A program made the position numbers and the translations under genes. The notes under the pieces were generated by a model. It was not told the DNA's origin, searched no databases, and saw only the letters and a list, made by a program, of their open reading frames with translations. 64,000 nucleotides of DNA from Naegleria gruberi (Eukaryota), in assembly GCA_000004985.1 (NCBI GenBank), contig GG738902.1. One strand, given 5' to 3'. Shown in pieces: positions 1 to 64,000 of the stretch. Within the stretch, counting starts at the first letter, position 1; every line of letters starts with the position of its first letter.

Positions 1-64
1 AACTACCAGCAGCAGTTATCTATTCGAATGGATAGATGGATTATCACCCCAACAACGATTAAAC

Positions 65-481
65 ATGTTGTTGTGTGTTTTGAAAATGCTAACTGGCACT
101 GTTTCAAATACCAGCTGCAATCATGCTACTCCACTCCTTCACGAAAGTCTAAATAATCATCACATGCTAGATTTTACAATTCAATCCAATCAAGTTTTTT
201 CTGCTCCAACAGATAAAGACCAGATATCGAACTCAATCTCAACATCATCATCATCAGAAGAAGAAGTGGAGAAACCAAACACATTGCTAATTGTAGAAAA
301 TGGAAAACAACGAAAGAATACAGTGAAGAATGCTTCAAAAAACAATAGTTCGACAAAGATTACAAAAAGGAATAGAAATATTAGAAAAAGATATCAAACA
401 TTGGTGCTTTCCTTCTTTAATGAACCGTTCAAGATTCAAACGGTGGAAAGTATGAAATCGAAATTTGCCAACAAGGCTTAA
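65..481 (+). CDS. Possible 3' coding exon of a gene that starts upstream of the window; basic Ser/Asn/Lys-rich low-complexity product
   Basis: The frame is open from position 2 through the stop at 481. There is no convincing start context and no recognisable domain. Confidence 0.2.
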   Translation: MLLCVLKMLTGTVSNTSCNHATPLLHESLNNHHMLDFTIQSNQVFSAPTDKDQISNSISTSSSSEEEVEKPNTLLIVENGKQRKNTVKNASKNNSSTKITKRNRNIRKRYQTLVLSFFNEPFKIQTVESMKSKFANKA

Positions 482-736
482 TTGTTCTTGTAAAGTTGTA
501 CTAATAAGAAGCATTATGAAAATCATCGTAAAGCAAATAAGTTGGAATGAGAATAAACAGCTGAAGTTATACTAAACTTGACTAAATTAAAATCTTTTTA
601 ATCTAACGCCATTCCTAAATGGTTCAATTCAAACTTTGTGAATAAGGTGCAAGCTTATGTAAAGCAAATTAATTACACGAGACTGACTTATTGTTGCATT
701 CGTCCACTTTCTATTTTTGCAATAATTTGAAAAAAA

Positions 737-2605
737 ATGTCACTCACAGATCTTCCCAGAGAAATATTTCTTCTAGTTCATTCCTACACTGATTTTCAAA
801 CTATTCTAAACCTGCGCTCAGTTTCCAAATATTTATCCATTGTGAATAAATATTATCAATCGGAAATTGTGAATTTCACTAAAGATTATTCCGAATATTA
901 TTCACTTGGAGAGATTCTATTAGATTTTAGAGGAAAGGACAATTTAATGTCACTAGTCGAACCATCAATCATGTTTTTTGATGAAAATATTGAAAAGATC
1001 GAATCTGTCATATTGAATTTGGATCAATGCACAACACAAAGTTTAGGATTTATTGGAAGTTTATTCGGTAATAATTGTAATCTCATTTCTGATTTGAAAT
1101 TGGATTTGTGGTTTTCCAGAAAAATCAAATTTGAAAAAATTGATGTAAAATTCATTTCAAAATTTGAAAAATTGCAAAATCTTTCAATGGTTTTGGTTCA
1201 TGCCAATGAATGTGTGGATTTGATTTTTGATGAGTTGGAAAGAGGAAAATTTAATGAATTGAAGAAATTCGAATTGGCCATTCGTTGCACCACTTTATTG
1301 AGTCCTCAAATTTTGAGATTGGCTAATATTTTGGAACAAATGAAAACGTTGAAACACTTGACATTGGAAATATTACACGTACAACCTTCACAAAAAGCAA
1401 TGAATACTTTGATAGAGTCACTCTATTATATTCCATTTCTCAATCTTAGAGTAAAGTTGAATGCTCAATTCACGATGGAACCATTGCGTAATCTTTCTGG
1501 GAAATGTAGAGAGCTTTCCATGAAAATTGAAAATGGAGGAGCCACTCAGGAAATTTATTTGGATCAGGTTAAGAATTTGGCAAAATTAGAGATTGATTCT
1601 TTGCCAAACTCTCGTGCAATGTTGAATTCATATATGAAGGAATTGATTATTGGGGATTATGCTTCAAATTTGCAACAACTTTTAAAGAATGATTTTCTCT
1701 TGGGAAATACTTTTGACAATTTGAAGAGATTGGAATTGATTCATGTTGGAAATGTATTGGATGCTCCTAATGTATTTCCATCTTTGGAATATGTACATTG
1801 TTCAAATTGCTCGTTTAGGAGTAGCATTGAGTTCTTTTCTAATAGTAGAAAATTGAAGAGTTTAGTGTTGAAATTTTGTGTTTTTGAAACAAGATCTACA
1901 ACAGAATTGAGGTGCAAAGAATTGGAAGAATTGGACATTACCACCTCTGGTACCTGCACTAAATTTCTTGATATTCCTGCATTGAGAGGACTGAAACTCA
2001 AAAAACTAACCATCTTTCCTGTAACCACATTTTTAGCTTATTCAAACTTTGTATCCAATGCAAGTCAGACATTAGTGGACCTATCAGCTATTGAGGAAAT
2101 GTCAAGTTTGGAATATTTGAATTTAGGAGAATATTACGACAAGTTTTCTTTTGACAAGTTGACTAATCTGAAATATTTGGAGATTCGAGATGTTAGATCT
2201 GAGGGGATTTTATCATTTTGTACAAATGACCATTTACTTCATAATTGCATTATTCATTTTGAAAATACTTATGTGAGGGATATTTTTCCAACTTATTCAG
2301 AAAATGGAATTGCTAAGGTTGACAAGTCAATTCATCGATTAATTATTTCCAAATTGAAAGGGTTGGGTTGTCATGTGAAAGGTGTTAAATTTGTTATAAT
2401 ATCAACAAAGTATATCTACGTTTCTTTCCATGTGCAATCCAAGAAACAATTGGTTTATTCATTTCCTAGTTTCATTCTAATTAGTAGAAAGCAACCATAT
2501 TCAATTTTGGCAAGTGGAAGAAGTTTCGAAAAGAAACAAGAAAAATTCGAAGATTCATGGGATATACCTCCAAATGTCGACCAAAATAAATGTGATATCC
2601 AATAA
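737..2605 (+). CDS. F-box-like / leucine-rich-repeat protein
   Basis: ATG at 737 sits in A-rich context. N-terminal LPREIFLLVHSYTDFQTILNLRSVSKYL fits an F-box-like motif, followed by many L-x-x-L-x-L repeat units. 622 aa. Confidence 0.55.
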   Translation: MSLTDLPREIFLLVHSYTDFQTILNLRSVSKYLSIVNKYYQSEIVNFTKDYSEYYSLGEILLDFRGKDNLMSLVEPSIMFFDENIEKIESVILNLDQCTTQSLGFIGSLFGNNCNLISDLKLDLWFSRKIKFEKIDVKFISKFEKLQNLSMVLVHANECVDLIFDELERGKFNELKKFELAIRCTTLLSPQILRLANILEQMKTLKHLTLEILHVQPSQKAMNTLIESLYYIPFLNLRVKLNAQFTMEPLRNLSGKCRELSMKIENGGATQEIYLDQVKNLAKLEIDSLPNSRAMLNSYMKELIIGDYASNLQQLLKNDFLLGNTFDNLKRLELIHVGNVLDAPNVFPSLEYVHCSNCSFRSSIEFFSNSRKLKSLVLKFCVFETRSTTELRCKELEELDITTSGTCTKFLDIPALRGLKLKKLTIFPVTTFLAYSNFVSNASQTLVDLSAIEEMSSLEYLNLGEYYDKFSFDKLTNLKYLEIRDVRSEGILSFCTNDHLLHNCIIHFENTYVRDIFPTYSENGIAKVDKSIHRLIISKLKGLGCHVKGVKFVIISTKYIYVSFHVQSKKQLVYSFPSFILISRKQPYSILASGRSFEKKQEKFEDSWDIPPNVDQNKCDIQ

Positions 2606-2951
2606 TACAAACTAATCAAACTAATCTTTGACCTTTCCATTCATTCTTAATATTTCCACATTAATGTGGGAATCTCTTTTTGTGAAAAAAACAGCAGCAC
2701 TGTTGGAAATTCATTCATATCCAATAATATCCATCGAACCAGATAATGACCAATGTTGGAATAATAAACTAGCTCATTATCCGTTATTATCACAGGAAGA
2801 TTGGCAACTTTTATATGTTGATATGCACAACTTTTTAATCTAAGATACTACCATACTACCACCAATAACTTTCTCTGGAGGTGGCATCCTCCTCAAGCTG
2901 AGGGTTCATTCGAATTTGTTGAAGAATCTTAATAAAATTAAGAAAACAAAA

Positions 2952-4796
2952 ATGATATCGAACAAAACAATTCAATCCGTTGATGAAGTGGTCGTAGAGA
3001 ATGAATCTCCCTTATCATGCTCACAATTAGAAAATTGTGGTTTTGTTGTTGTAATGTATCTCATGAGAACCAAAGATATGAACATTATTGTAGCGAATGG
3101 AGAGGGACCCTTTCCTTCTCTTCCACCACCTTCCGAAACAACTTCTCTCTCCTACGGCCAAGTGGATAAAGAACAGCAGAAAGGCTTGTGGTATTTTCTA
3201 TTTGGTAATAGTAGGGATAATAGTAAAAAGCCGGAGAAGAAACATGCTCTGTTTGTGAGGGATTTACGACTTGATGAATGTCATGGAGTGGAAAGTCGAA
3301 GAGTTGAGATGAGGAGATTATATTCAAAGTTTGAAATTGTTCTTCAAATTGTTAGGGGGGTGGAGTATGTTTTGCTACCACGAAATTGGTATGACATATC
3401 ATGTTGGAGAGAAAGACTTGGTAATGACATTTTTGGTCTCTCTTTGAGGAATAGAAAGTTTCCAGTATTCGAAACATCAATCAGATATGGAAATGCTTAC
3501 TTGACGGATTATGGAACCAAGTTTGGTATTCCAGAAATTGAGCAGAATGTGATTTTTAATTATTCAAAATGCACCAACGAACAAAGAGTGAAAATGGTTG
3601 AAAAAGTATACGAAATAGACTTTAAAAATGTTGAAATTCATCCTCTTTATTTCATTTTTGCATTTACAGAGTTTGGAAAGAGTTTGAGATATTTCAAATT
3701 GTTAAAAAAATTTGGGAAATCACCTTCTCCATATTTGGAAACCATCTTGTCAAGCAACTCCTTAAAATTCATAAGCAAATATGATTTAGACATTATTAGA
3801 CACTTTAAGTTTTGGCTTCACGTCCCAATCAATGTTTGGTATTTTGAAACTACTGATTTCTCAGACAGTATTAAGGTTGGAGAATATGATTCAACACCAA
3901 TTCGTAGAATCGATTGGTTGAAGGAAAGATTGCTAAGTGATGATTTACAGACTCCTTTCGAGATTGAACATTCTGATGGTATTGACATTTCATTTGGTAA
4001 AGCAGGAGATGAAATAGTGCAACGAATGAATTTGGCTGTAATAGAAAAGTGTTATTACAAGCAGGAATATTTATCTTGCAGATTAGTTGAACTGGATGAT
4101 GGAAATTCACATGCAAATCAAGATGTTTATCCAATATTTTGGAGAGAGGACACTTTTGTAATTCACTCTGAAAACTTGCAATTGTTGTGTGAGAATCTAC
4201 TCAACATTGTTTCAATGATTGTTAAAAATTGGGATTTAACTGTTGAAGAAGATGTTCCTTTTTTGGATTATGATTTGGTGGATATGAGATATTTATATAG
4301 AATTGAATTAAGTTTAAAACAGTCAAAGATTATTAGCTCCAAATTATCTCAACATCTAGACAGTTTCAATTTAACTCCTAAACAATTAGAAAGTGCAAAT
4401 TGTGTTGTAAAGACAATTACAAGTCAAATTAGAAATGTCGAAATGATGGCAATGTCACTATTACAATTAAGCAACCAATACGAAAAAGACTTGTTTGTGA
4501 AAATTCCTCACAGATTTCAAGCCATCATTATGTTAAGTGAATGGATTGATCACTGTTTGGATTTCACGCATTCAATTCAAGGATATTTCTTACAATATTT
4601 CAATTTTCCAAATCAAATTGACAAATATTTCAGCGATATTGTTATTGAAAAGTTGATCATGAAACAAATCAAAACTCAGGACATTTATGAAATGGCAAAA
4701 TACCTGTCCATCATGTCAACTGCCATACAACATGATCTATTTTTGTATCATGCTGGATGGATTATTGATGCTTTTTCTGCTTGGATTGAGAAATAA
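2952..4796 (+). CDS. Hypothetical protein (about 614 aa), no recognised domain
   Basis: Long uninterrupted ORF. The track start at 2916 is TTG. The first in-frame ATG, at 2952, follows an A-run. Confidence 0.45.
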   Translation: MISNKTIQSVDEVVVENESPLSCSQLENCGFVVVMYLMRTKDMNIIVANGEGPFPSLPPPSETTSLSYGQVDKEQQKGLWYFLFGNSRDNSKKPEKKHALFVRDLRLDECHGVESRRVEMRRLYSKFEIVLQIVRGVEYVLLPRNWYDISCWRERLGNDIFGLSLRNRKFPVFETSIRYGNAYLTDYGTKFGIPEIEQNVIFNYSKCTNEQRVKMVEKVYEIDFKNVEIHPLYFIFAFTEFGKSLRYFKLLKKFGKSPSPYLETILSSNSLKFISKYDLDIIRHFKFWLHVPINVWYFETTDFSDSIKVGEYDSTPIRRIDWLKERLLSDDLQTPFEIEHSDGIDISFGKAGDEIVQRMNLAVIEKCYYKQEYLSCRLVELDDGNSHANQDVYPIFWREDTFVIHSENLQLLCENLLNIVSMIVKNWDLTVEEDVPFLDYDLVDMRYLYRIELSLKQSKIISSKLSQHLDSFNLTPKQLESANCVVKTITSQIRNVEMMAMSLLQLSNQYEKDLFVKIPHRFQAIIMLSEWIDHCLDFTHSIQGYFLQYFNFPNQIDKYFSDIVIEKLIMKQIKTQDIYEMAKYLSIMSTAIQHDLFLYHAGWIIDAFSAWIEK

Positions 4797-5077
4797 ATTT
4801 CACTAATGGATTAAGGACATTTATTTTTCTTTTTAGCTAAAAGAACAATTACACACACCAAGAAAATAAAACCACAAGAAAAGAAAGCACCATTTCTTGT
4901 TTTTTTCAATATAATATTTGAGTAATTGTGTGAATTGGTAGAAAACACAGTTTTCGCTTGAGAAGACAAAAAAATAAAAATAGCAAATCCAAAAAAACTT
5001 GCTGCTGCAAATTTTTCTCCTTCAAAACCAAATATAAACTTGGAACATAAATTTATAAACAAAAAAAACAACAAAAC

Positions 5078-6553
5078 ATGAAAATTATTGAACAAGAAGA
5101 TATGTTAGAAGAAGAACTTGTTGTAATCCATTTGGATACTTCCATTTTCAGTCCACTCCTCAAATCAACAACAGACAACCAATCCAAATTATTAAAGCAC
5201 TGGTGTATGGAGGCAGATCTATTCAAATATTCCATCATTACACCTCTGGAATATTGTATTGAACAACCAAACCTTAATGGACAGTATTGCAAAATTAGTA
5301 AAGCTCCCTATGTATACTCTAAGAAACTACCATTGGAAGAGGAGGGATCGAAATGGATATGGGGTATGGATTCGATATTTGTACCAGATTATGTTGGTTC
5401 AAAACATGGCTCCTTATTGAGTGTTAAACAATCAACAAATAACGATGAAATAATTTGTGAAAAAGAAACTGAAAGATCAGATGCAACTATTCCAGTTGTT
5501 GTAGAGATGAGAAACAATAGAGAGTTTATGATGGAGAGTGTACAGAAAAATGGTTTATTACTTTATTATGCTCATCCTGATTTACTTTTTGATCAAGAAT
5601 TATTATTGGAAGCCATAAGAAATAATGTATCTGCTTTCCAATATGTTCCATATAATCTCAGAAGAGATGAACAATTCTTAAAAAGAGCTATTGAAAAATG
5701 TGGAGATGTGTTTTTATACCTTACTGGAGAGTGGAGAAAGAGAAATGATTTATACGAAATATCTTTGAGAACATGTGAAAACAAGCTAAAACTATTCGAA
5801 AGATTGGATCCTTCAATTAGAATGAATTATGCACCCAGTATGGTATCAAACTATTGGAGAGCAATCTATTTCCTCAACCCTTCAGACTCTCGATACTCTC
5901 AACTAATCCAGATTATTCTCAATTCGAATCAAGTTTCTGACTCTGAATTAATCAATTCAAATTTAATAACCAACAGGAAAGATTTATGGAAATATCTCGA
6001 TATTTCTTATAGGGCACTTATCTTGGCTAAAAGAGAGTGCATTGATAATGAAGCAATCATTAAGGCATTGAGAAGTAATATGATCATTTCCAACTATCTA
6101 TCGTATTACCAATGGAATGCAATCAAGGAAAATCATTCTCTTATAATGGAAATAATTCAAAATCCAATAGAATTAACAATTGAAGCTGCAACATTTATTA
6201 TTAAAAATTCTAATCGGGATAATGTCAGAGCACTCGTAAAAAGATATCCTTTTCTAGCAGAAAAGGTTACTGAGGTGAAAATGATGTTTGATCCTTATAT
6301 TCTTAGATATTTGCCGTCAAACAAACAATATGAAACTATTCGAAAGTGTGCCAAACTAATAATGGATGAAAAAGAGTATTTCGAAACAGTAGGATATTAT
6401 TTCCAAGGAAGCAGTGCCCTCGCCTGGATTTTAAGAGAAAGATTTACCATATCACATCCTGGCTTGGTCATTCCTTACCATAGATTTGGAAAAAAACTCG
6501 ACTGTCAACCAATTTGTTGGGATTTTGAGTTGTGGTATGAGAGTATCAACTAA
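5078..6553 (+). CDS. DUF4116-repeat protein
   Basis: ATG after an A-run. It carries repeated approx. 35-aa units of the form YAxxxLRxDxEFxLxAIxxNxxAFQYVP, typical of DUF4116 repeats. A paralogous repeat block sits in the gene at 56540..58231. Confidence 0.55.
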   Translation: MKIIEQEDMLEEELVVIHLDTSIFSPLLKSTTDNQSKLLKHWCMEADLFKYSIITPLEYCIEQPNLNGQYCKISKAPYVYSKKLPLEEEGSKWIWGMDSIFVPDYVGSKHGSLLSVKQSTNNDEIICEKETERSDATIPVVVEMRNNREFMMESVQKNGLLLYYAHPDLLFDQELLLEAIRNNVSAFQYVPYNLRRDEQFLKRAIEKCGDVFLYLTGEWRKRNDLYEISLRTCENKLKLFERLDPSIRMNYAPSMVSNYWRAIYFLNPSDSRYSQLIQIILNSNQVSDSELINSNLITNRKDLWKYLDISYRALILAKRECIDNEAIIKALRSNMIISNYLSYYQWNAIKENHSLIMEIIQNPIELTIEAATFIIKNSNRDNVRALVKRYPFLAEKVTEVKMMFDPYILRYLPSNKQYETIRKCAKLIMDEKEYFETVGYYFQGSSALAWILRERFTISHPGLVIPYHRFGKKLDCQPICWDFELWYESIN

Positions 6554-6781
6554 ATAAAAACCGACTATAGGTCTAGTGTAATTTCCTAACTAAGTAAAAT
6601 TCAAAATATGCCATCCTCAAGTAGGCCACACAATAAATCTGATCGATTTTCAACTGAAATGCTCGATATATTTAAAGCTCCTATCTAAACTTTCGAGTTG
6701 GGTGTGGAGCATTCTATTGTTTGATTTAAAAATAACATTTGAAACCATCTATTTTGTTTTAAAGATATTTAAATTTAATGT

Positions 6782-9700
6782 TTACAAAAATCCTTTGACT
6801 TCATCATACCCTGGTTGATCAATTTCTTCAGCAAGTTCGCCTGACTTGTATTGTTCATAGTGCTTTGGTGTTAAAAGTCCCATATCTACCAACTGTGTAA
6901 GGAGTGGCTTAATGCTTTCAAACTTATTACGAATAAAACAGGCATATTGACTGATACCCAAAATTGTAATTTCATCTCCATCTTCGAGCTTTTCCTTGAC
7001 TTGATCCTTCAGTAATGCTTGGAATGATTCAACGTTTTGAACTGGATCTTCATGCAATGATGAATTAAGGATACCAGAGATGATTTGTTCGATAGACAAT
7101 AAATTAATGTAATCATCAACTTCTTCCTTTTCGTTAATCTTCTTATTGAAGAAGACAGATGGTTCAAAACATCCATAACAGTTTTCTTCAACCAATTCGC
7201 AGAATTTGGAGTAGTAATCACCATTTGGCTTCAATACGTTCATAATATCCATGACACTATTTACCAAGTGCTTTCCAGCTTCAACCTCACTCAAAACAAG
7301 ATGGTTTTCAAGTTCATCTTCATAGTTAGCAAGAATCTTCTTCAAATCATCATTTAATTCACATTCAGACTTGACAGAAGCAAAAACATTCTTGAGAATA
7401 TCAAATGCGTGTTCTTCTTGCAATGGAGCATCTTCATCCAAAACAACTGTAACCAAAATATCGTACAAACAGTTAAAAGGCAAAACTTTTTCGAAAAGGA
7501 GTCTACCAAAGAGTTTACCAGTATATGGGAACAACTCTGGAATATCAACGTATGTTTCTTCTTGGACAGATGAAAGCAAGTATGAAATCAAGCCATCAAC
7601 GAAAACTGTCTCAGTAACAAGTGGTTCAGCACCTTGAGTCAATCTCTTGCACAACTTGACACAATCGCTGAGTTCAGCATCTCTACTATTTTCACAAGCA
7701 CAGAGGGCAAGAGTCTTAGCAAAGTGGTGTGATTTGAACAAGTTTTCTTTGGTGATAGTTTCAATTGTATCTTCAATCTCTCCTTCTTCAAAGAAGTTAT
7801 TAATAATTCTCTTGGTCTTTTCAGTTGTTTCCTTAATTTGTTCTTCAGTTTCTTCTGGAACAACTTCAACTTCTTCAATAACTTCTTCTTCTTCTTCTTC
7901 ACTGACTGGTTCCTTTTCTTCTTCATCTTCCAAAAGTGAGAAAGAATTCAAATCCTTCTTGCTTTGAGTTGGAGATGGAGCCTTTGTGATCAAGTTACCA
8001 CCACCTGGAGCCAAAGTCTTCTTAGCATCCATCTTTCTGTATCTTTCAGCTTGCAAACCAGATTGCTTATTATTATTATTATTATTATTATTATTGTATA
8101 CAGTCTTAGTCTTGACAGTTGTCTTTCTATTGTGGTGATGCTTTTCAATCTTCTTAATTTGATCCATTTGTTGCTTAACAGCATCATCTCTGGCTTCTTG
8201 TCTAGTCTTGGTAGCCTTTGTCTTTTCAATTCTGGCAACCCAGTTATTAATTCTCATATCAATAACATCTCTAAGCATAAATCTGAGACGAGAGGCAAGG
8301 TTATCCTTATCTTGAGCAAGGGTTTCCATTTTACCAAAGTAATAATTGACATATTTCTTTGACTTTTCATGATCCAATTTGCTACCAATAGTAGTCAATA
8401 AACGACACAAAAGTTCAATATCATCAGAAGATGGATATGGAGTTGGATTAACGAGCAATCTCTTGATAACTTCATGCATAATCTTTTCACTAAGCATATC
8501 TTGCAAATAAAGTTCACCAATGAAAATCATGTTACCAACTTTCTTCTTTCTCAATAAGAATTCCTTTTCTTCAACTTCCTCAGGGCTCAAGCCAACTTGA
8601 GCTGCCTTTTCAAGTTCTTCCTTCTTTTCATTTTCGAATTCTTTTTGACATTTGTTCAATAACAATCTCTTGAATTGTTTAGTATTTTCTTCTCCAATTC
8701 TTTCCTTAAGTTCGTTACTTAAATCAGCACACAACTTGGCATAGAGAGCAGAGAAGTTTTGAAGGTTAATAGCGAAAATGAAAATTTGATCAATAATACC
8801 ATTCAAAACAGCTTCATCACCTGGCTTCTTAATACAAGCATTTAAGAATTCAATCTTAAGTCTTTCATAGTTTTCAGGTGTCAATCTGTTAAGAATAAAT
8901 TTAACTTCATCAACAATGACTTCATCCTCAGGCTTATCCTTTGACAATTTCAAGGCATTTTGAGACTTTGAAAGCTTTTCATAAGAACCTTGCTTTCTAT
9001 TTGTTGCTCCTTTTCCACCACGAGCACCTCCTCTATTATTTTCGAATCCACCACGTCCTCCTCTTGAACTGGCTCCTCCACGAGTGGTACCACCTCTTCC
9101 ACCTTGGCCTCCGCCACGTCCACCACCTCTACCTTGACCACCTTTGTTGAATCCACCAGCCATAGCCATTGATGATGAAGCGCCCTTTGAAATAAGGAAA
9201 ATTTCACCCATACCTTTAAGCTTTTCTGGAGCTTCAGTGCAAACATCTCTGAATTTAAGGAGATAATCTCTAGAGTAAACCTTGCTACTTGGTTCGGTTT
9301 CTCCTTCTTCCTCTTCCTCTTCACTAGAATCTTCCATTCCGTCGATTTCGCTTGGATCTTCCTTGATGACTTTATCTTCATCAATATCTGAAGATTTAGA
9401 ATTATCAAAGGTTTCTTCACCTTCAAGTGTTGTTGGAGTTTCAGTATATTCACTAATTGGTGTTTGTGGTGTTTCCAGTTCAGTTTGTTTTTCTTCAACT
9501 GGTGTAGCTTCCTCAGTTTGTTTTGGAGCTTCCTCAACAATTGGTTCAGTAGTAGCTGTTGTTGTTGCAGTTTCAGTAGTTTCAGTAGTTGTTGATATTG
9601 TTACTGGTGTTGTTGTTGTTGATGTTGTTGTAGCTTCAGTAGTTGAAGCTGTTTCATTTGATGACTTATCATCAAGAATATTAACCTCTTTACCACTCTT

Positions 9701-9924
9701 TGGGTCAGCAATTACAATCTTTGACGATCTTGCTGGTTTAACAATCTCACTAGAAGTTGTACTCTTTGGTTCACTACTAGGATAACCATAAGGTGGATAA
9801 CCAACAGGTGGGATTGGATATCCCATAGCTGGTTGCATCTGTGGATAGAAGATTGGTTGTTGATGTTGTGGATAAGTGTTTTTAACATAAGTCTTGTGTT
9901 CAGGTATTTTGCTGTGGTTATGTT
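6782..9924 (-). CDS. Eukaryotic translation initiation factor 4G (MIF4G, MA3 and W2 domains), main 3' exon
   Basis: It has the eIF4E-binding YxxxxL-phi motif (YSRDYLLKF), an RGG/RGGG box, MIF4G-like and MA3-like helical repeats, and a W2-like acidic C-terminus. A (TTA)n-encoded poly-Asn tract is present. Internal Met at 9838. Minus-strand acceptor (CAG) at 9927..9925, exon beginning at 9924. Confidence 0.8.
8067..8095. repeat. (TTA)n microsatellite inside the eIF4G CDS, encoding poly-Asn on the minus strand
   Basis: About 9.5 perfect TTA units. It translates to NNNNNNNNNN in the eIF4G frame. Confidence 0.9.
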
Positions 9925-10007
9925 CTGTATATGATCCGATTAAATGATATTATTCATCAAATTATTAATATTATTAATAAAAATAAAATTCAATTTAAAT
10001 AACTTAC

Positions 10008-10428
10008 GAGGTGTATGTTCAGAAATAGCTGGTGGAGCACTGGCTGTTCTTTGAATGTGATTACCAATATCAGCATTTCTGACAGAATTGAGTGAAGGAT
10101 TATTATAAGATTGTTGGACTACAACAGGAGGTTCGTAGTTGGCAGGAGGTGTATAAGTAGTATTTGTATTAGTGTTATTATTACTTTGGTAGGATTGGTT
10201 TGAAGAACCTTGGTATCCTCCTCTACCACCGCCTCTACCACCTCTGTTGTTTGAAGAACCTCCTCTGTTGCCACCACCTCTTGAGCCTCCTCTACCAGAC
10301 GAAGAACCACCTCTTGGTTGATGATGAGAGGCTCCTTGAGAATGGGAAGAAGCTGAAGAAGATTGATAGCCTCCTTTTGAATTACCAGAAGAAGGTTTGG
10401 AATTGTTTTGGTTGTTGTGAGTAGACAT
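10008..10428 (-). CDS. Probable 5' exon of the eIF4G gene (Gly/Arg/Ser/Asn-rich N-terminus)
   Basis: ATG at 10428 on the minus strand. The minus-strand GTAAGT donor sits at 10007..10002. A CAG acceptor at 9927..9925 puts the codon phase (1) in frame with the downstream eIF4G ORF, with no stops across the junction. The exon encodes RGG repeats typical of eIF4G N-termini. Confidence 0.5.
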
Positions 10429-10739
10429 TTTTTTCACGACAAAGTTTAAATTTATCTTGAGGTGATTCTTGGAGAGTGCTGTTGCTTACCGATGATGATT
10501 AAAATGAGGAAGGAATCTTTTTCAGAGAGAGAAAAGAATATTGTATGATGCAATTTGTGTGCTAATTAATTTGGCAATCCATTCTCTCTCTTGGAGTACA
10601 AAGAAATGATGATGATAATAATAATAGATATTAATAATAACAATACACCTCGAGATTGAATCATCACCATAAAGCGAATTTCAAAAAAAATTATTTTAAA
10701 AATTATTTGAAAAATATTAATAATTAATATTAATAAAAA

Positions 10740-11402
10740 ATGAACAATAATCAAACTTTAATATCATCATCGGATTTGAATGGTAATTTGATGGAACAAA
10801 ATCAATTAAAGGAAGAAATTCAAAATGATTCTGCTTCGGTAATGACAGGAAATGAGGATAATATGGATACAAATGATGATGGAGCTGTGGAAATTGAATC
10901 AAGTGATGACGAAGATGATGTCAATCCTTCAGAAAAGGAATACCTTTTGGTGGATCATCCTAATTTTGCCAGCTTACAAAGAGAAAAAGATCGTGTTTTA
11001 TACTTGTTGGAACTAGGAATGACTTTTATTGAATCATTAACAAAAGCCACAAGAGAAAATATGTCTGTGGATGAAGCAATTAGTGATTGTAAAGACAATA
11101 TCTCTGATTATTATGATACATTATCGGAAATTAAGACAAACATGTCTAAACTTATTTGCATGTCATCATTTCATTCGCCTCTAAATTATGAAGGATCATT
11201 GTATTCTGAAAGAAAGAGAATTGAAATTAACAACAAGAAGGCAAAAATTTTAAAATTTGAAACATCAATAGGGAAATCAGGAGCTTATAATGATGATTTT
11301 TCTTCTGTGAATGCATTCAATAATAACAATAATAATTTGGATAACATTTCTCAATCTAATATTTCCTATGGACACACTGCACAAACTCCAAACAAGATGT
11401 AA
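10740..11402 (+). CDS. Hypothetical acidic protein (220 aa)
   Basis: ATG after a long A/T run. Asp/Glu-rich. No recognised domain. Confidence 0.4.
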   Translation: MNNNQTLISSSDLNGNLMEQNQLKEEIQNDSASVMTGNEDNMDTNDDGAVEIESSDDEDDVNPSEKEYLLVDHPNFASLQREKDRVLYLLELGMTFIESLTKATRENMSVDEAISDCKDNISDYYDTLSEIKTNMSKLICMSSFHSPLNYEGSLYSERKRIEINNKKAKILKFETSIGKSGAYNDDFSSVNAFNNNNNNLDNISQSNISYGHTAQTPNKM

Positions 11403-11856
11403 AATATAAACTAATTTATTTCTGTACAAATTCAATTTGAATAATTCTAAAAGAAATTTAATTATTTTGGAAAATATCTTTTTCGAATTTAATTCCAAAA
11501 TTGTAAACTGAGAGTTCATCCATACAGTTGAGCAGCACATTTCATTTTGAATAAAAAGTAAAATATTCAAATAATTCCACTTTACAAACCAAAACATCGC
11601 CTCAATTGATCATTATCCATTTACCAAACACTTCCTTATTTTTCCACCTTCCCTACTAGAATCCACAATGAGGCTACTCCAAAACTTTTCAAATAGCTTT
11701 CCTTTTACTTTCCAAGTGACATGACTAGTTGGACATTTGTCGGCGTTGTCGTCACGAACAAGTAAATTTAGCTCCCTCAACGTCCATTTGATTATGAAGA
11801 AACATCATCCATGACGCAATTCAATATTAATAGTAAAAAAAGGTTTCAACAACAAT

Positions 11857-13140
11857 ATGCTTCAAACCCTCAACCAACAACAACAACACAGAAGGGCCGA
11901 AAGCAGCCCAAAATCTACAACTACTTTTGCATCATCAAATAATTCAATTATTGATTCTGATGCAGTCTCCAACAAGGTAAATGAATGGATTGGTTCCTTC
12001 TCAACTTGGACTTCTTCCGTTCAAAAATCCTTGGAGAATACTTTCAAGCAAGATGAAACAACCGCCACCACAACAACAACCCTTCCAACCACCAACAAGT
12101 CAAAGAAGGCACCACCATCATCATCCGTTGTTACCTCTACCACCACCGCCAGTAACAATGACTTTGTCAATGTTGACTTGTCATCATCCAGCGCTGTGGT
12201 GATGAATAATAACACGTTAAAAAAATCCCAACCAACCACTCAAAGCCTTCAACCAGCTTCTACCACTGCTTCCTCACCAACACAAAACAAAATGATGGAA
12301 AAACGATCACTGATAAGAAATCAAGACTTTTCCAGTGGAGAGGAAGATGAAGAATCACTTATTGGATCATTGAAGAAGGGGTCATCATTTTTGAAGGCTT
12401 CCACTGCCGGATCTTGGTTTGATTCAACTTTCTCTAACATCAAGACACAACTCTTCTCCGAAAATAACAAACCAACTGAAGAAGATGACGGACCATTGGC
12501 CAAGTCATTCTCTTCAAAGACCTCCTCGACTAAATCTCCTTCTCCTGTATCATCAACACAAAATAATTTATTGGACTCACTCTCTTCTACCTTTTCATCC
12601 CTCAAAACTCAAACAAATGACAAGTGGTCATCATTGACATCTCAATTCTTTGAAACTCAACCACCTATTGATGAAAATGATAATTCTTTTATTGGTAGAC
12701 TTTCAAAGGACGTTGATGGTATGGTAACTTTATCTGCCAAACAAAGAATGTATGGATTCTTTATGGCATTAGGATTTGGATTGTTGTGTATTCTGATTGC
12801 ACTTGGATTTTTACCATCCATCTTATTTGCTTCTGGTGCTTTTGCATTCTTCTACACATTTGGTAATTTGTTATGCCTTACATCCACTTTATTCCTTGTT
12901 GGACCAGCTGCACAACTCAAGAATATGTCAAAACCTGAAAGAGCTATTCCATCAGCACTTTTTGTTGGATCAATGATATTGACATTGTTGTGTGTTTTCT
13001 TTATGCCACTTGCCATTTTTATTATCATTTTGGTTATTGTTCAAACAGTTAGTTTGGCTTGGTATGTCGTTTCATACATACCATTTGCTCAATCAATTCT
13101 AGGAATGGTCTTCTCTTCATTCATGAAACTCTTCAATTAA
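11857..13140 (+). CDS. Got1/SFT2-like vesicle transport protein with a long Ser/Thr-rich N-terminal extension
   Basis: The C-terminal about 150 aa hold four hydrophobic helices with the family-typical R-x-x-GF...LCL-S-FL-GP-Q...M-x-x-x-R pattern. ATG at 11857. Confidence 0.6.
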   Translation: MLQTLNQQQQHRRAESSPKSTTTFASSNNSIIDSDAVSNKVNEWIGSFSTWTSSVQKSLENTFKQDETTATTTTTLPTTNKSKKAPPSSSVVTSTTTASNNDFVNVDLSSSSAVVMNNNTLKKSQPTTQSLQPASTTASSPTQNKMMEKRSLIRNQDFSSGEEDEESLIGSLKKGSSFLKASTAGSWFDSTFSNIKTQLFSENNKPTEEDDGPLAKSFSSKTSSTKSPSPVSSTQNNLLDSLSSTFSSLKTQTNDKWSSLTSQFFETQPPIDENDNSFIGRLSKDVDGMVTLSAKQRMYGFFMALGFGLLCILIALGFLPSILFASGAFAFFYTFGNLLCLTSTLFLVGPAAQLKNMSKPERAIPSALFVGSMILTLLCVFFMPLAIFIIILVIVQTVSLAWYVVSYIPFAQSILGMVFSSFMKLFN

Positions 13141-13358
13141 GATATAAATATTTAATTCATTATTCTAATTTGTAGTATTATTTTACAAAATATCAACATG
13201 TTCAATCCTGTTAAAATTTCAACAATGCTGACATATCTGAGTGAAGGCAAACTAACCTTCATGTTAAGGAAAATATTCTCGAGGAAATAAAAAATAATCG
13301 TTTATACTTCCATTACTCCAATAAATTAATCTACCACAGAATGTGACAGTTCCACAGT

Positions 13359-13997
13359 TTAATCCTTTCTCTTCCATACACAATTCATTGTAACATTGGC
13401 AGCTTTGAACATTTGGAATACAGGACAAGATCTCTCAACTCTTTCTTTTAAGGTGTCAATTCTTTCGTTCGATTCATTAGTTTCAACTTCAAATACCATA
13501 TCGACTGATTTAAAGTGAGCAGGAACACCAGCCACACCTCTCAATCCTCTGACATCTAAAACACCCGACATTTTGGTGCAGGAAATTGATTTGATTTGCA
13601 TCTTCATGCCTCTAGCAGCATATCGAGCAGTTATTATTTCACAACCAGACAATGATGCCAACGACAATTCCAATGGAGTAGGACCTTGATTTGTTCCTCC
13701 TAAAGTAATTGGTTCATCCATATTGATTGCAACACTTGGACAAGTACCTGCTGTAGAAACAACTAGGGAACCTTCTTCGGAAATTGATGTAATATTAAAA
13801 GTCTTTAAATATTTGCTAACATCTTCCTCTGCAGCTGCTGGTTTCTTTTCCTCCAAACAACGATTCATCACCGATGAAAAATTATTGACAAGAGCAGCAC
13901 TACCAGTTGATTTGATCATTCCGCTATTATTAAACCTCTTCAACAAGAGTGAAGGAAGACTGCTGCTGGTTCTATTAAGCAAAGTTCTTTTGATCAT
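13359..13997 (-). CDS. OsmC/Ohr-family peroxiredoxin-like protein with an N-terminal presequence
   Basis: GPTPLELSLASLSGCE matches the OsmC signature around the peroxidatic Cys, and a second Cys lies in ...RSCPVF. The N-terminus is Arg/Ser-rich with no acidic residues, so targeting-peptide-like. Confidence 0.7.
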   Translation of the reverse strand: MIKRTLLNRTSSSLPSLLLKRFNNSGMIKSTGSAALVNNFSSVMNRCLEEKKPAAAEEDVSKYLKTFNITSISEEGSLVVSTAGTCPSVAINMDEPITLGGTNQGPTPLELSLASLSGCEIITARYAARGMKMQIKSISCTKMSGVLDVRGLRGVAGVPAHFKSVDMVFEVETNESNERIDTLKERVERSCPVFQMFKAANVTMNCVWKRKD

Positions 13998-14203
13998 TTT
14001 TTTTCTATTAATTGCTGTTGATGGGATTTTAATTTCGCCTCTTTTATGATAACTATCAAAAAGGAAGCAAACCAGAAGAGGACAATAGAAATTTCATATT
14101 TACAACTTGCTTTTAGTGGAAAGGGTATTGAGAAGTTTTTAGATTTTCTTTAGATTTTCTTTCAATTCTAAAGCTTGAAGAAAGGTGAAGTTTACAATTC
14201 TCT

Positions 14204-15049
14204 TTAACCATAGTATGAACGATCCTTAATGAATGTACATATTGTGATTGGTTCTTTTCCTTCTGATTCATAAGTGACTGATAATATTTCAATATTTTCT
14301 TCTTGATAGGTAGGTCCATAACGATCTCTGCCAGCTTTCTTTTTTCTTGCAATGCTTGAATGATTGACAAGTAGCTTTTCAGAGGAATCATTTGCAGAAC
14401 ACCACCAATCATTTAGAAGTGTTGAGAAGAATTGTCTGATATTCTTTTCGAAACTGTCAACTCCAGATGCTCTTTCTCTAGCTTGTCTCTGTTCGAAATA
14501 GGATTCATCTTGAGATCCAACAATTGTTGATGAGAATGCACCATCTGCAGAACCACTCTTACCACCTGAACTGTAAGAAATCTGAGTTGCAACAAACACA
14601 GCTCCACTTTCCTCAAATAATGGATCAATCAACTTGGATTTTTCACTCGTATTTCTTGGAATTGAAATTACTCTATTTGTGATAGAGCCAATCCATGGAT
14701 ATTCCTTTGGTTTTGCTAATGTTTCATCTTCATCACCAAAAAGATCTTCACATTCTCCACAATCATCTTCCTCTTCTTCTTCTGGAGCTTGATCTTTCGT
14801 AAGGAATGAATATCTTTCGGCTTCCTTGTCCACAGTTTGTCTACTCGTAAAGAAGCCTTGTCTAGTACTTGTATTCTCAGTTCGGGAATTTATTCTACCA
14901 ACTTGGGCTCTACTTGTTCCCTTAGCATTTCTTTCTCCTCCACCCAAATCATACTTTCTAGGACAAGCAAGAACTTCTACATAATTTTCTTGCCAATATT
15001 CGGACCACCACTGAGCACTTCTTAATTCCATCATCGGAACTTCAGACAT
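14204..15049 (-). CDS. Hypothetical protein (281 aa) with an acidic Cys-containing central stretch
   Basis: ATG at 15049. Clean ORF. No recognised domain. Confidence 0.4.
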   Translation of the reverse strand: MSEVPMMELRSAQWWSEYWQENYVEVLACPRKYDLGGGERNAKGTSRAQVGRINSRTENTSTRQGFFTSRQTVDKEAERYSFLTKDQAPEEEEEDDCGECEDLFGDEDETLAKPKEYPWIGSITNRVISIPRNTSEKSKLIDPLFEESGAVFVATQISYSSGGKSGSADGAFSSTIVGSQDESYFEQRQARERASGVDSFEKNIRQFFSTLLNDWWCSANDSSEKLLVNHSSIARKKKAGRDRYGPTYQEENIEILSVTYESEGKEPITICTFIKDRSYYG

Positions 15050-15331
15050 CTTTTTATTGTGTTATTGGATATATATTTGATGATCAATTTTTAAAGTTCT
15101 CAAAGGCTAGAATTTGTTAGCTAACTTGTTTGAGTTTTTTTTAAAATAATTGAGGATGAACTTGAGTTAATTGTAAATAGTTTCAAACATCATTGAACAG
15201 CTTTGATGAAGGTCTTTGATGCTTTGGAAATTTAATTCATTTACAAAAAAACTCCACAGATATGACAACAAAAAATGACTATTAATTGTTGTACTACTCT
15301 GTTTATTATAACATTTGTATACAAATTGCAA

Positions 15332-16024
15332 TTAACAACCAAATAATTGTGGATTGAAATTTTGAGGATTGGCAGTGAATGGACCTTGGCTGCCATCAAT
15401 CTTCAATTGAACCATATCATCCATTCCATATAAAAGTCTTGCAAATTCATCTCTGGTATCTGTTACAATTCTGTAAGAGTTAGATTCGCCATTATATTGA
15501 CCTTGCCACAATTGATACTTTAATTTACCATCAAACTCTTCTCTGACATATGCAGAATCCTTAGACAAGCTCCAATTTGGCATATCGTCCATACCATAAC
15601 CAAATTGCCAAAAGTCTCTTGTTTTTGTACAATTCAAAGAAATGACAGTTCCACCGCCAACTTGAATGGTTTTGTATTTGATGAGATAGGTATCAACCTT
15701 GACTCTGAGTGAAGACGGACCATAAATATTGATAATGGTTTGTTCTGGGAGATAGGTTGTGTTTACATTGAACAAGTCAATTCTCTCAGCTCTATTATAA
15801 TAATCATAATAATAAGTAGCATTGGTAAACTTCAAGTTAGTGTCTGCATAGGATACAGTCACATTGCTGGCGATGAAAGCAAGTGGGAGTCTTGGATTTT
15901 CTTTCATTGGCATGGTTGGCAAGATTTTGAATCTTTCTGGAATTCTTGAACAGGAAACAAATCCAAGGAAATAGAGCAAGCTGACCAAAACGAAAGCTGA
16001 ACCAACTGCAGTCGATACTTTCAT
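15332..16024 (-). CDS. Secreted protein of unknown function with an internal YGMDDM repeat
   Basis: N-terminal signal-peptide-like hydrophobic segment (AVGSAFVLVSLLYFLGFVSC). There are two copies of the W/YGMDDM motif. 230 aa. Confidence 0.45.
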   Translation of the reverse strand: MKVSTAVGSAFVLVSLLYFLGFVSCSRIPERFKILPTMPMKENPRLPLAFIASNVTVSYADTNLKFTNATYYYDYYNRAERIDLFNVNTTYLPEQTIINIYGPSSLRVKVDTYLIKYKTIQVGGGTVISLNCTKTRDFWQFGYGMDDMPNWSLSKDSAYVREEFDGKLKYQLWQGQYNGESNSYRIVTDTRDEFARLLYGMDDMVQLKIDGSQGPFTANPQNFNPQLFGC

Positions 16025-17062
16025 TTTTTGTTTTTTTTTTGATTATGATTAATTGGTGTTGATCTAAATTTTCATATTTATGACCAATTCAACTCGAATT
16101 CATTTGGATGTCGATTAGAGGTTTGTCTCCGGATACTATTTTCTGTACCAAATAAGGTGATAATGGAAACAAGTTAGAACCAAAAAGCTGGGGCAAATTC
16201 TTTGGTCCCGCAATTACCCGCCGATAGTCGCCTCTCAAAATTACACGCATATTCAAAATGGCCTGAAATCGTCACTGGGAAAACATGGGCCAAGTTGACT
16301 TCCAACGATATATATAATATCACACCACATAAAATTAACAGTACGTAACGGTCATATATAAACTACTATTCATGAATTGTAATGTTTTCAATTGTTGTAT
16401 TTCACGAGTAAATAATCAATTTGTCATTTTGAAAAATTACAATTTTAATTACAACAGCTTAAAAACCACATTTTCTAAATTTCATATGGTAATCTCTCTG
16501 AATTATATTGTATACATACCAGAAAGTAATGTATCAATTATTTGCTATTTAAAACCTTGTATTTTTAAATATTTATCTATTAAACTTTAACTACTATATT
16601 TGGAATATAATTTTCAATATTCTCAAGAAATAATTAACCAATTTTTTTCATGGTTAATGTTAAATTATATAAAGATGATAATCAAGCAAAATAATATAAA
16701 TTGTTAATGATTTAGTGTTTCAGGATTCAAATCTTATGTTTTTGTCAATTTATCTTCCTTATTTTTCAGTATTTTAAAAAAACCCGAATCAGAAAGATTG
16801 TAATTGTAATTTATTTTTGTTTCGTATATTGTTGGAGATGTAAATCATTAAGAATAAAAACTAGATACGAAAAAACATTGAAATTCTTGCTGGACCAGTG
16901 GTAAATTTTTAACTTAGTAGAAATTCAAAAAATGCCACCAAAGCCAAAGCAAGTTCATGCTACGATCAAAAATAAGCTTGAATAGCTAGCTAATAGAACA
17001 AGAATGATGATCTCTCTAGTATTTGTCCTGGTATTGATTTAAAAAGAATTGGTGATGTAAAA

Positions 17063-17658
17063 TTGATTAATTTAATTGGAAAGAAAGTTTTTATTCGTGA
17101 TGGTCGTTTATTCACCCATTCCGAACCAATTACAATATCATCTAGACAATGTACATGCCCTTCTTGTGGAAAATTGTATAGAAATTCATTACGAAAGTAC
17201 CATGACAGAATGCCATCATTGAATACATCATGGAATAGCTTATTACCTTCTCTTATTGATGGAATTATCACGCAAATATTTGTAAAGAATTTATTGAGAA
17301 AATTATTTAAAAATAATTTTTCAAATTTATTGGACTCAATTTCAACACCTAAACTCAAAAGAAACTCAAAAGAAAAAGAAATGAATTAATTTCTGAAACA
17401 GAGAATTCACCACCAGTCAAAAAAGTCAAACAAAAGACTATTGGAACGAAATCAGATTCAACAGATAGGAAATCAGTAAAAACGACACGAGACCCAAAAC
17501 GGATTCCTATTAAATGTGGGTGTAGATATGATGAAAATTCATTGGATAAATGTGGCTGTCTTACCAATAAGTGTAGCTGTACTAAGAATAATAGGAGTTG
17601 TTCAGAACTTTGTGTAAATTGTAAAGGAAGATGCAGTGTAATTCGTATTAAACTTTGA
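17063..17658 (+). pseudogene. Candidate Cys-rich (CXC/tesmin-like) gene disrupted by a frameshift, or an unresolved gene structure
   Basis: ORF 17063..17389 (frame 0) and a second open frame 17353..17658 (frame +2) overlap without any GT...AG between them. The second frame encodes IKCGCRYDENSLDKCGCLTNKCSCTKNNRSCSELCVNCKGRC but has no start codon. The junction lies in A-homopolymer runs. Confidence 0.25.
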
Positions 17659-17691
17659 GTAGACTGACTTGTAATTTTTTTAAAAAATTTG

Positions 17692-17773
17692 GGTGGCCTG
17701 AAGGAGACTTCTAAAAAAATCGCTGGAGTCGGCCACCCGTGCAAAATTACTGCATGCAGTACAAAACCCATGG
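17692..17773. other. GC-rich palindrome cluster (GGGTGGCC...GGCCACCC hairpin, TGCATGCA, CCCATGGG) in the AT-rich intergenic region
   Basis: An 8-bp perfect GC-rich stem with a 33-nt loop at 17692..17740 is followed by two 8-bp palindromes. It is a strong local GC outlier, about 120 nt upstream of the 17889 ATG. Confidence 0.4.
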
Positions 17774-17888
17774 GATGAGCAAAATTTGTCCTTGAATTAA
17801 AACGTGAATCTGGTTGGAAACAAATCTGATTGTTTACAAAATTAATGTTAAATTCCGTAAACAAGTAATTGTAAACTCATCTTAAAAA

Positions 17889-18503
17889 ATGGGACAACAA
17901 CAAACAACAGAACCTCCGACGCTTCATGTGGTGATCACTGGATTGGATGCTCACGGAAAATCAACTTTTATTTCAAAAATAATTCGTGGAGGTGAGACTA
18001 CACTTCTCAGATATTGTCAGACAATAACTTCTAATATTTTATATCATCGCAAGATGGAAAATATTCATCTAGCATCAAATAATAAGAATATTGATGCAAT
18101 ATTTAATTTTACAATATTTGATTGTAATATTATGAGTCATGTATCAAAGAGAGTGTTATATCAATTTTGGAATAGTCTTGTTGTTGATTGCAAGTTGATT
18201 GTTTTTCTGTTTGATTCGGGTGATAAGGACAGAATTGAGGAGGTTAGGGAACAATTTCATAAAATTATGGAAATGGTATTGGAATTAAATTGTAAATTAT
18301 TGATTATTTCTTCAAAGGTGGATTTACCTTATCATTTACAAACAGATGAAATTGTGAATAACATTTTGGAAATTAAAAATTGGAATTTACCAGAGGATAG
18401 ATGGGCAATTCATACATTTGATCATAATATGAGATCTTCGAAAGTGGTGAATGCATTCAGTGATTTTGTAGATGGTGTAATTAAATCAATTCCACAAAAC
18501 TGA
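17889..18503 (+). CDS. Divergent Arf/Arl-family small GTPase-like protein (probable pseudo-GTPase)
   Basis: An MG N-terminus could be a myristoylation site. The P-loop GLDAHGKST is intact. The Arf G3 motif WDVGGQ is replaced by FDCNIM, and NKxD is replaced by SKVD. The overall Arf scaffold is conserved (FDSGDKDRIEEVREQF matches VVDSNDRERVNEAREEL). Confidence 0.6.
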   Translation: MGQQQTTEPPTLHVVITGLDAHGKSTFISKIIRGGETTLLRYCQTITSNILYHRKMENIHLASNNKNIDAIFNFTIFDCNIMSHVSKRVLYQFWNSLVVDCKLIVFLFDSGDKDRIEEVREQFHKIMEMVLELNCKLLIISSKVDLPYHLQTDEIVNNILEIKNWNLPEDRWAIHTFDHNMRSSKVVNAFSDFVDGVIKSIPQN

Positions 18504-18534
18504 ATAACAGAAATTTGAGGTTTGAGAAATAGAT

Positions 18535-19827
18535 TTATTGATCAGGTAATCTGAAATTCATTCTATCTACATAAAGCCATAACTTTCTAGGATCAATGTG
18601 TGGAGCTAGTGGACATTCGTATGGAACATTCCAAGCATTTGGAGTTGTACTACACCAAGTATTTGTTAATAGCTTGACAGTCGCAGTGTAGAGAGCTGGA
18701 CTCATTCTCAATTGTTGTTGCATTGGTAAATAGTAGAATTCAACCATGGCTCCAAAATTTCCTCCAATTTTTGCGAATTGATTTTGTGAAACTGATTTAC
18801 CATTGACACTAATTGGACAGCCTGCAAGAGTGGAATAATGACATAATTCTACAAGAAGTTGATCACAATCAGCATCTGTTACAATATTTTCCACAACTAC
18901 ATATCCAAATCTATGGAAGAAATCAATATGTCTTTGAGTGAGGAAGTGATCATTCTCTTGTAAAATCTGATCAATCACACTAACTGGATGTTCATCATCA
19001 ACAGTCAACAAATTCTGATAAGGTTGCTCATTGTAAAGACATTCACCGAGTGGGGTTAATGGTACAAGATCCTTTTCTGGTTTTAAAAATTGTTGTTCCA
19101 TTCTGAATTTAGTACCAAAATCATCTGGATGTTCAAAACGTTTTCTCTTTTCTTGCAATTGCTTGATTGTTTGATAATTGACCTTGTGAGCACAACTGTA
19201 AGCATGATAAAATACAGATCTAGGTCTATTCATATCATTGGCATCTGAATTTCTATGAGCTGTTCTATTATCAAAGAATATATAATCACCCTTCTTAATT
19301 GGAATATATTCCAATCTATCATGCTCCTTTACAATATTCCTCACATATTCCACCATTTCATCTGCACTATTCAATTGATCTAAAGTATTGTTAGCAGGTG
19401 GTGGATTCCAATTTTGTGGAATTCTTTGAACTTTCCTCACCAATTCATATAATGGTTTATCCTCCTCCTTATTAAATCTCAAATGATATGAACTAACCCA
19501 AGGAGATTTAGCTCTCATTTCACTTGCTGATCTCAATTTTAGATCCACTGCTGGAAAATACTTTTCACACACAGAGGCAAATCCAGGAATCACCTCCAAT
19601 CCACCCTCCTTCTTATGTCTATTGACACATCCATCAGTTAAACAAACCATCGATTGGAAAGGTCTAAATCTATCCAATGGACCATATGTAAAATCTGTCT
19701 TTAATTTACCCCACAAATTATATGGCCAACAATCCAAGTGAAGACCTGTTCCTGTTTGAGTCATTGTGATTTCATCTGATTCCGAGGAAGATGATGCTGT
19801 TGTGTTTTTCTTGTTTTTCGGTGGCAT
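18535..19827 (-). CDS. Phytanoyl-CoA dioxygenase (PhyH)-family Fe(II)/2OG oxygenase-like protein with its domain halves in permuted order
   Basis: ATG at 19827. Residues about 20-210 resemble the PhyH region from the HxD motif to the C-terminus (LHLD...NGxL-VIPG...KGDYIFFDNRTAHRNSDANDMNRPR). Residues about 290-430 resemble the PhyH N-terminal region (FLTQRHIDFFHRFGYVVVENIVTDADCDQL ... PHID). Confidence 0.55.
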   Translation of the reverse strand: MPPKNKKNTTASSSSESDEITMTQTGTGLHLDCWPYNLWGKLKTDFTYGPLDRFRPFQSMVCLTDGCVNRHKKEGGLEVIPGFASVCEKYFPAVDLKLRSASEMRAKSPWVSSYHLRFNKEEDKPLYELVRKVQRIPQNWNPPPANNTLDQLNSADEMVEYVRNIVKEHDRLEYIPIKKGDYIFFDNRTAHRNSDANDMNRPRSVFYHAYSCAHKVNYQTIKQLQEKRKRFEHPDDFGTKFRMEQQFLKPEKDLVPLTPLGECLYNEQPYQNLLTVDDEHPVSVIDQILQENDHFLTQRHIDFFHRFGYVVVENIVTDADCDQLLVELCHYSTLAGCPISVNGKSVSQNQFAKIGGNFGAMVEFYYLPMQQQLRMSPALYTATVKLLTNTWCSTTPNAWNVPYECPLAPHIDPRKLWLYVDRMNFRLPDQ

Positions 19828-20193
19828 TTATCTCGTGAGCAGATATTGTGTGTGAATTTTTTTTTGATTGTTGTGGATTTTCATTTTCTTTCACAGGTTA
19901 AATTGTGAAAATGAAGCAAAAAAATACTCGATTTCAAGATTGAGGTTGAAAATAGAAAAATCTTCATGAGGATGTTTGTGTTTAGTGGGTTCTCTGGAGA
20001 ATACACCTTTTTATACGGTAACACCGCATCCAAAACGAATTTGGGCTCAAAATCAACAAGAAATCAATGATAACTATTACCAGTTTAGTCTCTCAAATGA
20101 GCTCACCAAAACAGATGCTGATTGTAAATTGCACAACTTTCTCATTGTAAAGTATGCAAGATCAACCAATTAACAAAAGCCAATCAAAAAAAA

Positions 20194-21579
20194 ATGACTC
20201 AACACTTGTATGGAGATAAACCATTTTCTTCTTCCGATGAGTTGCAATCGATCAGCAGTATTAGAATTAATGACATTAGAATTGAGGAAATTAATAAATC
20301 AATGGAGGGAGAAACGATTCGCTTGATTGCAAGAGCTTCAAGAGTTGTAAAAAAGGGAAAATTATGTTTTGTTCGGTTGAGAAGAAACTCACATTCGATA
20401 CAGGCATGTTTCCTTGCAAAAAATGATCAAGAAAGGGAAATGGTTAAATATATTGGAGGAATTCCTCATGAATCAATAGTGGAAGTTGTTGGAATAATTG
20501 TTATGAGAAAGAGTAAGAGTAATGAAACTGTTTCAGAGTTGGAATTGGAAATGAAAGAGATTTATTGTTTATCAAGAGCTCAAAAATTGGATTATGAATT
20601 GGATGAATTGGAAGATATGAGGCAGAGTAGGTCCTTACATACTAAGAGATATGTCAGCTTGCGACATTCCTTTATGCATCATATTTTCAAATTGCAATCT
20701 TTAATTGGAAGAAAGTTTTGTGAATATATGTATTCGAAAGATTTTACAGAAATTCACACACCTCACATTGTTAAAAATCAAAGTGATAATAATATATCCA
20801 GTTTTACTTTTGATTATTTTGGTAATAGTGTTGAATTGACCACCTCTTCACATCTACATCAACAATTAGCTATTCATGGTGGATTGGATAGAGTATTTGA
20901 GATTTCTTGTGCATTTGAAAAGCACCATGGCTGTACGCATGTACACTTGAACGAAAAAACAACATTGAATTTTGGAATGACTATTGCCTCTCACTACCAT
21001 GAAGTAATATCTGTGGTGAAAGAGTTATTGAACTATATTATTGATGAAATATCAGAATATGAAGGATTGGAAGTAATTGCAAAGCATAACTCAAGGGGTC
21101 TAGAAAAATTAAAGAAAACAGAAATTTTGGAGCTCACATTCAAAGAAGCTGATGCCCTATTGATAGCCAATTGTTCAGAAAATGAATTTGGTGGATTTAT
21201 GGCACTTAGAGAAGTAGCAAGTTACTTTAAAGATTATACTGACATTTTGATTATTCAAAATAGTGCACATGAAGAAGTTGGTTGTTTTGAAATGCCAAGT
21301 TCAACTGGAAAGGGCTTTAACAATTTCATCATTCTTATTAGAGGAATTGTTGTTGGACGTGGATGCCAATATATTCACGATGAGGAATTGTTGAAGCATC
21401 AGGTTCGCTGTCATGCCCCTGATCTAGTATCAGCTTTGAAATATGGTGCTCAACCTTGTGGTGGATGTTCAATTGATTTAGAGTTATTCTTAATGCAATT
21501 CCTTCAATTAAGCAATGTTCGATTCACCTCTCTATTTCCAAGAGCTCCCACTATCTATGAAAATGAGCAACTACTTTAA
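20194..21579 (+). CDS. Class II aspartyl/asparaginyl-tRNA synthetase-like protein, probably catalytically inactive
   Basis: It has an OB-fold-like N-terminal region and a class II core collinear with eukaryotic AspRS (FTEIHTP..., THVHLNE matches THRHMTEF). Motif 2 fRxE is FEKH and motif 3 GxGxGxER is CGGCSIDLEL, so both invariant arginines are lost. Confidence 0.65.
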   Translation: MTQHLYGDKPFSSSDELQSISSIRINDIRIEEINKSMEGETIRLIARASRVVKKGKLCFVRLRRNSHSIQACFLAKNDQEREMVKYIGGIPHESIVEVVGIIVMRKSKSNETVSELELEMKEIYCLSRAQKLDYELDELEDMRQSRSLHTKRYVSLRHSFMHHIFKLQSLIGRKFCEYMYSKDFTEIHTPHIVKNQSDNNISSFTFDYFGNSVELTTSSHLHQQLAIHGGLDRVFEISCAFEKHHGCTHVHLNEKTTLNFGMTIASHYHEVISVVKELLNYIIDEISEYEGLEVIAKHNSRGLEKLKKTEILELTFKEADALLIANCSENEFGGFMALREVASYFKDYTDILIIQNSAHEEVGCFEMPSSTGKGFNNFIILIRGIVVGRGCQYIHDEELLKHQVRCHAPDLVSALKYGAQPCGGCSIDLELFLMQFLQLSNVRFTSLFPRAPTIYENEQLL

Positions 21580-21640
21580 TAATTAAGTAATTTTTATAAA
21601 AATTGATATTATTCGAAAAGGACTTTGATCTCAGTAATTT

Positions 21641-24364
21641 TTACATGACTGAACACTTCTCATCATTTGACTTTTCCTTATTGTTCCTCTTCTTTTTCTT
21701 TCCTTCACTTTGATCATCAGTGTCAGATTCACTATCTTCATCATCTTTATCAGACAATGATCGAGCCAATGGTAAAATGTAATCATCAGCAGCAGAGACA
21801 CCCTTTCTCTTTTCATTGTAAGTCCATTGTAATTCACCATCTTCAATTCTGTAAGCAGAACAAATAGCAACACCCTTATCAGGCTTAACAAGAGGTGTGA
21901 AGAAAGATCTCACTACACACAATTGAGGATTACTAATAGTCTTGTCGTCTGTCTTTTTGGTTGCGAAACGTTTGCAGAATGAAATGTCAAAGCCCTTTTC
22001 AGCCTCTGACAAATCTCCACCATTTCCATGGTAACATTCATGAACCTTTTGCCATTTGACAGCACCATCCTTCAAATTAATGGCTATCAGTTGAACATCA
22101 ACACGTTGTTGAATAGTGAGGAATCTACGTTGATCAATAACTTGTCTAGAAAAGACCATTATTCTTGATTCTTCATTAGTATTCAAAAGAGGAGAAGAAA
22201 TGGAATGTTGAATATGTGAAAATTCAAACATGAATTGAGCATCCTTCTTCCATGAGAATGGTTGACTCCACTTGAGTTGGAAAGTTCCTTCTTGAACTGA
22301 TTTTTGAGATTGAACAAATTCATAGAATGAAATTGTTTTTTCGTCCTTTTGAATGGAAATGAAACCGTCCAATCTTGGAATACCTGGCTTGGTTTCGTTT
22401 GTTTGCTTTTCAACAATGATAATTCTATCATGTGAAACACCAGTCAATAATTGATCAATGTGGAGAATTCTACCAATATCTGGTTGAATAATTGCCCATT
22501 CATTCTTTTCACCAACAAGGAAGTGCCAATCAGTGATATCCTTGAACAATAAAGTCTTGGTCTTATTTTTGGTAGTGCTGTAGGAATTGGTTTGTGGAAT
22601 TTCACAAAGTTTCTTAATACTAATAATATGAGTTCTCTTTCCTTCTCTATTAACAATTCTCATTTCACCTTCAAATTCATTTACAATACAGAAAACTGGA
22701 GATTTCTTTGGTCTGAACATCATTTGTCTATCTCTTGATTGTCCAGAAGCAGAAACACTAACTGTTAAAGTGTTACCATCAAAAATATATAACTTTGGCT
22801 TTTCAATAAATCCATATGAAGTACTTCTGCTACTGCTACTATTACTTGTCTTGAAACTTTGTGTTCCAGAAGTAGTAGTGGTAATGTCACTACTTGTAAC
22901 AGGTGACAAGACAACATGTTGAGTATCGAGTGGATTTGTGAAAATGGTACTGATAGTGTGTGGAACTTGTGAATTAGTTGGAGTGGAATCATTTACACTT
23001 GGTGATAGACCAGGAATTGAAATGGTTCTTGTTCCTCTTGATTCACCAACTTGTTTAGTTTGTTCATCAGTCCAAATACTTGTCTGTTTGGAGAAATCAA
23101 TGCTCTTATCACGTACAATATTCTCACCAATTAAAACACAAATACCATCAAAGAAATCTTGTTTTCTATTATTTCCATTAACTTCAGTGAATGAAGAAAC
23201 GCAAGAAACACGTTCTCTCTTTTCATTAATCATGTGAAATTTAGTAATTGGATCATTAACAATCAAATTGACCTTTAAACCATTCTTCTTATTAAAACAA
23301 ATAACTTGTTGTGGAAGTTGAACAATGATACTATTCTCAGTTTGTGTGAAAGCATTAATAAATAAATAATTCACACGTCTACTTGATGGCAATTTCTCAT
23401 CAATTAGCTCACTCCACCTAACACACAAACCCAACAAATCAAAACAACCCAAAATGTTACCATACATGATATACACATAATGTCCATCATATAAATATAA
23501 ACAACTGTAATTTGTATATTGATAGGACAAATCAGGAGAGTCATTATAAGCTGTCAATGGATACAAATGTGTAACTTCATCTCCACACAATCCCTTAGGA
23601 ACTGGAGTTGCAGAAGTTCCAACCAAATTTGAATTATTTCCTCCTGTGGCACTACCAATAGAATTGCTAGAATTACCTCCTACATTTGGAGTAGTAGCAG
23701 TAGTATTAGTAGAAGAAGAAGTATTAGAAGAAGTATTCTTCAATGGAGTACTTGGTGAATTTGGTTGTTGAAGTTGCAATTGTTGTTGAGAAGACAAGGA
23801 TGATGAAGAATTGCTTGCTGGAAGAGAACCACCTTGTTGTAAAGCAAGTGCAGCAGTAGAGAGGACAATATTTGGTTGTTGAGATGAAGACAATTGTGAA
23901 GAGGATGAGGAAGCACTTCCACCACTTGTCTTACTGTCAGTAGTATTCAATGATTTTTGAATGACAGGTTCAGTATTTTGATATTGTGCAGGAATATGTG
24001 TATACAGAATAGTTACTCGTCTATTTTCTCTATTATAAGAATTTGATGTTGTTGTTGTATTAGAATTTGTATTTCCATAATGTCTAGAATAAATAGTTTC
24101 AAAAACAGACTTTCTAATAATTTCACGATCATTAAAATCAAATATACGTGCTCCTGTTGATGCGTCAAATAGAATATTATTGAATAAACAGCAACGATTT
24201 GGTGTGTGAAGAACTTGATATTGGAAACGCAAAGATTCCAAACAAAATGATGAAGAAACATGTAAAAGTGAATTGTTAATTTCATCATAGGTTAGGAATG
24301 GGAAAATATGTGGAAGGAGAAGTGAGAGTGCTTCTCCTTTATTGTTGGTGGTGGAAGAAGACAT
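21641..24364 (-). CDS. Hypothetical protein (907 aa) with Ser/Gln/Asn low-complexity tracts and an acidic/basic C-terminal tail
   Basis: ATG at 24364. Long clean ORF. No recognised catalytic motifs. Confidence 0.5.
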   Translation of the reverse strand: MSSSTTNNKGEALSLLLPHIFPFLTYDEINNSLLHVSSSFCLESLRFQYQVLHTPNRCCLFNNILFDASTGARIFDFNDREIIRKSVFETIYSRHYGNTNSNTTTTSNSYNRENRRVTILYTHIPAQYQNTEPVIQKSLNTTDSKTSGGSASSSSSQLSSSQQPNIVLSTAALALQQGGSLPASNSSSSLSSQQQLQLQQPNSPSTPLKNTSSNTSSSTNTTATTPNVGGNSSNSIGSATGGNNSNLVGTSATPVPKGLCGDEVTHLYPLTAYNDSPDLSYQYTNYSCLYLYDGHYVYIMYGNILGCFDLLGLCVRWSELIDEKLPSSRRVNYLFINAFTQTENSIIVQLPQQVICFNKKNGLKVNLIVNDPITKFHMINEKRERVSCVSSFTEVNGNNRKQDFFDGICVLIGENIVRDKSIDFSKQTSIWTDEQTKQVGESRGTRTISIPGLSPSVNDSTPTNSQVPHTISTIFTNPLDTQHVVLSPVTSSDITTTTSGTQSFKTSNSSSSRSTSYGFIEKPKLYIFDGNTLTVSVSASGQSRDRQMMFRPKKSPVFCIVNEFEGEMRIVNREGKRTHIISIKKLCEIPQTNSYSTTKNKTKTLLFKDITDWHFLVGEKNEWAIIQPDIGRILHIDQLLTGVSHDRIIIVEKQTNETKPGIPRLDGFISIQKDEKTISFYEFVQSQKSVQEGTFQLKWSQPFSWKKDAQFMFEFSHIQHSISSPLLNTNEESRIMVFSRQVIDQRRFLTIQQRVDVQLIAINLKDGAVKWQKVHECYHGNGGDLSEAEKGFDISFCKRFATKKTDDKTISNPQLCVVRSFFTPLVKPDKGVAICSAYRIEDGELQWTYNEKRKGVSAADDYILPLARSLSDKDDEDSESDTDDQSEGKKKKRNNKEKSNDEKCSVM

Positions 24365-24542
24365 TTTTTTAATAATAAAAAATAAAATTTAAACACTTGA
24401 TGGTTGACATGTTAGAGGTCACTTTTTAACACTGAAAATGTGAATGATGGGTTGTTGTGAGCAAATTCTCTCTCAATAGGATATTATCTGAGAAGACTAT
24501 TAAATTCCTTAGTAATTAATAAATATAAAACTTTGATGATTT

Positions 24543-27500
24543 TTATTGTCTTGAACATTGTGGATATTGTGAATTTCTAGAACTTGAAACAATCATAGCT
24601 GCTGTTAATCCTCTTTCATATTCACTGATAACACTGGAAAAGACATCTTTGAAATTTTCATAGTTGGCATCTTTGAGATATGACACAATATCAACATCAT
24701 CAATGGTTCTGACAAAGTCTTGTGAGTAGCTTGCTGGTGCAGTGAGAGAAAGTCCACGAATCATTCCAAACCACGAATATTCTGATTCCAAATCATTTTC
24801 AATTGCTGCCTTGTATTGATTTTTGATGTCGTTAAAGAAATTTTCATCCAATTCTTTCTTGAGTGATGAAATCCAAAATTCTACACTTCTTTGAATGTTG
24901 AGAATATCCTGACTATGGTTTGGATAGTCACCAGTTAAGAACATGGTTGTAGCAAGTCCAAAACCATTCAAAGACAAAGTTGACATTGTTCTAGAGACGG
25001 CAAAATATGAAAAACCACCTTGTGAACGAATTACTTCAAAGGAGTAAGCTGAAAGCAAGGCTTGTTGCAAGAGAGCTCTTGAGAGTGATGGGTTGGCAGC
25101 ATTTGCACCTTTGATTGGATAAATAGCTGTAACTAGAGCCTTTTCTCCAGCATAGGAGTTAACTTCACATGAATAGGTAGAATTAACAAGTGGAGATGTC
25201 TTTGGGAATGTTACTTCAAAGTTAGAAGCTTGATTCTTATCATAAAGATCAAAACCGACAATGGTTGGCTTTTGCTTAACTGGAATAGATCCGAACCATG
25301 TCTCTAATTGAGGCATAATGTTGTCAATAGAGACATCACCAACGATATTAATTTCAAATCTATTGATCAACTTTTCACCATCTTTCATAATTGAGAAGTG
25401 TTGGGAAACCCATTCTTGTACTGAGAGTGGATTAAGTTTCTTGAGATCTTCAATAGATGTACCATGGAATCTGTGTTCATCAGGGAATGCAGACTTGAGT
25501 ACCTTTTGAACAGAGTAAGTATTAAGAGTTGAAACTGATGTGAATTGGTCATCAATTTCGGTGTTAAGTTCTTTTTGGTATTTGGTAATAACCTTTTTCT
25601 TAACGTTATTATTGAAAATAGGATTCATAGAAAGTCTCAAAAGAAGAAGCTTGTTCTTGTAATCGGTGCTATCTACTTTACACAAGTAGGAAAGGTAAGA
25701 TTCTGGATAATTGATACAGGCCTCACTCAATGTTGTACTAATACTGAGCACATCTGCTGAGCAAGAAATTGGAAGACTTGTTGACTCTGGATAGTATGAA
25801 ACAGTACTTGCAACAAACTTGGTACCACCATTATATCCTTGATTAACAAAAGTACAGGCACCTTTGATATCTGAATTTTCAGTATTTTTACCACCAAGGG
25901 CTACAATTTCAATGTATGCAAGACCTTTTTGGTAGGCCATTTTGCTGTCTGACTTCTTAATATTAACTCTAACATCATTACTGAGAGAATAGACATAAAG
26001 AGACAAGTCATCCTTCTTTTGAACTAACTTGTATCCAGAAGATGCAGTTGGAAGTGTAATACTTGGAAGAGATGCTGAAAGACTACTAAGCATTGAAAGA
26101 GTGCTGGCATCCAAAGTAGTTGAACTACTGCTTTCTGAATTAATAATGGTATTAATAAAGCTTGCAATTTGTTCCTTGGTTGGTCTAAAGGAGGCTGATT
26201 TTGGATCAGATTTACCCATAATTATAGAGGCAGACATTTGAGTTGTACGTCTAATGTTTGCATACTTGACAGGCTTATCTTTGGTAATAATATCACTCAG
26301 ACCTTGAATCAAATATTGGGCATTGGCCTTTACGTGATCAGCTGTTGAACCAAGTGCAAAACTCACTCCCAAGAATTTAGAAAGTGATGCATAATTATCA
26401 TGCACGTTCAAATATTCAAATTTTGGATCTTCGTTACCAAGTAATTCATAAACGAGGGATGTAGAATCTTGGCTGTTTGCAAAGTAGGTTGGTGCAGAGA
26501 AAACATAATCAAGGGCATAGGAAAGGGCGACCAAAAGTGCAGAAGATGGTTCATCTGCAATACTCTTCAATTCTTCAACGCCAATCTTAAAGTCTTCTCT
26601 CCAAGTTGACAATTCTGGTTGTGGGCCTGGAGTCATAATTGAACAAATACCAATCTTTGATCCAAAAGCAAATTCGTTTGTGAAACTACATCCGGCCATT
26701 CTAATTGTGAGATCAAGGTCTGGATATTGCATTGTCATCTTGGTCATTACCTGTAAGGCATAGAGAACTTGGAATGTGAGATCACCAACTTGTCTTCTAT
26801 AAAAGTTATAATCACGAGGATAACTTTGATATTCGCTTGTAGTGATCAAATTGAAGAAGATTCCATTGAGTCCATTAACTTCCTCAATTTGAATTAAAGG
26901 TTCTACTGGAGTTGCAAATCCAATTTTAGCCTCTTCTGGTTTGTTTTCAACTGTTGAAACCTTTGAGGACCAATATTCTTTTACCATCTTTTCCAATTCG
27001 TCCAATTCAAAATCGCCAACAATATATAATTTCATATTGCTAAGCTTGTACCATTTGTCGTAATATTTCTTGAGATCATTAACAGTCCAACTTCTAATAA
27101 CATCAGTCTTTCCGATTGGGAATCTCTTTCCAATAGTAAAGGTACTACCTCCGTGATTTTCAAATGTTCTAGTGAGAGCATGATAATAACTATTGTTGGC
27201 CCTTCTGGCTTCTCCAAGAACAGCTCCCTTCTCAGTTTCCACGTATTCTGCTACATATTCACTTTGTTGAACTTGTGCAAAGAAAATATCCATAATATCT
27301 TCAAAGCTTTCCTTGGTATCGTCAATCTTATTTTCCAATAATTCGTAAACAGTACTTCTAAAACTAGTGAAAGCATTAAAACCTCCAACATTGCTGTTTT
27401 CAATTTTTCTCCAAACACCACCTCTACCTTTGAATGACTTGGAATTATCAAATGCCATATGTTCAACCATGTGACTGATACCTTGTTCGCTTTCTTCTTC

Positions 27501-28052
27501 ATTCACCGAACCAGTATAAACATGTAACAAGGCACTAAATCTCTTCTTATTAAAAGTATTCTTCATCAAAACATATCCAAGTCCATTTTGGGAAATTACA
27601 CCCTTTCTAATATTCTCAGCACTGGTAGCACCGGATGTTTTCGATTCGGATACTTTGGCTTGATAATTTGTGGTAATTTGTGGTGCAAGAACCATTAATC
27701 CGAACAAGTAAACAATAAGTAGTAAAATAATACCGATTGGGATACAACAACAACAACAAGTACAACAAGTTATGATCGAATTTGACACTTTTCTCTTGTT
27801 AATCAATGGTTGTCTTGAACGTTGTCTATCATCTGCAGTATACAAATAATTTGCATCATCCATTACTCGATTTTCATAATATTGATTAGTCGATCCTGTT
27901 TCACTTCTTTCCAAAGAAGGTCTATTCAATTCTCTCATCTCCAAATTTTCTAATTGATGAGTATTCTCTTCATCGTCACTGGCGTGTATTGCATCATTGG
28001 CAGAACCCTCATCGTGGTGATGGTCCGAAGGTTGACGATGATCATCACTCAT
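24543..28052 (-). CDS. Peptidase M16 (inverzincin/pitrilysin-family) metalloprotease, membrane-anchored
   Basis: The HMVEHMAFDNS sequence is the inverted zinc-binding HxxEH motif. An N-terminal about 95-aa acidic region is followed by a single hydrophobic anchor preceded by a CCTCCCCC cysteine cluster. 1169 aa. Confidence 0.75.
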   Translation of the reverse strand: MSDDHRQPSDHHHDEGSANDAIHASDDEENTHQLENLEMRELNRPSLERSETGSTNQYYENRVMDDANYLYTADDRQRSRQPLINKRKVSNSIITCCTCCCCCIPIGIILLLIVYLFGLMVLAPQITTNYQAKVSESKTSGATSAENIRKGVISQNGLGYVLMKNTFNKKRFSALLHVYTGSVNEEESEQGISHMVEHMAFDNSKSFKGRGGVWRKIENSNVGGFNAFTSFRSTVYELLENKIDDTKESFEDIMDIFFAQVQQSEYVAEYVETEKGAVLGEARRANNSYYHALTRTFENHGGSTFTIGKRFPIGKTDVIRSWTVNDLKKYYDKWYKLSNMKLYIVGDFELDELEKMVKEYWSSKVSTVENKPEEAKIGFATPVEPLIQIEEVNGLNGIFFNLITTSEYQSYPRDYNFYRRQVGDLTFQVLYALQVMTKMTMQYPDLDLTIRMAGCSFTNEFAFGSKIGICSIMTPGPQPELSTWREDFKIGVEELKSIADEPSSALLVALSYALDYVFSAPTYFANSQDSTSLVYELLGNEDPKFEYLNVHDNYASLSKFLGVSFALGSTADHVKANAQYLIQGLSDIITKDKPVKYANIRRTTQMSASIIMGKSDPKSASFRPTKEQIASFINTIINSESSSSTTLDASTLSMLSSLSASLPSITLPTASSGYKLVQKKDDLSLYVYSLSNDVRVNIKKSDSKMAYQKGLAYIEIVALGGKNTENSDIKGACTFVNQGYNGGTKFVASTVSYYPESTSLPISCSADVLSISTTLSEACINYPESYLSYLCKVDSTDYKNKLLLLRLSMNPIFNNNVKKKVITKYQKELNTEIDDQFTSVSTLNTYSVQKVLKSAFPDEHRFHGTSIEDLKKLNPLSVQEWVSQHFSIMKDGEKLINRFEINIVGDVSIDNIMPQLETWFGSIPVKQKPTIVGFDLYDKNQASNFEVTFPKTSPLVNSTYSCEVNSYAGEKALVTAIYPIKGANAANPSLSRALLQQALLSAYSFEVIRSQGGFSYFAVSRTMSTLSLNGFGLATTMFLTGDYPNHSQDILNIQRSVEFWISSLKKELDENFFNDIKNQYKAAIENDLESEYSWFGMIRGLSLTAPASYSQDFVRTIDDVDIVSYLKDANYENFKDVFSSVISEYERGLTAAMIVSSSRNSQYPQCSRQ

Positions 28053-28651
28053 TTTTTATTTTTATTATTTTTTTTAAAATTGAAACAAATTGGAAGACTT
28101 TTTACTTGATTGTGCAGGATGACTTTTTAGTATGTTTGGTTTTGATTTTCATCTTGGGTTCTTTTGTAAGTTGTATGCATCCTGTTACCAATTGAGAAGA
28201 AGAGTACCAGAGGATTAAATTGGATGTCAGTAAGGCAAAGATCTTACTAAACAGAAGGGAATTTGTGATAAACAAATGAAATTTTACTTGTTCTACAAAA
28301 ACTCTCCCTTGTTTAGATTGGTTACCAATTTTAAATGTTCGATCTTTACAGATCGTTTTCAGATGAATTTTTTTGTAAAATTGATACATTAATTAATTCC
28401 AACAAGTATTACAATAAAGCTTGATCAAACTATTGAAATTTGAGCTTAGAGAAACAACGGAAGAATGCGTAAACACCACATAGTCCTCAATAATTTTATC
28501 CACTTGCATGGAATTTCCCATATTCTCACAGTTCGGAAGCACTTTTCACAAGATTTTTTATTCCACCATTCCAATTCTGAATATCTCATCACAGTATAAA
28601 ATCAAGTTTTCACAATAGTCTGTTTGATCAATTACAACAAATCAAAAAAAA

Positions 28652-29602
28652 ATGTCAACTGTTCTTGTTCTTGGAGCCAATGGTTATATTGGATTGGGTG
28701 TTTCACAAGCATTGCAAAGAAATGGATTCTCAGTTCATGGAGTCATTAGATCAGAAAAACATGAAAAGTTATTGTGGCAAAGTGAGATTACACCACTGAT
28801 CATTTCCAAAGCCGAAACTTTGTTTACTGAAGAAAAGTTTGGTAAAATTTTGGAAAAGACAAGTGTTATTATAGATTGTATTGGGTTGACTGAAGAAACT
28901 GACAAGTTTGTTCAATTGTTGAAAGACCATTCTGCTGAGAGATTGAAGAAGAAACTTGGAAGATTGTTATTCGTATTTACAAGTGGAATAATGACCTATG
29001 GAAATGCTTCAAGTGAAACATTTTTGGATGAGAATGTGAGACCAGAGCCAACTCATTCATGGACTGAGAAGAGAAAAAATTTCGAATTTGAATTGGTGAA
29101 TGGAGAGTTTAATTATTTGGATACTTGTGTGATTCGTCCTGGTTTCGTTTATGGAAAGAGTGGTGGTGGAATTTTCACTGATTATTTCAATCCAAAGATT
29201 ACTCAAGATGGTAAACTATCAATTGCTGGATCACCAAAGAAGAGATGGAGTTGGGTTCATGTTGATGACTTGGGAGAAGCTTATTCGAAAGTTGTACAAG
29301 TAGGAAGAAAGTTAGTTTCTGGTCAATTATTCAATATTGCAAATCCAAATGATTACCCAACCTATGATCGTGTTAGAATTGAGATTGCAAAGCAAACAGG
29401 ATGGAAACCAACCACTGAGAATGAAGCAGACTCACTTCTTATCGAGCCAGTCCCACAAGATAATGCAGGTTTAGTTATTTTTGAGAATACTGTCATGATT
29501 AATCCAAGAAAGGCAATTGAAGTGTTGGGTTGGGAACCTAAACACTTGAATTTCATTGAAAAGATTCATTTATACTATCAATCTTGGAAGAATTTGCAAT
29601 AA
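28652..29602 (+). CDS. NAD(P)-binding Rossmann-fold protein, extended-SDR epimerase/dehydratase or NmrA-like
   Basis: N-terminal VLVLGANGYIGLGV (GxxGxxG). 316 aa. ATG after an A-run. Confidence 0.6.
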   Translation: MSTVLVLGANGYIGLGVSQALQRNGFSVHGVIRSEKHEKLLWQSEITPLIISKAETLFTEEKFGKILEKTSVIIDCIGLTEETDKFVQLLKDHSAERLKKKLGRLLFVFTSGIMTYGNASSETFLDENVRPEPTHSWTEKRKNFEFELVNGEFNYLDTCVIRPGFVYGKSGGGIFTDYFNPKITQDGKLSIAGSPKKRWSWVHVDDLGEAYSKVVQVGRKLVSGQLFNIANPNDYPTYDRVRIEIAKQTGWKPTTENEADSLLIEPVPQDNAGLVIFENTVMINPRKAIEVLGWEPKHLNFIEKIHLYYQSWKNLQ

Positions 29603-29678
29603 TTAATTTGAAACCTTTCCAATAAACAATCTTTACATGATGCTAATCCTAAATTGGAATAAATCTCTAGTTAAATCT

Positions 29679-30347
29679 CTAGTATGTAATTTTGTGAACT
29701 TCCAAATCTTCTACTAAAAAGTTAGTATTACCAAAGTATCGTGTATTCGAATTGGGTAATTTACATTCCTCTAGAATATAGCATTCAGTTTGGTGTGAAC
29801 CAGATGAAATTTGACAATTGGCATTAGGACACACCCAAAAGCAATATCCAAATGCAAACAAGTAAGGAGCATCAGACTCTTCATATCTGTAGAGTGCATG
29901 ATCTCTATAGACTGGTTGTAATCTGAACGCATAAAACTTGTCATTCTCAAATCTGAACGTGAATAACTCATCATCATTAACATTTCTATCTCCGTCAAGT
30001 CTCAAATTCTTAGTAGTATATCCTCCAAATAAATCTCCAGCTTTTGATTTTACAATAATCACAACTTTGAAATGATCATCACAATATTTATGAAAACTCT
30101 TTAAAGAAAATCCATCCCTGCTGGCTCTGTAGAGTAATTGTGGAGGTTTGAATGTATTCAATTCCTTCCCTCTAAATAATTGATGAAATTGATGGTAATT
30201 TAATAATTTACTATTGTTTTTGGAAATGGTTCGGTAAAAGTTTGTTAATTTTGCTGATCCAAAGTGATGATCCAATTTAATAATAATTGATTCTCCTTCG
30301 TATTCTTCCTTCAATTCATCCTCCATCACATGGTTGACTATACTCAT
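29679..30347 (-). CDS. TLDc-domain protein
   Basis: LLYRASRDGFSLKSFHKYCD...DLFGGYT...fFtFrf pattern typical of the TLDc (OXR1/NCOA7-type) domain. 222 aa. Confidence 0.55.
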   Translation of the reverse strand: MSIVNHVMEDELKEEYEGESIIIKLDHHFGSAKLTNFYRTISKNNSKLLNYHQFHQLFRGKELNTFKPPQLLYRASRDGFSLKSFHKYCDDHFKVVIIVKSKAGDLFGGYTTKNLRLDGDRNVNDDELFTFRFENDKFYAFRLQPVYRDHALYRYEESDAPYLFAFGYCFWVCPNANCQISSGSHQTECYILEECKLPNSNTRYFGNTNFLVEDLEVHKITY

Positions 30348-30412
30348 TTTTTTTTAATATTTTAATTTTAGAAATAAAGTTTAAAGTTCCTCTTTCAATT
30401 TTGAAGTACTAT

Positions 30413-30949
30413 TTATTCACAATTAGATCTATTTGGACCAGATGAACTTAGAAGTCGTTTCCTCCACAAATTATCCTTAATATTATCGGTCAGGAATTTC
30501 TTCTTTTCCTCATTAATGACATCCAAACTCATTTCCAATAAATAGAAAATCATTGCATCTAATGTACCATCATTATATATCAGAGAAACCAGTTTTTTCA
30601 CTTCCTCACCATGTCCTTCTTTGTAGAGAATGGTACATGCCTCAAAAAAGTTATGAGATTTGCTATTGTCCGACATAAATTTGTGAAATGATTTCATTAC
30701 TGGAATTATATCTTCAATTTCCAAGTCAAGGAGAATTTGAGAGAGTGGTGTGCAAATTTCAGAAACTTTGGACACGAGATGAATTTTCTTGTTGCTGGGA
30801 GATGGAAATTCAGAAATGGAGAGTTTCAATAATTCAAGTTTAAGCTCTGGTAAGATGAGAAAATCTGCCAAATTTGTCAAATCTTTTCTCAAACTATCGT
30901 TGCACTTGTCAAGTTCTTCATTGTGAAAGAATTTTTTCAATTGTTTCAT
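30413..30949 (-). CDS. Hypothetical protein (about 178 aa)
   Basis: The track start at 30991 is GTG. The first ATG, at 30949, follows an A-rich run on the minus strand. No domain recognised. Confidence 0.35.
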   Translation of the reverse strand: MKQLKKFFHNEELDKCNDSLRKDLTNLADFLILPELKLELLKLSISEFPSPSNKKIHLVSKVSEICTPLSQILLDLEIEDIIPVMKSFHKFMSDNSKSHNFFEACTILYKEGHGEEVKKLVSLIYNDGTLDAMIFYLLEMSLDVINEEKKKFLTDNIKDNLWRKRLLSSSGPNRSNCE

Positions 30950-31210
30950 GGATTTGGAGTTAAATCCAGTTCGTAAGTTTGAGTTGGCCACTTGGTAAAA
31001 TAAAAGTGGATTCTTCTAAGAAATTCCCAGAAATGAAAGCTTTCAAAACTGGTCCTTTCAATAATTCCTTTCGAATAAATATTTTGCTAGTGGTTAAAAT
31101 TATGAAGGAATTGGAAGAAACACTTTACAATGAAAATAGCCAATCGAATGTTGGAACGATTTTGCACAGGTTTGAAGGGCAAAATCGTTCTATTTTTAAA
31201 AATAAAAAAA

Positions 31211-32512
31211 ATGCACCAGATTACATTCTCTTCGAGCGTAGAGGACACTGATTGTGGTGACTATGATTCATACTCTGACAACTCCAACAGATCACAAGAC
31301 TATGATTACTACGAAGATTATGAAAGTGATTCATGTGGAGAGATCTACGAAACTAATTTTAAAGATATTGAAGAAATTACTGTCAGTTCCATTTGTCCAA
31401 GATGTAGAAAATCTATTGGTCTTGTTGCTTATTTACAAGATTATTATGAAGAAGGTGAAAGAGAAATGGGTTATGATATGGCCTTTGAATATGATGTTGG
31501 GGGTGGTTGTTGTGATAGTTGTAATAGTGAGGTTGAGCCTGAGGATTCATCATTAACAATCTACTCTTATGTGAGTGGTGGTACATTGCTGGAGGATTGT
31601 GATTTTCCAGAAGTTTCTGTGAAATTAATAGAATATTACATTAGTGATGAAGATGATGAAGATTATGATGAGGATGAAGAAGATGAAGATGATGACACTA
31701 CATTCGATATAGCTCCAGCCATTTGTTTACCTTTTCAAGGAAAAGGAGATTGTGTTGTTGTTAGATACAAGAACTTAACTTTAGGAATTGATACTGGATA
31801 TTCAAAATACTTCACCAACATTCCAAAACAATTCAACTTCTCAAAGTCCAATCATTCTTATTTAATTGTTACACATGCCGATAGTGATCATTCTGCTGCA
31901 GTAGACAAGTTTATAGAAAAAGCCAAACGAACTCCCCACTTGCTGTTCACAGATGCTAGAAAACAAGATTCTTTCAACATAGCAACAGTTCAAGATATTT
32001 CAAAAACAATTGCTTATCATTACAATGACCTAACAGTTACAAGCTATTTGCCACCTGGTAACAATACAAACGATCGCTCCATAATCAACATCATAAACTG
32101 GAGGGGAAAGAAATTGGTTTTTGCTGGAGACCAACAATATTCAACAATACTGAAAGTATTGGCTGCGAAAGGGATTGAAAGTGTATATTTATTCCATATC
32201 CCTCATCATGGTTCTAAGCATAATTGGGACTGTGACGTCTTAATACCAGCCAAAAATTATCTTGTAACTGGCTATCCAACAACCAAATACCCTGAGTTTA
32301 ATAGTGACTCTCATTTCCAAGTTGTGAGAGGTGTTTGTGAGATGTTGTTGCTACATAAGAATTTTGGAGAAGTTATCATTTATTTTACTAACTGTCGTTT
32401 AACTGTTGAGGATTGGTGTCGTATTCAAAATAACGAACGTTACGCTACGGTGAAAAGGTTTGTTCGTATTGTTACAACCAACAACCATCAACAAACTTTC
32501 AGTATTTTGTAA
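31211..32512 (+). CDS. ComEC/Rec2-type metallo-beta-lactamase-fold protein with an acidic Cys-rich N-terminal region
   Basis: LIVTHADSDHSAAVDKF matches the ComEC-type SHxDxDH motif. AGDQQ...LFHIPHHGSKHNW matches the ComEC-type C-terminal HHGS motif. N-terminal CPRCRKS...CCDSCNSE is zinc-ribbon-like. The ATG at 31211 follows an A8 run; the track start at 31130 is also an ATG in the same frame. Confidence 0.6.
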   Translation: MHQITFSSSVEDTDCGDYDSYSDNSNRSQDYDYYEDYESDSCGEIYETNFKDIEEITVSSICPRCRKSIGLVAYLQDYYEEGEREMGYDMAFEYDVGGGCCDSCNSEVEPEDSSLTIYSYVSGGTLLEDCDFPEVSVKLIEYYISDEDDEDYDEDEEDEDDDTTFDIAPAICLPFQGKGDCVVVRYKNLTLGIDTGYSKYFTNIPKQFNFSKSNHSYLIVTHADSDHSAAVDKFIEKAKRTPHLLFTDARKQDSFNIATVQDISKTIAYHYNDLTVTSYLPPGNNTNDRSIINIINWRGKKLVFAGDQQYSTILKVLAAKGIESVYLFHIPHHGSKHNWDCDVLIPAKNYLVTGYPTTKYPEFNSDSHFQVVRGVCEMLLLHKNFGEVIIYFTNCRLTVEDWCRIQNNERYATVKRFVRIVTTNNHQQTFSIL

Positions 32513-32847
32513 TTTTAATAAATATATTATTAGTCTATCAATAAAAGCTTTCAATTCAAATTTAGACTTGATCACAAGAAATTCCAAAAATCTTGAATCA
32601 ATATCTTATAAATCTGAAATTGTTCAACAATCCAAAATATCAGTTTGTTCTTATTTTTTCAAATTGATGTTCAGATTGGATAATTTTGTGGGAATCGAAA
32701 ATAAATCTCAGAAGCAATCAATATGTTCTTGAAATGCTAGAGTGTATAATCATCCAATACTTATTTCACATCTTACTGCTCAATTCAAATACGATAGTAG
32801 GAAATAATTCTTCAAAGTATGCCAATAAGGGGTTTCAAACTGGTTTT

Positions 32848-34049
32848 TTAATGTTGAGTTTGTTGGGTTGGGTTTTCAGTCAATTCTGCCAATTCGTTTT
32901 CAAGTTGAATAACCTTGAGTTCGTGTTGGATAAACATGAATTGTTCATCAATGTTAGCAAATTTGTTTCTTTCTCTGCTATCCAAAACTTTGAGTAAATC
33001 CAATTTGATGAGCTTTGGTGTACTGTCACTCTTAGAGAGGTTTTGAATCTGAGTCATAATTCCATCCATGAGTGTTTTAGTATTTGGTGAGTCAATACTG
33101 CAGCCAACTTCTAAAAGGAATTCACAGACAAGTTTGAGATTCAGCTCTGTAGGATTTTGTAATAAAGAAGAAATAATTAAAAATGCAATCTTTCTATCTA
33201 AAACATGATAAGAAATCAACTTGGCAACAAGTTTCAATGTGTTGGATTTCTTCTGGAAAGATTTAAACTCTTCTTCTAATTCCTTTTCCTTATTTTGAAC
33301 AATGAATTCTTCCTTAAATAATTGCTGACACTTGGTAGCAATCTTCTTCTTGATTGAGACGATCACATCTTGGGGAAGTCTAGATACATTCTCTTCGAGT
33401 TGCTCATAGAATAAACTTGCAATAGTTCCAGCAATGCCTCGATACAAAACCTTCTCTATCAAGATGTCAACCCACAAACTTTGCATATTTTCAGAATTCT
33501 TAAAGAATGAAAAGTTCTTTAACAACTTGTGTCTAGTATTTTCATAAATTTCTGGAGTGAGTCTGGTGGAAGCATAAACCTTGTCATAACTGGATAAGAG
33601 TTTGGACAACAAGATTTTGATAAATTCAATAGTTTCCTGTTCTGTTCTGTGTTTCTTTCTCTCGTTTTGTGGCTTATGTTGCTTGATATTTCTTCTTTCG
33701 TACTTTCTATCATTTTGAAATGTTTCCGATTGACCTTGTTGTGCTGGTTGAGATACTGGTTTGGTTTCACTCTTTCCTGATACTGGTCGTTGATTAGTGT
33801 TAGCAGTACTGTTTGTTGGAGTTGCTGTAGTTGTTGTGGTAGTAACATGTTGTACAGGAGGAGCATTAGTGACACTTGTTGTTGAAGATCCTGTTGTTGG
33901 AGTGTTTTCAGTAATGGTTGTTGTGGCAGGTTTTGAAGATGTTGCACTAGGCTTAATTGGTGAAGTTGTAGATGGTGGTGATTGATGATGATCCTTAAGG
34001 TGAGCAACATTTCTCTTGTGGTGATGCTTGTTGCTTGGATGGCTCTTTT
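32848..34049 (-). CDS. Exon 2 of a helical-repeat (MIF4G-like) protein gene, with a Thr/Ser/Pro-rich linker then a helical C-terminal domain
   Basis: The open frame runs continuously from 34049 to the stop at 32848. It differs from the track ORF 33519..34010, which is the Q/L-rich alternate frame. The C-terminal 250 aa show an amphipathic helical-repeat pattern compatible with a MIF4G-type fold; that domain call is weak. Confidence 0.45.
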
Positions 34050-34132
34050 CTGTTAGTTATTTGAATATTAATGATCAATATTATTTAACAATTAATACAA
34101 AATAAATAATTTGATCAATTATTAAAACCTAC

Positions 34133-34400
34133 CCGATGATGCATCTGTTGCTGATACAGCAGTAGTTGTTGTTGCCGATTGTGTTGGTGTTGTATTACTT
34201 GTTGATGGTGTTGTTGTTTTTGTGGCAGTGGTAGTACTACTTTGAGCCGATGATGATGGTTTAGACAGGGATTTCATGTATTGTTCATACTCCCTTTGAA
34301 ATTTATCTTCATCATAATCATCATCAATGACTCCATCATCATCCCAATCACCATCATCGTCTTTAACATCGACCCATTCCTCTTCGAACTTTTTACTCAT
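34133..34400 (-). CDS. Exon 1 (acidic DDDGDWDDDG N-terminus) of the same gene
   Basis: Minus-strand G|GTAGGT donor after 34133 (phase 1) and an AACAG acceptor before 34049 restore the frame with no intervening stops. Confidence 0.45.
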
Positions 34401-34533
34401 TTTTTTGTGTGCTTAACAACGTCAACAGCAGAACGTGAGTTGGGAATTCTAAAATATTGACTCTTGAGTTGTAGGTTTACGATCTTGTCAGCAACATTTA
34501 AAAACTCAATATGACATTTTTTTAATTAGGATA

Positions 34534-34577
34534 TGGCGCCAATTTAAAACTACAATTTTTATCAATTTTGGCGCCAC
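34534..34577. promoter_or_regulatory. Two copies of the palindromic TGGCGCCAA/TGGCGCCAC motif in a bidirectional promoter
   Basis: GGCGCC is at 34535..34540 and 34570..34575 inside a 183-nt AT-rich divergent intergenic region. The identical 9-mer TGGCGCCAA recurs at 36238. Confidence 0.4.
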
Positions 34578-34583
34578 AATACA

Positions 34584-35408
34584 ATGGAAAAAATAATTGA
34601 AATTAAGGGTGCTGTCATCAGCTCACCAATTTTTGATACTCAAGGAGGTTTATGTTTCTCTTCAATAAATACTGGAGATGTTTATTTAGTGCCGCAAGGA
34701 GGAGAATCGGATCAGACAATTCATTTGACAAATACAAAAGGCTCACCAACGGGAGTTGCTTTTAACTATGTTGATGGAAGTATTCTTGTTGCTGATTCAG
34801 CAAATCAGGCAATTTTAAAAGTAAATCCCGAGAATAATAATCAAGTTCAAATAATAAGAGGTGATTTTAGAGGAAAGCCATTTATTGGACCAAATAATGT
34901 AATTGTAGATTCTAAAGGAATGATGTATTTTTCAGATAGTGGACCATTAGGTGAAACATCTATTGAGAATCCAAAGGGATCGGTTTATTGTCTTAGTACG
35001 GATGGAAAGATTTTGAAATCACTTGCTTATGAATGTTTGGCATATCCTAGTGGCCTTGCATTTTCACCTCATTCAGAAGATGTAATTTATGTGGCAGAGA
35101 CAATGAAAAATCGTATCTTGAGATTTACCCATATTAATGGAGCATTCTATTGCTCTGTTTTTCAACAATTGAGTGGAGGATTTGGACCAACTGGAATATG
35201 TGTTGATGATGAAGGAAATATCTATGTAGCAATGTACGAATTCAAACAAGTTTCTACTGAAGGAAGAATTCTTGTACTGAGTGAGGCTGGAGTTTTAAAG
35301 AAGGAAATTATCCTTGAGAATATTAGTGAAATTACTGGAATAACCTACAAGAGAGGATTTTTATACATTACAGAAGGCAACAGTGTTTACAAGTATGAAT
35401 TGGATTAA
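34584..35408 (+). CDS. SMP-30/gluconolactonase/LRE-like six-bladed beta-propeller protein
   Basis: GPNNVIVDSKGMMYFSDSG and repeated G-x-x-f-D/N blade motifs. 274 aa. Confidence 0.6.
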   Translation: MEKIIEIKGAVISSPIFDTQGGLCFSSINTGDVYLVPQGGESDQTIHLTNTKGSPTGVAFNYVDGSILVADSANQAILKVNPENNNQVQIIRGDFRGKPFIGPNNVIVDSKGMMYFSDSGPLGETSIENPKGSVYCLSTDGKILKSLAYECLAYPSGLAFSPHSEDVIYVAETMKNRILRFTHINGAFYCSVFQQLSGGFGPTGICVDDEGNIYVAMYEFKQVSTEGRILVLSEAGVLKKEIILENISEITGITYKRGFLYITEGNSVYKYELD

Positions 35409-35453
35409 ATTTCAAAAAAAAATATTTAATTACATATTATACAAGAATAAAGT

Positions 35454-36011
35454 TTAACACTTATTAACATTGTAACCCAAAGGTTGTTTGAGGACAGTTT
35501 CTCTAAAACCAAAGGCATTGAAATATCCTTCAATATCAAAGGCAGCACATCCTTCACCCTTAATATCAAATCTAATGTTTCTAACTTGAACACAGAAACC
35601 AATATCTAACAAGAAATCCAAACAAATTGGATCAAGATTAACAAGTCCCATATCAAACTCCTTATCAAAGAGAGTTTTACCTCCAGTTTCAACCTTAAGT
35701 TGAACCTTTTGTCTAGTCAAATAAGCGACCATAGTAACAGTTCCAGAAACTTTGATCTTCTTGAGAACCAATTTCTTCTCATATGAAACATCACAAATAA
35801 AAGTCTTGGTAAGCAAATCAGTATTAACAAATCTACAAGTAGCTCCGGCACCTCTAACATTTCCTCTCAATTTACCAATAAGTTGACGGGCCATTTCTTC
35901 TTCAGAAAAAGCAGCAGGGGCAACAGTGAGTGAAGCCTTTTCCTCAGCTCCACAAACAACACCAATCATCAAACAAGCCAACAAGGCAACCAACAACAGA
36001 TAAGCTCTCAT
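35454..36011 (-). CDS. Small secreted Cys-containing protein of unknown function
   Basis: Signal peptide MRAYLLLVALLACLMIGVVCG. 185 aa. Seven Cys in the mature part. Confidence 0.45.
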   Translation of the reverse strand: MRAYLLLVALLACLMIGVVCGAEEKASLTVAPAAFSEEEMARQLIGKLRGNVRGAGATCRFVNTDLLTKTFICDVSYEKKLVLKKIKVSGTVTMVAYLTRQKVQLKVETGGKTLFDKEFDMGLVNLDPICLDFLLDIGFCVQVRNIRFDIKGEGCAAFDIEGYFNAFGFRETVLKQPLGYNVNKC

Positions 36012-36237
36012 TTTTTTAATAAGATTTCGTTAGCACTACTGCGCTCCTTGATAAAATTAAGCTGGCGTTGTTTTTAATTGGTGGGGTGATAATTGCCTGA
36101 TAACAAGCAAAGATTTGCTCCACCTGTTTGTAAGACCGTACTGTGTAGTAAAGTTTTTTAGTTGTTTTATCAAAGTTAAAGTACTTTCAAATGGTTTAGT
36201 TGACTATTTGTGCTTGCAAAACCATTCTAATGGATAG

Positions 36238-36246
36238 TGGCGCCAA
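36238..36246. promoter_or_regulatory. TGGCGCCAA motif in a second bidirectional promoter
   Basis: It matches the 34534 copy exactly and lies between divergent genes (35454..36011 minus; 36299..38020 plus). Confidence 0.4.
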
Positions 36247-36298
36247 AATCCAGTTCTAGCAAACATTCGAACGTTAAAAAAAATATTTGAACAAAAAA

Positions 36299-38020
36299 AT
36301 GAAGAAACGAAAACAATCAACCTTGTTCTCGGCAAATCAATCGACAACACCCAATAAGAAGAAGAATAAATCCATTACTTCTCAATCCCCTGCCTTTGAT
36401 AATGTTGTGGTTGATCTGATTGATAGTAGCGATGATGATGAAGAAGAAATTGTTTCACCTTCTCCTCCGATGAGAACAAATCAAATCATTGAAATTATGG
36501 ATGAGAATGATGAGAGATGTAAATTTACAATTCATATTGAAAATAAGACCATTCAGAGTATTAAATTGGATACCAGCAAGGCAAAGATTGTAAAACAGAA
36601 AACCATTACAAACTATTTTAAAAAATCAGTCAAGTTGGAAAAGTCAACTTTTAATTCATATCTTGTGGAGGCTCCTTCTAAGGATTGGTTTGAAAAGAGG
36701 AGGAATGTTTTGGAAATAAGGGATGTGGAATCTAATTTTAAGAGTACTGATGGTGGTCCACTAGTACCAGTTTTTCAAGTCATTGGAAATAACAGCTCAA
36801 CTGTGAATATTAGATCGAGTGATAGAAAGTTGACATTTAAATTGGATACTCTGATTGAATGTGGTGATAATTCAATTTATCATCATGTAACTGTGCCAAT
36901 CCAAAATAAGAAGACACACTCTGTTTGTGTTTCGAATAATTTATCCAATAATAGTGAGAAGAAGATAATACCAAAATTATCCCTTTCTTTCCTTAAATCA
37001 CTGCTCCAGAAGAATACTCGTTTGGGGAGAGCAGAATCGTGCGTCAGAATAGCATCCCTCATGATTTACAAATATTCATTCTTGGAATTTCTGAGAAGGA
37101 TACAGATTATCATTGTGGAAGATTGTCTAATGCATCCGTGTGCTCATTTGATTACTTGGTTAATGATTAATTATGGAAGTAAGGAAGCAACTACACCACA
37201 ATTGGATAATAACTTTTCCACAGCAATTATACCAAAGATATTTATTGATGCATGTTTACAAATTGTTTATGATATTGCCAAGGTAAATTATAGAGAGGAT
37301 TTGTCAAATTGTGAAATGTTTATTTCACAAGATGAAATGAATGCCTTGTTTGGAAGCAAATCTGCTCAATTTTCAGAATTTGAAGAAGATTTGTGTAGAT
37401 CCCTATTTATTAGATCATGTTTTGGAGGAATGAAGGGTGATATTGTACTTTTACATAGTCAATGCAGTCTATGGCTTTACAGGTTTTCAAATAGAGTTTC
37501 TCAGCCACCAAATGAGAATTCAAAAGAATACAACATACCTGAAATATTCCAAAGCATGCTTAATCCTGCAATTGAATATGGTTCACCATGGTTCAAGTAT
37601 TTATGTTCGTTGTACTATTCAGAGAAGAGAGATTTGAACTTTCTTGTATCCTTCCTAAAATCAAAACCTAGTGTGGATTTGTTATGTGAGGATATTGTAC
37701 TTTCAGCCGTTGATTTTCATTGCTTTCCAGTTCTATTAGGGAAGTGTTTGGAAAAATTTAGAGAGCTATCCCCAAATTCTGATATACAAGACCAACTATT
37801 AATGGATGCCCTTAAAAAGATTATTTGGCATAAGGCATCAAAGCTCAACATTCGAACATTTATTGCAACCCTTCCAAAGGAAGAACCGTTCGAAGATACT
37901 GATTGGTATTCAATGGAATGGGATAAATCTCTTGATCCATTTGAGGAGGAAATTTTCCAAGTGATAGAACCTCATTTAAGGGAGATAGAGGCTGATACAT
38001 TCAGACAGCAATGTTTATAA
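36299..38020 (+). CDS. Lys-rich nuclear-type protein with an N-terminal canonical PIP box (PCNA-interacting motif)
   Basis: QKTITNYFKKSVK fits Q-x-x-I-x-x-Y-F with flanking lysines. The N-terminus is Lys-rich (KKRK) with an acidic DSSDDDEEE patch. The C-terminal 350 aa are uncharacterised. The track start at 36287 is TTG; ATG at 36299. Confidence 0.5.
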   Translation: MKKRKQSTLFSANQSTTPNKKKNKSITSQSPAFDNVVVDLIDSSDDDEEEIVSPSPPMRTNQIIEIMDENDERCKFTIHIENKTIQSIKLDTSKAKIVKQKTITNYFKKSVKLEKSTFNSYLVEAPSKDWFEKRRNVLEIRDVESNFKSTDGGPLVPVFQVIGNNSSTVNIRSSDRKLTFKLDTLIECGDNSIYHHVTVPIQNKKTHSVCVSNNLSNNSEKKIIPKLSLSFLKSLLQKNTRLGRAESCVRIASLMIYKYSFLEFLRRIQIIIVEDCLMHPCAHLITWLMINYGSKEATTPQLDNNFSTAIIPKIFIDACLQIVYDIAKVNYREDLSNCEMFISQDEMNALFGSKSAQFSEFEEDLCRSLFIRSCFGGMKGDIVLLHSQCSLWLYRFSNRVSQPPNENSKEYNIPEIFQSMLNPAIEYGSPWFKYLCSLYYSEKRDLNFLVSFLKSKPSVDLLCEDIVLSAVDFHCFPVLLGKCLEKFRELSPNSDIQDQLLMDALKKIIWHKASKLNIRTFIATLPKEEPFEDTDWYSMEWDKSLDPFEEEIFQVIEPHLREIEADTFRQQCL

Positions 38021-38066
38021 ATTTATTATAAACTGATAACTCACACAAAATATATATTCAGTAATT

Positions 38067-38715
38067 TTACATGTTGATCTTTTGTCTGATTGGAATGACA
38101 TGGTTAGCAATAGTGAGACCAATAAAAATGGCCACACCAACCAAGAACACATCCAAGAAGAAATTCATTCCAGCCTGAGTATTATTGGTATAAATCAAAG
38201 AGGCCATACCTCTATATGACATACTACCTGGACTAAGCATTAACACAGCAACCCCAGCAACTAAAACAGGGGGACAGTGAGTAAAAATAGTAAAAATATT
38301 TGCCATTAAACCAACTGCAACAGCTGCAAGTACTGTAGAAATTTCAATTTTAAGGAATGAAAGAGAAAAATTCAACAGGTGAGCAGTTAAACTAGTTCCT
38401 AAAACAGCAACAATAACCTTTGGATCAGAAGGAACTTTTCTTGAAATCATTGTTGCTAAACTCAATGACAATACAACAATAATTCTCAACCAAATAGGAA
38501 TTGCTAATCTTTCTATATCCTTATCCTCACTTTCTGATAGTAGTGGAATTTGATTAACAATACCTGCTGTAAATATGAGGCCAAATCCTAATTTCAAAAT
38601 AATACTGAAAGCATTGGTAAGTCTTATTACTCCTGCTAGAGAGGCACCTATCGAAATTTCAGATAAGGCCACTGTAATGATTGACCCGGGTAAGAACTGA
38701 TACGATGTGCACAAA
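38067..38715 (-). CDS. ThrE-family (putative threonine/serine exporter, DUF3815 part) membrane protein, exon 3
   Basis: Multiple TM helices. The frame is joined to exon 2 across a 44-nt intron (38716..38759) with a minus-strand GTAAGT donor and TAG acceptor. Confidence 0.6.
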
Positions 38716-38759
38716 CTAGTTAAATTGTAAGAATATTAATCGATAATGCTAAAACTTAC

Positions 38760-39333
38760 GTAATCAATGAAACTGAAATATAATACTTGTCGAACAAGAC
38801 CCATTTCATGAAAATACCAACCAATCCACCAATCAAACTAGCAACAGCTGGAATAATCGTCGAGAATATTGGCATTCTCGAGAAGAAAAAGTTAACAACA
38901 CCAATAATTAATCCAATGAGAAGACAAGTAAACACCTCAGGTAAAGTTCCCTTCCATAATAATACAAACAATCCAGGTGTTAAAAAGTGGAAGAATAAAT
39001 TAATCATTGGATGGGAATAAATAACTGGTTCTTGAATGATCTTATTGATCTCAGCTTGAGCTTCATCAATTGTGAAATGTCCATGAGAAATATCACTGGC
39101 AACTTTATCAAGCTTTGCCAATTTATCCATATTTACAGTTTGTCCTTCTAATTTGATAAAATAAGTAAACATATTGTCATTCGATTCTTTTGGTCTATGT
39201 CCTAATCCAATCCAAATTCCATTAGTATTTACAGAAAAGTATGCATCTATACCGTAATACGACGAAATTAAAGTAAGGTGGTATTCCACTTTGTAAGAAC
39301 TCAATCCATATATTGAGAGAGCGTACGCCAGAT
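38760..39333 (-). CDS. ThrE-family protein (DUF1212 part), exon 2
   Basis: DUF1212-like sequence (...LEGQTVNMDKLAKLDKVASDISHGHFTIDEAQAEINKI) followed by TM helices. A GTATGT...CAAG intron (39334..39373) joins it to exon 1 in phase 1. Confidence 0.6.
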
Positions 39334-39373
39334 CTTGAAACTTGTCAAAAAATTATCCAAACAGAAAACATAC

Positions 39374-40850
39374 CAATAAGCAATGAGTGTACCTTCTTTC
39401 TATCGTCTGTCGATAAATCCTTATATAAAACTCTTGATTGATTCTTTTCTGATTGTCCTGTGAAAAAGTATTTGAATGAGCCAATAACTTTTTGTAATTT
39501 AGTCTTTGGTTTAGACACAGGCTCCTCCTCTATGGAGGGAATCCTCAGCATTGCTGTATCATTACCATCCTCTCCACTGCAACTAGATTCAGTTTCCACA
39601 GATACATCAGCTCCATCTATCAATTCCTCCTCATCACCTCCTGATTGCATTTGCTTTTCCTTTGCCTTGAGTAATTTTCTCTGATACCTAAGAGTGTTTC
39701 TGAGCTTTTTGAAATTGTAGGCACGCAAAGTTCTGGTTTGAGACGGAAGTAATACTCTTGGTGTTTCCAGAACAGATGCCAGCTTTTTTGTAGCTCTCTT
39801 AATGAAAGATGGTTTTTCTTCCAAGTTTTTCGATGAGAATATCATTGGCATTCGTTCTTTCAATGAGACACCTGTTTTCTTTTCAATTTGTCTTGCAAGA
39901 TTGTGAGCTGAATTGAACAGAGCACCTATTGCAGAATTTCCTCCATTTGTGAGTTCTTTTTCAGCCAACTTGCGCATATATTCATCCTCCAAAATACTTG
40001 GCTGCATAGTTGGATCCAAAACAAGAGATGAAATAGATTCCATTGAATCTGATGGCCTTAATAAATAACCAGGAATGGTTGGCAAAACAATTCCATCAAT
40101 AGATACTTCCTCCTTTCCAGAAAGTTGCAAAGTTGGTGGGATATGTAACAATCCTTCATCATCCACAGTTGCATCCACAGAAATTGTTTCATCATATGGT
40201 TGCAATTCATCCAATTCTACTTGTATAGGGGTTGAAGGTTTACTCTGATTTCGTTTAAGAATGATTGATCCATGTTGTTCACCAGTTTTCGATCCTCCAA
40301 AACTGAATTTAGCAGCCGATGATGTCACTGCTTCCTTTTGTAAATTATTGTAATTAGAATTTGGAATATCAACATTTAAATTTGGCTTGCTCCTAAATGA
40401 TGCAGGTGTAGTAGCCATAGTAAAATGTGATTGATTATTTGCATGATGATTTAAATTATGAATGGTTGGAGAACTACTCTCGGAAGAATCCTTTGAAAGA
40501 GCAACACCTTTAATATTCGATCGGGTTGATGTATTAATTGTTGTTTCATCATAGTGAGTTGCTGATGATTCTTCCACTGGTGTAGAGTATGGATTAACAA
40601 CCTCTTCATAAGTAGATGATGATGATTGTAGAGGATTCGTAAATACCAACAAATTAGCTTCGGAAGTTGCTGAAGACTGAGGATTTTGATGAGTCGTATT
40701 ATTTGCATGATTAGCATGCTGATGATGATTTGCTTCAAAAACCTGATGTAGCAGAGATGATCCTCCTTTGTTCTTGCTATTCATAGTAGCACTGCCCGTT
40801 GTTGGTGTTTTTGTGGGTTGAGCAGAAATAGAGTTTGAGTTTGCGCTCAT
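39374..40850 (-). CDS. ThrE-family protein, exon 1 (long Ser/Thr/Asn/His-rich cytosolic N-terminal region)
   Basis: ATG at 40850. Low-complexity but continuous ORF. It ends at a minus-strand G|GTATGT donor. Confidence 0.5.
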
Positions 40851-41217
40851 TTTTTTTGCTTTGATATTTTAAAAAAATAGACGTTGGACGATGAAAACTT
40901 TCCAACTATGTATTAATGTACAAAGGTGATGAAATTTGTTGATATTATCATCTTCTACCTCAAGTCAATCGCCTCCCCAATTAACAATGAGCAACAGGTA
41001 TTGTTTTTACTGTGATAACAACCACACTAATATGGATAACGTGCCGTTTTTGCATCATGGCTCTTGTTTTGGGTGACGAAATTTTTTAAAACAAAAAAAT
41101 TAACAAATTTTCAATCTTCCACAAAATTTCATCATCACGAGGTGAGAAAAGGAAGCAACAACAACAAGGCTTCTTATTAAATTTATCAGACCAACAACAA
41201 TAACATCATCTGACAGA

Positions 41218-44200
41218 ATGGCCTCATCACCCGAGATTGTGGAGGTTGTTGATTCATCATCTACAATAGATAATTCTGAACAGAAGAGTTCTCTGATACC
41301 ATCTACTGACCATAACTCTTGGCTAACACCAGTTTCTATAAATCAACTTCTTCATAAAGCACAACAAGAAAAGGAAGAAGAAGAAAATAAGGAGGAAAAT
41401 ACAGATCCAAAGAAGAAAAAGAAGAAGATTCGTTGGTATCACACTAAATGTTTTATCTATTTTGCTGCTATTATACTTGCCGCTATTTCAATTTTGACCA
41501 TTATAATTTCATATGTCTTGTTTGTTAGACATAATCACTTGCTTTTTGTTTGTAATTCTGCAGAGTTTATTGTTGTTTCCTTCTTTGAAGTTATTATTTT
41601 GATTTGTGCTGCCATTGTTGCTTTTAAACTTAATGAATGGTACAAACAGCATCACTCAGAAGTTGCTGAATCAGATGAGGATTTAAAGTTGAAATATTCG
41701 GATAACTTGGCCAGAGACAAGTTGATTATGAAATTCCAAAACACAAGTGTAGTCATTTCACTCTGTTTACTTACAATTTTCACATTAATTTATTTAGCCC
41801 TTTTCGTCATCCTTCTTTACGGAATTTCTAAAACAACACCTTCGCTTTCAGGAGTAGAATATTATACACCAATTCAACATGAAACTGTGATAGAAAAGGA
41901 AAAGACAAGTGGTGTTTTTCACATTCACGCCAAGACTGACTATGAGTTATTCTTTGCACAAGGTGTAGTCACAGCAAAGGAGAGACTATTCCAAATGGAA
42001 ATTATGAGAAGAATGGGTCGTGGTACATTGTCTGCTCTGATTGGTGAAGATGCTCTTGAATTGGATAAGTGGAGCAGAACTCTAGGCCTTTTGAGAAATT
42101 CCAAAAATCATCTTCAAGATTTGGATTATCGTGCTAATTTAACTCTTACTGCTTTCTTTGATGGTGTAAATTCCTATTTGAAAACTAATCCTAAAATGCC
42201 ACCAGAATATTGGTTAATATTTAACAAGAAGACAATTCACAAGTTTGAGGTTGTTGATGCTCTCGTATTTTGGAAATTAGCTGCTTTGGATATTTCTACA
42301 AACATTTTTATGGAAAAAGTAAGATTTAATTCTTTAAGAAAGAACAATACTCTTGCTCATACTATGGAATTTTATCCAACCTATCCAAGAAGTTGGCCTG
42401 AACAATTCAAAAAGACTGATTTGAACATTCAAGCTACTCAAGAGGAGATTGATGCTCTTGAAGAAAGATTTACCAACAACTTTGGAGCCTTTATGCCAAA
42501 GAATGAACAAAGTGACAATGATAATAACAATGATGGAGATGGTGATATTGTTCCTGAAGACCCAGAAGATCCAATCGTACAAGAAGGATTCACTAGAAAA
42601 TTGAGAAAGATTAAGAAAAATCATCCGGCCGTCTATAATTCAATTGAATCATTCTTCAATAAGAAATCACACGAATCATACTTTGCTTCCAATGCTTGGG
42701 CAGTCCATGGATCAAAAACAAAGAATGGAAAACCAATATTGGCCAACGATCCACACATGAAATTAACTGCTCCACTTCCGTTCATTATGTTCCACTTGGT
42801 TTCAGAAGAAAGTGGTTTAGATACCATTGGTGCTACCTATCCACTCATTCCTGGTATTGTTATCGGAAGAAACAAGAATAGTTCATGGGCTATTACTTCA
42901 TCAGGATCTGACGTTCAGGATTTATTTGTATTGGATCAAATTAGTGACTCAACCTATGTTGTCAATGGAACAGAACATGACTATGTAACACATCAAGAGG
43001 AAATTCACTTTGATAATACTCAAAGTGTTACCATTCACGTTAAGGATAGCATTTATGGACCTGTTGTTAATACTCTTTTGGGATGGGAAGATATTCAAGA
43101 AGTTGTTGCTTTGAGCTGGACTGGTATTAAGGATAATGATACCAGTTTGAATGCTGTTATTGGAATCATGTACCAAAATAATTGGCCTCAATTCCATGAA
43201 AATATGAGACATTTGGTTTCTCCTCCTATGAATTATATTTATACTGATGCTGAAAATATTTGCTCACTCGTTGCTGGAATGGTTCCAATCAGAAAGTATG
43301 GACATACTGGATTGTTCCCAGTTTCTGGAAATGGTACCTTTGATTATGAAGGTTATGTTCCATATGAAAAGATGCCATATGTATGCAACCCAGAGAGAAA
43401 GTTTGTTGTTGCTGCCAATGCAAGAATTGAACCACCAGGATATCCATATTATCTTGGTGCTGATGTAGGTACAAAGTACAGACTGGAAAGAATCGAGGAT
43501 TTATTAAGTTCAAACAAGACCTTCAATATTACAAATATGGTCGACATTCAATTAGATACCTATTCTAAACTCTTCTTTGATTTGAAGCCATTTATCTCCA
43601 AGTTGAAAAATACTAGTTTAACATTCCAAGAAGAAGTTATCAGAAAAGATTTGGAAAAGTGGGACGGCTATCTTATTCTTGGATCTAAACAAGCAAGTCT
43701 TTTCGAAATGTTCCACACCAAACTTTGGAATATGTCTTATGCTGATTTGGGTGTTGAAAATTCAAATATTATTTACATTAAGAATGCTCTCAACAAAACA
43801 GGACGATGCTCTCCAAATCTTCCAAAGACTTGTATGTCATATGCAGTATCTGCATTCAAACAGTCTATTGCTGATTTGAAGGTACTCTCCAAGAGTACAG
43901 AGATTCCTTCTTGGGGTGTTGGTATTCACTCAACTACATATTTCCATCCAGTTTTCCACTCATATGCATTCTCTTGTGCATGCGACAAACGTCACTATGT
44001 TCCTGGTGGAACAGACACAATCAACTTTTCTCGTGTTACTGAGACCAATTTAGATTCTTCACATGGTGTTGCTTTCAGACAAATAACTTCTATGAGTGAT
44101 GCTGATGGTGATTTATTTATTACTCCTCTTGGGCAAAGTGCTAACTGGTTAGACTATGACTATCACTCTAATTTGCAAATATTTGCTGAGGGAAGATATC

Positions 44201-44268
44201 ACTCACTTAAACGAAAGAATTACAAGGTAACTTCAACACTTACTTTGAAACCTAAGGTCTCCCAATAA
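41218..44268 (+). CDS. Penicillin amidase / N-acyl-homoserine-lactone acylase family (peptidase S45, Ntn-hydrolase) with an N-terminal multi-TM region
   Basis: Alpha-subunit motif FFAQGVVTAKERLFQMEIMRRMGRGTLSAL. Beta-subunit N-terminal nucleophile motif FASNAWAVHGSKTKNGKPILANDPHM. About 4 predicted TM helices in residues 75-210. 1016 aa. Confidence 0.8.
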   Translation: MASSPEIVEVVDSSSTIDNSEQKSSLIPSTDHNSWLTPVSINQLLHKAQQEKEEEENKEENTDPKKKKKKIRWYHTKCFIYFAAIILAAISILTIIISYVLFVRHNHLLFVCNSAEFIVVSFFEVIILICAAIVAFKLNEWYKQHHSEVAESDEDLKLKYSDNLARDKLIMKFQNTSVVISLCLLTIFTLIYLALFVILLYGISKTTPSLSGVEYYTPIQHETVIEKEKTSGVFHIHAKTDYELFFAQGVVTAKERLFQMEIMRRMGRGTLSALIGEDALELDKWSRTLGLLRNSKNHLQDLDYRANLTLTAFFDGVNSYLKTNPKMPPEYWLIFNKKTIHKFEVVDALVFWKLAALDISTNIFMEKVRFNSLRKNNTLAHTMEFYPTYPRSWPEQFKKTDLNIQATQEEIDALEERFTNNFGAFMPKNEQSDNDNNNDGDGDIVPEDPEDPIVQEGFTRKLRKIKKNHPAVYNSIESFFNKKSHESYFASNAWAVHGSKTKNGKPILANDPHMKLTAPLPFIMFHLVSEESGLDTIGATYPLIPGIVIGRNKNSSWAITSSGSDVQDLFVLDQISDSTYVVNGTEHDYVTHQEEIHFDNTQSVTIHVKDSIYGPVVNTLLGWEDIQEVVALSWTGIKDNDTSLNAVIGIMYQNNWPQFHENMRHLVSPPMNYIYTDAENICSLVAGMVPIRKYGHTGLFPVSGNGTFDYEGYVPYEKMPYVCNPERKFVVAANARIEPPGYPYYLGADVGTKYRLERIEDLLSSNKTFNITNMVDIQLDTYSKLFFDLKPFISKLKNTSLTFQEEVIRKDLEKWDGYLILGSKQASLFEMFHTKLWNMSYADLGVENSNIIYIKNALNKTGRCSPNLPKTCMSYAVSAFKQSIADLKVLSKSTEIPSWGVGIHSTTYFHPVFHSYAFSCACDKRHYVPGGTDTINFSRVTETNLDSSHGVAFRQITSMSDADGDLFITPLGQSANWLDYDYHSNLQIFAEGRYHSLKRKNYKVTSTLTLKPKVSQ

Positions 44269-44360
44269 ATCGACTGATTAGTTGTGAATTAATGGTATTG
44301 TTGATTGGTAAACCCAATCAATTTTATTGTAAAAGTTCCACAACAATCAGAATAAAAAAA

Positions 44361-46607
44361 ATGAAGCGAAATCTACTTCGTTCTTCTCATGTGAGAAATA
44401 AGATCAAAACACATGCCAACAAGATTACACTTACCCGTCCAAACATATCACAGAAAATATCTCTCCAATCAGAATCCTACAATTTGTCCCCAAATGTTCG
44501 TTCCATCAGCTCCACGATCACACATGGTAACCCCTTGTTGAAACAGTCAATCAATGTTAATGATATTGGCTCAACTAATACTGCCAACATCAATAGAACA
44601 TTCTCAACTAATATATTGGTCATGCAAAATAATGACACAACCAAGACAGATGCCTTCTCCAATTTGATGGACAATCTCTTTGTGAAAGTTAAACGACACG
44701 ATGTATCTGAGCATGATAGGACATTTGCCAAGTTTTATGATTTGGATAGTGATGAATATGGATATGTGGATCCAAAAACAGATCCAAACAATAGGACTGT
44801 GACTGAGAATGGAGCTACAACCTTCAGCTCATCAGGATCAAATCTTGTTGATTTCTTTTATTTCACAGTGGAGGGAATTTCTCAACAAAAAATTCACAAA
44901 TTGTTGGATGCAAGTTGGAGAGAACAACCATTGAAAACTCTTAAAGTAATCTTCTTCATTAGAGATATTAGAAATGGAAAGGGTGAAAATGAAATCTTTT
45001 ACGAAACTCAAAGATGGCTTGCATTAAATCATCCTCAAACATTCCTTGAAAATCTCAAAAATGTTCCAACATCTGGTTATTGGAAAGATTTACAAAACGT
45101 ATTGCTCTACATTCGATATGGTGGTCATGAGCGAGACGAACGTCCTAATTGGGCTAAGGAAAAAAATGTATTATTGAAACGGTTGCCATCAGAAAAATCA
45201 CTCTATGAGAAAGCCATTTTCCAAAAGAGGCGTTCATATAGACCAATTAAAACAGAAGAAGATAGAAGAATAAGAGAGAAAGATATTGCCAATCAGGTCA
45301 AGCAGTCATTCTCACCAAACGAGTTGTGGAACCAAGAAGTAAGAAATACTGAAAAATTGGTTCTTACAAAGGAGGAAAGTAAGAAGTTGAAATTGGTTTA
45401 TGAGAAGGCTAAGGATATAGTTGTTGATTTGTATGTGGACCAATTATTGAAGGATCGTGAAAACCTTTCTAAGGGAGAAGTAAAATCTCTAACATTATGC
45501 GCTAAATGGGCTCCCACTATTAATCTATCAACTGATAGACAGTTGGGTATTGGTAAACAAATAGCTCAGAAACTTTTCCCATTCGATCAACCTGATGGTA
45601 TTCAACTTACAATTAGAAAAGAAGGAAAGGGAGATAAGAAATACACAGACCAACAAGTTTACAGATATTTGGCAAATATCAAGTATCAAAAGCTGTTGAG
45701 AGATTTGAGAAAGGCAACTGTTACTATTGAAACATTCATGTCATCAAAAGAGTGGTCCAATATTCCATACGAAAGGGTACCTTCTGTTTGTATGAATAAG
45801 AAGAAGAAATTATTTTCCTTAAAAGACAATGAAAGATTTGTATCTTTTTTGGAAAGTGTTAAAAAAGGAGAAAAGAAGATTAATGGAGCTGTTCTATTCC
45901 CTCACCAACTGATTGAACAGTTATATGCCTCACACTCAAAAGAAGTGAGTGATACTATTGAGCTACAATGGAGAGAAATTGTAAAGAATGTAAAAGAGAA
46001 ATCAGACAATGGAATATTCAACTGTATTCCTGTTTGTGATGTGAGTGGAAGTATGAATGGCACACCTTTAAACGTCTGTGTAGCATTAGGTCTATTAATG
46101 TCTGAAATTAATACTGGAATATTTAGAAATAAGATTATTACCTTCTCTGAAAACCCATCCTTTGTCGATTTATCTGGAATTGAAGGTGTTAAAGAGAGGT
46201 TTGATAATCTATGCAAGGCCGATTGGGGAATGTCCACCAATTATATATCCACTTTTAAATTAATATTGGAAATGGCATTGAAAAATAATCTACCAAAGGA
46301 TCAAATGATTAAGAAGGTTGTTGTCTTTTCAGATATGCAATTCAATGAAAGTAGTGCTGATACGACAAGCCATCAAGAAATTGTGGACATGTTCGCTGAA
46401 CATGGTTATGAAGCCCCTGGAATAATTTATTGGAATCTAAGAGGAGATGTCGATAATATTCCAATCACAGTGACAACAGATAATGTTGCTTGCATGTCTG
46501 GATTTAATGCAATTCTATTGAAAATGTTGATGGATATGGACTTGAGCATTGAAGGTCTTGTTGATGCTTCCATTAAAGATTATGATTTTGTAACATTACA
46601 CGACTAG
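44361..46607 (+). CDS. DUF2828-like protein with a C-terminal von Willebrand factor A (vWA) domain
   Basis: N-terminal ENGATTFSSSGSNLVDFFYF...LKVIFFIRDIRNGKGE...GYWKDL pattern typical of DUF2828. C-terminal vWA MIDAS DVSGSM...T...D. ATG at 44361; the track start at 44292 is not ATG. Confidence 0.6.
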   Translation: MKRNLLRSSHVRNKIKTHANKITLTRPNISQKISLQSESYNLSPNVRSISSTITHGNPLLKQSINVNDIGSTNTANINRTFSTNILVMQNNDTTKTDAFSNLMDNLFVKVKRHDVSEHDRTFAKFYDLDSDEYGYVDPKTDPNNRTVTENGATTFSSSGSNLVDFFYFTVEGISQQKIHKLLDASWREQPLKTLKVIFFIRDIRNGKGENEIFYETQRWLALNHPQTFLENLKNVPTSGYWKDLQNVLLYIRYGGHERDERPNWAKEKNVLLKRLPSEKSLYEKAIFQKRRSYRPIKTEEDRRIREKDIANQVKQSFSPNELWNQEVRNTEKLVLTKEESKKLKLVYEKAKDIVVDLYVDQLLKDRENLSKGEVKSLTLCAKWAPTINLSTDRQLGIGKQIAQKLFPFDQPDGIQLTIRKEGKGDKKYTDQQVYRYLANIKYQKLLRDLRKATVTIETFMSSKEWSNIPYERVPSVCMNKKKKLFSLKDNERFVSFLESVKKGEKKINGAVLFPHQLIEQLYASHSKEVSDTIELQWREIVKNVKEKSDNGIFNCIPVCDVSGSMNGTPLNVCVALGLLMSEINTGIFRNKIITFSENPSFVDLSGIEGVKERFDNLCKADWGMSTNYISTFKLILEMALKNNLPKDQMIKKVVVFSDMQFNESSADTTSHQEIVDMFAEHGYEAPGIIYWNLRGDVDNIPITVTTDNVACMSGFNAILLKMLMDMDLSIEGLVDASIKDYDFVTLHD

Positions 46608-46818
46608 TAACTTTACAATAAAAAACATTGTAAACATTTCTTACATTAACATATATAAGGAAATTATAAGAAAAAATTAATATTGAAAAAAGATGTAAGG
46701 TCAATATTGGTAATATAAATACTGTTCCATCTTAATAATATTTTAATATTCAGGCTAAATATTCTCATTTGCATTTCGGATAATTTTCCGATCGGAAGTA
46801 AAAAAAAGACCAAAAACA

Positions 46819-47170
46819 ATGAAGAGTTTCATATTCCTACTTTTCATCACAATTCACTATTGTTGCCAAATTATCAACGCCTCCAATCCGATAATCAATA
46901 CCAACGACAACGACAATATTAAATTTAGTAATATTAATAATAATAATAATAATAATATTAAATATATTAATATTAATAATCAGAATGAAATTTCCTTTCT
47001 ATTAATGCACACTGATGATATGCACTCACATTTCGAAGGCTCTGGTCCTGATTCCTCACTCAATGATCGGAGTGTGATGAATGGAGGAAATCAAGTGATC
47101 GGACATTATGCTCGATTATTGACATTGATAAGGAAATTGAAAAGCAAGTTTAAGAATAATTTATTATTGG
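46819..47170 (+). CDS. 5'-nucleotidase / calcineurin-like metallophosphoesterase, exon 1 (signal peptide plus metal-binding motif I)
   Basis: Signal peptide MKSFIFLLFITIHYCCQIINA. LLMHTDDMHSHFEG matches motif I. A GTAAGT donor follows at 47171. Confidence 0.7.
46931..46980. repeat. AT-only (AAT)n-like microsatellite inside the 5'-nucleotidase exon 1 (encodes NINNNNNNNIKYININN)
   Basis: Perfect AAT runs. Coding low complexity. Confidence 0.8.
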
Positions 47171-47218
47171 GTAAGTAGTAGTTGAATGGGTTTGGATTTG
47201 ATGGTCAATTGGGGTTAG

Positions 47219-47341
47219 ATGCTGGTGATTCACATATTGGAACATTGTTTCATACGATTTCAATTTCTGGAGTGTTGCCACAGGTTGCTCCTCCAGAATT
47301 GGACTTTTTTAGGATTGCTGAATATGATGCAATAGTATTAG
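47219..47341 (+). CDS. 5'-nucleotidase, exon 2
   Basis: Encodes DAGDSHIGTLFH (the GDxxxGT motif). It is flanked by a TTAG acceptor and a GTTAGT donor, and the phase is consistent. Confidence 0.65.
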
Positions 47342-47388
47342 GTTAGTTTCTAATAAGTGTGAATTTTTGTAATGGTTTGGAATGGCAG

Positions 47389-49409
47389 GTAATCATGAGT
47401 TTGATTTATTTCAGGATGGTTTATTGTCAATTATTGATAGAATGAATAATCAGAATTATTCCTTCTCACTTCCAATCATTTCGTCCAATTTAATTACTCA
47501 AGGTGAAAATAATATCTATCGTGAGCAGTGTGGAAAAATATGGGAGAAACATTATCAGAAACCAACTAATCTTAATAGTCCAGGAAATAATGGTGTGTTT
47601 TTAACACCCTATGCCACTAAAACATTCAAATCTGATAATGGACAAGATTTGACAGTAGGTATCATTGGAACTATGTCCCCAGCTAGTGCTATGGTTTCCA
47701 TTACAGGTCGTCAACCATGTTTCCATTATACTGGATTCAATGAATCCAAGAAGGAAGTGAATGCTGAGGAATATTCGAATCAAATTTATGAAATGGCTAT
47801 GGATTTGAAATTAGGAAGAAATGGAGCTCCAAAATGTCAAGTGATTGTAGTGTTATCTCATGAGGGAGAGCCAGAGGATAAACAAATTGCTGAAATGATT
47901 GTAAAGAAACACAAGTCAACTTACAAGGAGGGTATGCCAAAAGTTGCTGTAGATATTCACATTTCCTCTCATTCCCATAATATTTATTTGGAAAAGCTTC
48001 AAATTGATAGTGAACACGAGGTATATATTCATCAATCTGGTCCATATGCTTCAAATTTGGGAGTTCTCCAACTTTCTTACAACTTTGACACGCAACAAGT
48101 AAGATTACTCAATGAAAAGGTAAAAGTTCCTCTTTCAAACTTGGTTGGGGATGCTTCCAACAGAGACCTATTCGAGAAGGATCATCTTGGTCCATTGAGC
48201 CCATCAACCTCGCTATTTGAAACCAATGGAATTTGTTTTGATTGCATTTCAAACTCAATCTTGTTTCCTGTGAGAATACCAATTACTAATGAAATACCTA
48301 TGGATCAACCGTATAGAAAAAAGATTGAGAATTACAAACATCTCATTAACAAGTATATTTTGGGAGATTCTTTTGGATATAGATTTGACAGCTTTGTTGG
48401 ATCCATTGATGTTTCAAATGTCCATGACAAAACTGGTGTTGGCTCTATAGTTTCGAATTGTGTTATTCAACAATTTAGAGAGAAACAAGCAGAGGCTCTT
48501 GTCCTTTTGGAATTTTTAAAAAAGCAAGAACAATATAATGAGGAACAGTCAATTGAGGAAAATATTCACAAGTTGGACAAGTCATTGAACGTGCCAAAAT
48601 TCCATAGATTCTTTTCCAAGCTCAGAATTAAGGACGCTGAAAATATACTTGACCAAAGATATGATATTTACTTGATACCAACAGACGGTTTGAGAACTCA
48701 TATAATTTCTCTTAAGCAATGGAACGAAACCAGACTAAACTTTCAATTTTCTGATGCTTACACTTTCCTCTCCTTGGGAAGACTCAGAAGCAGTATTAGA
48801 GAGGATGTATTACCTGGTGAAACAATGGAGGTATACTATCTCCCTCAAAGAATAGCCAAACGGTTGTTTGTTTATACCAGATTTTTGAGTGATTTGCTTA
48901 ATTTACATATTATTGCTTTTTGTCACAGTACTAACTTTTCCTACAAAACTAGATGGTATGGAATTCCGTTCTTGGTAGAGGATCAACTTCACAAGAAGGA
49001 GGAGAAGGAATTGTCTTGGTTCTGGAAAATTATTCGAAAGGTAAAGAATGCCTTGGCAAGACATTACGACTTTTCATTGGATGGAAAATCTGAAGCTCAA
49101 TTCTTTGATGAATATTATTCTAAACCACATACCTTTCCTGAACCACTATATGGTATTACAATTCCAGGATGGTTAGTCAATTTCATGTCCAAGACTGCCA
49201 TGTATACAGGTGGTTTCTTAACTCTCGATATGAGAGACAAGTATGGTAGAATTATCAAAGTTCCCCAAACAAATGAAGGGAAAAGAAGTGATGGTCAATA
49301 CAATGCAAAAGATGAAACAAGATCACTACTTCAAACCTCTGTTAGTGCCACTCCTTTTATGGATTATCACATGTTTGCTGAATGTTTGGCCAAACAAAGA
49401 AATAATTAA
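47389..49409 (+). CDS. 5'-nucleotidase, exon 3 (GNHEFD motif and C-terminal substrate-binding domain)
   Basis: G from exon 2 plus GT-AAT-CAT-GAG-TTT-GAT gives GNHEFD. Long C-terminal domain. Stop at 49409. Confidence 0.75.
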
Positions 49410-49783
49410 GGTTGTTTATCGTGAGATTCGGTTTCAATCTCTGTAACTTGTTGTTTCTTATTAAAAAACCATCCACCTGAATTCCTTCTCAAACTCTTTT
49501 CCTCTAGAATCCAAGCTGAAATAGCTCTGGAATAGCGTGTAAAGAATTTCGCCACTGCAACATCTTGAAACTCAACCAAACCAAACTTACATTGGAATAA
49601 GTTGGAAGTACAAATGCTATCCCACAATTCTTGTGAAATAACCTCCCTATTCCAATACTCTACTAGTTCATGTCTCGAATGAGTAACTAGTAATTTTGCC
49701 ATGTGAAAAGCATGTTGTTGAGCTGCTCTTGGCATTGTAGCCAAAATGATTTGAAACATGCTATCAATTTTCTGTTTAAACAT
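49406..49783 (-). CDS. Possible small hypothetical ORF
   Basis: The track ORF starts at TTG. No domain. Weak. Confidence 0.15.
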   Translation of the reverse strand: MFKQKIDSMFQIILATMPRAAQQHAFHMAKLLVTHSRHELVEYWNREVISQELWDSICTSNLFQCKFGLVEFQDVAVAKFFTRYSRAISAWILEEKSLRRNSGGWFFNKKQQVTEIETESHDKQP

Positions 49784-50218
49784 TCTGATATCACCACCAG
49801 AGTTTATCAATTGTTCCAACTACTTTAATGGCTTTGGATATTGTCTCCTTCTTCAATCCGAAACTCTTAAATATTGAATTACAAATGGCTTTGATAAATT
49901 CTTCATCTTGACGAAATCAGTCTTCCTCCAATCGAATCTTGTGAGCATTTCTAACAATTATGATTTTCATAAATAATAAAATAAGACAGCATTCTCCCAT
50001 GTTGTTATTATTATTATTAGTAGTGGTGGTCGTAGTAGTAGGTACTGTGATTGTTCTCTCTGGACCGTTATTCAAAGAAGCTTTGAGGTTTTTTCAATTA
50101 AGATTTCCAACGTATGAGTTATCGAGAGATTGTAAAATTGATGTTGAAAGAAGAAAATGCAACTTTTCACAATTGTTCTAAAGAAGTTTGTGTATAAGCT
50201 TGAAGCTTTTGATAAATT

Positions 50219-52393
50219 TTAATGTTGTGGTTTGTTAAAGAATGTGTCAATTACGAACCAACGGGCCTGATAAAACTTTTGTCTAGCATATCCAACTACT
50301 CGTTTACCAATAGAATAGAGAGATGGAAGTGATTGATAGGCAGATCTGTAACCAAAGAAGAGGAGGTACCGGCGAGCAATCCAAATCAAATATCCATTAA
50401 TGAGCTCGGCTCCCTTTCGATGAAGGAAAGACGTATTATTGGATAACTTGGCTTCAATCAAGTAGACAAACAAGATGAGGGCTGAAATGTTTTCTACCAC
50501 CTTACCAATTTGCTTGTCCATTCCTGGAACTTTCTTACTGAATCTATCACTAATACATTTGAGTACAAGAGAAGGCCAATTAATAAATAAATAATACAGA
50601 GCCAATCCTATTTGCAATTTAAAAATTTCAATTGTAAGTCTCGTTGCCAAGAATTGAGAGAGTGGCATTGATCGATCAGGACTTTCGTTCAAGTATTCCA
50701 TATATTCCTTGTACAATTTGTATGTTAAATACAAAGAGAGGGAAAGCAGTGATCCCTTATATAAAATGATATTTACAAGCTCTGCTGGAGTGCTTATGAA
50801 AAGATATGGTGAATTGAGTCTAATGTCATATGCTAAAATTTGATTTGTATCCAATAATCTACCCTTGAATTCTATCAAGTCTCCTGGCTTGAGGAGGAAT
50901 TTGAGTGGACGTATTCTTCCAATGGTATTTGGCCACAGCAAATTATAATTGGAAAATAACTTTGGATGGATATGATATAATGTGAAAACATTGAGCTGAG
51001 TAGAATTATTCTCCAGAACTTCCTTTGGATTAAATTCTGAAAAGAGACCCTTTGTTCTTTCCCATAAGTTTCTGTGCAATTTTACAGAGGCAGAGTATGG
51101 TTCAACTTTTAGAGTTAATCTCTTGTTATCCCTCACATCTTGATCGAGAAGGGTTGCTTCTTTACAATAAACGAGAGAACCAATATATCTTGAACTTAAC
51201 TCCTCAGGGTTTGATAAAAAGTGTTGAATATTCTTCAAAATAGCATTTCCTCTGAGATTGGAAAGCGTTTGCTTCTCACGAACTGTTTCCAAAATGTCAA
51301 AATCTTGGACATCAATAATGTAATGCTTAATGAGAGACTGACTTTGAGACACTTGTAAATCACCTCTTACTTGAATCCATTTTGGAATAATCCATGGTCT
51401 TTCGAATGGAGATTCATAGCTTGATGACCTCTTTGTAAATGCACTACAAATTTCTTGTAACTTGGAAATGTGGTCTTGGAAAAACTGTTGCAAGACATTT
51501 TTCAAATTGTCTTGTGTAACTTTCACATACGCATTATTTGATGGGCTAATTCCATGATTGAGTAAAAGTTCCAATTTTTTACAGAGGTCATTCTTGTTGA
51601 ATCTCAATTGGATTAATGATTGATAGCTTGTAACTTTTCTGAGTGTGACAGAATCGCATAATCTTGCAGGAATTGAAATAGTTTCCTCTTCATCAGATCC
51701 CCAATTCACTTGTTCTCCAATAGATACATGAACATTCCACCTCACATTATCAATATGAACATTCTTGACCTCCTCTTGATTATCCACAAGGAAATAGGAT
51801 TTAATATTCGGAATGGTAAAAGTTAAGCTTCTCCACTGATAGATAATCTTCTTATTCAACTTGAGCCACAATCTTATTGGCAAATATTGTGTTGGATTAT
51901 AAGAAAGAGGTTGATCATTCAACAAGTAAGTTGTTGTCGATAAGAGAAAGTACGACAAGGACTCGGAATCACCACATACTTTAACACAAGCTTCTCTTTC
52001 CCTCTCATCAACACACCCAATCAGTGATTTATATGAATTACCAATATACTCGAGTGGAATCTTTGATAATACTCTCTTCAGACTCCTAAAAGCAAATTGA
52101 TGAATAAATTCCTCAAATCTAACTTGACTATTCTTTGATGGAAGGGAGTTTTTAAAATTGGCTACCAGTGATCTTTCATACTCCTCTCGTGAGATGAAAC
52201 TCTTCTCGAGTGCTGGCATTAATCCAAATATTAAATCATAGGTATCAAGGAAGGGATTTATATTCTCTGTCAATATTTCAGAGGAGAGAAAGTACTTGAT
52301 GGTATTCTTCTCCTTCTTCTTTGCATATAATGATTGATCAAAGGACAAAACAATCCCAAAATCAATATTCGGATTTTCAATTATTGTGTTCAT
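50219..52393 (-). CDS. Hypothetical protein (724 aa) with several hydrophobic helices near the C-terminus
   Basis: ATG at 52393. Long clean ORF. No recognised motifs. Confidence 0.5.
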   Translation of the reverse strand: MNTIIENPNIDFGIVLSFDQSLYAKKKEKNTIKYFLSSEILTENINPFLDTYDLIFGLMPALEKSFISREEYERSLVANFKNSLPSKNSQVRFEEFIHQFAFRSLKRVLSKIPLEYIGNSYKSLIGCVDEREREACVKVCGDSESLSYFLLSTTTYLLNDQPLSYNPTQYLPIRLWLKLNKKIIYQWRSLTFTIPNIKSYFLVDNQEEVKNVHIDNVRWNVHVSIGEQVNWGSDEEETISIPARLCDSVTLRKVTSYQSLIQLRFNKNDLCKKLELLLNHGISPSNNAYVKVTQDNLKNVLQQFFQDHISKLQEICSAFTKRSSSYESPFERPWIIPKWIQVRGDLQVSQSQSLIKHYIIDVQDFDILETVREKQTLSNLRGNAILKNIQHFLSNPEELSSRYIGSLVYCKEATLLDQDVRDNKRLTLKVEPYSASVKLHRNLWERTKGLFSEFNPKEVLENNSTQLNVFTLYHIHPKLFSNYNLLWPNTIGRIRPLKFLLKPGDLIEFKGRLLDTNQILAYDIRLNSPYLFISTPAELVNIILYKGSLLSLSLYLTYKLYKEYMEYLNESPDRSMPLSQFLATRLTIEIFKLQIGLALYYLFINWPSLVLKCISDRFSKKVPGMDKQIGKVVENISALILFVYLIEAKLSNNTSFLHRKGAELINGYLIWIARRYLLFFGYRSAYQSLPSLYSIGKRVVGYARQKFYQARWFVIDTFFNKPQH

Positions 52394-52617
52394 TCTATTT
52401 TTTTAGGCTTTGATTGTTGTGGCTAATCATTAACACTTTAATCAAAATCCCTAATCAATCAATATGATCATCAATTAATATTGATTTAATTTCATTCCGT
52501 GATGGTGATGAAGAACATTTTCGAAAAACACCACAAGTGTAATACATTTGAGTAGTGCAATATCAGAGATGACTTTTCATAGCCTTTCAAAGAGCAAACA
52601 TAACATTACAGTAAAAA

Positions 52618-52641
52618 ATGAAGATAAACGTACATTTGAAG
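52618..52641 (+). CDS. Exon 1 (MKINVHLK) of an unannotated small ubiquitin-fold gene
   Basis: ATG after an A-run. Immediately followed by a GTGAGT donor. Confidence 0.4.
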
Positions 52642-52787
52642 GTGAGTATTGAAGAGAATAACTCTTGTAATTGTCTAATAATAATTGGATGACGGAATTT
52701 GATGATGACGATCGGATATGGTTATATTGATGCTGGATTGAATGATGATATTTTAAATTGTCATGATGATTTTGTATTTTGGAATAG

Positions 52788-52995
52788 GAAAAAACCTTCT
52801 CAGTTAGTTGTGGATCAGGAGAACAAAGAGTCATTTGGTTGGCTCATGTTGCTCTTGCTAGATATGATAATAGTTTTGGTTTGGAATTGGGAGTGCCAAA
52901 GGGATTAAAGACAGATGAGGGAGATTCATTGGACTCGGATTCTTCAATCAATGAAGTTTTAGAAGATGGACAACACGTGTGGGTTGTTCTTAAGG
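52788..52995 (+). CDS. Exon 2 of the ubiquitin-fold (beta-grasp) protein
   Basis: An AATAG acceptor at 52787 joins it in phase 0. The encoded EKTFSVSCGSGEQRVIWLAHVALARYDNSFGLELGVPKGLKTDEGDSLDSDSSINEVLEDGQHVWVVLKG is collinear with the ubiquitin pattern (MQIFVKTL...LEDGRTL...LVLRLRGG). A GTAAGT donor sits at 52996; unspliced it ends LKGK. Confidence 0.4.
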
Positions 52996-53313
52996 GTAAG
53001 TAATTGTAATTCTATTACAAATTTTAGGATTAATAATTATTTAGGATTTGAAGTTAATCCAATTAGGGTCAATTCTACAAAATAATTGGCAATTGTTTGA
53101 TGAGGAGAATTTAACAATGTCGGAAAGAATCACAGATAGTTTTTGTCGATTATTATTACATGATTGTACATTATTGATCAATATATAGAGTGAATCTCTT
53201 ATTGATAATAAAAAAGTTAACATATTTCAGTAATTTTGGAATTAGTTCAATAAGAGATTATACTTTGGCAATACTTTTGGATTTTTCATCTGTCATAGTA
53301 AGACAGAGATTGT

Positions 53314-54870
53314 TTATTTGACTGGGTTAAATTTGTAAAAAACTAATTTTGAAGGAGATTCTTGATCTAAACTAAAAGGTTCTTTGACATCACCATTGTA
53401 TGAGAAAAATCTCCAATTGCCTGTTTCTTCATTAAGTGGAGAAAAGTTGTTTGGAACTGGTTGACATTTTCTTCCCTTTCGAGATGGAGATCCTTTTGTC
53501 TTGCTTGCTTTAGTTATTTGCTTTCCAATCGATCCTGAAGAGCAAACAGAGTTCTTTCTCGATGCTTGAATGCATTTTCGATTCAAAGTTCCTGTTGGGA
53601 TAGTTTGCTTTCCAAATAGTGATCTCATTATTTCTATTTCAGCATCTGAGAGATCTAGCTTGAGATTTAGTGGTTTTCTATATTGCTCGCTTGTCAATTG
53701 TGAACTATCATAATATACAAATTGTTGTGTAGTTAACTGGCTATTGTAAACATCTTCGCTTATTGCATTTCCAAATACTTGTTGAAATCTTGATTGCAGA
53801 AGAGATGAATAGTACTCTACGATTTGTTGCTTTTCAAGCAAGTTATTATTCGAATATTCTAATGGAGTGATCAATTCAGAGGTTTGCATTTCAGAGAGTG
53901 AAGATATGCCATACATGGAGAAAATATTTGGACTTTCATCAGCTGTAGTTGATTGATGAGAATTAGATTGAAATAGATCTGAAATTGTTGCATCTTTCAA
54001 CGAAATATTGCTGTTTTTGATATGGTTACTTCCTTGATCATCGTGCATGAAATCCTTAAACATTGAGGGAGATATTGCTTTAATAAGGGGAGCTGAATTT
54101 TTGGTTTCAAAATCCATGCAAGACCATGTTTGATCATTGAATGATTTCAGGAGAGAATCACTATCATTATGGATGTTATTGTTCACTTCTTGACATGTGG
54201 AAGAGGATGACGGTATTGGATAGAGCATATTAAACTCGTCTTCAAGAATATGATGATTCGAATTGAATGAATCGACAACGGAATGTGATTCGGAAGGATG
54301 CATCTTGTTTGCCATCTTGTTAGTGGAGGGAGTTGAATATTGTACATGTGGAAATGTTGATTGAAGAGTGGAGGAATTTGATGCGTTATTAGTGAGGTTA
54401 TCAAGGAGAAGGCTGACTGGAGATGGTTGATTAAGGTTCATCAGATTGGAAAGGAGATTGGCAAGGTGTTGATTATTGGTTGATTCATCACTACTGGATG
54501 AGCTACTAAACGTTAGGGTGGATGCTGAAGGATGCAATGAGGAAGTGGTAGTTGCTGATTCCATCATTAACATTGAAGGATTCATCATATTGTTGTTGGA
54601 TTCGTTGAATGATGATGTTGAGGATGCTGAAGGAAGATGATAGAGACTGAGCATGTTATTATTATTAGTGGGGTTCAAGGACGTTTTGGTAACTGATGTT
54701 GTTGTTGGAGTATAGATAGTTTGAGTGTTTGGAAGATTGTTATTAAGGCCCGATAATGTTTGTGATAATGATGAATGTTGTGCTTTCTTACTTGTTGACA
54801 ATTGGTGTTGCGATGATGATGATGATGATTGAATGATTGGTTGAGGGTGTTGATGATGATTAAGATTCAT
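53314..54870 (-). CDS. Ser/Asn/Thr-rich low-complexity protein with a basic C-terminal region
   Basis: ATG at 54870. 518 aa. No domain recognised. Confidence 0.4.
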   Translation of the reverse strand: MNLNHHQHPQPIIQSSSSSSQHQLSTSKKAQHSSLSQTLSGLNNNLPNTQTIYTPTTTSVTKTSLNPTNNNNMLSLYHLPSASSTSSFNESNNNMMNPSMLMMESATTTSSLHPSASTLTFSSSSSSDESTNNQHLANLLSNLMNLNQPSPVSLLLDNLTNNASNSSTLQSTFPHVQYSTPSTNKMANKMHPSESHSVVDSFNSNHHILEDEFNMLYPIPSSSSTCQEVNNNIHNDSDSLLKSFNDQTWSCMDFETKNSAPLIKAISPSMFKDFMHDDQGSNHIKNSNISLKDATISDLFQSNSHQSTTADESPNIFSMYGISSLSEMQTSELITPLEYSNNNLLEKQQIVEYYSSLLQSRFQQVFGNAISEDVYNSQLTTQQFVYYDSSQLTSEQYRKPLNLKLDLSDAEIEIMRSLFGKQTIPTGTLNRKCIQASRKNSVCSSGSIGKQITKASKTKGSPSRKGRKCQPVPNNFSPLNEETGNWRFFSYNGDVKEPFSLDQESPSKLVFYKFNPVK

Positions 54871-55293
54871 CTCGCAGCAGAGAAACTATTAAAGGGTATC
54901 AAATAGCTGACTATTTCATAAACAATGTTTGCTTGTTTTTTTTGTGTTTGTTATTTCTAAGGTCAAATCTGTTGGGCGTTTAATTGAAAGGTTTGCAAGT
55001 CATAGAGAATCCCACGAGGATTCTTTGCCTTAATAAGCTGAAAAGTCACATGGCAACGAAGAGCTCTTCATCACCTTATTTGAAAAATTGCCAGATCCTT
55101 GAGAAGACCACAGAATTTCAAATAAGGATATTCGATATTGAGCTGTAGGAGAAATGTTGAATAAAGCAATGAGAATCCTAGGTTTTTAATCAGTTTGGCT
55201 TTTCGTTGTGGCTGAACAGACAGAAACCAACAGTCATTAAGGCGTTTTGGAAAATAACTTTGAAAGGAATAAACTCTTCGTGAACATAAGGAG

Positions 55294-56496
55294 TTAGAAA
55301 ATGTTGCGAGAGGCAATTTGTTGAGACCACCAGTAAAAGTTTCGGGCACTGGTTATTTCTTGAGGAGAGTTCATTCTAATCTTACGTTCGCCGCCACTTT
55401 GGCAGTACAGGACTCCATGATAGAGATCTAGCAAATCGAGACATGAATTCTCCCTTAATAATTTGGTATTATATGATTGCATAATTGGCTGAACATTGGA
55501 TCGAATATGTTCAATTTCTAGTTTGGTAATTTTGTTATCTCGCTCGAAATATCTTGAAACATGTCCTTGACCATCAAATTCTTCAATAATGAAAACATCA
55601 TTGATCTTTTCCCATAAATCACTTCTAGAGGAATTGATTGTGATTTCATGACCCTCACTTGTCTTACAGGTAAGGTCAGATTGAGTCAAGTCCTTATCAA
55701 CACTCTCCTTTTGTTGTTTCCACATTTGTTTGATAACCTTCTTAAAGATTGCTTCATTATTAACACTGAAAAAGACAGTTTCATAAACAGCACTCTTAAC
55801 TTCAGGCTCTTGATCTTGTGAAGTCATGCACTCTTCATATTCTTTGATTTGTGCCTTCATTCCATCAATAATATTATCAATATTTTGAGATTCCAATCCA
55901 GCAGCTTCTGATTTAATAATGGAAAGTCTTGATTCCAAACTAGACAAAGTTCTCTTTACAAATTCCAAATATTTATGTCTGTTAATAACTACACGAATGG
56001 ATTGGGCTTTTTTATCTTGTCCATAACTGGCTTGCATTGATAACATGGACTCCGTATTCCACAAAGGAAAGTTAATCTCTTCAATAAAATCCAAACAAAG
56101 TGGCAAGATGGCATTGGCTCTAATTGAGCAAGTAGGAAAGGCGCTTTCATAATTTGAATTAATAAATAAACATGGTGTTTTAAAGAGTTCTGCACTTTCC
56201 GAATCAAAATTATCCAAATCCAATAATTCAACAGTAGCTTGTTGAGCATTTACAACAGGCATATCGAGAGAATAGGTTTGTTTAACATATCTCTGATGGG
56301 AATTGGATTGCAGGTGTCGGAATGACATTTTGTTATGGAATTGGTCATCAAGAGGTTGAATCATCATGGATTTAATACATTGGTGATAATTTAATGTTTT
56401 GATGGATCCAAAAACTGTCAATGGAGTGTAATTTCTTCTAGAAATTCTAGGGAGAATAGTTGAGAGTGATGAATGGTTTGTTGCGAGTTTTCTCAT
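55294..56496 (-). CDS. Hypothetical protein (400 aa)
   Basis: ATG at 56496. Clean ORF. Confidence 0.45.
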   Translation of the reverse strand: MRKLATNHSSLSTILPRISRRNYTPLTVFGSIKTLNYHQCIKSMMIQPLDDQFHNKMSFRHLQSNSHQRYVKQTYSLDMPVVNAQQATVELLDLDNFDSESAELFKTPCLFINSNYESAFPTCSIRANAILPLCLDFIEEINFPLWNTESMLSMQASYGQDKKAQSIRVVINRHKYLEFVKRTLSSLESRLSIIKSEAAGLESQNIDNIIDGMKAQIKEYEECMTSQDQEPEVKSAVYETVFFSVNNEAIFKKVIKQMWKQQKESVDKDLTQSDLTCKTSEGHEITINSSRSDLWEKINDVFIIEEFDGQGHVSRYFERDNKITKLEIEHIRSNVQPIMQSYNTKLLRENSCLDLLDLYHGVLYCQSGGERKIRMNSPQEITSARNFYWWSQQIASRNIF

Positions 56497-56539
56497 TTTT
56501 TTAATTTAATTATATTTAAATATTAAATGGATAACTTAA

Positions 56540-58231
56540 TTATGGAGTAATATTTTGCAAATAGAATGGATTGACAGTTGACCTTTGTTTTTTGTTTTCT
56601 GGGAGTGTTGGTGTTGAGGGAGTTGATGTGTTTAAGATATTTGTATCGTTTCTTTTGTGTTTCCTTCTACAGTAAAAATCTTTTGCTGCTTGTTGGATTT
56701 CAGGATGATTCTTGAAGGTTGTGGCATATCCAATAGTGATTGGATCTTGAGAAACAGCACATAATACAATATCTATTGTTTTTTCTAAAGCATATTCTAG
56801 AAGGTGGGGATTTCTCTTCAAGCATTCTTTGAGTAGGTCTATATATCCATCAAATTTGTTTGTAACATGCATGATGGCGCAAGCTGTTTCATCTGTTGCT
56901 ATCTTTACAAAATCCTTGTTCCATTTCAAGTGTTCAGCAGCATACTGTAGTAATAGCCCATCTTTTCGAATATACTTTTCCATAAATTCAGTCTTACTTG
57001 TTAAATCAGAATGAACATATTTCAAAAGGTGTACATCTTTTTCCAAAACCATTTCAACGAACTCTTGCTCTTTTCTAAGAGTTTCATGAGCAAACTTGAA
57101 AGCAATTGGATTGATCTCAATTAATTTCTGCATAAAATTCTTGTTATTTGCTAAGGAAAAGGAGTTATACTCTAACGCAAATTCTGGTCTAATTGTAAAG
57201 GCCATGATTGTAAAGCTCTTGAGAATCTCAGTAATATTTAAAGGTATCTCTTTTGAAGATTCTTCTTGAATTTTGTTGATTAATTCTTTCAGTTCGTTTT
57301 GATATTTCCAATTTTCTCCGTGGGAATAAAGTTCCAATAAGCAATCCCCAAAATTTTTCAAATCTTCAGCAAATGCTTGATTTTGAATTTTTGATTTGGT
57401 GAGGGTTTCTTTTGATTTAATTAAGGAGGTCAAAGACGCAGCATATTCCAGATCAATTAGAATTGGATCGTAAATTACATCGTACCCTCTTATAACTTTC
57501 GATCCAATCAGAAAGTTACTTAGCTTCAAATCATAATGTACATGCTCCATTTGCTGTAAATATTCTATAATGGAGGCCATTCTCATTGCAATTATCAAAA
57601 AGGATATTTCACTTAATGGCTTTGGAATATTTGACAAGTCACCATTTGGATAGAAAACCATATGATAACCCATGTAGGATTGAAAATCCTTATCATATGC
57701 ATCCATAAACTCAATGGCACGTTCATAACTAATAATGTTTGAGCAATTTTCTAACAACATTACTTTCTCAACCTCTCTCTTGACCTCCTTTTTCGGACCT
57801 TTGGTAATCTTTATCACTACTTTTTTTCCTTTCCATAGGGCTGTGTATAAGTGACTTCTTTGACCCTTTCCATATGACTTTAAATCTCCGTATCCTAATA
57901 TCTGTAAATAATTTAATATGAATCTCGTTTCATAATCAAAGAAAATCTTTTTCTGTTGTTTTGTGGTGTCAAAGTATTGCCACATCTCCTTCAAACAATC
58001 ATCATTCGCAATATTGACGATTTCTTTCTTGGAATCATCCAAATAGTAAAACCTGGCAATATAAGGATCTTGTTCGTCTAAAAGTTTTTCAAAATTTGTT
58101 TTAAATTCCATCAAGTTTAATTGTTTGAATTCCTTCGCACCAACAACTATGTGTGGTGTAGCATCATTAACAGACGTGAAGAAATACACTGTTTCATTGT
58201 CATAAACAGGGCTGTTACCATTTAGCAACAT
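56540..58231 (-). CDS. PB1-domain + atypical protein-kinase-like domain + DUF4116 repeats
   Basis: N-terminal ...IARFYYLDDSKKEIVNIANDDCLKEMWQYF is PB1-like. The kinase core has VVIKI (the VAIK Lys), HYDLKLSNFLI (HRD to HYD) and DLE in place of DFG. The C-terminal repeats match the 5078..6553 protein. Confidence 0.6.
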   Translation of the reverse strand: MLLNGNSPVYDNETVYFFTSVNDATPHIVVGAKEFKQLNLMEFKTNFEKLLDEQDPYIARFYYLDDSKKEIVNIANDDCLKEMWQYFDTTKQQKKIFFDYETRFILNYLQILGYGDLKSYGKGQRSHLYTALWKGKKVVIKITKGPKKEVKREVEKVMLLENCSNIISYERAIEFMDAYDKDFQSYMGYHMVFYPNGDLSNIPKPLSEISFLIIAMRMASIIEYLQQMEHVHYDLKLSNFLIGSKVIRGYDVIYDPILIDLEYAASLTSLIKSKETLTKSKIQNQAFAEDLKNFGDCLLELYSHGENWKYQNELKELINKIQEESSKEIPLNITEILKSFTIMAFTIRPEFALEYNSFSLANNKNFMQKLIEINPIAFKFAHETLRKEQEFVEMVLEKDVHLLKYVHSDLTSKTEFMEKYIRKDGLLLQYAAEHLKWNKDFVKIATDETACAIMHVTNKFDGYIDLLKECLKRNPHLLEYALEKTIDIVLCAVSQDPITIGYATTFKNHPEIQQAAKDFYCRRKHKRNDTNILNTSTPSTPTLPENKKQRSTVNPFYLQNITP

Positions 58232-58780
58232 TTTTTCTCTAAACCTCTAAAAAGGCTGATCACGTTCTAGTCATAATCATTCCGAAAAACTGATGGTTGA
58301 TCAGATGATTAAGATATGGAAGGATTAATTTTTGTTAAATTTTTTTTAAGAAATTCAAATTGAAAGACATATTATAAATTTGAGGCAACAAATTGTTTTA
58401 AATTAATTGAGAATAGGATTTATTTGTAAAATTGTAGGCTAATCCTTTGATTTCACCAAATCTTAGAATTTCACAACACTTCCTTTACTGTTTTGGTTGT
58501 TATAGAATTTGTATTTCGAAAGCATTAAATTGAAACAAACTGAAAGCTCAAAACATTCCACTCATCTATGTACTCACCGTTTCAATTTAATGCAAACACA
58601 AACAATTGACTGCTTTTATGTTGTTTTATTAAATTGTTTGAATAGGAATCTTTCAGCTTGCACTAATAACATGAAATCATCAAGTTATTTTGTTGGTTAT
58701 TTAAAAGAATCTCACGGAGGACAATATACCACTCCGAATCATCATCATCAACACAAAAAAATAACATTCAACACCTTGTG

Positions 58781-59593
58781 ATGCTCTCAAAGAAATTTCT
58801 TCTTCTATTAGTGCTAAATCTTCTTTCAATTGCTGCTTTACATGTTAATGCTGCAGGTAGTCAAGCTTTTTGCATTCACACACTTTCGGATGGAAGAACA
58901 ATTGACTTGAATAGAGCAACCAAATCATCAGCCGATTATTTCCTCTACGATAAGGATACCAATTATTACTTTTATATGAATATTTGCAAGGATGCACTCA
59001 AGAGTTGTGATGGACAAAGTTACGGAGGAGTTGCCTATACGAAAGATCCAGGAGCTGAGAGTGAATTTTGTGCAACCTACATGAGTGGATCAACCAGTGA
59101 ACAGAATTATCAAATTTCACTTATAAACTCACAGAAACCTGAATTGGGAGTTGTTTTAGTTGTGAGAGGAGGTGAAAAAGTCCTCACAAGAACACAACAA
59201 ATGAAAATTACAATGAATTGTGCAAAGAGTGTTGGAGATTTGAAATTTGTTCAGGAAAACTTTGTGGACTCGAATATTGTTTTTGAATTTTCATTGGATA
59301 CTCCAGCTGCTTGCATTGTAACTGATGATAATAATTTGGGAGGATTGGGATATTTGGGTTTAGCTCTCTTGTTGATAATTATTATCATGATTCTCTATTT
59401 TGCAATTGGATACATTGTAAATTGTCTTGCTTTGAATAAGGAAGGTGGTTGGTCCTATACTCAACTTCCTCAATTCAAATATTGGAAATTACTATTCCAA
59501 TTGGCTTGGGAAGGATGTTTATTTATCAAGGAAGGAATTCAAAGTTTAATTTTCAAATTTATTTTGAGAAGAGCAATTTATGATCAAATATAA
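58781..59593 (+). CDS. Type I membrane protein with a mannose-6-phosphate-receptor-homology (MRH)-like Cys-containing ectodomain
   Basis: Signal peptide, a six-Cys ectodomain with the C...Y...C pattern, a single C-terminal TM helix (GLALLLIIIIMILYFAIGYIV) and a short tail. ATG at 58781; the GTG at 58778 is a track artefact. Confidence 0.45.
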   Translation: MLSKKFLLLLVLNLLSIAALHVNAAGSQAFCIHTLSDGRTIDLNRATKSSADYFLYDKDTNYYFYMNICKDALKSCDGQSYGGVAYTKDPGAESEFCATYMSGSTSEQNYQISLINSQKPELGVVLVVRGGEKVLTRTQQMKITMNCAKSVGDLKFVQENFVDSNIVFEFSLDTPAACIVTDDNNLGGLGYLGLALLLIIIIMILYFAIGYIVNCLALNKEGGWSYTQLPQFKYWKLLFQLAWEGCLFIKEGIQSLIFKFILRRAIYDQI

Positions 59594-59646
59594 TTCTTTA
59601 TTTTCATTGTTTTCATTTAATATTCCGATATGACAAAGATGTTTAA

Positions 59647-60567
59647 ATGCCAAGCTGTCAAAGATCAAAAAAATGTTTCATGCAATGCTCCCACAGAACA
59701 ACAAACACCACACAACCACACCACAACAGGCAAGTAAATTATTTTCATTCCACTCTAATAATTAATCCAGATATTCCTTCGGATTGGGTATTAATTGGAG
59801 AGGGAGGTTTCGGAAAAGTTTACAAAGGTAAAAAGGATGGACAAGTTAAAGCTTTTAAAATTATTAACAACAAAGATGATGCACTCACTGAATTCACGAA
59901 TACTGCCACAGTTTCTGGTCATCATCATGTTGTCAAAATTTATAGTGCAACAATTATTACAAATCAATCTCTCTGTATTGAGATGGATTATTATGAGAAT
60001 GGTAGTTTGCATGATTATTTCATTAGAAAGAATAACAAACCTCCTTCTGCTAACATGATCAAGTCAATCATGACACAAGTACTTGATGCTCTCATGTACA
60101 TGAAACAAAATTTTAATATGGTCCACAGAGATATCAAACCAGGAAATATTTTGGTTAGGAGAATTGAAAATGATAGTATTGATATTTGTTTGGCAGATTT
60201 TGGAATGGCAAAGAATACTCCTGGTTTATCTGAGAATTCTTCATTGTCACGTGCTAAGGGAACTGAGGGATTTATTGCACCTGAAATATATAGGCCAATA
60301 TCTGAGCAACGTTACTCATTGGCATCTGACATTTTCGCTTTAGGTGCAACCTTATTTAAACTCATGACTCGAATTTCACTAAATGAGTTTCCTTATTTTC
60401 AATGGAGTCTGGATGAACCAACAAAAAGAAATCATTCATCAAAACTAGAAGAAATGATTTACAAAATGTTAAAAATCAACACCTCTACTCCACATGAATT
60501 AATCCAAAACATTTCGAAAATGTTCATTACAGATACAAAACTCGATTTTAATTGTGAAATACTTTAA
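59647..60567 (+). CDS. Ser/Thr protein kinase (kinase domain only, 306 aa)
   Basis: GEGGFGKVYKG, AFK, HRDIKPGNILV, DFGMAK and GTEGFIAPE are all present. Confidence 0.75.
   Translation: MPSCQRSKKCFMQCSHRTTNTTQPHHNRQVNYFHSTLIINPDIPSDWVLIGEGGFGKVYKGKKDGQVKAFKIINNKDDALTEFTNTATVSGHHHVVKIYSATIITNQSLCIEMDYYENGSLHDYFIRKNNKPPSANMIKSIMTQVLDALMYMKQNFNMVHRDIKPGNILVRRIENDSIDICLADFGMAKNTPGLSENSSLSRAKGTEGFIAPEIYRPISEQRYSLASDIFALGATLFKLMTRISLNEFPYFQWSLDEPTKRNHSSKLEEMIYKMLKINTSTPHELIQNISKMFITDTKLDFNCEIL
60539..60566. repeat. Left arm of a perfect 28-bp inverted repeat (partner at 60914..60941)
   Basis: aactcgattttaattgtgaaatacttta at 60539..60566 equals the reverse complement of 60914..60941. The left arm covers the last 9 codons and stop of the kinase gene. 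Confidence 0.85.
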
Positions 60568-60913
60568 ATTTACAATATTAAATGAATGAAAATAAAGAAA
60601 ATAAAGAATTATATTTGATCATAAATTGTTCTTCTTAAAAGATTTTGTGTGTTGTGATTTGTTTCTTGTAAATGAAAGAATTTTAACAGTTATTGATTCA
60701 CAGAGCTGTTCTCACTACTAACATTGTAACTCAAACAAAAGAGCGTTAATTTACGAGCTAGACATTCAGGATCTTTTTCCTATCGTAATCTTTCGATTGG
60801 TTCGCTAACCTCACCTTTGGAGAGTTCACTTAATTCACTTGTTAACTTTTTAACTTGATTGAAATTGTAATTACATAGCTGATTAAGTCTGTGTTCTTTT
60901 GCAGCTCTTCCAT

Positions 60914-60941
60914 AAAGTATTTCACAATTAAAATCGAGTTG
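60914..60941. repeat. Right arm of the 28-bp inverted repeat
   Basis: See the left arm. Spacer 347 nt. Confidence 0.85.
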
Positions 60942-61007
60942 GCAGAGATTTTTTATTATCAAATGTCAGCACGTCAAACTGCCAAAATTATAATCAAACG
61001 ATAAAAA

Positions 61008-62366
61008 ATGAATCACAAGCTGGTGGGCCAAGGGTCTTTGTCATCCAACAGGTTCTCATCCTCACCATCTAACCACAATCATCTCAACAAATTATTCCTT
61101 CTCCTCGTAACAATTTTCACAATTTTCTTTATTAATTTTTCCACATCGACCTTCATTCCACCGATCAATGAAATTCTTTCCGATCAAAAAGAATTTAACT
61201 CCTTGACTGGTTCTCCATCAAGTAGCCCCCCAGGTGCTAGCAATGTTGTAATTCTTCAATCACCTGGAGTTTACAATTATTCAGTTTATGATGATTTGGA
61301 TTTTTCATTCCATTTGCCTGCTTGTCCAGATTCATTGTACAGAAATAAGAATACTAATCAATTGGAATTAATTGTTCAATCACCATCTACTTTTTCATTA
61401 TTTATTGTTATTGCCTTTTCCTCACTTTTATTTGCTAGTATTGTTTTTAGTTCTTTCAATTCTGTTTTCTTACCTCATATTAGAAAGAGAATTAGAACAA
61501 GTTCAATTTCTAATAATTTGTGGATTGTTTACTTTGTTTTTGTTGGATTGAGAGCTGTTTTGAATGCAGTTCACTTTGGAAAACCAACAAGTTTGAGAAA
61601 GGACAGTAAATTCCTATATGCCATGACCATAGTAGGAATGATTCTTCATTCATTGACTGCCTACTTTTTAACACTTGCTTTGAATTATCAGAGAAAACAT
61701 AGAAGTGGATTTTCTGTGGAGGCAACAGGTAATAGTAGACTCTCCTCATTCCACCAACAAATTTACGAAGATAGAGAGGAAGAAAAATTACAATCAACAT
61801 TCCAGAGAAGAACTGCATGGATTAGGAAAATTGTGGTGAAGGGATTTTGGGTTATTTTCTCATTTGAATCATTGGCAACTATTTGTTTCACATTTTCATT
61901 GATTGCCATCTTTTTACGTGCCTTGAATGCCAACTCTGCTCAAAGTGGTGAGCTCTACAGATGGATTCAATTAGGAGCAATGCTCTTTCAAAGAATTCCA
62001 ATTATTATCATTTGCTTTTTAATTATCATGAGTGGATTCTTCTCAATTTTCAAGAAGAAATCTTCACAAGATCACAGAACAGGAGGTCCAACAATTTTCA
62101 CAAGAATTCTCATCTTTGTTGCCCTACTCTTAAATATTCCCAATGATCTTCCACTTTCGTATTGGAACTATTTCCTTTACGGATTGAGAGAGGATAGAAT
62201 TGTTCCTGGATGCATGTTCTATTTTGCAAGTATTTTCGATGCTGTCCTGTTGCTTTTCTTCTTTTCACTTGTCTTGTGGCTTTTTGTGATGATTATTGAG
62301 TTTAGAAGATATAGAAAGGAAACTGTTGAAGCAGCACTTTCTGATACCGTAGAGAATTTCGAATAA
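61008..62366 (+). CDS. Polytopic membrane protein, probable signal peptide plus 7TM topology (GPCR-like / lung-7TM-receptor-like)
   Basis: An N-terminal hydrophobic signal/anchor is followed by an ectodomain of about 90 aa and seven further hydrophobic helices. 452 aa. Confidence 0.5.
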   Translation: MNHKLVGQGSLSSNRFSSSPSNHNHLNKLFLLLVTIFTIFFINFSTSTFIPPINEILSDQKEFNSLTGSPSSSPPGASNVVILQSPGVYNYSVYDDLDFSFHLPACPDSLYRNKNTNQLELIVQSPSTFSLFIVIAFSSLLFASIVFSSFNSVFLPHIRKRIRTSSISNNLWIVYFVFVGLRAVLNAVHFGKPTSLRKDSKFLYAMTIVGMILHSLTAYFLTLALNYQRKHRSGFSVEATGNSRLSSFHQQIYEDREEEKLQSTFQRRTAWIRKIVVKGFWVIFSFESLATICFTFSLIAIFLRALNANSAQSGELYRWIQLGAMLFQRIPIIIICFLIIMSGFFSIFKKKSSQDHRTGGPTIFTRILIFVALLLNIPNDLPLSYWNYFLYGLREDRIVPGCMFYFASIFDAVLLLFFFSLVLWLFVMIIEFRRYRKETVEAALSDTVENFE

Positions 62367-62534
62367 ACTTGTATGGTTTCAAAGTTCACATCCTTTTTGT
62401 TTCCTTTAGTTTCTACCACTTTCTAATACTAAGAATCCTTAGATGGAAACAAAAAGGAAGTAATCATCCCTTTAAATATTGTGCACAGATCTCTATTCCT
62501 TACCTCACTCATACAAAAACAAAACTCACCAGTC

Positions 62535-62932
62535 ATGATTGTGCACCTGTCAAGAATCAATATACTTCAACGAACACCAAAAAAAATTAGCTCAAAATCA
62601 TCTTCCGCTATAATGCCCCTCTTTTCCTCTGTATTCAATCATCATAATTCCAACAATCAAAATGATAATGATGAAGATGAAATTGCCTCGGCACTGATGA
62701 GAACAAAAATCAACACTCCTTCATCCTCACAACCATCAACTCCGTCAGAGAATGGCACATCGACCACTCCTAGAAAGGGTCAGTCACCTGCAACACCTAG
62801 AACACCAAGGGATAATGGTAAATTTGATATGGATAATAATATTGTGAGCTTGGCAAGAATATTTAATATTGAACTTTGTCATACGGAACATGATAATCAG
62901 AAATTTGAAAGAGATTTGATGAGAATGTTAAA
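62535..62932 (+). CDS. Exon 1 of a gene that continues beyond the window end
   Basis: In-frame ATGs at 62535 and 62613; the track start is GTG. A GTAAGT donor at 62933 lies in phase 2. Confidence 0.4.
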
Positions 62933-62979
62933 GTAAGTTGTTTCTTACATATGGATGAAGTAAATATTTTGGAAATTAG

Positions 62980-64000
62980 GGTTATTTCAATCGTGGTTGT
63001 GAAAAAGAAACAAGTGGCTCTGAATAGTAGTTTAATTGGATATGATTCTGCAGTGGATTTGTTAGCTGTTAATGATCAACCAAATGAGTTTGAGGAAATT
63101 CAGTGGAAATCAACAGATAAGATCACTGTTCAACTCTTTGTTGATTTTATAAATGGAATTGGTAAATTATTTAATGGACATGATGAGAATATTGATTTAC
63201 CAACTTCATTTACGGAGGAACAATTCTTTGAAATGGTCGGAAGAAATAAGAGATCTGAAACTGATAATGATTTGGATGAAAATGAAATGAAAACAGTATT
63301 TAAAAAGCTCTATAGTGAAAAACATCCAGAAGTGATTAGATATTTGAGTGGAATAGCTCAATTGGTTGTAGTTTCAACTCTAGGCAAACTTGCATCTGGA
63401 ATTATTGCCACAAAAGCTCCACTTCAACCAAAGGATGTCAGAGGATCATGGACAGTTCAATTCAGAAGGTATGAGCAAGAGGCCGATGACGATGATTGTG
63501 CATTTGGAATTCTACATGAAAGAACTGATTGTATCATGAAGAAGGAAAGTGCAGCAATCATGAAACCAATGTACAATTTCAAATGGCAAGTTGAAATCAA
63601 ATTCAAAACTAGGGAAATTCTTGATGTTCAAGCAGTTCATGTGAGATTGGTGGGTATTGAATGGATTTGTGATCCATTATTGAAAGTACCTGAATCTGAA
63701 AAGGAAGAATTCATTGCCTCATGCAAAAAGTTTTTCTCTGTGGAAAAAGCTGCCCTGCCAAACCATCAACATGACAACTGTCCTCTCATTCCTTCTGGAA
63801 AAGCTCTTATCGAATGTGTTTGCCATGATGTTCTGTTAGCCCTCGTATCCTACACACCACCAACTCCATCAACACCATCCAGCCAAGCCATCTCAACCTC
63901 ATCACTTAAACCAAAAAAGAACAAACATGAATTGTCCTGGCTAAAGAAACTCCTTCTCAATTCAACCTCTGATTCTGATGAAATATTTGCAGCACTCTCC
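62980..64000 (+). CDS. Exon 2 (partial; open to the window end) of the same gene
   Basis: A TTAG acceptor at 62979 restores the frame. A stop-free frame of about 340 codons runs to position 64000. It is not in the ORF track because no stop lies inside the window. Confidence 0.4.

What the first reader, a model, noticed from the sequence alone, without database searches (positions are those of the whole stretch)
41218..44268. Penicillin/AHL-acylase (Ntn-hydrolase S45) fused to an N-terminal multi-pass membrane region
The catalytic signatures are textbook: the alpha-subunit (K/D)ERLFQM...RR motif and the beta-subunit N-terminal SNAWAV...NDPH nucleophile motif.

The first about 210 residues contain about four hydrophobic helices and a Lys/Glu-rich segment. 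Bacterial homologs are periplasmic and soluble.

A membrane-tethered acylase could be a surface quorum-quenching or lipid-amide-processing enzyme acting on bacterial prey.
Basis: partly seen in the sequence, partly recalled or inferred. Interest (0 to 1): 0.55.

Follow-up and report, generated by a model that had tools for sequence, protein, structure and literature searches.

The report
Membrane-anchored bacterial-type acylase in Naegleria
The amoeba Naegleria gruberi carries an intact penicillin/AHL-acylase-type enzyme of bacterial origin; one of its three membrane helices is inherited from bacterial relatives, and two helices plus two loops are a Naegleria-only add-on that is more conserved than the enzyme and has no known function.

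Summary
Window 41218..44268 (+) is one uninterrupted 1016-aa ORF, 100% identical to a Naegleria gruberi 'predicted protein'. Residues 231-1004 are a full Penicil_amidase (S45 Ntn-hydrolase) domain (E 8e-154). Ser491 aligns to residue 1 of solved beta chains. His513, Asn734 and Arg755 are invariant across 92 homologues.

Two corrections:
- There are three hydrophobic helices, not about four. Three helices plus the positive-inside rule put the acylase outside the cytosol.
- The nearest bacterial relatives are not simply soluble. 77 of 88 have one anchor-length N-terminal helix, which aligns with Naegleria TM3. Tethering is therefore ancestral.

The Naegleria-specific part is a variable head, TM1, TM2 and two loops. 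This module has no homologue among 1.84 billion representative proteins. Its loops are 82-89% identical between species, against 58-72% for the catalytic subunits and 36-55% for TM3.

The gene looks like an old, fully integrated horizontal transfer. The substrate is unknown: the closest solved structures are D-succinylase and class III cephalosporin acylase, not PvdQ or MacQ. A Naegleria 'penicillin amidase homolog' is already in databases and proteomic lists. I rate it a new variant of a known kind, of moderate interest.

The parts
41218..44268 (+). Complete gene: 1016-aa S45 acylase precursor with N-terminal membrane region (single exon, stop included)
   Evidence: ORF; 100% identical to the NCBI Naegleria gruberi predicted protein, P0001
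41218..41427 (+). Poorly conserved low-complexity head (aa 1-45) and Lys/Glu-rich segment ending in KKKKKK (aa 46-70); predicted cytosolic
   Evidence: 19-30% identity between species; pLDDT below 50; about 200 aa longer in N. fowleri and N. lovaniensis
41449..41526 (+). TM1 (aa 78-103), Naegleria-specific; 8 K/R in the N-terminal flank against 1 in the C-terminal flank, so N-terminus inside
   Evidence: absent from bacterial relatives
41527..41556 (+). Short extracytoplasmic loop RHNHLLFVCN (aa 104-113), 89% identical across species (His105, Asn106, His107 and Cys112 invariant)
41557..41628 (+). TM2 (aa 114-137), Naegleria-specific, with two invariant membrane-embedded glutamates (Glu116, Glu124) and Cys130
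41629..41742 (+). Predicted cytosolic loop (aa 138-175), LNEWY..EDLKLKYSDN.AR.KLI.KFQN; 82-84% identical, among the most conserved parts of the protein
   Evidence: the tool picked FKLNEWY and WYHTKCF as the most conserved stretches of the whole protein
41743..41832 (+). TM3 (aa 176-205): ancestral signal-anchor helix, aligned with the single N-terminal helix of bacterial relatives; only 36-55% identical between Naegleria species
   Evidence: pLDDT 80-90
41908..44229 (+). Penicil_amidase (PF01804) catalytic domain, aa 231-1004
   Evidence: E 8.1e-154; high pLDDT; TM-score 0.83 to D-succinylase 7eby
41974..42024 (+). Alpha-subunit motif AKERLFQMEIMRRMGRG (aa 253-269); Arg256, Leu257, Gln259 and Gly269 invariant in 92 homologues
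42478..42687 (+). Alpha/beta spacer (aa 421-490), enlarged by about 65 aa of Naegleria-specific, partly acidic low-complexity sequence; presumed to be excised after autoproteolysis
   Evidence: insertion relative to bacteria; pLDDT below 50 at 442-487; 37-51% identity
42688..42756 (+). Beta-subunit N-terminus SNAWAV...ANDPH: Ser491 (beta-Ser1, nucleophile and autoproteolysis site Ala490|Ser491) to His513 (beta-His23)
   Evidence: aligns to residue 1 of beta chains 4hst_B, 1ai4_B and others; Ser491, Asn492, Trp494, Asp511 and His513 invariant
43417..43482 (+). Asn734 (beta-244, oxyanion-hole Asn in 'AAN') to Arg755 (beta-265, in 'YRxERI'), both invariant in 92 homologues

Best explanation
This is a bacterial-type S45 N-terminal-nucleophile acylase that an ancestor of Naegleria acquired by horizontal transfer. 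It is now a fully domesticated, single-exon eukaryotic gene.

Shown here:
- The catalytic domain is complete and every key catalytic residue is conserved.
- The protein has three hydrophobic helices.
- The third helix corresponds to the single N-terminal anchor helix of the closest bacterial relatives.
- Upstream of it, Naegleria added a variable low-complexity head, a poly-lysine stretch, two more transmembrane helices and two loops. This added module has no detectable relative anywhere and is more conserved than the enzyme itself.

Inferred:
- The N-terminus and the aa 138-175 loop are cytosolic, and the acylase domain faces the lumen of the secretory or endolysosomal pathway, or the cell exterior.
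- The precursor cuts itself between Ala490 and Ser491 and the spacer is lost. The beta subunit then stays bound to a membrane-anchored alpha subunit, held about 7 residues from the bilayer.
- The enzyme hydrolyses the amide bond of N-acylated small molecules met by this bacterivore. My best guess is hydrophobic N-acyl amides of bacterial origin, such as acyl-homoserine lactones, lipopeptides, N-acyl amino acids or beta-lactams.
- The conserved TM1-TM2-loop module is more than a tether. It most likely directs sorting or binds a partner on the cytosolic or intramembrane side.
For: Family and catalytic residues:
- PF01804 at E 8e-154 over aa 231-1004.
- Ser491 aligns with beta residue 1 of solved acylases.
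- Ser491, His513, Asn734 and Arg755 are invariant in a 92-sequence alignment.
- The AF2 model has pLDDT 82 and pTM 0.81. Its best PDB match is D-succinylase, TM-score 0.83.

Bacterial origin and integration:
- The only close relatives are three other Naegleria-type proteins at 58-66% identity. Everything else is bacterial at 22-30%.
- The Naegleria sequences form one long-branched clade inside the bacterial sequences.
- GC, GC3 and codon usage match the neighbouring eukaryotic genes, r = 0.91.
- The neighbours are a ThrE-family gene and a DUF2828 gene.

Membrane region:
- Three hydrophobic segments with KD about 2.9 and three long helices in the model.
- TM3 aligns with the bacterial N-terminal helix. 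That helix is of anchor length in 77 of 88 relatives.

Topology:
- K/R counts in the flanks are 8 against 1 around TM1 and 3 against 0 around TM3.
- Eight N-glycosylation sequons and six cysteines in the catalytic domain are conserved in all four Naegleria orthologues.

The module is real and constrained:
- It is a single ORF in three genomes.
- Loop identity is 82-89% against 58-72% for the catalytic subunits.
- It is an orphan in an exhaustive search of 1.84 billion representatives.

Expression:
- The N. fowleri 'penicillin amidase homolog' Q25548 was detected by mass spectrometry in extracellular vesicles and in a 100-kDa immunogenic band (PMC9312180; PMC7350353).
Against: - No enzymatic, localisation or processing data exist for any Naegleria member.
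- No dedicated topology or signal-peptide predictor was available. The topology rests on hydropathy, the positive-inside rule and homology.
- TM1 and TM2 have only moderate model confidence (pLDDT 50-73), because only four sequences cover them.
- One conserved sequon (Asn175) lies on the predicted cytosolic side.
- Sequon and cysteine conservation is suggestive, not tested statistically.
- The substrate is unresolved. The closest solved relatives act on succinyl-D-amino acids and glutaryl-7-ACA, and the PvdQ model is far below threshold.
- The donor lineage cannot be resolved at about 25-30% identity.
- I did not confirm that Q25548 is the orthologue of this gene rather than a paralogue.
Confidence: 0.7

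Rival explanations
1. The whole N-terminal membrane region is a long targeting or pro-sequence. Signal peptidase or a lysosomal protease cuts after TM3, releasing a soluble lumenal or secreted acylase. In that case the mature enzyme is not membrane-tethered.
For: A small-residue pattern (S/V-x-S followed by invariant Gly212) lies 6-9 residues after TM3 in all four orthologues. Classical S45 enzymes are soluble periplasmic proteins with cleaved signal peptides (review PMC5474475).
Against: TM3 and its bacterial counterparts are 20-25 uncharged residues long, which is anchor length rather than the 7-15 of a cleavable signal. Gly212 is invariant in bacteria too and starts the first beta-strand of the fold, so it is structural rather than a cleavage determinant. 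Very strong conservation of the cytosolic loop would be odd for a disposable pro-region. Detection in N. fowleri extracellular vesicles fits a membrane protein but does not prove it.
Confidence: 0.2
2. It is specifically a quorum-quenching AHL acylase, used by the amoeba to silence bacterial prey at its surface or in the phagosome.
For: Many S45 enzymes, including cell-associated ones such as P. syringae HacB and Ralstonia Aac, hydrolyse AHLs (PMC5474475). Pseudomonas 'penicillin acylase family' proteins of 785-802 aa are among the homologues. Beta-24 is Met or Leu (hydrophobic) in Naegleria and the close bacterial relatives, whereas D-succinylase has Arg there. The enzyme faces outward in a bacterivore.
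Against: The PvdQ equivalog scores 36.8 against a cut-off of 950. PvdQ and MacQ rank far below D-succinylase and cephalosporin acylases by sequence and fold. S45 specificity cannot be predicted at 25% identity. No S45-type eukaryotic AHL acylase has been characterised: the 2017 review lists only FAAH and porcine acylase I. I did not test whether the Pseudomonas hits are HacB orthologues.
Confidence: 0.25
3. It is a literal antibiotic-modifying enzyme (beta-lactam acylase) that protects the amoeba's food bacteria or symbionts, or takes part in 'penicillin biosynthesis', as KEGG-based annotation of Willaertia suggests.
For: KEGG K01434 annotation and the interpretation in the Willaertia magna papers (PMC6892926; PMC7285305). 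Several relatives, such as MacQ, HacB and AhlM, have side activity on penicillins.
Against: This is annotation transfer only. An amoeba is not a beta-lactam target. The Willaertia authors themselves note that other roles are possible. E. coli-type PGA is a more distant relative than D-succinylase.
Confidence: 0.08
4. It is an artefact: bacterial contamination, or a chimeric gene model that joins an unrelated membrane protein to an acylase.
For: All non-Naegleria homologues are bacterial. The N-terminal module has no homologues.
Against: The ORF is uninterrupted with host-like composition and codon usage, and sits between eukaryotic genes. The same architecture appears as a single ORF in N. fowleri (715-kb contig), in N. 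lovaniensis and in an environmental relative. The module is strongly conserved. Peptides have been detected in N. fowleri.
Confidence: 0.02

Closest known systems
Bacterial 'penicillin acylase family protein' subfamily of about 750-820 aa with one N-terminal hydrophobic helix (Alphaproteobacteria such as Elstera, Roseomonas, Zavarzinia; Pseudomonas; many metagenomic sequences)
   Same: Best non-Naegleria sequence matches (E 1e-77 to 1e-45, 22-30% identity over the whole catalytic domain). They share the catalytic residues and the layout of anchor helix, about 10 residues, invariant Gly, then the alpha subunit. The anchor helix aligns with TM3.
   Different: They have no TM1, TM2 or conserved loop, no low-complexity head and no enlarged spacer. 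They are bacterial rather than eukaryotic. None of the closest hits is biochemically characterised. I suspect from memory that the Pseudomonas members are HacB orthologues, but I did not test it.
D-succinylase (DSA) of Cupriavidus sp. P4-10-C, PDB 7eby / 7ea4
   Same: Closest solved structure by sequence (E 3.6e-44) and by fold (Foldseek E 1.8e-48, TM-score 0.83). It has the same Ser1 / His23 / Asn / Arg constellation.
   Different: Only 21% identical. It has beta-Arg24 where Naegleria has Met. It has no multi-pass membrane module. Its substrate (N-succinyl-D-amino acids) cannot be transferred to this protein.
Class III cephalosporin (glutaryl-7-ACA) acylase, PDB 4hsr / 4hst
   Same: Second-closest solved relative (beta chain E 2e-26, TM-score 0.86). 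The nucleophile, His23, Asn and Arg all align.
   Different: A soluble bacterial enzyme, about 21% identical, with a dicarboxylic acyl substrate.
AHL acylases PvdQ (2wyb), MacQ (5c9i), HacB and AhlM; E. coli penicillin G acylase (1ai4 and others)
   Same: Same S45 family, same fold and same autoproteolytic Ntn mechanism. Some are reported as cell-associated (PMC5474475).
   Different: More distant than the two above (PvdQ E 5e-5 by sequence, Foldseek rank about 50). The PvdQ equivalog threshold is not met.
Naegleria fowleri 'Penicillin amidase homolog (fragment)' Q25548 / FDP41_002730, N. lovaniensis C9374_003043 and the Willaertia magna penicillin amidase (K01434)
   Same: These are orthologues: 58-62% identity, with the same three-helix module plus acylase architecture. 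The gene family is therefore already recorded in databases and proteomic tables.
   Different: In N. fowleri and N. lovaniensis the low-complexity head is about 200 aa longer. I found no publication that describes the membrane module, topology or function. I did not examine the Willaertia sequence.

Membership tests
Peptidase family S45 / Pfam PF01804 Penicil_amidase (Ntn-hydrolase) | Significant match to the family profile over the full domain | tested here: met
   514.7 bits against a gathering cut-off of 21.3; profile positions 9-673 of 675
Peptidase family S45 / Pfam PF01804 Penicil_amidase (Ntn-hydrolase) | Serine nucleophile at the position that becomes the beta-subunit N-terminus | tested here: met
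   Ser491 aligns with residue 1 of beta chains 4hst_B, 1ai4_B, 7rep and others; invariant in 92 sequences
Peptidase family S45 / Pfam PF01804 Penicil_amidase (Ntn-hydrolase) | Supporting catalytic residues (beta-23 His/Gln, oxyanion-hole Asn, conserved Arg) | tested here: met
   His513, Asn734 and Arg755 are invariant in alignment A3 and align with the equivalents in class III cephalosporin acylase and D-succinylase
Peptidase family S45 / Pfam PF01804 Penicil_amidase (Ntn-hydrolase) | Alpha-beta-beta-alpha Ntn fold of the heterodimeric acylases | tested here: met
   AF2 model with pLDDT above 90 over most of aa 210-1010; Foldseek TM-score 0.83 to 7eby_A and 0.86 to 4hst_B. This is a prediction, not an experimental structure.
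Peptidase family S45 / Pfam PF01804 Penicil_amidase (Ntn-hydrolase) | Autoproteolytic maturation into alpha and beta subunits, and amidase activity | not testable with these tools
   Needs protein expression, a western blot or mass spectrometry, and enzyme assays
PvdQ-type bifunctional AHL/pyoverdine acylase (NCBIfam NF051460 equivalog) | Score above the equivalog cut-off | tested here: not met
   36.8 bits against a cut-off of 950; only aa 488-633 match
AHL (quorum-quenching) acylases as a functional class | Hydrolysis of N-acyl-homoserine lactones | not testable with these tools
   Sequence cannot decide this. The nearest solved relatives have other substrates.
Single-helix-anchored bacterial acylase subfamily (closest relatives) | One anchor-length N-terminal helix directly preceding the alpha subunit | tested here: met
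   TM3 (aa 176-205) aligns with the bacterial helix. 77 of 88 relatives have KD19 of at least 1.6, with a median uncharged run of 22 aa. Naegleria has two further helices that the subfamily lacks.
Eukaryotic gene acquired by horizontal transfer from bacteria | Nested among bacterial homologues, absent from other eukaryotes among close hits, and integrated in a eukaryotic genomic context | tested here: inconclusive
   Taxon distribution, a monophyletic long branch inside bacterial sequences in an NJ tree, and host-like composition and neighbours all fit HGT. There is no supported maximum-likelihood tree, and Willaertia, Acanthamoeba and Rhynchopus homologues were not sampled.

The most novel reading that the evidence does not exclude
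The orphan TM1-loop-TM2-loop module has invariant His-Asn-His on the outer face, two invariant membrane-embedded glutamates and an 82-84% conserved cytosolic loop. It could be a new functional domain that couples a horizontally acquired acylase to the amoeba's cell biology. Two examples: it could sort the enzyme to phagosomes or extracellular vesicles, or it could act as a pH/metal-gated or signal-relaying unit. Either way, a eukaryotic predator would destroy, or even sense, bacterial N-acyl signals at a membrane.
Probability: 0.15. Interest if true: 0.7.

Novelty: new variant of a known kind. Interest (0 to 1): 0.4.

Why it matters
- S45 acylases are a classical bacterial family, important in antibiotic manufacture and in quorum quenching. 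As far as the literature I could search shows, no eukaryotic member has been characterised.
- This gene is a clean example of a bacterial periplasmic-type enzyme being refitted for the eukaryotic secretory pathway. It kept its ancestral signal-anchor helix and then gained a lineage-specific membrane module.
- That the new module is more conserved than the enzyme is a concrete, testable clue to a function beyond anchoring.
- The orthologue in the pathogen N. fowleri is expressed, reported in immunogenic gel bands and found in extracellular vesicles. Its topology and exposure therefore matter for antigen and diagnostic work.
- Against this, the enzyme family, its presence in Naegleria and its probable HGT origin are all already on record. 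The finding adds to that record but does not change it.

Tried and rejected
1. A word-index homology search with the N-terminal 179 aa alone returned nothing, not even the protein itself. I treat it as uninformative and replaced it with the exhaustive profile search.
2. Two metagenome scans, one with the module alignment and one with the full-length alignment, both used the motifs WYHTKCF and FKLNEWY. Neither found a confirmed locus. They also missed the known P0002 contig, so this is weak negative evidence.
3. I looked for a counterpart of the extra N. fowleri/N. lovaniensis N-terminal ~230 aa in the window by tblastn. There is none beyond the shared WLxPVS region. N. gruberi simply has a short head.
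4. Synteny: the neighbours in N. fowleri (L001) and in the P0002 contig (L003) are unrelated to those in the window, so genomic context gives no functional clue.
5. The bacterial promoter/terminator scan is irrelevant for a eukaryote and showed nothing above shuffles.
6. An internal start at Met171, which would recreate a bacterial-like single-anchor protein, is rejected as a conserved feature. That residue is Leu in N. fowleri and N. lovaniensis.
7. Weak hits of the N-terminus to DUF1634 and to a Bf21 immunity family are far below their cut-offs and reflect hydrophobic composition.
8. Literature searches found only list-type mentions. The two main N. fowleri genome papers do not mention the gene.
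9. I could not read the model coordinates, so I could not check disulfide pairing or the orientation of the active site relative to the membrane.
Full report
**What is there**

Window 41218..44268 (+) is a single uninterrupted ORF of 1016 codons starting with ATG. An in-frame stop lies 22 codons upstream. The window is AT-rich (about 32-36% GC throughout), and the neighbouring ORFs have eukaryote-style low-complexity tracts.

The protein is 100% identical, end to end, to an NCBI 'predicted protein [Naegleria gruberi]' (P0001). The window is therefore N. gruberi nuclear DNA, and the annotated gene model is exactly this ORF.

**The acylase domain**

- Pfam PF01804 (Penicil_amidase) matches aa 231-1004 at E 8.1e-154, covering profile positions 9-673 of 675.
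- Against PDB sequences, the best hits are D-succinylase 7eby/7ea4 (E 3.6e-44), then penicillin G acylases and class III glutaryl-7-ACA acylase. PvdQ is far weaker (E 5e-5).
- Ser491, in FA|SNAWAV, aligns with residue 1 of the mature beta chains. His513, in ANDPH, aligns with beta-His23.
- In a 92-sequence alignment, Ser491, Asn492, Trp494, Asp511, His513, Asn734 and Arg755 are invariant. So are the alpha-subunit residues Arg256, Leu257 and Gln259 of the ERLFQM motif.
- An AlphaFold2 model built on that alignment has mean pLDDT 82 and pTM 0.81, with pLDDT above 90 over most of the catalytic domain.
- Foldseek against the PDB ranks D-succinylase first (TM-score 0.83) and the class III cephalosporin acylase beta chain next (0.86). 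E. coli-type PGA, MacQ and PvdQ come later.
- The NCBIfam PvdQ equivalog model scores 36.8 bits against a cut-off of 950.

Membership of family S45 is secure and the enzyme looks catalytically competent. Nothing assigns it to the PvdQ/AHL-acylase subgroup.

**The membrane region**

Kyte-Doolittle analysis gives three, not four, strongly hydrophobic segments: aa 78-103, 114-137 and 176-205, with maxima of 2.85-2.91. No other segment in the protein reaches 1.6. The AF2 model likewise shows three long helices, at 66-104, 115-146 and 164-204.

Flanking K/R counts are 8 against 1 around TM1 and 3 against 0 around TM3. By the positive-inside rule, the N-terminus and the aa 138-175 loop are cytosolic and the acylase domain is on the non-cytosolic side.

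Three further observations fit this topology:
- In the bacterial relatives, the matching helix leads into a domain that is periplasmic in characterised S45 enzymes (review).
- Eight N-X-S/T sequons in the catalytic domain are conserved in all four Naegleria-type orthologues.
- Six cysteines in the catalytic domain are conserved in the same four orthologues.

The helix count matters. Four helices would have put the enzyme in the cytosol.

**What is ancestral and what is new**

The closest non-Naegleria homologues are bacterial 'penicillin acylase family' proteins of about 750-820 aa. They are 22-30% identical and come from Alphaproteobacteria, Pseudomonas and many metagenomic sources.

These proteins are not simply soluble. 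77 of 88 have an N-terminal hydrophobic segment with KD19 of at least 1.6 (median 2.42) and a median uncharged run of 22 residues. That is anchor length rather than the short h-region of a cleaved signal peptide. In the alignment this helix coincides with Naegleria TM3. It is followed in both groups by about 7-10 residues and an invariant Gly (Gly212) that starts the first beta-strand.

Tethering by one helix is therefore probably inherited. The Naegleria-specific additions are:
- a variable head;
- the poly-Lys stretch;
- TM1, a 10-residue loop (RHNHLLFVCN), TM2 and a 38-residue loop;
- a separate insertion of about 65 aa in the alpha/beta spacer.

**The added module is real, constrained and an orphan**

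The whole protein, module included, is one uninterrupted ORF in three places:
- here;
- in N. fowleri (3711 bp on a 715-kb contig);
- in an environmental relative (2994 bp).

This removes the 'mis-joined exon' objection.

Identity of N. gruberi to the three orthologues, by region:

| Region | Identity |
|---|---|
| Head | 19-30% |
| Basic stretch + TM1 | 60-68% |
| Loop 1 | 89% |
| TM2 | 62-75% |
| Cytosolic loop | 82-84% |
| TM3 | 36-55% |
| Alpha subunit | 65-72% |
| Spacer | 37-51% |
| Beta subunit | 58-68% |

The new loops are thus the most conserved parts of the protein, while the ancestral anchor evolves like a passive helix. Invariant residues include His105, Asn106, His107, Cys112, two membrane-embedded glutamates (Glu116, Glu124), Cys130 and the motif FKLNEWY...EDLKLKYSDN.AR.KLI.KFQN.

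A profile of the module searched exhaustively against 1.84 billion representative proteins found only the Naegleria cluster itself, at E 1.7e-78. Two metagenome DNA scans found nothing more, though they also missed a contig known to carry the gene.

I cannot assign a function to this module. Its conservation argues for something beyond anchoring, such as sorting, partner binding, or ion or pH sensing.

**Origin**

Several observations point to an old horizontal transfer into the Naegleria lineage followed by full amelioration:
- Only Naegleria-type sequences are close, and all other hits are bacterial.
- In a neighbour-joining tree the four form one long-branched clade inside the bacterial sequences, with no clear donor.
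- GC (0.352), GC3 (0.281) and codon usage (r = 0.91) match the flanking genes.
- Those flanking genes are a ThrE-family gene and a DUF2828/DUF7788 gene.

A recent preprint treats penicillin amidase in diplonemids as HGT and notes its presence in several protists. I did not run a supported ML phylogeny or sample Willaertia, Acanthamoeba or Rhynchopus, so I call the HGT inference likely rather than proven.

**What is already known**

- UniProt holds an N. fowleri 'Penicillin amidase homolog (fragment)', Q25548.
- It appears in mass-spectrometry lists from N. fowleri extracellular vesicles (PMC9312180).
- It also appears in a 100-kDa immunogenic band (PMC7350353).
- Willaertia magna papers list a penicillin amidase (K01434) transcribed at a low level and interpret it as antibiotic-related.
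- The N. fowleri genome papers I checked do not mention it.
- The 2017 review of AHL acylases lists no S45-type eukaryotic enzyme.
- I found no description of the membrane module or topology.

**Most likely mechanism**

*Shown:* an intact S45 catalytic apparatus, three hydrophobic helices, the homology of TM3 to the bacterial anchor, and the conservation and orphan status of the added module.

*Inferred:*
- The protein enters the ER with its N-terminus in the cytosol.
- It cleaves itself at Ala490|Ser491 and loses the spacer.
- It then works as an alpha/beta heterodimer held close to the lumenal or outer face of a membrane through the alpha subunit.
- In that position it hydrolyses N-acyl amide bonds in compounds the bacterivore meets.

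The hydrophobic residue at beta-24 (Met or Leu, where D-succinylase has Arg) is a weak hint towards hydrophobic acyl groups. AHLs are one candidate substrate among several.

**Verdict**

This is a new architectural variant of a well-known enzyme family, in a lineage where the gene was already catalogued. The unexpectedly strong conservation of the added module is the one puzzling element. Interest is moderate, about 0.4.

Noticed in passing
window 38756-40850 (- strand): Two adjacent minus-strand ORFs (39345..40850, 501 aa, Ser/Asn/Thr-rich with no Pfam hit; and 38756..39304, 182 aa, matching ThrE, putative threonine/serine exporter, at E 1.6e-25) are separated by about 40 nt. They look like two exons of one gene, transcribed divergently from the acylase across a 367-bp intergenic region.
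   Followed up: partly
window 44292-46607 (+ strand): A 771-aa ORF with DUF2828 (E 2.4e-85) and DUF7788 (E 6e-57) starts only 24 nt after the acylase stop codon. A hairpin followed by a T-run at 44300-44322 lies inside its first codons, so the real start is probably a downstream Met. It is not conserved next to the acylase in other species.
   Followed up: partly
window 46819-47178 (+ strand): A 119-aa ORF with a signal-peptide-like N-terminus, a poly-Asn tract and an 'HTDDMHSHFEG' motif that, from memory, resembles metallophosphoesterases or 5'-nucleotidases. It has no Pfam hit at E < 0.001 and is probably the first exon of a larger gene.
   Followed up: no
L001 6001-9711 (N. fowleri) and P0004 (N. 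lovaniensis): The orthologues in N. fowleri (1236 aa) and N. lovaniensis (1188 aa) carry about 200 extra N-terminal residues of mostly low-complexity sequence in the same ORF. The first ~60 aa (MSSQFKAVANASREVGRDLLQQ...) are well conserved between the two species and absent from N. gruberi and from the environmental relative P0002.
   Followed up: partly
P0004 (N. lovaniensis), alignment A1 columns ~1114-1158 and the C-terminus: The N. lovaniensis model lacks about 45 residues inside the beta subunit and has a divergent, truncated C-terminus (…NNLKFLQREDITL). This looks like a gene-model or assembly error rather than biology.
   Followed up: no
window 41740-41748 (aa 175-177): An N-X-S/T sequon (QNTS/QNAT) immediately before TM3 is conserved in all four orthologues, although it lies on the predicted cytosolic side. 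It may be part of the conserved KFQN motif rather than a glycosylation site.
   Followed up: no
window 41728-41730 (Met171): In N. gruberi and P0002 a Met sits four residues before TM3 (MKFQNTS + helix), giving a sequence that looks like the N-terminus of the bacterial relatives. It is Leu in N. fowleri and N. lovaniensis. It may mark the ancestral start codon, upstream of which the new module was added.
   Followed up: partly

Follow-up and report, generated by a model that had tools for sequence, protein, structure and literature searches.

A 28-bp inverted repeat at a truncated kinase gene of Naegleria gruberi as probable templated filler of a rearrangement junction

Repair scars that contain inverted copies of nearby DNA

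Inversion through staggered breaks, of the type known from Drosophila, leaves inverted duplications at both ends of the inverted segment. Such inversions yield two interleaved inverted pairs of single-copy flanking sequence, in the order L-p-q'-M'-p'-q-R, so that the duplicated blocks stand side by side at both ends. Inverted templated insertions, events that use several templates, and paired inverted inserts are documented for repair by MMBIR, foldback and alt-EJ (PMC8421209; PMC11724301; PMC7165422). In yeast and human, MMB-TI calls are made for templates within 100 bp or less, a limit that is a criterion of the search tool and not of the mechanism (PMC8421209).

Here we describe a locus of Naegleria gruberi NEG-M that resembles these scars. 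The analysed stretch, further referred to as the window, comprises 64,000 nucleotides of contig GG738902.1 (assembly GCA_000004985.1). It contains a perfect 28-bp inverted repeat, which in our view is likely to form part of a 100-nt patchwork of inverted copies produced by template switching at a rearrangement that truncated a protein kinase gene.

As in MMBIR/MMB-TI and FoSTeS, inverted copies of nearby DNA are located exactly at the breakpoint; the NEG-M scar also shares with MMBIR/MMB-TI the use of more than one template per event, short microhomology (2 nt, at the one switch point that can be scored), a larger rearrangement and copying errors (PMC8421209). The templates lie 346 nt downstream and ~950 nt upstream of the junction, whereas the MMB-TI definition covers templates at 100 bp or less. 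Scars of foldback (snap-back) repair and polymerase-theta alt-EJ resemble the locus in their short inverted duplications, paired inserts, error-prone synthesis and joining at a 2-nt microhomology (PMC11724301; PMC7165422). Foldback patches are, however, typically 5–34 bp long and adjacent to their template, while here one patch is 67 nt long and both are far from their templates. The patch order, with the copy of right-side DNA adjoining the left end, also differs from a simple two-sided foldback. Dependence on particular polymerases (Pol theta, Pol delta, translesion polymerases) is a further criterion for such scars; a search of the literature gave no paper that deals with polymerase theta in Naegleria. 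The interleaved pairs of single-copy flanking sequence are shared with staggered-break inversion, but here the blocks are neighbours at one place and not at two, with 7 nt between them, and the flanks disagree with that model. The scar is of a known kind and reveals no new kind of system. It is consistent with template switching of the MMBIR type or with alternative end joining like that by polymerase theta. What is directly seen is the anatomy, the position of the breakpoint against an unrearranged relative, and the native state of the gene A tail; which pathway acted, in which order the templates were switched and if the event was a simple deletion are matters of inference.

Anatomy of the locus

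The features of the locus are listed below (L003 is a contig from a close relative).

58781–59593, plus strand: gene A, encoding an ATG27/mannose-6-phosphate-receptor-like membrane protein (NAEGRDRAFT_73096, EFC39078.1; Pfam ATG27, E = 5e-11; 100% match to the NCBI protein)
59562–59624, plus strand: block a, the last 10 codons of gene A, its stop and 31 nt of 3' UTR, read as the template of the second patch; same sequence in L003
59630–60567, plus strand: kinase gene K (NAEGRDRAFT_73097, EFC39079.1; Pfam Pkinase, E = 2e-38), truncated after the kinase domain
60539–60540, plus strand: junction J1, 2-nt microhomology AA, common to the native kinase (as in L003) and the sequence beside the right arm
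60539–60566, plus strand: left arm k, 28/28 inverted copy of 60913–60940, read as filler patch 1
60567–60573, plus strand: AATTTAC, 7 nt between the patches, no template found by blastn within the window
60574–60640, plus strand: block a', 67 nt copied in inverted orientation from the tail and 3' UTR of gene A, with 4 substitutions and a 4-nt insertion, read as filler patch 2
60641–60912, no strand assigned: X, 272 nt, no match elsewhere in the window
60780–60962, minus strand: ORF of 60 codons with a TTG start and no ATG, beginning with the copied peptide, probably not a gene
60913–60940, plus strand: right arm k', presumed to have templated patch 1; it ends 67 nt ahead of the gene G start codon (ATG)
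61008–62366, plus strand: gene G, encoding a predicted membrane protein (NAEGRDRAFT_81406, EFC39080.1; exact NCBI protein match; no Pfam family)

The sequence AACTCGATTTTAATTGTGAAATACTTTA occupies 60539–60566 on the plus strand, and its exact reverse complement was found once more in the 64 kb. The initial annotation had called this repeat perfect and far beyond chance, and both statements hold. All 28 of 28 positions match between 60539–60566 and 60913–60940 (blastn-short E-value 5e-10), and none of 100 dinucleotide-preserving shuffles gave two arm matches, even with 3 mismatches allowed. The coordinates require small corrections: the right arm had been placed one base too far, at 60914–60941, and the distance between the arms is 346 nt instead of 347 nt. 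The left arm, described as nine codons plus TAA, in fact runs from 2 nt of a Lys codon through 8 codons (LDFNCEIL) to no more than the TA of the kinase stop TAA (60565–60567), which is completed by the first A of AATTTAC (60567).

A second, longer inverted repeat was overlooked. Its core pairs 59562–59617 with 60585–60640 (52/56), and extension across a 4-nt indel gives 59562–59624 versus 60574–60640 with 59/63 matches. From left to right the blocks run a-[920 nt]-k-[7 nt]-a'-[272 nt]-k', and the two pairs are interleaved, not nested. When microsatellite-like and weak AT-rich repeats (at most 88% complementary) are set aside, k/k' and a/a' are the only inverted repeats of at least 24 nt in the window. 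The location of two such copies, unique in 64 kb, only 7 nt apart favours a single event.

The tail of gene A reads ...ILRRAIYDQI*, and the orthologues from N. fowleri, N. lovaniensis and a metagenomic relative finish with ...FKYIL(R/K)RxVYN(A/V)(I/L); this C-terminal tail is native. Since it is conserved in the orthologues of N. fowleri and N. lovaniensis, a is taken as the template and a' as the copy. N. lovaniensis and a metagenomic heterolobosean have only gene A in common with the window, and hence their synteny is uninformative on the junction.

The unspliced ORF of the kinase spans 59647–60567. The total length of the indels between NEG-M and L003 (21 nt) points to a probable true model with exon 1 at 59630–59729, a 51-nt GC-AG intron at 59730–59780 and exon 2 at 59781–60567. 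The NCBI model is 100% identical but spans the last 194 aa only, and the deposited protein thus lacks its N-terminal part. The NCBI protein ending with LDFNCEIL comes from the same assembly as the window.

Segment X has no blastn or tblastx match within the window, and a search for RNA genes found no tRNA and no Rfam family above the gathering threshold, the only hits having E-values above 1. It presumably is native sequence of the right-hand partner in the rearrangement and belongs to the DNA upstream of gene G, which is the new downstream neighbour of the truncated kinase. No relatives of gene G were found in the JGI metagenome scan. A scan for bacterial promoters and terminators, which are not relevant to a eukaryote, showed no enrichment.

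The breakpoint and the proposed origin of the filler

The unrearranged state was found in L003 (ENA ERZ929261; run ERR1078381, PRJEB11402), a metagenomic contig that is the sole contig from a relative covering the junction and ends 480 nt past the breakpoint. Its alignment with 58594–60540 contains 15 mismatches in 1947 aligned bases (99.2% identity). The match stops at the second base of the left arm (60540), and from 60541 on the two sequences diverge completely. The kinase ORF of L003 is longer by at least 164 codons and is open up to the contig end, with a probability of ~3e-6 of being open by chance. Read in frame, this extension has a codon-usage score of 0.20 (true genes: 0.26 ± 0.10), and negative scores were obtained in every other frame. 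As the extension both stays open and has Naegleria-like codon usage, the long kinase is read as coding and ancestral; a paralogue of the kinase has a long C-terminal extension too. The extension showed no homology to the window and contained no Pfam domain, and the lost part of the kinase is therefore not within the 64 kb. Since the match with L003 ends at the edge of k, where the kinase ORF continues, the LDFNCEIL* tail of the NEG-M protein is not native. The 28-bp repeat has its left edge at the breakpoint, as it must if k is filler; any other origin of k would make this a coincidence.

The same comparison bears on the possibility that the junction is an artefact of cloning or assembly of the NEG-M draft, produced by chimeric joining at 60540 or by the collapse of mixed haplotypes. 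L003, the only independent sequence, backs the window up to 60540 and no further. Yet the k-a'-X-k' block of 402 nt would be shorter than one read in an assembly that is a Sanger draft, and a 28-nt repeat would be too short to mislead an overlap assembler. Moreover, a chimeric join is not expected to hold inverted copies of both flanks, microhomology and slippage errors. We consider an artefact very unlikely. In principle, L003 itself could be chimeric at the A-run, but its in-frame ORF of 164 codons argues the contrary.

The initial annotation had also proposed a MITE or foldback-type element whose terminal inverted repeat captured coding sequence. An element at 60539–60940 overlapping the kinase end would account for perfect 28-bp termini 346 nt apart and a non-coding interior. 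Nevertheless, no target-site duplication is present: the flanks are ...CAGATACAAA and GGCAGAGATT... for k/k', and ...AATTTA and GATTTTG... for a/a'. The arms and the interior are single-copy within the 64 kb (no third copy of the 28-mer was found elsewhere in the window with 3 mismatches allowed), and a 22-mer from the arm had no match in one JGI metagenome scan. The supposed interior starts with a copy of the tail of neighbouring gene A, and the left end is the breakpoint, beyond which L003 has unrelated coding sequence in place of an empty site. The direction of capture is the opposite of the one suggested: the C-terminus of the L003 kinase differs from this point on, and it is non-coding DNA upstream of gene G that became the last 8 codons of the NEG-M kinase. 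A mobile element is thus hardly credible here.

Templated filler explains these observations by the following series of steps. In the NEG-M lineage, a break would have occurred within the kinase gene after the codons for ...ITDTK (60540), and the broken end would have been joined to the DNA now upstream of gene G, from about 60641, with a loss of at least 164 C-terminal codons. Before sealing, a free 3' end may have been extended by template switching, producing 100 nt of filler (60541–60640). The first patch would be a 26-nt inverted copy of 60913–60938, entered via the AA microhomology, which gives the 28-bp inverted repeat; 7 nt would then have been inserted, followed by the second patch, in which 67 nt from the tail and 3' UTR of the ATG27-like gene were copied in inverted orientation and with errors. 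In this way the filler would by chance have added 8 codons to the truncated kinase and closed it with a TAA that forms where patch 1 ends; it would also have brought canonical poly(A) hexamers, which are the reverse complement of the T-rich 3' UTR of gene A. When 60539–60640 was removed in silico, the kinase read through 5 codons (RFCVL*). The initial annotation had listed the footprint of an inverted duplication among its explanations; this was right in that the left arm is an inverted copy, but, judged by the comparison with L003, it would be part of the filler left by the rearrangement, beside another inverted patch taken from the upstream gene.

Microhomology could be scored by three-way alignment at one of the four switch points, J1, where it amounts to 2 nt. 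A likeness of the kinase end to the beginning of X at 60640/60641 (GATTTT...TTGTGA) is at chance level, being equalled by 62% of random windows.

Block a is identical in NEG-M and L003, yet a' shows 4 substitutions and a 4-nt slippage-like insertion. The number of changes expected from strain divergence is ~1 or fewer, and the Poisson probability of at least 4 is ~0.006–0.07 for expectations of 0.7–1.5. This error load fits low-fidelity copying. Alternatively, the divergence of a' (6%) could indicate an older event or two separate events, given that k/k' are identical and the two pairs may differ in age. Two or more independent small events might be, for example, a staggered-break inversion followed by a local inverted duplication, or the insertion of a'-X-k' (60574–60940) after a native kinase stop. 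For the latter, an ancestral K–G spacer of 73 nt is conceivable, as tandem spacers of 24–54 nt occur in the genome. An insertion behind a native stop is, however, contradicted by L003, since the tail encoded by k is non-native and homology ends at the edge of k. Staggered-break inversion predicts p-q'...p'-q with p beside q', as opposed to the observed a-[kinase]-k-7nt-a'-[X]-k', and two independent events 7 nt apart are unparsimonious. Separate events are therefore improbable, though less so than the artefact or the mobile element.

Consequences for the transcript and the kinase gene

Block a' carries, on the plus strand, ATTAAA at 60577 and AATAAA at 60591 and 60600, so that one ATTAAA and two AATAAA hexamers are located 9–37 nt past the kinase stop. 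The 3' UTRs of N. gruberi, for which AAUAAA is the main determinant, have a median length of 39 nt (PMC11529991). Given this median and the positions of the hexamers, the mature kinase mRNA should end ~300 nt short of the right arm.

The repeat had also been interpreted as a long-range stem in the 3' UTR. A functional 28-bp stem, formed in the 3' UTR of the kinase or in RNA that reads through, might act on stability or translation or serve as a Dicer substrate. The RNA folding proposed by the initial annotation was performed: if 60500–60980 is one RNA, the stem dominates the fold (MFE −100.2 kcal/mol, z = −3.1). Such a stem is, however, a trivial by-product of the duplication. The pairing is not conserved, as L003, 99% identical, has no left arm at this site; the presence of both arms in a mature transcript is not expected with poly(A) hexamers so near the stop; the interleaved pairs would form a pseudoknot and not nested stems; and no Rfam family matches. 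A functional stem is accordingly a most unlikely explanation, and the long-range stem of the initial annotation is unsupported.

The scar might have been co-opted after its formation, although we give this little credence. The kinase 3' UTR is complementary (~45–50 nt, ~93%) to the 3' end of the ATG27-like mRNA and could act as a trans-acting natural antisense, while a read-through RNA would contain the perfect 28-bp hairpin; either could feed RNAi. If so, the tandem genes A and K would act like a convergent overlapping pair, their expression being coupled by the RNAi machinery of Naegleria.

On the minus strand, LDFNCEIL had been reported to end the ORF at 60780–60962. The peptide is instead near its start (residues 9–16) and is followed by 44 more codons, with TAT (Tyr) at the place of the kinase TAA. 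One may ask if minus-strand positions 60962–60609 form a new chimeric gene, with a 5' part derived from the copied 28-mer and an end (10 codons, stop and 3' UTR) that stems from gene A. Both copied coding pieces do share one minus-strand frame, an in-phase GTGAGG...ACAAG intron of ~150 nt could remove two intervening stops, the ORF has a codon score of 0.21 once the k part is left out, and the 41-nt gap to the kinase stop resembles that of convergent gene pairs. Against this, the frame contains no ATG, the sole ATG (60913) opening a 23-codon ORF in another frame, and two in-frame stops precede the A-like tail. Frame sharing has a 1-in-3 chance, and the score does not stand out from those of off-frame windows free of stops (95th percentile 0.32). 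No homologues were found among 5.8 billion or 1.8 billion protein sequences. No protein is annotated at the ORF, and the UniProt and GenBank numbers of A, K and G are consecutive. We find a chimeric gene barely plausible. The single match obtained for the ORF, among 1.84 billion representatives, was a tandem-repeat pseudo-protein with 10/24 matches repeated 8 times and was rejected as spurious.

Two corrections of the annotation follow: the tail LDFNCEIL stems from the scar, and the kinase model in the database is N-terminally short. Repeats of this kind should be treated with caution and not taken for mobile elements or RNA structures.

The locus is a clean natural case of multi-template inverted filler at a gene-truncating rearrangement in a deep-branching free-living protist, and the unrearranged state survives in the near-identical relative L003. 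It points to template-switching repair of the MMBIR/alt-EJ type in Heterolobosea, the pathway being one that we infer. One scar can supply a truncated gene with both a stop codon and poly(A) signals. Of the 8 kinase substitutions between the strains, 7 are at third codon positions, and the scar-supplied stop and poly(A) signals may explain the persistence of the shortened kinase.

Inverted repeats at the kinase locus

An NCBI "predicted protein [Naegleria gruberi]" from a 305,921-bp scaffold matches the kinase ORF at 100% identity, and the G+C content is 30–37% along the whole window. The features of the locus are as follows.

58781–59593: ATG27-like gene NAEGRDRAFT_73096, upstream of the kinase
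59562–59624: segment a
59647–60567: kinase ORF (NAEGRDRAFT_73097, EFC39079.1)
59730–59780: kinase intron, 51 nt, GC-AG type (GCAAGT...CCAG), in the frame-preserving model described below
60539–60566: left arm k
60574–60640: a', inverted copy of a
60641–60912: segment X
60913–60940: right arm k'
61008–62366: NAEGRDRAFT_81406 (gene G), downstream of the kinase
Order: a, kinase gene body (920 nt), k, 7 nt, a', X (272 nt), k', 67 nt, ATG of gene G

Directly upstream of the ATG27-like gene, a 563-aa protein (56540–58231, minus strand) carries a degenerate kinase domain and, after it, three DUF4116 repeats. The exact sequence of this ORF is absent from the protein collection, and hence the deposited model, if any, differs.

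The 28-mer AACTCGATTTTAATTGTGAAATACTTTA of arm k has a perfect reverse complement in k'. The repeat described in the initial annotation is thus present, but its right arm had been placed one base too far to the right, and the arms are separated by 346 nt rather than 347. No shuffle of the window contained two matches to the 28-mer even with three mismatches permitted, in agreement with the earlier view that a 28/28 match is beyond chance; the repeat is real and highly non-random. Arm k begins with two bases of a Lys codon, spans the eight codons for LDFNCEIL and ends in the first two bases (TA) of the TAA stop; it does not hold nine codons and a complete stop as first described.

Interleaved with this pair is a second, longer inverted repeat, a/a', matching at 59 of 63 positions with a 4-nt insertion in a'. 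Segment a contains the last ten codons of the ATG27-like gene, its stop and 31 nt of 3' UTR; a' starts 7 nt past arm k. All other inverted repeats of at least 24 nt in the 64 kb are either microsatellite-like or weak (at most 88% complementary) AT-rich matches. Most other "inverted repeat" matches in the window stem from (TTA)n/(TAA)n microsatellites at 8067–8095 and 46926–46970.

Comparison with a close relative

The second member of the 90%-identity cluster of the ATG27-like protein comes from a 2,451-bp contig (L003) of an ENA metagenome assembly (ERZ929261, run ERR1078381), a N. gruberi strain with 99.2% identity over aligned bases. Positions 1–1971 of L003 align with 58594–60540 of the window with 15 mismatches and 5 indels in 1,947 bases, and 11 of 13 coding substitutions fall in third codon positions. 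These counts mark a very close strain, with the kinase and ATG27-like genes under purifying selection. The ATG27-like gene has a 3-nt in-frame indel at ~59322. Four further indels (7, 9, 1 and 4 nt, 21 nt in sum) lie between the ATG at 59630 and 59729, and only one kinase gene model preserves the frame across them: exon 1 at 59630–59729, then the intron and exon 2 (59781 onward). The 194 aa of the deposited kinase model, XP_002671823.1, begin at an internal Met (~59983), whereas the kinase domain begins near 59790.

The unrearranged state is represented by this one contig, which covers the left side and 480 nt past the breakpoint. Its homology to the window ends at 60540, the second base of arm k. 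At this point the window reads ...ITDTK-LDFNCEIL*, whereas L003 has ...ITDTK-KRIESIMELFPQSQ... and an open frame that continues for 164 further codons up to the contig end (chance probability ~3e-6). The codon-usage score of this extension is 0.20, compared to 0.26 +/- 0.10 for real genes of the window, while its other five frames score negatively. P0002 (515 aa), the closest paralogue, likewise carries a long extension at its C-terminus. Together these observations indicate that the long kinase form is ancestral and the window's kinase truncated, and that the "kinase tail" in arm k is not native kinase sequence. The lost part has no counterpart within the 64-kb window. The kinase domain is complete: the Pfam match reaches residue 278 of 306, and subdomain XI-like sequence extends to ~293. 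The AA at 60539–60540 is common to L003, the window and the sequence adjoining the right-arm template, and constitutes a 2-nt microhomology at the junction.

A MITE or foldback element, suggested previously, would account for an inverted repeat. It is disfavored, as the left end marks a breakpoint where L003 has unrelated coding sequence and not an empty site, no target-site duplication was found at the flanks, and no additional copy exists in the 64-kb window.

Gene order around ATG27 differs among N. gruberi, N. lovaniensis (contig L001) and the heterolobosean of metagenomic contig L002. The L002 ATG27 homologue is 53% identical, and a tRNA-Val(AAC) gene lies ~100 nt downstream of it (5797–5870, minus strand).

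The putative repair event

The 28-bp repeat is most readily explained as one half of a templated-insertion scar with two patches, located at a kinase-truncating rearrangement. Since the left edge of k is at the breakpoint and a second inverted patch follows 7 nt on, one repair event is the simplest account of both patches. The broken kinase gene would have been joined to DNA whose present start is ~60641, the join holding a 100-nt patchwork filler (60541–60640) of inverted copies from both flanks of the new junction, the right-hand template lying 346 nt and the left-hand one ~950 nt away. Possibly, the 3' tail of the right-hand end copied the tail of the ATG27-like gene, then snapped back on itself and copied the 28-mer, and the extended tail annealed to the kinase at its ...CAAAA end; this order fits the observed patch order and the terminal TT/AA pairing. 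It is just as possible that a tail of the left end acted as primer and invaded the duplex. Known outcomes of repair by MMBIR-type template switching, by foldback priming and by alternative end joining include inverted templated insertions, events with several templates and, at breaks, inverted insertions in pairs (PMC8421209; PMC11724301; PMC7165422). An inversion with staggered breaks predicts a block order different from that seen, and an assembly artefact at the junction is unlikely given that the block spans only 402 nt and has repair-type features.

The ATG27-like proteins of N. fowleri, N. lovaniensis and a metagenomic relative share the C-terminal tail ...FKYIL(R/K)RxVYN(A/V)(I/L), which includes a Y-x-x-hydrophobic motif; therefore 59562–59593 is native and 60574–60640 is the copy. 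The copy has four substitutions, two of which produce the tandem CTTTATTTT, and a slippage-like 4-nt insertion, yet its template does not differ between the window and L003. At most one substitution is expected since the strain split (from ~2% third-position divergence; Poisson P(>=4) ~0.006–0.07 for expected counts of 0.7–1.5). Low-fidelity copying is thus indicated, or alternatively an event of greater age.

Transcript ends and annotation

The filler adds eight codons to the truncated kinase, and the first base of the 7-nt spacer completes its TAA stop. Past the stop, the plus strand of the filler has ATTAAA at +9 and AATAAA at +23 and +32. Each AATAAA is a TTTATT of the copied T-rich 3' UTR read on the other strand; one pre-existed in the template and the other was made by copying errors. 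Poly(A) sites in N. gruberi are determined mainly by AAUAAA, and its 3' UTRs have a median length of 39 nt (PMC11529991). Given these hexamers and this length, the mature kinase mRNA is predicted to end at ~60605–60635, ~300 nt short of the right arm. Folding 60500–60980 as a single RNA trivially predicts a 28-bp stem, the 3'-UTR structure proposed earlier; however, k and k' probably do not share a mature transcript, the pairing is missing in L003, the two repeat pairs interleave instead of nesting, and Rfam gave no matching family.

AATAAA frequently overlaps the TAA stops of window genes, beginning 2 nt ahead of the stop (e.g. 4796, 6553, 18535, 24543, 44268, 53314, 62366), in agreement with the dual-use stop/poly(A) signals that PMC11529991 reports for N. 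gruberi. Adjacent long ORFs, convergent pairs above all, are only 24–77 nt apart (e.g. 18503/18535, 21579/21641, 35408/35454, 38020/38067, 44268/44292), so poly(A) signals of both strands must fit one tiny spacer.

The minus-strand ORF 60962->60780 had been said to end with LDFNCEIL; the peptide is at its start, and the ORF continues through TAT in place of the kinase TAA. As in a chimeric gene, one frame holds both copied coding pieces, and the sequence allows for an in-phase intron. However, the ORF has no ATG, is unannotated and has a codon score inside noise, and searches of 5.8 billion and 1.8 billion proteins gave no homologue, their one hit being a tandem-repeat artefact: the match of the 797-aa P0125 to this 60-aa ORF (E = 3e-8) sums eight weak matches. 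P0125 consists of ~65-residue tandem repeats and is probably a translated satellite.

The scar is a well-resolved new case of a mutational process that was already known. Its interest for Naegleria genome evolution and DNA repair is modest, and the annotation of the locus can be corrected using it.
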